In this document: positions 1 through 19,543 of the stretch, one piece after another | Layout of the letters: every line of letters begins with the position of its first letter | Position numbering within the stretch: the stretch's first letter is position 1 | Source of the DNA: a candidate division WOR-3 bacterium | Lineage (GTDB): Bacteria; Hydrothermota; Tepidihabitantia; Tepidihabitantales; DTDR01 | Length of the DNA: 19,543 nt | Direction: 5' to 3' | Assembly: GCA_039801885.1 (NCBI GenBank) | Contig: JBDRVN010000036.1 | Span: 1-19,543 of the forward strand | Notes under the pieces: generated by a model | Told to the model about the DNA's origin: nothing | Database searches by the model: none | What the model saw: the letters and a program-made list of their open reading frames with translations, nothing else | Position numbers and translations under genes: made by a program

Positions 1-44
1 TAATCTGTAAAAGAGATCCAACCCATAAACAAAGGCAAGGCTAA
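1..44 (+). CDS. rpmJ: 50S ribosomal protein L36 (3' partial)
   Basis: Frame from nt 3 reads ICKRDPTHKQRQG* (TAA 42-44), matching the conserved L36 C-terminus (VIC...P.HKQRQG) with its Zn-ligand Cys and His. Confidence 0.93.
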   Translation, partial: ICKRDPTHKQRQG

Positions 45-49
45 TTTTA

Positions 50-1111
50 ATGCCAAAGGTTAAATTCTATGATGGAAGTTATAAAGATAGTGATAATCTA
101 ATTTCCCAAATATTTTCCGATTTTCCTTTTGATTTTAAAAATAAGAAGGTATTTATAAAACCAAATCTTCTCTCCGCCCATCCGCCAGAAAAAGGAGTTA
201 CTACCCATCCAACGATTATTAAATCAATCTGTCAATATTTATTAGATAAAGGAGCGATTATTAAAGTTGGCGATAATCCCAGTTTGTTAAGTAGCGATGC
301 CTTTGAAAGAATTGGTAATATTACTCAAATAAAAGAAGTTTCTTTTGGTTTTTATACGGATATTAGTAAGAATTACAAGAAGATAAAAACAAGGATTGGT
401 GAATTATCTATTTCTGCGGATATTTTGGATTGTGATATTTTAATTTCTGTTCCCAAATTAAAAACCCACATCCTAACAATTTTTACTCTGGCGATTAAGA
501 ATATGTTTGGAATTATTGTTGGTAATCAGAAATCCCAAATCCATTATCAATATCCTTCACCAGTTGAGTTTTCGGAAGCCTTAATAGATATATATGAAAT
601 AAGAAAACCCGATTTAACAATCGTTGACGGAATTTTGGCAATGGAAGGAAATGGACCAAGTCAGGGTAATTTAAGAGAGTTAAATATTTTAGTAGCAGGT
701 GATAATGGTTATCTATTAGAATGGGCGATTATCGGTTATCTATTAAATAAAAATCCTTTATCCATTCCTTATATTAATATCGCCAAAAGAAAGAATTTAT
801 TTAATGAAAATGATTTGGTTATTGAAGGTAATTATAATAAGGTAAAAGACTTTAAAATACCAAGCCAAAGGATTTATTATATCTTAAATAATATTTTAGG
901 TAAAAGTTTAATTAAAATTATCTATCACCCATTTAGGTATCAACGAATTAAAATTGATAAAAATCTATGTAAATTATGCTTGGAGTGTGTAAAAATTTGC
1001 CCAAATAAGGCTTTAAAATTAGAAGATAAAAGAATAGAATATAACAAATCTTTATGTATTTCTTGTTTTTGTTGTTATGAAGTCTGCCCTTATTCAGCAA
1101 TTAAGGTTTAA
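50..1111 (+). CDS. DUF362 domain protein with C-terminal 2x[4Fe-4S] ferredoxin domain
   Basis: Motifs VFIKPNLL, VPKLKTH, AIKNMFG, DGILAMEGNGP; two CxxCxxCxxxCP motifs (CKLCLECVKICP, CISCFCCYEVCP). Confidence 0.9.
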   Translation: MPKVKFYDGSYKDSDNLISQIFSDFPFDFKNKKVFIKPNLLSAHPPEKGVTTHPTIIKSICQYLLDKGAIIKVGDNPSLLSSDAFERIGNITQIKEVSFGFYTDISKNYKKIKTRIGELSISADILDCDILISVPKLKTHILTIFTLAIKNMFGIIVGNQKSQIHYQYPSPVEFSEALIDIYEIRKPDLTIVDGILAMEGNGPSQGNLRELNILVAGDNGYLLEWAIIGYLLNKNPLSIPYINIAKRKNLFNENDLVIEGNYNKVKDFKIPSQRIYYILNNILGKSLIKIIYHPFRYQRIKIDKNLCKLCLECVKICPNKALKLEDKRIEYNKSLCISCFCCYEVCPYSAIKV

Positions 1112-1170
1112 TTTGGTATAAAAAATGTTTAATTATAAAAATGGGATGCCATAAATTTTATTAGAGAATT

Positions 1171-2826
1171 ATGAACTATTTAATTATCTTATTGATTTTT
1201 CAGCAGTTAAGTTATTTTGAATTTGTGGAATATCCGGAAGAACAGATTGCTGGTGATACTTTTTTAGTAAAGATTGTCGCATTTGAAAGTAATGGAGATA
1301 CCTGTTGGTATTTTAATGATATTGCCAATTTAGCAACTACAAAAGATGGTCGTTATCGCTCTGTTTTTATATATCCAAATCAAGTATATTTTCAAAGGGG
1401 AGTTGCGACACAAAAGGTAGTTGTCACACTTGCCGAAACTTTAAGTTTGATTGCCTATGTGCCAAGCAGACCGGAAATAATGGGAAGAACACAGACGATT
1501 GAATTTTATCCAAATTATCCAAAAAAATTAATAATTTTATCACCGGCTGAAACATTGGCTGCCGGTTCTTCTTTTGGTAAAATTTCTTCTTTTCCATTTT
1601 CCATAAAGGCAGGAGAGAATTTTTCTTTTAGGGTATATATTACTGATAATTGGTTTAATCCAACAAATACAACCGGAGAAACTGTTTATTTTAAAAGCAC
1701 TGATAGTTTTGCCTCTTTACCAACAGAAACTCCCTTTTTAGCAAACGAAAGTTTAGTATTTAATTGTAATCTAAAAACTGCTGAGAAAGAAAAGATTTAT
1801 GTTTTATCAAAAACAGGTAGTTTAACAACTGATTCCACCGAGATTATTGTTTTGCCAAATGTTTATAATAAAATTTTATTAATTTTACCTGGTGAAGAGA
1901 TTAAAAAAGGCGATACTACTACCTTAACTTTTTTGAAACCAGGAAAAAGAAAGTTACCAAATCCTCAATATGTAAAAGAACCATTTTTAGTTAAAGTCTA
2001 TATCTGTGATACTTTTTATAACCCAACAAATTGTGAAGGTGAAACAATAAAACTATTTTCTGATTATCCTTTTTTTTATTCACCCAATTTTATTGCCATT
2101 AATGACAGCGGTAGTTTCTTATGTTCTTTTGATTCTACTGGTGAAAACCAGACAATTTGGGCAGAAGGAAAATATAAAGAAACCTATCGTTCAAAATTGA
2201 ATATCTTATCTAAAACTAAATTTTTTGAAATCTTTAAACCCGACACTTTACTTGCCGGAAAAAAAGGTGAAATAGAAGTTATCTGCCTTGATACCAATCA
2301 AAAACCAATTCCTTTCCATAAAGTAGTTTATAAAGTAATAAAAGGGAATGGACAGGTTTCTGATACTTTGGATTATACCGATGAGTTTGGTGTATCAAGA
2401 GTAAAATTTCTCTGCCAATATCCTAATTTTGCTGAAACTGATACCATTTTAATAAAATCTGATGAGAAAGAAGAAAGAATTGGAATTTATATTGAAGCAA
2501 AAGATACCGCGATTTTAAAAGGAAGAATTATTGGTTTTCCAAATCCAACAGGTATTGAAACTGATTCTATAATTTTAATGTATTACCTACCAAAGGCTTG
2601 TGATGTTAATCTCTTTATTTACGACCCCTTTGGTAATATTATTTTAGAGAAAAAAATAAGAAAAGATGAGATCGGTGCTCAATCTGGTGTAAATTATTTT
2701 ATCTGGAATTGTAAAGATAAGAATAACAAAAAGGTTCCTAATGGATTATATAATATAAGAATAACTGGTATTACCCATACCAAAAAAATTTTTGATAATA
2801 CTTATCGGATTTTGGTAGTATGGTAA
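1171..2826 (+). CDS. Exported multi-Ig-domain protein with C-terminal T9SS type A / FlgD-Ig-like domain
   Basis: Short hydrophobic N-terminus; two internal repeats; Big_1-like segment (VICLDTNQKPIP..V.YKV..GNG....YTDEFG); C-terminus FPNP...YYLP...VNLFIYDPFG...FIWNCKD....VPNGLY.IRI. Confidence 0.7.
   Translation: MNYLIILLIFQQLSYFEFVEYPEEQIAGDTFLVKIVAFESNGDTCWYFNDIANLATTKDGRYRSVFIYPNQVYFQRGVATQKVVVTLAETLSLIAYVPSRPEIMGRTQTIEFYPNYPKKLIILSPAETLAAGSSFGKISSFPFSIKAGENFSFRVYITDNWFNPTNTTGETVYFKSTDSFASLPTETPFLANESLVFNCNLKTAEKEKIYVLSKTGSLTTDSTEIIVLPNVYNKILLILPGEEIKKGDTTTLTFLKPGKRKLPNPQYVKEPFLVKVYICDTFYNPTNCEGETIKLFSDYPFFYSPNFIAINDSGSFLCSFDSTGENQTIWAEGKYKETYRSKLNILSKTKFFEIFKPDTLLAGKKGEIEVICLDTNQKPIPFHKVVYKVIKGNGQVSDTLDYTDEFGVSRVKFLCQYPNFAETDTILIKSDEKEERIGIYIEAKDTAILKGRIIGFPNPTGIETDSIILMYYLPKACDVNLFIYDPFGNIILEKKIRKDEIGAQSGVNYFIWNCKDKNNKKVPNGLYNIRITGITHTKKIFDNTYRILVVW
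1510..2064 (+). repeat. Two degenerate ~65-aa intragenic repeats (about 1510-1704 and 1855-2064)
   Basis: PNYPKKLIILSPAET..G...GK...F.FRVYITDNWFNPTNTTGETV versus PNVYNKILLILPGEE..G...GK...FLVKVYICDTFYNPTNCEGETI. Confidence 0.75.
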
Positions 2827-4055
2827 TTATTTTTCTATTTCTTTTCAATTATTTTCCTGGTGTAATTTATGATTATGGCTTATCTCCCCGCTCATTGGCA
2901 TTAGGAAAGGCATTCGTTGGACTTGCTGACGATGGTGAAGCAGGTTATTTTAATCCGGCAGGACTTTCTTTTTTGAATGAAATGGAAGCAAAACTTGCCC
3001 ATTCTCAACTTTACGGTGCCAATTTAGAATATCTAAATTATACCTTACCAACAGCCAAATATGGTACTTATGCCATCACCTTTTTCTCACTTAATTCTTT
3101 TGGAATTGAATCAAGAAACATAAATAATGAGATATCAAAAAAGACATTCTTTACAGAAAATTCTTATATATTATCTTTAAGTTATCCCCTATTCTCTTTT
3201 TTGGGAATTGGTGGAAATTTGAAGATAAATACTAAAAATATTTTTATCTACAGTGATGTGGGAATTGGCTTTGATTTATCTTTCTATTTCTCTTATTTTT
3301 ATCCTTATACATTAGGAATTTCTCTTACTAACCTTGTGCCACCAAATTTTAATCTCTATTCAGAGGAAGAAATCTATAAAAGAATATTTAAAATTGGTCA
3401 GGCTTTTAGAACCTATAAAGAGAGGGTAAAAATTCTTTTAGATATAAATCTTTTAGAAGATATTTTAAAAGATTTTGATTATGATTATATTGAACCAAAA
3501 TTTGGTATTGAATTTGAAATTATGGAAAAAAGATTTATCCAAAGGATTGGTTTAGATAAAAATGAATTAAGTCTTGGTATTGGTTTAAAAAATGTTGGCA
3601 AAAGATTATCTTTTGATGTTGATTATGCTATCTTGCTTCATTATCGTTCTCACTATTTACTTTCACCTACTCATAAAATTGGATTCTCTTTTAAATTTGG
3701 CGGTTTTCGGGTTTGGGCAAGTGCCTTCCCTAAATATTTCTCACCAAAATTGGAAAGTAAAGAGAATCTTTTAACAATCAATATTAAATATTCTGCTAAA
3801 AAAAGAATAAAGAGATGGCAGTTTTTAATTAGAAGTGAATTGGGAGAAATTGTCAAAACTTATCAGGGATTTGATGAGATGCCAACGAAATTTTTCTGGG
3901 ATGGATTGGATGACATTGGTCGGCCAGTTGCCGATGGAAAATATTATTATGAAATTACTCTGATTGATATTGATGAAAAAGTATCTTTACATAATACCGG
4001 ATTTTTAACAATTATAAAAACTACCGGTCCAAAAGGCGAGGTAAAAATAAAATGA
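2820..4055 (+). CDS. PorV/PorQ-like (UPF0164, FadL-type) outer-membrane beta-barrel fused to C-terminal FlgD-Ig-like domain
   Basis: Family signature SPRSLALGKAFVGLADDGEAGYFNPAGL; alternating beta-strand segments ending HKIGFSFKF; then W.FLIR..GEIVKTY.G...P.KFFWDGLD..G..VADGKYYY. Confidence 0.8.
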   Translation: MVIIFLFLFNYFPGVIYDYGLSPRSLALGKAFVGLADDGEAGYFNPAGLSFLNEMEAKLAHSQLYGANLEYLNYTLPTAKYGTYAITFFSLNSFGIESRNINNEISKKTFFTENSYILSLSYPLFSFLGIGGNLKINTKNIFIYSDVGIGFDLSFYFSYFYPYTLGISLTNLVPPNFNLYSEEEIYKRIFKIGQAFRTYKERVKILLDINLLEDILKDFDYDYIEPKFGIEFEIMEKRFIQRIGLDKNELSLGIGLKNVGKRLSFDVDYAILLHYRSHYLLSPTHKIGFSFKFGGFRVWASAFPKYFSPKLESKENLLTINIKYSAKKRIKRWQFLIRSELGEIVKTYQGFDEMPTKFFWDGLDDIGRPVADGKYYYEITLIDIDEKVSLHNTGFLTIIKTTGPKGEVKIK

Positions 4056-6457
4056 GTCTCTTAATCTTCTTTCAACTCTTTTTCTTAACGGAGGCAGAAG
4101 ATTTTATTAACAAATATAATGAAATTATGAAATATCTAAAAGAAGAAAATTATCAATTAATAATCAAAGAAGGTAAAAAATTCAAAAAGAAGATTCCAGA
4201 AAGTTTAAAAAAAGAAGGTTTTGAATGGGAGATTGACTTTGCCATTGCTCTTTCTTATTTAGGGTTAAAAGATTATAAAAAAGCAGAAAAAATATTTTCT
4301 AAAATTATTAAAAATAGCAAGAATTATTTAAAACCAGAAGCCACTTATGCCCTTTTATTGGGTTCAGTTATGAAAGGCGATTTTAAAAAGGGTGAAGAGG
4401 AATTAAAAAAATTAATGGAATATGAAAATTATCAAAAAGATGAAAGAATTTTATTAGTAAAGGCGATTATTAATTATCTAAAAAATGAAGATAAAGAAGC
4501 CTTTAATATTTTAAAGGATTTATCATTAATAGAAGCAAAAATTTATCAGGCAAAAATATTGGGAAAAGAAGATAAAATAATTTCCGCAATCAATATCTTG
4601 AAATCAATTATTGAAAATAATCCTAATTTATTATTAACAAGTTATTGTCATTTCCTTTGGGGTGAAATTCTATTTTTTGCTAATGATTATCTTGGTGCCC
4701 AAGCAAAATTCAGTTATTTTTTAGAAAATTATCCCGATTCTCCTTTAAAAGATTTTGCCCATTATTTTTTAGGTGTCTCCTCTTTTTATCTTAATAATTA
4801 TTTAAAAACTATTGAAAACCTAAAAGTTTTAACCAAAAATAATCTCTCTTTTCTGGCGGCTAATAGTTGTTATTATTTAGGTATTGCCTACTTCCTTTTG
4901 AAAGATTATGATAATGCGTTATATTATTTACGTAAAGCCCTTTATAACTTTCCCAAAGAAAAAGCTTCTCTTTATGCCCAATTAGAAATACCTTTTTTAT
5001 ATTTAGCAAAAAAGGATACAGTAAATGCTATCCTTACATCTTTACAGATTTCAAAACAGAGTAATATCCGAATCTTTAATGAATTACAAAATTATTTTCT
5101 TGCCCTTTTGTATTATCAATTTAAAGATTATGAAAATGCCTTTAAATCCTTAGAAGATATTTTGCTGAAAAGTAAAGATAAAATATTAAAAGAAGCAAGT
5201 GCTTTAATTTTATTACAATTATCCCTATTAACTAAGAATGAAGAAAGGGGAATTAGTATTTGTGAGAGATTTTTAAAAGAAGAGAGTATTATTAATAATC
5301 AAGAGATTTATTATCTTTTAGCAGAAAATTTATATTCCTTACAAAGATTTGAAGAGGCAGAATATTATTATGAGAGAATTAAAAATTCGAAAGGAAAATT
5401 GGGAAAAGGATATTGTGCTTTCCATTTAGGAAGATATGAACAAGCAAAAGAGATTTTTAATAGTATTTACCAAACTGATTTAAGTGATACCATTTTTACC
5501 CTTAATGCCCTTTTAGGATTAGGATATGTTTCTTTCAACCAAGGAGAATATGAAAAAGCAATTGATTATTTTGATTTTGTTATCCAAAATTTTAATCTCC
5601 CTTCTTATAAAGATTTTATTGCTAAAGCATATTTTTATGCAGGTATTGCTTGCGAAAAATTAAAATATTATGGTCAGGCATTAGAATATTACAAAAAATT
5701 GTTAGAAAATTATCCTGATTACGAAAAAGGCGATGAAACCTCTTTTCGCATCGGTGATTTGTATTTTAAAGCAAAGAAATATGATGAAGCGATTGGCTCT
5801 TTTCAATATCTAATTAGCCGCTATCCCAACTCTTCTTTTCTTCCCTTTGCTCAGGCAGCAATTGGTCAGGCTTATCTTATCCAAAAAAATTATAAAAACG
5901 CCATTATCTCCTTTGAAAAATTTCTTAATCTTTTCCCTAAGGATATTCAAGCAAACGGTGTTAAAAAATCATTAGAACTTGCTTATTATTATGCCTCTTG
6001 GGAAGATACCAATTATCAAAAAGAATTTTTAAAAAAATTTCCTTCTTCCGAACTTTCTTCTCAATTGCTTATTGAGAAGGCAAAAGAACTGGTTAATAAA
6101 AAAGAGTATAATAAAGCATTAGAAATTTTGCAATCAATCGCTGCTGAGATGATTGATACCGAAATTGGTGGTGATGCTCAATTACTAATCGCTGAAATTT
6201 ATAGCAACGAAAAAGATTGGGAGAATACAAAAAATAGTTATGAAAGATTTCTAAAATATTTTCCTAAACATTCCCAAAGAGCCGGCGTCTATTTTAACTT
6301 GGCAATTACTTATTATAACTTAAAAGATTATGAAAAGGCAAAAGAAAATTTTCAGATTGTCTTGGATTCTTTTCCCAATTCGGAATTTAAAGAGATGGCA
6401 GAAAAAAATCGGGAATTAACATTAAAAAAAATTGGTGAGAAAAAGGAGGAAAAATGA
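4052..6457 (+). CDS. Large periplasmic tetratricopeptide-repeat protein (BamD/CpoB-type TPR units)
   Basis: Many TPR helices ending in YP.S-type motifs (FLENYPDSPL, LISRYPNSSF, VLDSFPNSEF); hydrophobic N-terminus; ATGA overlaps at both ends. Confidence 0.88.
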   Translation: MSLLIFFQLFFLTEAEDFINKYNEIMKYLKEENYQLIIKEGKKFKKKIPESLKKEGFEWEIDFAIALSYLGLKDYKKAEKIFSKIIKNSKNYLKPEATYALLLGSVMKGDFKKGEEELKKLMEYENYQKDERILLVKAIINYLKNEDKEAFNILKDLSLIEAKIYQAKILGKEDKIISAINILKSIIENNPNLLLTSYCHFLWGEILFFANDYLGAQAKFSYFLENYPDSPLKDFAHYFLGVSSFYLNNYLKTIENLKVLTKNNLSFLAANSCYYLGIAYFLLKDYDNALYYLRKALYNFPKEKASLYAQLEIPFLYLAKKDTVNAILTSLQISKQSNIRIFNELQNYFLALLYYQFKDYENAFKSLEDILLKSKDKILKEASALILLQLSLLTKNEERGISICERFLKEESIINNQEIYYLLAENLYSLQRFEEAEYYYERIKNSKGKLGKGYCAFHLGRYEQAKEIFNSIYQTDLSDTIFTLNALLGLGYVSFNQGEYEKAIDYFDFVIQNFNLPSYKDFIAKAYFYAGIACEKLKYYGQALEYYKKLLENYPDYEKGDETSFRIGDLYFKAKKYDEAIGSFQYLISRYPNSSFLPFAQAAIGQAYLIQKNYKNAIISFEKFLNLFPKDIQANGVKKSLELAYYYASWEDTNYQKEFLKKFPSSELSSQLLIEKAKELVNKKEYNKALEILQSIAAEMIDTEIGGDAQLLIAEIYSNEKDWENTKNSYERFLKYFPKHSQRAGVYFNLAITYYNLKDYEKAKENFQIVLDSFPNSEFKEMAEKNRELTLKKIGEKKEEK

Positions 6458-7128
6458 TTTTAGGTCAAAGTTTGTACCAAATATTTAAAAGTAGTTTTGT
6501 AATGATTTTATTGCTCTTTCTCTCAATCATTGCCCTTGCCTTAATTATTGAGAGACTAATCTATTTCTATCGCAACCATTTTAAAAGCAAAGAGACCTTT
6601 GAGAAATTTGCTAATTATTTAAGAAAAGGTAATATAAAAGAAGCAGAAGAATATGCTTTAAGTCTGAAAAATCCGGTAGGTAGGATTTTCCTTATTGGTT
6701 TAGAAAATCTTCATCTCAAAAATGAAGAATTAAAAGAACTTTTTATTGGTCAGATAATAGAAGAAAAGGTTAAATATGAAAATTATCTTGGTGGGATCGG
6801 TACGATTGCCAATGGTGCTACTTTATTGGGTCTTTTAGGAACAGTAATTGGTCTTATCAAGGCTTTTCATAATATCGCTGTCACTGGTTCCGGTGGACCG
6901 GTCGTTGTATCAAAAGGAATTGCTGAAGCATTATTGACCACCGCCTTTGGTTTATTAATCGGAATTCCCGCTCTTTTCTTTTATAATTATTTCTCTAAGA
7001 AAGCAAATGATTTAAGTGAAGAATTAGAAAGTCTTTCCCAAAAGTTTTTGGTTTTATTAGAAACTATCCGCAGTAAAAAAGAGGAGACAAAAGAAGAAAA
7101 AAAGGCGGAAATATTTTGGAAATTTTAG
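6454..7128 (+). CDS. exbB: MotA/TolQ/ExbB proton channel family protein
   Basis: Three transmembrane segments; LLGLLGTVIGLIKAF and GIAEALLTTAFGLLIGIPA signatures. Confidence 0.92.
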   Translation: MILGQSLYQIFKSSFVMILLLFLSIIALALIIERLIYFYRNHFKSKETFEKFANYLRKGNIKEAEEYALSLKNPVGRIFLIGLENLHLKNEELKELFIGQIIEEKVKYENYLGGIGTIANGATLLGLLGTVIGLIKAFHNIAVTGSGGPVVVSKGIAEALLTTAFGLLIGIPALFFYNYFSKKANDLSEELESLSQKFLVLLETIRSKKEETKEEKKAEIFWKF

Positions 7129-7542
7129 ATGTTAAGAAAAAGATTGTTAAAAAGAAAGAGTAATTTAACAGAATTAAATATAACTTCCTTAGTTGATATC
7201 GCTTTAACATTAGTTATTGGCTTTATTGTTGCTCTTCCCTATTTCTTTGAATCGGGTATTTTTGTCTCCCAAGCAAAATTAACCAAAAGTGAAGGAAGTT
7301 CATTAGAAAAGGAGTTAAAAATAAATATCTATTTAACAAAAAATGAGGAAATAATTTTAAATGAAAAGAAAGTAGATTTAACTGTTCTAAAAAATCTTTT
7401 GCCGCAATTGTTATTAAGAAGTTTAGAAAAAAGGGTGTTGATTGGCGCTGATACCGAAGTAAAATATGAAAAAATAATAAAAATTCTTGATATTTGTAAA
7501 GAAAGTGGTGCAAAAGAATTGACTTTAATAAGAAAAAAATGA
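7129..7542 (+). CDS. exbD: ExbD/TolR family protein (conserved TM Asp present)
   Basis: ELNITSLVDIALTLV transmembrane motif (Asp codon 7195-7197); VLIGADTEVKYE.II.ILD..KESG. Confidence 0.9.
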   Translation: MLRKRLLKRKSNLTELNITSLVDIALTLVIGFIVALPYFFESGIFVSQAKLTKSEGSSLEKELKINIYLTKNEEIILNEKKVDLTVLKNLLPQLLLRSLEKRVLIGADTEVKYEKIIKILDICKESGAKELTLIRKK

Positions 7543-7931
7543 GAATATCAAATATTAATGTGTTACCGGTGGCTTGTGTTGGTTTGTTAATGGTGATAAT
7601 GATGATTATGGTTGCACCGATGGTTATCAGTTATTCCAAAACACCGGTTGATGTGCCAAAAGCAAATACAGCAGAAAGAAAAGTAGAAAATGAGATTGTT
7701 ATCTCTTTCACTAAGGATAAAAAATTGTATTTAAATGATACTCCACTATCTTTACATATTTTAAAAGAAGAAATTGAAGATGAATTAGAGGAAGACCCTT
7801 ATCGTTTAGTTGTTATAAGAGCAGATAAAGAAGTAAGTTATGGCGAAGTAATTTCAATTATTGCTATTGCCAAAGAAGCCGGAGCAAAAAGAATTGCTTG
7901 TAGCACAAAAAAGAAGGAGAGAAATGAATAA
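7539..7931 (+). CDS. exbD: Second ExbD/TolR family protein (TM Asp replaced by Cys)
   Basis: NINVLPVACVGLLMVIMM..APM; VDVPKA; VVIRADKEVSYGEVI.II..AKEAGAKRI. Confidence 0.88.
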   Translation: MRISNINVLPVACVGLLMVIMMIMVAPMVISYSKTPVDVPKANTAERKVENEIVISFTKDKKLYLNDTPLSLHILKEEIEDELEEDPYRLVVIRADKEVSYGEVISIIAIAKEAGAKRIACSTKKKERNE

Positions 7932-8790
7932 AGTTAAAACAATTGATATAGCTATTCTTTTCTCAGTAGTTATCCATTTTTTCTTATTCTTTCTTTTTGG
8001 TCAATTGAAAGAAAAAGAAATTACTTACGAAGATTTAAGGGAAATAACTTTTGTTGATCAATCTTATCGACCAGAGGTAGCAAAAATAATAAAACCAACA
8101 AAAAGTGCTCAAAGTAATTTTGAAAAAAATAAAGAGGTTAAAAAAATTGAAGAAGAGGAAACAGAAATTTCGCCAGTTGATTTAACAAAAAGAATGGAAA
8201 TAACTCAGGGAAAGATAAATTTAAATTATTTTTCTCTTGGAAAAGAAGAAGGGATAGACGTAATCAAAATTAGTCCCAATAAAGGAACAACAAAAACAAT
8301 TGAAGAGATTTTGAAAGAAGAACCGATAAAATTGGTTAGTCGAGAAAAAAGTAGAGGAGTTGCTTTTGGTGTTTATCAAGAGGAAAAAGAACCGATAAAT
8401 TTAGAAACAAAGAATCTGAAGAAAGATAAAAAAATAGAATGGCAAGAAAAAAGTAGCGAAGAGTTAAAAACACCAACCCAAGCAAAGAAACAGACAGAGA
8501 TTGCGATTGCTGGTCCAATATCAGAAAGAAAGATTTTAAAGAAGTTTTTACCCAAATATCCAAGTTGGGCGATAGAAAAGGGAATTAGTGGTTATGTAAT
8601 TTTGAAAATCTGGGTAACGCCCGATGGAAAAGTAGAAGATAATATTGAAATTGTTGAAACCAGTGGCTATCCTCAATTGGATAAAATTGTTATGGAAGCA
8701 ATAAGAGAGTGGCTTTTTGCTCCGTTAGACGAAAATACCAAAAAAGAGATTCAATGGGGAATTATTAAATTCAGATTTGAATTATCATGA
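7924..8790 (+). CDS. tonB: TonB family energy transducer
   Basis: ATG at 7924 after AAGGAG; N-terminal TM with S-x3-H (SVVIH); K/E-rich spacer; TonB_C domain (PKYP..AIEKGISG.V.L...V.PDG.V....TSGYPQLD...EAIREW.F.P). Confidence 0.88.
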   Translation: MNKVKTIDIAILFSVVIHFFLFFLFGQLKEKEITYEDLREITFVDQSYRPEVAKIIKPTKSAQSNFEKNKEVKKIEEEETEISPVDLTKRMEITQGKINLNYFSLGKEEGIDVIKISPNKGTTKTIEEILKEEPIKLVSREKSRGVAFGVYQEEKEPINLETKNLKKDKKIEWQEKSSEELKTPTQAKKQTEIAIAGPISERKILKKFLPKYPSWAIEKGISGYVILKIWVTPDGKVEDNIEIVETSGYPQLDKIVMEAIREWLFAPLDENTKKEIQWGIIKFRFELS

Positions 8791-9656
8791 ATCTCCTTAT
8801 TATATTTTTCTTAATTTTTCAAATTGATAGTCTAAAATTAAAAAAGGAATCTTACGAAATTGGTGAAGAGGTAATTAAAGGAGAAAAGAAGATAACCATT
8901 AATGAAATGAAAATTTTAAGAATACCTCAAATTGATCCCTTTAATCTTTTGATTGAAAAATTCTCTCTGAAAGATATTGAACTTAATAAAGAAATAATAA
9001 AATTTACCGATTCAATCTTTCTCTCTTATTCCCTTTTAAGTTTTCCTTATCTTCGGTTACCGTTAAAAGAAAAGACTTTAAAAGAGAATTTAATAATCTT
9101 TTTGCCGGAATTTGAAAAGGGGGTTAAAAATTGGGAACTGGTAATTTATTCCCAAAAGGGTGAAATTATTAAGAAAATAAATAATAAAGGAGAGGTTCCC
9201 AAAGCAATTTATTGGGATTTGAAAAAAGAAGATGGCAATTATTTGAATGTTGATGAAATTTATTACGCAATTTTTACTGCCTATGATTTTTTAGGTAATG
9301 AGACAAAAATTTTAACTCCTCCCTTCTCTTTTGATGGGTTAATTTATCAAGAAAAAGATAAAAAAGTTATTATAATAAATCCGGAAAGAATTTTTAAATT
9401 GGAAACAGCAGAAATTGAAGAAAAGGGTAAAGAGATAATTGAAGAGATTTGTAATATTATTAAGCAGGATTTACCAAAGGAAATAATAATAAATTTCTTT
9501 ACCAAGAAAGAGAATTATTTATTAGAGCAAGCGAAAATTTTCGAAGAAGAGATAAAAAAGAAAGTAGCTTTAAATAAAAATCTTAAGATCTATCCTTCTT
9601 TTCAAAAAGAACTTTTTAATAGAATAAACAAGATTGAAATTATTCTTTTTAAATAA
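8787..9656 (+). CDS. Exported protein with FlgD-Ig-like domain and degenerate OmpA/MotB-like C-terminal domain
   Basis: Hydrophobic N-terminus; WELVIY..KGEIIK.....VPKAIYWD; C-terminus IF..ETAEI...GKEII..IC....IIINF...NKIEIIL follows the OmpA_C pattern. Confidence 0.55.
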   Translation: MNLLIIFFLIFQIDSLKLKKESYEIGEEVIKGEKKITINEMKILRIPQIDPFNLLIEKFSLKDIELNKEIIKFTDSIFLSYSLLSFPYLRLPLKEKTLKENLIIFLPEFEKGVKNWELVIYSQKGEIIKKINNKGEVPKAIYWDLKKEDGNYLNVDEIYYAIFTAYDFLGNETKILTPPFSFDGLIYQEKDKKVIIINPERIFKLETAEIEEKGKEIIEEICNIIKQDLPKEIIINFFTKKENYLLEQAKIFEEEIKKKVALNKNLKIYPSFQKELFNRINKIEIILFK

Positions 9657-9659
9657 TTT

Positions 9660-10697
9660 TTATTTAGGTGTTAAATGGTAATAGGTAAATCCCTTTTCTT
9701 TATGCCAAACTTCTGGGTCTTTTAAGTATTTTTCTATCTCTTTCTCCTCTTCATCAGTAATAAAAGTTATCTCTTTAGGAATATTTTTAGAAAAGAGGGC
9801 GGATAAACTGGTTAATGAGAAAAGTTTGACACCAATTTTCTTTAATTCTTCTTCACCACCTTGTTCCCTATCTAATAAAACAAAACAACTATCACAAATT
9901 CCACCGGCTTCTCGGATAAAATTTATAATTCTTATTTTTGTCCATCCTTTCACAATTGTATCATCAACGAGTAATACTCTTTTTTTATAAAGTTCGGGTA
10001 ATTTTATCCCTTCTAAAATTGGTGCCTCCGGATATCTCTTCTCTCTGCGGGCAAAAAACATTGGTTTGGAAAGATACTGGGCAATCAAAGATGCCAAAGC
10101 GATACTTCCAGCTTCAATACCACAGATAAAATCAAATTGGAGTGTTGATAAGATAAGAGCTGAGGCACTAATTATAAAATTACCGATTGCCGGATAATTT
10201 GGTAATCCCTTTAAATCAATATATATTGGACTGCGATTTTTTCTTTCATCTACTTTAAAATAAGGTCTTAAATCACCCATACTTACTTTTATCGCACCAA
10301 TCTGCCATAAGAGGGAAGCAATAATTTCCGAAAGATTACCTTTTATTTTGTTGAGCACTTCGTAAAGATTGGGTAAAATAATCCTTTGTTCTCTTAATAA
10401 CCGAAATAGCCTTTCTGCCTCTTCTTGCTTCTTGCTAACAAAAGCAATCCTTGTTTCAGTAATATCAAAGACAAAATGGAGTTCGTAATTTTTATTTAAA
10501 TTATAAGAAACACAATTGGCATCTTTCTTAGTTTCTTTAAGAAACAATTCTTTGCCAATAATCTTCTTACAAATATTTTCACTAAAATCCTTTGCCAAAC
10601 TTTCTATCTCTTTCAATTCCAAAAGTCGGGGAGTAGAAAAGTTTAGTAAATTTTCTTTTAATCTTAAATCTTTAATTGCCAATTTACTTATTTCCAT
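9660..10697 (-). CDS. Orotate phosphoribosyltransferase-like type I PRTase with N-terminal extension
   Basis: SPIYIDL, ICGIEAG, VLLVDD..KG.T, LLDREQGG, DP..W motifs; ATG at 10697 has GGAG upstream and overlaps the coaE end. Confidence 0.75.
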   Translation of the reverse strand: MEISKLAIKDLRLKENLLNFSTPRLLELKEIESLAKDFSENICKKIIGKELFLKETKKDANCVSYNLNKNYELHFVFDITETRIAFVSKKQEEAERLFRLLREQRIILPNLYEVLNKIKGNLSEIIASLLWQIGAIKVSMGDLRPYFKVDERKNRSPIYIDLKGLPNYPAIGNFIISASALILSTLQFDFICGIEAGSIALASLIAQYLSKPMFFARREKRYPEAPILEGIKLPELYKKRVLLVDDTIVKGWTKIRIINFIREAGGICDSCFVLLDREQGGEEELKKIGVKLFSLTSLSALFSKNIPKEITFITDEEEKEIEKYLKDPEVWHKEKGFTYYHLTPK

Positions 10698-11260
10698 ATT
10701 TTCTCCCAAATTTTAATTACCTTCTCTTTTAATCTCTTTTCATCTTTATTATTATAAATCACGAAATCTGCCAATTTTTTTGATTTTCTTTCGGACATTT
10801 GAAATTTTAACCTTTGTAAAATATCTTCTTTTTTAAATCCCTTTTTAATCATTCTGGAAATCTTTAAAGATCTTGGTGCTGCTACCAAGATATTATAATC
10901 CATTTTTTTATATAAACCCGTCTCAAATAATAATGGTGCATCAACAATTAAAAATTCGCCATTCCTTTTTTTTATCTCTTTATCGATTGTTTTCAAAATT
11001 TCTGGCATTATTAAAGAATAATATTTTTTATAATTATTTTTATTATTGAAAACCAAATTTGCCAATTTATTTTTTAAAACTTTGTTTTTTTTAATTATCT
11101 CAGGAAAAAGATTTTTTATTTTCTTGATTATTTTGTCTTTTTTTAATAAGTTATGGGTAATTTCATCGGCATCGATTATCCTTCCACCAAAATTAGCCAA
11201 AATTTTGGCAACTGTTGATTTGCCGCTACCAAGATTTCCACCAACACCAATTTTTAACAT
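10688..11260 (-). CDS. coaE: Dephospho-CoA kinase
   Basis: IGVGGNLGSGKSTV, IDADEI.H, DAPLLFE, R...Q......ADFVIYN. Confidence 0.93.
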   Translation of the reverse strand: MLKIGVGGNLGSGKSTVAKILANFGGRIIDADEITHNLLKKDKIIKKIKNLFPEIIKKNKVLKNKLANLVFNNKNNYKKYYSLIMPEILKTIDKEIKKRNGEFLIVDAPLLFETGLYKKMDYNILVAAPRSLKISRMIKKGFKKEDILQRLKFQMSERKSKKLADFVIYNNKDEKRLKEKVIKIWEKIWK

Positions 11261-11266
11261 AGAAAA

Positions 11267-12049
11267 TTAAAGGACCTTTGCTTCTTCCCGAAGGAGACGG
11301 ATAAGTTCCTTAACCACTTCCTGCACTTCTCCTTCTAAGATTTTTCCTGCTTTTCTTGGAGGCGGTAAAAACATTTTGTTAATTTGGAAATTAAATTTTG
11401 GTAAGGAAGGAATATCCTTTTCTATTTCTATTGTGGGTATTGGCTTCTTACTCGCTTGCATCATCAATCTTAAACTGGGATATCTTGGTTCATTTAAACC
11501 TTTTTGACAAGTAATTAGACAGGGCAGTAAAGCTTCTGAAATTTCTGTTCCGTTTTCCAATTCCGATGAGACTTTAATTTTTTTATCTTCGTTATCCAGT
11601 TCAATTTTTATCGCCGTAGTTATAAAAGGAATTTTCAATAAGGTTGCTAAACTAATCGGGAAAACTCCTTGGTCATAATCAATCCCTTTTATTCCACAAA
11701 GAATTAAATCAAAAGAAAGATTTTGTTTTACAATAAATTGGTAGGTTAAATAAGCAGAGGTTTGTGATTCTAAAACTCGCTCATTGGTTTTTATATGAAA
11801 GACCTCATCCACTCCCATTGCCAAAGCAGTTTTTAAGGTAGTCTTTACTCTCTCTTCGCCAACGGAAATTACCTTTACTTTTCCTCCGTATTTTTCTTTT
11901 ATTCTTAATGCTTCTTCTAAGGCATATTCATCATAGGGATTTATTACCCATTCAATCTCTTTTAAATCTACTAAGGAAGTTTGGGAATCAATTTTAAATC
12001 TTGTCTCTGTTGAAGGAACCTGTTTTACACAAACAATTATATTAAACAT
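11267..12049 (-). CDS. etfB: Electron transfer flavoprotein beta subunit
   Basis: IIVCVKQVP, INPYDEYALEEAL, ALAMGVD, NEPRYPSL; ATG at 12049 with GGAGGA Shine-Dalgarno. Confidence 0.93.
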   Translation of the reverse strand: MFNIIVCVKQVPSTETRFKIDSQTSLVDLKEIEWVINPYDEYALEEALRIKEKYGGKVKVISVGEERVKTTLKTALAMGVDEVFHIKTNERVLESQTSAYLTYQFIVKQNLSFDLILCGIKGIDYDQGVFPISLATLLKIPFITTAIKIELDNEDKKIKVSSELENGTEISEALLPCLITCQKGLNEPRYPSLRLMMQASKKPIPTIEIEKDIPSLPKFNFQINKMFLPPPRKAGKILEGEVQEVVKELIRLLREEAKVL

Positions 12050-12050
12050 C

Positions 12051-13295
12051 TTATCCTCCAACAAATTTTTTCACTATCAAACAGGCATTATGACCACCAA
12101 ACCCAAAAGAGTTATTCATCGCGCCAAAGATTTCTTTTTCTCTCATTTGGAATCTAACAAAATCTAAATCCATACCTTCGTCCGGATTATCTAAATTAAT
12201 TGTCGGATGAACTTTGTTATGAAAAACTGAAAGGCAGGTAACGACAAATTCAATTGCTCCCGCTCCACCGAGCAAATGACCAACCATTGATTTTGTGGAA
12301 TTCACTAATAGTTTATAAGAATGTTCTTTAAAAAGTTTTTTTATTGCCATCACTTCTATTTTGTCGTTTAGTTTAGTAGAAGTGCCGTGGGCATTAACAT
12401 AATCAATATCATGGGGTGAAAGATTTGCTTCTTTTAAAGCATTAGCCATTGCTAAATAAGCACCTTCGCCTGTTTCATCGGGCGCAGTAATGTGAAAGGC
12501 ATCGGCTGATGCACCGTAGCCACAAATTTCACAATAGATTTTTGCATTCCTTTTTAAAGCACTGCTCAATTCTTCTAATATTACCACACCACAACCTTCG
12601 CCAAGAACAAATCCGTTTCTATCTTTATCAAAAGGTCTTGATGCCTTTTCCGGTTCGTCATTTCTTTTAGATAATGCTCCCATATTGGCAAAACTACTTA
12701 TACAATAACCAGTGATTGGTGCTTCACTGCCACCAGTAACTATCAAGTCAGCATCACCTGATTTTATTAACCGAAAGGCTTCCCCAATTGCATGGGCACC
12801 ACTGGCACAAGCCGAAGTAATACAGAAATTAGGTCCTTTAAAACCAAAATAGATAGATACCTGTCCACTTGCCATATCTGGAATCATCATTGGCACGAGT
12901 AATGGTGAAACCTTTTTGGGACCACCTTGCAAAAATTTAATATGCTCAATTTCCCAAGTTTCAATTCCACCCATTCCGGAACCGATAATTACACCTGTCC
13001 GATTTTTATCAATTTTATTTAAATCTATTCCAGCATCCTCCACTGCTGATAAGGAAGCCCATAAAGCATACTGAGTAAAACGGTCGGTTCTTCTTTGTAG
13101 TTTAATATCAAACCGGTCAGTAAAAGGAAAGTTTTTTATTTCACCAGCAAATTGAACCTCTAAATTAGCAGGGTCAAAACGAGTTATCCGACTGACGCCA
13201 CTTTTTCCTTGTAATAAGTTCTCAAAAAATTCTTTAATTGATAATCCTAAAGAAGAAACGACTCCTAAACCAGTAACAACAACCCTTCTTGTCAC
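12051..13295 (-). CDS. fabF: 3-oxoacyl-ACP synthase II
   Basis: RRVVVTGLG, TSACASG (catalytic Cys), NAHGTST, STKSMVGHLLG, NSFGFGGHN; GTG start. Confidence 0.96.
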   Translation of the reverse strand: MTRRVVVTGLGVVSSLGLSIKEFFENLLQGKSGVSRITRFDPANLEVQFAGEIKNFPFTDRFDIKLQRRTDRFTQYALWASLSAVEDAGIDLNKIDKNRTGVIIGSGMGGIETWEIEHIKFLQGGPKKVSPLLVPMMIPDMASGQVSIYFGFKGPNFCITSACASGAHAIGEAFRLIKSGDADLIVTGGSEAPITGYCISSFANMGALSKRNDEPEKASRPFDKDRNGFVLGEGCGVVILEELSSALKRNAKIYCEICGYGASADAFHITAPDETGEGAYLAMANALKEANLSPHDIDYVNAHGTSTKLNDKIEVMAIKKLFKEHSYKLLVNSTKSMVGHLLGGAGAIEFVVTCLSVFHNKVHPTINLDNPDEGMDLDFVRFQMREKEIFGAMNNSFGFGGHNACLIVKKFVGG

Positions 13296-13298
13296 TGA

Positions 13299-13541
13299 TT
13301 ATTCCTTTCCTAATTTTTCTTTTAAATAACCTACTAATTTACCAACCGTATCAAGTTTTTGAGCATCTTCATCGGGAATATCTATTCCGTATTTCTCATT
13401 CACTTCCATTAACAAAGTAGTAATATCTAAAGAATCAGCACCTAAATCATTTATAAAATGGGCATCCTCGGTTATCTTTTCCGGTGTTACGTGTAGTTTT
13501 TCAACAATCATGTTTTTCACTTCTTCAAACAAGTTTGCCAT
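13299..13541 (-). CDS. acpP: Acyl carrier protein
   Basis: DLGADSLD phosphopantetheine site, IPDEDA; 80 aa acidic protein; GGAGG Shine-Dalgarno. Confidence 0.97.
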   Translation of the reverse strand: MANLFEEVKNMIVEKLHVTPEKITEDAHFINDLGADSLDITTLLMEVNEKYGIDIPDEDAQKLDTVGKLVGYLKEKLGKE

Positions 13542-13582
13542 CTTTCCTCCTTTTTAAATTTAAACTAATTTAATTTTATAAA

Positions 13583-13610
13583 ATTTCTGCTAAAAGTCAA
13601 TTATCCAAAA
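13583..13610 (-). promoter_or_regulatory. Putative sigma70 promoter of the acpP-fabF operon
   Basis: Minus strand TTGACT-N16-TAAAAT, about 40 nt upstream of acpP. Confidence 0.65.
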
Positions 13611-13617
13611 AGGGAAT

Positions 13618-14043
13618 TTATCTCAAAATCAATATCTTTTTTATACCTTTCTCGGCTTTTTTGAAATAAATACCCTTTTTCAGCCTCTTTTTATTAACAA
13701 GTTTACCGGTTATGTTATAGATTTTCTCAATTTTTGGGGTGACTAATTTTTCTATCTTTGTTGTTTTATCTTCCCTAATGCCGGGTGTTTGGACATATTT
13801 AATTGTTGCATAATCGCGAAATCTACCAACACTGTAACCGGTAACATAAACATTACCATTATTGTCAATAGCAATCGCATGGGCTTCGTCATCATTACTT
13901 ATCGGACCGTTATACCTTCTTACCCAGGCAGTGTCTACTTGGGAGAACAAGAGAGCGGGGATAAGAAAAGGAGAAACAAAAAAGAGAAAGAAGAAATTTA
14001 ATTTTTTAACCTTTCTATTAGCCTCCCTTTTTATTTTTTCCAT
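13618..14043 (-). CDS. Small exported protein with a single SBBP beta-propeller repeat and minimal T9SS-like C-terminal domain; possibly an internally deleted remnant
   Basis: Signal peptide ending [33 protein letters not shown]...DYATIKY; C-terminus [10 protein letters not shown]...LKKGIYF......KKILILR. Confidence 0.65.
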
Positions 14044-14049
14044 ACCCTA

Positions 14050-14078
14050 ATTTTAATTATCCTATCAATTATTTTCAA
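14050..14078 (-). promoter_or_regulatory. Putative sigma70 promoter giving a leaderless mRNA for the SBBP mini-gene
   Basis: Minus strand TTGAAA-N17-TAAAAT-N6-ATG(14043); no clear Shine-Dalgarno. Confidence 0.45.
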
Positions 14079-14108
14079 TATTAGATATACAAAACTCGTT
14101 TAATTTAA

Positions 14109-14136
14109 TTGACTTTTAAATATTTCTTTATAAAAT
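14109..14136 (+). promoter_or_regulatory. Putative sigma70 promoter of the ftsEX operon, leaderless configuration
   Basis: TTGACT-N16-TAAAAT-N6-ATG(14143); no Shine-Dalgarno. Confidence 0.65.
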
Positions 14137-14142
14137 AAATAG

Positions 14143-14799
14143 ATGATTGAATTTGATAATGTCTCAAAGACTTATCAGAATAAATGGACGGCTTTGAGTA
14201 GTGTTTCTTTTAAGGTTGAACGCGGAGAATTCATTTTTATCACCGGTCCAACCGGTGCCGGTAAAACAACAATCCTGAAACTTATCTATGCCGAAGAATT
14301 GCCTACTATTGGTAAAGTAATTGTCAATAATAAAAATGTCGCATCTCTTAAAAAGAAGGAAATTCCCTTCTATCGTCGTAATATTGGTATTATCTTTCAA
14401 GATTTTAAATTGCTATCTGATCGAACAGTTTATGAAAATTTAGAATTTGTTTTGAAGGCGATTGATATGAAAGGAGATGAAATAAGAGAAAAGATTGTGC
14501 GCACCTTAACTCGGTTAGGCTTGGTCCATAAAAAGGATTGCTATCCTTATCAATTATCCGGTGGTGAACAACAGAAGGTAGCGATTGCCCGAGCCTTGGT
14601 AAAGGATCCGGAAATAATTTTGGCTGATGAACCAACCGGTAATATTGATGAGGAAGCCAGTAAAGAGGTTATTAACATTTTTAAAGAGATAAATTTGATG
14701 GGAACAACGGTGATTATGGCAACCCATCACTCGGAACTTCCCCAAATATTAAAGAAAAGGAGATTACACATTGTCTCTGGGAAAATTGCTTATGGTTAA
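14143..14799 (+). CDS. ftsE: Cell division ATP-binding protein FtsE
   Basis: [46 protein letters not shown]; upstream of ftsX and envC. Confidence 0.95.
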
Positions 14800-15637
14800 T
14801 TTTATCTTTAAAGAAAGTTTGCGAGGAATTAGGAAAAAACCACTCCCCTTTTTCTTATCAACCTTTGCTTTTGGTCTCTGTCTTTTAATTATCTTAATCT
14901 TTTTCCTTTTAACTTATAATCTCTTTCTTTCCTTAAAGATTGCTTATGATAAAATTGAAATCTATGCCTTTTTAGATGAGAAGGTTTCTTTTCCAGAGAT
15001 AAAAGATAAAATTAGTCTGATTGATGGTGTAGAAGAAGTAAGATATATCTCTAAGGATGAGGCTTTAAAAATTTTGAAAGAGGAATTAAAAGAAGAAGCC
15101 AGTTTTTTAGAAAATCTTGAGCGCAATCCCTTGCCACCATCATTAAGAATAAGAATTTCCCAAAAGGCTAAGCAGGTAGCGGAGATAAAAAGGATTGAAG
15201 ACAAGTTAAGACTAATTCCCGGAATAAAGGATGTTTGGGCTGGTGAAGAGTTGATTAGTAAATTGGTGAAGGTATTAAATAATATTATTTATATCGATAT
15301 CGGAATTTTGATTGTCGTTTCAATCTCCGTCATTTTTATCATTTTCCAGAATATTGAACAAAGTCTCTTCAACCGGCAAAGGGAGATTGAGATTATGCAA
15401 TTGGTTGGTGCCAAGAATTATTTTATTAAGGCACCTTTTTATTTAGAAGGAATTTTGGAAGGGGTTTTGGGTGGACTTTTTTCTTTTGTTCTTTTATTTT
15501 TTATTTATCGGATAATGAGTTTAAGTGTTATGGCGTTAAGTTTTCCAACAATTCTTTTATTGATTTTTGCTATTCTTATCGGTGCCTTTCTTGGTGGTAT
15601 TGGCTCAAGTCTTGCTTTAAACCGAATATTAAAATGA
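14792..15637 (+). CDS. ftsX: Cell division permease FtsX
   Basis: YISKDEAL, NPLPPS, R.REIEIMQLVGA...FI..PF.LEG; four transmembrane segments; ATG at 14792 overlaps the ftsE end. Confidence 0.94.
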   Translation: MVNFIFKESLRGIRKKPLPFFLSTFAFGLCLLIILIFFLLTYNLFLSLKIAYDKIEIYAFLDEKVSFPEIKDKISLIDGVEEVRYISKDEALKILKEELKEEASFLENLERNPLPPSLRIRISQKAKQVAEIKRIEDKLRLIPGIKDVWAGEELISKLVKVLNNIIYIDIGILIVVSISVIFIIFQNIEQSLFNRQREIEIMQLVGAKNYFIKAPFYLEGILEGVLGGLFSFVLLFFIYRIMSLSVMALSFPTILLLIFAILIGAFLGGIGSSLALNRILK

Positions 15638-16773
15638 AAAAGATTTCTATATTTCTTTTCCTTTTTTTAATTTTTTTAATTGGTCTTACTCAAGAAGGAG
15701 TTACTTCCGAAGAGATTGATAAGAACAAAAAAGAACTCTCGGAAATCAGAGAAAAATTGAAGAAGGTAGAAGAAAGGTTGGAAGATCTAAAAAAGGAAGA
15801 GAAGGGAATTTTAAAAATGATTGAAGCCATTGAAGAGAAGACCGATTTAACAAAAAGATTAATTAAACAATTAAATCAAACAATAAAAAATTATGAGAAT
15901 CTGATTAACAATTTAGAAAGGGATATAAAAAATACCGAAGAAAAAATTAGTGAGAAGGAGAAGGATATTGATAAACTGGTTATCCTTTTATATAAAATTA
16001 AAACCCGTTTACCTTTGGAGCTCTATTTCTCTAATCGCTCTTTGCCTGAGGTCTATTCTAAATTAGTAAATCTTAATTACATTGCTCGCGAAAATCAAAA
16101 CCAGATTTACGAACTATCCAATTTAAAAAGGAAATTGGAAAAGGATAAAAGGGATTTATTTAATGCTTACGAAGAGGTGAAAAACTTAAAAGAGCAGAAG
16201 GAAGCAGAAGAAAAAAGGTTGAAAGAAAGAAGAGAAGAACAGAGAAAAATTTTGGGGAAAATTCAGAGCGAAAAAAGTCAGCAAGAAAAATTACAACAAG
16301 AATTAAAAGAGGCGGAAAAGAGATTGGCAGATTTAATTGCCGAACTGGAAAGAAAAAGAGTAAAAAGAAAATTGCCTCCCGGTGCCCATTATTTAGAAAA
16401 AGAGAAGAATAATCTTCCCTGGCCATTAAAAGGTAAAATCATTAGTTATTTTGGCGGTCTTTCCCATCCGAAATATCAAACCAAGATAAAGAATCAAGGG
16501 ATAGATATTGAAACAGAATTTGGCACCAAGGTGATCGCAATCGCACCCGGTCGGGTAGTTTATGCCGACCGATTTCGGGGTTATGGCAATATGGTTATTA
16601 TTGACCATCAGGAAGGTTATTATACTGTCTATTCTAATCTTTCCGAGATTGCTGTGCGTGCCAATCAGGAAGTAAAACAAAATGAGGTTATTGGTCTCTC
16701 AGCCGAATATCTCCATTTTGAATTAAGAAAAGAAGGACAACCGGTTAATCCCTTAGAATGGTTAAGCCGCTAA
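15634..16773 (+). CDS. envC: EnvC-like murein hydrolase activator (coiled coil plus M23 domain)
   Basis: Signal peptide, long coiled coil, LPWPLKG, NQGIDI, GYGNMVIIDH, LHFELR; M23 Zn ligands partly degenerate (NQGID, YSNL) as in EnvC. Confidence 0.88.
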   Translation: MKKISIFLFLFLIFLIGLTQEGVTSEEIDKNKKELSEIREKLKKVEERLEDLKKEEKGILKMIEAIEEKTDLTKRLIKQLNQTIKNYENLINNLERDIKNTEEKISEKEKDIDKLVILLYKIKTRLPLELYFSNRSLPEVYSKLVNLNYIARENQNQIYELSNLKRKLEKDKRDLFNAYEEVKNLKEQKEAEEKRLKERREEQRKILGKIQSEKSQQEKLQQELKEAEKRLADLIAELERKRVKRKLPPGAHYLEKEKNNLPWPLKGKIISYFGGLSHPKYQTKIKNQGIDIETEFGTKVIAIAPGRVVYADRFRGYGNMVIIDHQEGYYTVYSNLSEIAVRANQEVKQNEVIGLSAEYLHFELRKEGQPVNPLEWLSR

Positions 16774-17831
16774 ATAATTTCCAAAAGATAATCGGTCATA
16801 AAGAGAATATTGAATTTTTAAAACGTTTAAAAGATAAACCTTTTTGTCGCTCCTTAATTTTTTATGGCAAAAAAGGGATTGGTAAAAGAACCTTAGCATT
16901 AGTCTTTGCTCAATACCTTAATTGCCTTAATTCGGAAATTGCTCCTTGTGGCGAATGTTCCCATTGTCAGACAATTGAAAATTTAGAATATCCCTATTTA
17001 GATATCATTTTCCCTGGTTTAGAAAATGTGAAAGAGATAAAAGATGATGAGAAATATGAAGAGATGTTGGATTTAAGAAGTCAATATCGGCTTTTTGAAA
17101 TGAGACCGGAAACCTCTAAAAAAGCTAGTATTTCCATTGACTTGATAAAAGAACTAAAAGGAAGAATAAAAATAAAGGTGGATAATTACCGCATCTATCT
17201 AATTTTTGAAGCCGAGAAATTAACCCAAGAGGCAAGCAATGCCTTTTTGAAAACCTTAGAAGAGCCACCGGATAAGGTATTTTTCATTTTAACAACTGAC
17301 CAACTCCACAAATTACCAACAACTATTCTTTCTCGTTGTTATCTTTTAAAATTCTTTCCCCTACCAATAAGAGATATTGAAAATTATCTTATTAACAAAG
17401 GCTATTCAAAAGAAGTGGCGAAAAAGGCAAGCCTTTTCAGTTTTGGTAGTTTAAGAGAGGCAATCAAATTGGCAAACCGAGGCGAAAAGATTTTTAACGA
17501 AGAGGTAATAAAATTTACCGAAACCAGAAAAAAAGAAACCGCCTACTATCTTTTTAGGAACTTCTACGAGAAATATAGCGAGTTAGATTATGATGAGATT
17601 GTTAATTTCATCAAAGATTTAATCCTTCTTTATCGGGGCTTTTTATACCAAAAATTGGGCTATCTTTCTCTCTGGGAAGTAGAACCAAAATTAAAATATC
17701 TAGCAGAAAAGAAAAACTACGAAGAAATTATTTCTTCCCTTTATAAACTAAATCAAATTTACGAAGAATGTGAATACAACTTAAACAAAAGACTTATTCT
17801 CTTCCATCTTTATTCTTCTTTATACTGTTGA
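16758..17831 (+). CDS. holB: DNA polymerase III subunit delta'
   Basis: GKKGIGK, C..PCGECSHC Zn module, EASNAFLKTLEEPP, TILSRC. Confidence 0.88.
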   Translation: MVKPLNNFQKIIGHKENIEFLKRLKDKPFCRSLIFYGKKGIGKRTLALVFAQYLNCLNSEIAPCGECSHCQTIENLEYPYLDIIFPGLENVKEIKDDEKYEEMLDLRSQYRLFEMRPETSKKASISIDLIKELKGRIKIKVDNYRIYLIFEAEKLTQEASNAFLKTLEEPPDKVFFILTTDQLHKLPTTILSRCYLLKFFPLPIRDIENYLINKGYSKEVAKKASLFSFGSLREAIKLANRGEKIFNEEVIKFTETRKKETAYYLFRNFYEKYSELDYDEIVNFIKDLILLYRGFLYQKLGYLSLWEVEPKLKYLAEKKNYEEIISSLYKLNQIYEECEYNLNKRLILFHLYSSLYC

Positions 17832-19132
17832 AAAGGGCATTACTTATTAATCCTTGGATTTATGATTTTAAGGCTTATGATTTCTTTTTAAAGCCTTTGG
17901 GACTTTTATATTTAGCAAGCTATTTAAGAGAGAACAATTTTCAAATAGATTTTATTGACTGTCTTGATCGAAATCACCCTTTAATTTTAAAAAACTTTAA
18001 AATAAAAAAAGATAAATATGGTAGAGGAAAATTTCCTTATACCTTTATTGAGAAACCAGCAATTTATAAAGATATCAAAAGAAAATATAAGAGATATGGA
18101 ATGCCCATTGAGATATTTAAGGAGATTATTGAAAATCTAAAAGAGCCTGATTATATCTTTCTAACTTCGGTAATGACCTATTGGTATTTAGGAACCTTCG
18201 AGATGATAAAAATTCTCAAAAAAAGATTTAAGGCACCAATTATTCTTGGCGGAATCTATCCAACTCTTTATTATGAACATGCGAAAAAATATTCTCAGGC
18301 GGATATTGTCATCAAAGGAAGATTTGAAGAGGAACTTCCGAAATATTTTGATAATTTACCAAAAAGAGAATTTTTCTCTCTTCCCTATCCGGCTTATGAT
18401 TTATATCAAAAACTTGACTATGTTTGTATTTTAACTTCTCTTGGCTGCCTTTATCGTTGCCCCTATTGTGCGGTGAGATACCTAATAAATAATTACCAGA
18501 TAAGAAAGGCAGAAGATGTTTTAGCCGAGATAAAAGATTATCAAAAAAGGGGAATAAAAAATATTGTCTTTTATGATGATGCCTTACTTTTAAATCCCGA
18601 GTTTAAAAAGTTGCTAAAATTAGTTATTGAAGAGAAAGTAAGCCTAAACTTCCATACGCCAAACGGACTTCACCCAAGATATTTAAACGAAGAAACCTGC
18701 TACCTAATGAAAAAGGCAAACTTCCAAACTATCTATTTAAGTTTAGAGACCACCGATTTTGAACTCCAGATAAAATTGGGAGATAAGATAAAAACCGAAG
18801 AGTTTTTAAAGGCTTATAATAATTTAATACAGGTTGGTTTTTTACCGGAGAAGATTGAAGTCTATCTACTAATTGGCTTACCAAACCAAACAATTGAATC
18901 AGTAAAAAAAAGCATAGAATTCCTATTACCTTTAAAAGTGAAAATCCACTTAGCAGAATACTCACCAATCCCCTATACCGAAATTGCCGAAAACTTGCCG
19001 AGTATTGATGAACCTTTATTAACAAACAACATCATCTTTCCCTGCCTTAATGAGAAAGAGAAGAAAGAAGCCGAAGAACTTAAATCCTGGCTACATAAAG
19101 TAATAGCCACTTGCCATTCGCCACAAAAGTAA
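17828..19132 (+). CDS. B12-binding domain radical SAM protein
   Basis: LLINPWIYDF...PLGLLYLA, ILGGIYPTL, GCLYRCPYC (CxxxCxxC), FYDDALL, HTPNGL; TTG start overlapping the holB stop. Confidence 0.88.
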   Translation: MKRALLINPWIYDFKAYDFFLKPLGLLYLASYLRENNFQIDFIDCLDRNHPLILKNFKIKKDKYGRGKFPYTFIEKPAIYKDIKRKYKRYGMPIEIFKEIIENLKEPDYIFLTSVMTYWYLGTFEMIKILKKRFKAPIILGGIYPTLYYEHAKKYSQADIVIKGRFEEELPKYFDNLPKREFFSLPYPAYDLYQKLDYVCILTSLGCLYRCPYCAVRYLINNYQIRKAEDVLAEIKDYQKRGIKNIVFYDDALLLNPEFKKLLKLVIEEKVSLNFHTPNGLHPRYLNEETCYLMKKANFQTIYLSLETTDFELQIKLGDKIKTEEFLKAYNNLIQVGFLPEKIEVYLLIGLPNQTIESVKKSIEFLLPLKVKIHLAEYSPIPYTEIAENLPSIDEPLLTNNIIFPCLNEKEKKEAEELKSWLHKVIATCHSPQK

Positions 19133-19423
19133 TGCCCTTAACCTTTTTAATTATTTTGTCAATAATAAAATAAGTTTTTAAATAGAAAGACTTTTATAAC
19201 TCTTTAAACAGGTTTAAAATATCATTTATTAGCTCTTCTGTTAAATATTTTTTATTTTCCAATGGTTTATTAAACCAATATTTTGCTATTTTTGTTTTCT
19301 TTTATATCTGCTGATAAAAATTGATATCCCAATTTGTCGCTAAATAAATTAAAAAAAGTGGTAACCTTTTTGCCTTCTTTTACGTTATATATATATAAGG
19401 GGAAAATATAAAAAGGAGAGATT

Positions 19424-19510
19424 ATGAAGTTGTATTTAAGTGAAGAAGAGAAGAAAAAGATAAAGAATTTGCCGAAACAACTGGAGAAGAAAAGAAATGA
19501 AGGGAAATGA
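19424..19510 (+). CDS. Small 28-aa ORF MKLYLSEEEKKKIKNLPKQLEKKRNEGK (small protein, leader, or fragment)
   Basis: AAGGAG Shine-Dalgarno a few nt before ATG 19424; TGA 19508-19510; no recognisable family. Confidence 0.3.
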   Translation: MKLYLSEEEKKKIKNLPKQLEKKRNEGK

Positions 19511-19543
19511 TTTTTACCGAAAGGAAATGACTTTTCCCTTTAC

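Follow-up and report, generated by a model that had tools for sequence, protein, structure and literature searches.

The window (the whole 19,543-nucleotide stretch of WOR-3 DNA that was analyzed) carries, between positions 1171 and 9656 of the plus strand, eight co-directional open reading frames, g1 to g8, whose products bring together a Ton/Tol-type motor, a force transducer, an outer-membrane barrel, and a protein with a type IX secretion system (T9SS)-type C-terminal domain (CTD). We consider it an evenly balanced proposition that the eight genes specify a single accessory machine across the envelope, of the Ton/Tol/Agl kind, and that it works on a barrel-cargo pair of its own.

Operon anatomy and conservation of gene order

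All eight frames lie where the initial annotation had placed them, and its description of every junction as overlapping or abutting was borne out when the intervals were read directly from the sequence (-7, -4, -4, 0, -4, -8, and -4 nt from g1 to g8). ATGA overlaps occur at 4052, 6454, 7539, and 8787, short overlaps are also found at 2820 (g1/g2) and 7924 (g6/g7), and g4 and g5 abut as TAG-ATG at 7128/7129; such overlaps suggest that the eight genes are cotranscribed. The longest frame for g7 opens at TTG 7861, and the ATG at 7924 is the start that aligns with the N termini of its orthologs. The list of parts previously drawn up (an Ig protein, a barrel, a TPR protein, ExbB, two ExbDs, TonB, and an Ig plus OmpA-like protein) is upheld by the domain and model evidence; for the barrel, the PorV/FadL-like fold held, but a C-terminal FlgD-Ig-like domain had been missed.

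Table 1. Genes of the cluster, with coordinates in the window
Gene	Product	Coordinates	Strand	Evidence
g1	551-aa exported protein, tandem Ig-like (Big_1/invasin-like) domains and T9SS-type CTD	1171..2826	+	FlgD_ig, ortholog domains, structure search
g2	411-aa outer-membrane barrel, PorV/FadL fold and C-terminal FlgD-Ig-like domain	2820..4055	+	PorV_fam, AlphaFold, Foldseek
g3	801-aa TPR protein	4052..6457	+	TPR_6 and other TPR families
g4	ExbB/TolQ-type proton-channel subunit, 224 aa	6454..7128	+	MotA_ExbB
g5	ExbD/TolR paralog 1, 137 aa, TM Asp kept	7129..7542	+	ExbD, N-terminal alignment
g6	ExbD/TolR paralog 2, 130 aa, without TM Asp	7539..7931	+	ExbD, N-terminal alignment
g7	TonB-like force transducer, 288 aa from ATG 7924	7924..8790	+	TonB_C
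g8	289-aa exported protein, FlgD-Ig-like and OmpA/MotB-C-like domains	8787..9656	+	Model and Foldseek

At 12/12 loci taken from four families within the taxonomic order of this genome, g1 to g8 keep their arrangement, and in other WOR-3 classes the g2-to-g8 core (g2, g3, ExbB, ExbD, TonB, and g8) does so at 11 of the 14 loci. Gene order is also kept in records labeled Elusimicrobiota (L074, L076, L078, and L082) and Goldiibacteriota (L077), with the gene content of L074 and L077 confirmed by Pfam. The synteny that had been proposed as a check was therefore found, and its extent across phyla places the eight-gene arrangement far beyond chance. Observation covers the parts and their folds, how tightly the genes are linked, and the fact that several phyla conserve them. 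At one WOR-3 locus (L042), the motor, TonB, and g8 are present without g2 or g3 nearby, and at a Firestonebacteria locus (L084) the block ends after ExbB, so that the module can be split. These partial blocks, the membership of all parts in common families, and the presence of two TonB-dependent receptors elsewhere in the genome (C17 and C37) would accord with an ordinary Ton system that serves those receptors and merely lies next to a TPR gene and a cargo-barrel pair with which it has nothing to do. We regard the lack of any joint machine as highly improbable, given that two more named phyla, besides the WOR-3 loci, keep the order with its overlapping junctions, that a second ExbB-ExbD-ExbD-TonB set (C3) is available to the receptors, and that a homologous Ig domain (hhalign 98.5%, E 3.4e-15) is common to g2, toward one end of the block, and g8, at the other.

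Motor, transducer, and periplasmic components

The g4 product matches Pfam MotA_ExbB (98.5 bits) and scores higher with the tolQ model (104.3 bits) than with the exbB model (69.8 bits), both scores being under cut-off. Its position in the tree is apart from the clade of WOR-3 TolQ-like paralogs (support, 100/99); the ExbB proteins of the cluster do not form one resolved clade, and Ton-like paralogs, on a long and weakly supported branch (91/79), nest inside them. The ExbD paralogs g5 and g6 score 72.6 and 73.3 bits, respectively, with the Pfam model. N-terminal alignments place an Asp in the TM segment of g5 (SLVDIAL; 27 orthologs) and none in that of g6 (LPVACVGL; 25 orthologs), and at 23 of the 25 loci with both paralogs the TM Asp is present in exactly one of them, which is not the same one in every lineage. 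The g7 product has a TonB_C domain (61.8 bits with Pfam; 52.8 bits with tonB_Cterm, above the cut-off of 27.1) and an N-terminal TM helix with S-x3-H, His18 being near-invariant across 22 orthologs; its linker of 177 residues is rich in Lys and Glu, not Pro (8 Pro, 29 Lys, and 30 Glu), and contains a conserved block in its middle. The cluster shares with Ton systems the MotA_ExbB, ExbD, and TonB_C domains, the conserved His in the TM helix of the transducer, and the order ExbB-ExbD-ExbD-TonB, seen also at C3 of this genome, but it has no plug-bearing 22-strand receptor, its partner barrel having about 14 strands, its linker is K/E-rich rather than Pro-rich, and one of its ExbD paralogs lacks the TM Asp.

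The g3 protein, presumed to be a periplasmic scaffold, begins with a hydrophobic signal or anchor and has no lipobox Cys. It matches many TPR families in Pfam, among them TPR_6 (149.7 bits), passes the tol_pal_ybgF (YbgF/CpoB) model with 165.9 bits over six stretches (cut-off, 90.1), and reaches 59.7 bits with PorW/SprE, for which the cut-off is 250; its orthologs range from 801 to 1108 aa, and their position in the locus is unchanged. The g8 protein has no lipobox Cys and no match in Pfam, the OmpA family included. Its model (pLDDT, 79.8; >90 from residue ~100 on) comprises a conserved disordered N-terminal motif (~20-45), a helix, an FlgD-Ig-like domain (~98-197), and an OmpA/MotB-C-like domain (~198-289), and its Foldseek matches are to OmpA-like domains and to FlgD of the hook cap (7mud_AL, 6u83, 6jfw, and 3s0w). 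This copy has Gln at the position where most orthologs hold a conserved Arg, which, together with the lack of a Pfam OmpA match, makes wall binding by g8 uncertain.

Several of these properties recall Tol-Pal (TolQ-TolR-TolA-TolB-Pal-CpoB), which likewise has a motor and a transducer that spans the periplasm, together with a TPR protein and a protein of OmpA fold. The cluster might accordingly be read as a second envelope-integrity system, in which the motor and a TolA-like g7 would mobilize g8 as an analogue of Pal, with g3 as the counterpart of CpoB and g2 as an anchor, and would tether or remodel the outer membrane and wall. The preference of g4 for the TolQ model, the YbgF match of g3, the OmpA/MotB-C-like fold of g8, and a g7 linker that is not Pro-rich all point this way, and the disordered N-terminal motif of g8 could mimic the N-terminal strand with which TolB binds TolA. 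We nevertheless judge such a role unlikely: the genome keeps a separate and full Tol-Pal complement (TolQ-TolR-TolA-like genes at C62, TolB with 355 bits at C21, and Pal and CpoB at C50), the cluster has no TolB, and its ExbB is separated from the TolQ-like clade. Moreover, g8 is not a lipoprotein and lacks a Pfam OmpA match, the YbgF match of g3 consists of six repeated TPR stretches in 801 aa and not of a CpoB-sized protein, and the conserved Ig-repeat/CTD gene g1 would be left unexplained. With the Tol-Pal parts and the Ton-type set at C3 encoded separately, the cluster constitutes a third, dedicated motor.

The barrel, its upstream protein, and type IX secretion

The T9SS-type CTD of g1 (residues ~456-551) has an FPNP motif at its start. 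In this copy the domain, which the initial annotation had recognized, stays under the Pfam and TIGRFAM thresholds (FlgD_ig at 469-533, 23.7 bits against a cut-off of 27; no TIGR04183 match on the contig), but 10 of 15 orthologs match TIGR04183 (Por_Secre_tail) at E <= 0.01. In Pfam, the same 15 orthologs match FlgD_ig (15), Big_1 (7), CHU_C (5), and Invasin_D3 (4), and in comparisons with CTD ends 12 matched PorU and 12 matched PorZ; domains of the binding type, MG2 and Big_1, occur among them, and an Atlas structure search with g1 led to Ig arrays of the invasin/Big_1 type. The CTD also shows a relationship (91.6%) to the Ig domain of g2, itself putatively periplasmic, so that g1 could be periplasmic instead of surface exposed.

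The barrel of g2 occupies residues ~20-303 and is followed by the FlgD-Ig-like domain (~306-400), which would lie in the periplasm. The protein scores 58.9 bits with the NCBIfam model PorV_fam, under the cut-off of 90; its AlphaFold model (pLDDT, 85.9) has ~14 barrel strands and a beta-sandwich, and the top Foldseek matches are PorV (8gl6_F, E 1.5e-9, TM 0.57/0.64, and 6h3i_F), followed by FadL. FadL, TodX, and TbuX, substrate channels with an N-terminal plug, are the next best folds after PorV, and g2 could on this basis be an unusual 14-strand receptor that, energized by g7, takes up a substrate, either hydrophobic or polymeric, that surface-located g1 has captured. The binding-type domains of the g1 orthologs and a motor that is nearer to Ton-like than to TolQ-like paralogs are consistent with TonB-dependent uptake, which we hold to be quite unlikely, since the conserved block contains no metabolic or inner-membrane transporter gene, FadL-type channels are known to function without energy input, and known uptake systems give no role to a TPR protein of 800-1100 aa or to g8.

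Seven PorV_fam matches were found in the genome, among which g2 is the longest (418-aa open frame versus 281-373). A CTD protein directly precedes a PorV-family barrel elsewhere in this genome too, at C8 (a PorU-like gene and then PorV, 149 bits) and at C17, and a g1-like C terminus lies directly upstream at barrel-only loci in other phyla (L101, L111, and L128). The cargo-barrel pairs described for the T9SS and its PorV shuttle include PorU-PorV, PorZ-PorQ, and SprB-SprF/PorP (PMC5562754 and PMC9143113). The g1-g2 pair is alike in that the CTD protein is encoded directly upstream of the barrel and in that PorV chains (6h3i and 8gl6) are the nearest matches to the g2 model; it is unlike them in the additional, putatively periplasmic FlgD-Ig domain, in falling under the PorV_fam cut-off, and in that its operon also encodes a Ton-type motor, a protein with the OmpA fold, and a TPR protein, PorL, PorM, and PorN not being found.

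The initial annotation had suggested, as a possibility, a T9SS variant running on a Ton-type motor; on this reading the cluster would be the energy module, ExbB-ExbD-TonB replacing PorL/PorM and driving general CTD export via SprA. Much of the background to this suggestion was recovered. The genome encodes PorU-like and PorV proteins, the fold of g2 is that of PorV, and the abundance of CTD proteins that was to be checked is evident from 54 TIGR04183 matches over cut-off in the genome. Neither GldL nor GldM was found in this genome, and in the WOR-3 survey GldM was found in 0/201 genomes, GldL in 0/101 over cut-off, and GldN in 0/101, figures obtained with models that gave no positive among 14 control genomes, so that divergent PorLM-like genes may exist. 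SprA is widespread (197/201 WOR-3 genomes), and from all this some energy source for the T9SS in WOR-3 is unaccounted for. The cluster is nonetheless a very unlikely candidate for a general T9SS motor, because its marker, the g8 profile, was found in only 128 of the 201 genomes, against 197 with SprA and all 201 with CTD domains. The 73 genomes in which the marker was not found include every genome sampled from families f5 (0/8) and f17 (0/14), which yet have SprA and saturating CTD counts, and the Ton-type set at C3, which directly adjoins two CTD proteins, is an equally good candidate. As to whether the parts could be explained separately by systems elsewhere in the genome, TonB-dependent receptors, a second Ton-type set, and Tol-Pal genes were found, but a complete canonical T9SS was not. 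The synteny, the CTD abundance, the failure to find PorL/M, and the likeness to Agl-Glt in composition thus support the earlier reading, whose guess of WOR-3 as the phylum was also correct, whereas its T9SS motor is not supported.

Related clusters and a proposed mode of action

The parallel with Agl-Glt is real at the level of composition, as judged by the parts lists. The core complex found in Myxococcus and its relatives (aglR, aglQ, aglS, gltG, gltD, gltE, and gltC), as described by Luciano and coworkers (2011; PMC3169522), resembles the cluster in uniting one TolQ/ExbB-like and two TolR/ExbD-like proteins, a TonB-like transmembrane transducer, large TPR proteins, and an extra gene in one cluster; in that account, a surface adhesin and barrels in the outer membrane are added to the system in Myxococcus, and no function is assigned to the core outside gliding bacteria. 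By comparison with that description, g7 has no FHA domain and the cluster has one TPR gene rather than three. It differs further in its partners, a PorV-fold barrel with an FlgD-Ig domain and a surface protein with a T9SS-type CTD, and in its carriers, WOR-3, Elusimicrobiota, and Goldiibacteriota. Clusters reported from the PVC group (Mol Biol Evol 2025; PMC12204202) likewise have a TPR gene followed by one tolQ-like gene, two heterologous tolR-like genes, and a TM-anchored transducer with a conserved His, and their authors proposed undiscovered envelope systems driven by the proton-motive force, with no function assigned. The head of that transducer is a vWA domain, in contrast to TonB_C in the cluster, and the description of the PVC-group clusters mentions neither a barrel of PorV fold nor a CTD protein nor an FlgD-Ig/OmpA protein.

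For the accessory machine that we favor, we infer function, contacts, topology, and output as follows. An ExbB pentamer would enclose the two ExbD paralogs as a heterodimer in which a single subunit has the proton-binding Asp, and this motor would draw on the proton-motive force to energize g7, whose S-x3-H TM helix would dock on the motor while the protein spans the periplasm. Instead of a 22-strand receptor, g7 would target a dedicated module in the outer membrane, barrel g2 with surface protein g1, in which g2 is expected to hold the CTD of g1 as PorV, PorQ, and PorP/SprF hold their cargo. The periplasmic FlgD-Ig domain of g2 and the homologous domain of g8 are likely handles for the transducer; g8 may also contribute an OmpA-like, possibly wall-binding, domain, and g3 would serve as the scaffold. 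Force on g2 would alter the holding, exposure, movement, or release of g1 at the surface. The operon would thus couple, in a machine that has so far gone undescribed, a proton-driven motor in the inner membrane to a barrel in the outer membrane and its surface protein.

Layout and conservation of the eight-gene cluster

The eight-gene cluster is confirmed: eight plus-strand open reading frames, read from the window, encode an Ig-repeat protein with a C-terminal domain (g1), a barrel (g2), a TPR protein (g3), ExbB (g4), two ExbD paralogs (g5 and g6), a TonB-like transducer (g7), and a protein of FlgD-type Ig and OmpA-like folds (g8). The junctions measure, in order, -7, -4, -4, 0, -4, -8, and -4 nt, and the ATGA overlaps and TAG-ATG junction claimed in the initial annotation all match those that we read. 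As the likely start of g7, an ATG is preferred over an upstream TTG because it aligns with the N termini of 21 orthologs. The 5' neighbor is a DUF362/ferredoxin gene and the 3' neighbor a convergent phosphoribosyltransferase-like gene, so the block is bounded on both sides. A scan of positions 900 to 10000 found promoter-like sites in excess of expectation (62 against 41) and terminator-like sites below it (1 against 4.6), figures that are uninformative in this AT-rich DNA. The window is an entire contig (C36; 19,543 bases) of an assembly of 1.56 Mb in 70 contigs that is 91% complete. Elsewhere on it are genes for an FtsE-like ABC ATPase, FtsX, and an EnvC-like M23 peptidase with a coiled-coil N terminus, a standard cell division hydrolase control cluster, and a 141-aa frame with one SBBP beta-propeller repeat (34 bits), which adjoins the acpP-fabF genes and may be a fragment.

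Coordinates of features in the window, in the remainder of the same genome, and in a relative
Feature	Location	Coordinates	Strand	Remark
Eight-gene cluster (g1 to g8)	Window	1171-9656	+	
ATGA overlaps	Window	4052, 6454, 7539, 8787	+	
TAG-ATG junction	Window	7128/7129	+	
ExbD region of the transmembrane Asp comparison	Window	7129-7931	+	
Upstream TTG of g7	Window	7861	+	
Likely ATG start of g7	Window	7924	+	
End of phosphoribosyltransferase-like gene	Window	9660		Convergent with the cluster
SBBP-repeat frame	Window	13618-14043	-	141 aa
FtsE-like, FtsX, and M23 peptidase genes	Window	14143-16773		
PorU-like gene, then PorV_fam gene	Same genome, contig C8	5195-9148		261 and 149 bits; sorting domain at 8021-8242; genes ~110 nt apart
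Sorting-domain protein, then best PorV_fam gene	Same genome, contig C17	13798-15064		981 aa and 179 bits; TonB-dependent receptor ~3 kb upstream
Second motor operon	Same genome, contig C3 (fetched locus L014)	42494-48144 (495-6145)		Followed by 580- and 610-aa Por_Secre_tail proteins
Paired ExbB-like genes	WOR-3 genome G083, contig C1	597497-598964		

Conservation of gene order among relatives, on which the initial annotation had made its proposal depend, was found both within WOR-3 and in Elusimicrobiota. Databases name the g2 orthologs as candidate division WOR-3, and four of the order's five families have full-length orthologs (42 to 96% identity), with all eight genes in the same order in each of the 12 loci fetched from these four; the fifth family (f5) gave only paralog-level g2 matches in 10 of 10 genomes. 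Relatives of g8 were present in 115 of 201 sampled WOR-3 genomes by single-protein search and in 128 by profile search (98 of the 153 good-quality genomes), and the profile found none in families f5 (0/8), f12 (0/3), f14 (0/4), and f17 (0/14) or in genus g29 (0/6). Among 14 loci from other WOR-3 classes, g2, g3, ExbB, ExbD, TonB, and g8 stand in order in 11; two more are truncated by contig ends, and one (L042) has the motor, TonB, and g8 only.

A single g2 protein query found no relative among the genome contigs. Beyond the phylum, a seven-sequence g2 alignment, scanned against one genome per species, found 389 relatives among 563 candidate stretches, of which the best 80 loci were kept and 21 of these examined. 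The order that recurs there is a large Ig/sorting-domain protein, a barrel with an Ig domain, a TPR protein of ~1000 aa, ExbB, ExbD, ExbD, TonB_C, and a g8-like protein. It is kept in three Elusimicrobiota-labeled loci (L074, L078, and L082), in Goldiibacteriota (L077), in Stahlbacteria (L073), in L080, and, minus a tblastn match to g7, in L076; every part is Pfam confirmed in L074 and L077, whose first genes encode 1810 and 1807 aa. A Firestonebacteria locus (L084) has a 115-aa gene consisting of the sorting domain only, the barrel, the TPR gene, and ExbB, followed by an IleRS gene. Two loci (L075 and L087) are truncated by contig ends, L089 has g2 and g3 only, and L123 has part of g2 only. 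In seven loci the match stops short of the g2 Ig domain, and no motor lies in the flanking sequence retrieved; these are from Zixibacteria, Ignavibacteriales, Endomicrobia, TA06, Wallbacteria, and one Elusimicrobia record. Two records labeled Thermotogota (L093 and L094) also carry the block, but their ExbB proteins nest inside WOR-3 family f32 (100/99); we therefore count them as WOR-3-like and reject Thermotogota as a further carrier phylum, the nesting suggesting either mislabeling or gene transfer.

The motor and its putative outer membrane partners

The motor subunits of a Ton system are present, with matches to PF01618 (MotA_ExbB) of 98.5 bits and to PF02472 (ExbD) of 72.6 and 73.3 bits, although they fall below the cutoffs of the equivalog models exbB and ExbD_1/2. 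They likewise fall short of the Tol models, with g4 at 104.3 bits on tolQ (cutoff, 221) and the two ExbD paralogs at 54.4 and 69.6 bits on tolR (cutoff, 127.3). A tree of 50 ExbB-like proteins, rooted at the midpoint only, comprised the cluster copies, every paralog that tblastn recovered in five WOR-3 genomes, and three from the genome under study; two G083 matches (L159 and L160) that tblastn did not retrieve are omitted. TolQ-like paralogs form one clade (100/99) apart from the cluster ExbB proteins, and Ton-like paralogs form another (100/100), whose long stem is attached to the cluster copies by a weakly supported branch (91/79). By this topology, the cluster motor appears closer to ExbB than to TolQ, the cluster copies themselves not being resolved as monophyletic. 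The clusters of some WOR-3 classes have a pair of neighboring ExbB-like genes (L053, L054, L055, and the G083 pair in the table), one of them of ~360 aa in the first three loci; in the tree these pairs group as old duplicates.

Position by position, the two ExbD paralogs differ at the transmembrane Asp, which we take to be the proton-binding residue. Across the fetched WOR-3 loci (L030 to L055) and the window, the position of the Asp in the window g5 (SLVDIAL) is Asp in 19 of 27 g5 rows, the other 8 having Asn or Ser, and in 8 of 25 g6 rows, being absent from 17. Where both rows were available (25 loci), exactly one paralog carries the Asp in 23 and both carry it in 2; the bearer is g5 in 17 loci, the window included, and g6 in 6. 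In other WOR-3 classes, the second ExbD keeps the residue and the first has Asn or Ser. With a single Asp in 23 of 25 loci, the stator appears to be an obligate ExbD1-ExbD2 heterodimer with one proton-binding Asp, whose loss appears to have struck different paralogs in different lineages.

The transducer, g7, combines an N-terminal transmembrane helix bearing S-x3-H, the His being nearly invariant among 22 orthologs, with a C-terminal TonB_C domain (61.8 bits). Between them is a linker rich in Lys and Glu (29 and 30 of its 177 residues, with 8 Pro) that has a conserved middle block. The Ser/His motif of transducer transmembrane helices has been described as serving motor docking (PMC12204202). 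On the model of the AgmX/PglI C-terminal domain, g7 scores weakly (15.8 bits; cutoff, 40).

The g2 protein (411 aa) matches PorV_fam over residues 21 to 293 at 58.9 bits, below the cutoff of 90, and its C-terminal stretch is FlgD_ig/CHU_C-like by Pfam. A model from a 30-sequence alignment (pLDDT, 85.9) has a barrel of ~14 strands followed by a beta-sandwich, and its top Foldseek matches are PorV of the Flavobacterium johnsoniae translocon complexes, 8gl6_F (E value, 1.5e-9; TM, 0.57/0.64) and 6h3i_F, followed by FadL, TodX, and TbuX; UniRef names the orthologs "PorV/PorQ family protein." If the strand number is even, as modeled, the Ig domain at the C terminus would be expected on the periplasmic side. 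This domain is homologous to that of g8 (hhalign, 98.5%; E value, 3.4e-15; 83 columns) and more distantly related to the g1 C-terminal domain (91.6%; E value, 8.1e-7).

For g8 (289 aa), a model from a 25-sequence alignment (overall pLDDT, 79.8) exceeds a pLDDT of 90 from about residue 100 onward. Foldseek matches it to Ig domains of the FlgD hook cap and to OmpA-like domains, namely, those of Dot/Icm (7mud_AL), FopA1 (6u83), PA0833 (6jfw), and MotB (3s0w). There is no Pfam match to g8, OmpA included, and no Cys follows its signal sequence. Segment 20 to 45 is conserved, with Ile38 and Lys42 nearly invariant, and is modeled as disordered. Profile homologues number 28, and all those with a taxon name are from WOR-3 or "Candidatus Hydrothermales." Against protein representatives, the profile matched 3212 proteins at an E value of <=0.001; the best 150 are mostly proteins of 1000 to 4000 aa with 8 to 28 tandem copies of the Ig domain, and in several the last matched stretch continues into the OmpA-like part of the profile. 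The Atlas places g8-like clusters in Elusimicrobiota and Spirochaetota, and proteins of the FlgD_ig/CHU_C/OmpA type in it are mainly from Spirochaetota.

A signal-like N terminus and tandem Ig-like domains are features of g1 (551 aa), the Atlas model of which aligns with Big_1/invasin arrays. The window copy falls short of the FlgD_ig cutoff in its C-terminal domain (23.7 bits; cutoff, 27) and has no match to TIGR04183, the type A sorting domain of type IX secretion (Por_Secre_tail; here CTD). All 15 g1 orthologs match FlgD_ig, and 7, 5, and 4 of them match Big_1, CHU_C, and Invasin_D3; 10 of the 15 match TIGR04183, and 12 match the CTD-bearing ends of each of the PorU and PorZ models. The Atlas places g1-like clusters in Krumholzibacteriota. 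The remaining part, g3 (801 aa), has TPR along its entire length by Pfam; its match to the YbgF model, over the cutoff, runs through six repeated TPR stretches, and it reaches 59.7 bits on PorW/SprE against a cutoff of 250. On its size and these matches, we reject its identity as CpoB or PorW.

Relation to type IX secretion and to known motor systems

The initial annotation envisaged a Ton-type motor driving a type IX variant for CTD proteins and expected many such proteins in a genome without PorL/M. The genome does have 60 TIGR04183 matches at an E value of <=0.01, 54 of them over the cutoff and none on the window contig, and no match to GldL or GldM. It also has seven PorV_fam matches (three over the cutoff) and two PorU-like genes (261 and 256 bits; cutoff, 420). 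For SprA, the 91% complete assembly gave a 26-bit fragment only and no SprA_N, and tblastn with the 1888-aa SprA of a relative (G010) found no match; the three congeners searched all have SprA, and a gap in the assembly probably accounts for the missing gene. SprA occurs in 197 of 201 WOR-3 genomes (178 over the cutoff) and CTDs in all 201, with up to the best 27 matches scored per genome. GldM was found in 0 of 201 genomes and GldN in 0 of 101, negatives that are suggestive, the control genomes likewise giving no match, and GldL over the cutoff in 0 of 101, with six weak matches in frames of 690 to 1102 aa. With SprA and CTDs near universal and GldL, GldM, and GldN not found, type IX secretion in WOR-3, with its SprA, PorU, PorV, and CTD cargo, appears to work without a recognizable PorLM. 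This fits the envisaged role, but 73 of the 201 genomes, whole families included, lack the g8 marker of the cluster and yet hold SprA and abundant CTD proteins; the cluster thus cannot be a general energizer of type IX secretion. The reading of the cluster as a type IX motor therefore has partial support only.

Two further ExbB-type sets are encoded in the same genome. That on contig C62, at the contig end, comprises TolQ-like (151 bits on tolQ), TolR-like, and TolA-like (TonB_2; 35 bits on tolA_full) proteins, with TolB on C21 (355 bits, over the cutoff) and Pal (108.6 bits on Pal_lipo) and CpoB (125 bits, over the cutoff) on C50. That on C3 is an ExbB-ExbD-ExbD-TonB operon directly upstream of two CTD proteins, possibly a further case of CTD cargo linked to a motor of the Ton type. 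Only two TonB-dependent receptors (PF00593) were found, on C37 and C17, and none on the window contig. The claim that the operon lacks such receptors, TolB, and Pal therefore holds for the operon, but the two receptors, TolB, Pal, and CpoB occur elsewhere in the genome; Tol-Pal and ordinary Ton functions are thus covered without the window motor. The cluster shares ExbB, ExbD, and a TonB_C transducer with the Ton system, whereas its barrel is of ~14 strands and PorV/FadL fold rather than a 22-strand plug receptor. It differs from Tol-Pal in that TolB and Pal are encoded away from its motor and that g8, although OmpA-like in fold, has neither a Pfam OmpA match nor a lipobox Cys.

The closest known system in composition, as judged from the gene complement, is the Agl-Glt core complex, which has one TolQ-like and two TolR-like genes, the TonB-like GltG, and TPR proteins and whose function outside gliders is not known (PMC3169522). 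The parallel drawn in the initial annotation is sound as to composition but not as to TPR genes, of which the cluster has one against three (GltD/E/C). Among the periplasmic force transducers surveyed in 2025 are vWA transducers encoded in clusters together with TPR, tolQ-like, and two unlike tolR-like genes, and the survey points out that the 5:2-motor systems known so far are not all there are; the portion of it available makes no mention of a PorV-fold barrel partner (PMC12204202). No published description of the eight-gene set was found at the title and abstract level or in the available portions of these two papers. We regard the cluster as a Ton/Tol/Agl-type motor system with a new outer membrane partner.

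A proposed machine and its significance

Motors of the ExbB/TolQ/MotA family power nutrient import, outer membrane stabilization, flagella, gliding, and type IX secretion, and PorV-family barrels hold their cargo at the surface. We regard a dedicated, undescribed motor-barrel-cargo machine as the best explanation of the cluster, a reading to which we give an even chance, and we hold any specific output of such a machine with less confidence than that. From the parts, folds, linkage, and conservation, we infer a working order in which proton flow through an ExbB pentamer and the ExbD1-ExbD2 heterodimer would move g7, docked through its His-bearing helix. Probably by strand addition, the TonB_C domain of g7 would engage g8 at its conserved, disordered N-terminal motif or else g8 and g2 at their Ig domains, with g3 as the scaffold of the g7, g8, and g2 contacts, and g8 may brace against the wall. 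At the surface, the g2 barrel would hold g1 by its C-terminal domain, in the manner of PorV-family barrels with their cargo, and the pull would alter this barrel or the plug in it so as to retain, expose, move, or release g1. Like Agl-Glt or SprB-SprF/GldLM, the system would have a motor working on a unit of barrel and adhesin; it belongs to neither. A more ambitious proposal, which we consider possible but rather unlikely, is that the cluster represents an undescribed multiphylum class of "TonB-dependent PorV-type" nanomachine, with a Ton-like 5:2 motor, a heterodimeric single-Asp ExbD stator, and FlgD-Ig handles through which the motor pulls on a 14-strand PorV-fold barrel, so that a T9SS-type surface adhesin is moved, exposed, or released, and that it may also energize part of type IX secretion in phyla without PorLM.

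If true, this would be a third independent solution to motor-driven surface adhesins, beside Flavobacterium GldLM-SprB and Myxococcus Agl-Glt. The cluster joins an ExbB-family motor to a type IX-like barrel and cargo in phyla in which no canonical type IX motor was detected, its carriers belong to three or more named phyla whose members are mostly uncultured, and the alternating Asp loss in its ExbD paralogs is a natural experiment on the working of 5:2 stators. Each new output recognized for ExbB/TolQ/MotA motors has opened a field. If the coupling is real, it would provide a concrete candidate for the energizing of outer surface events in these lineages, link the Ton/Tol and type IX worlds, and give structural and heterologous work a compact system of eight genes.
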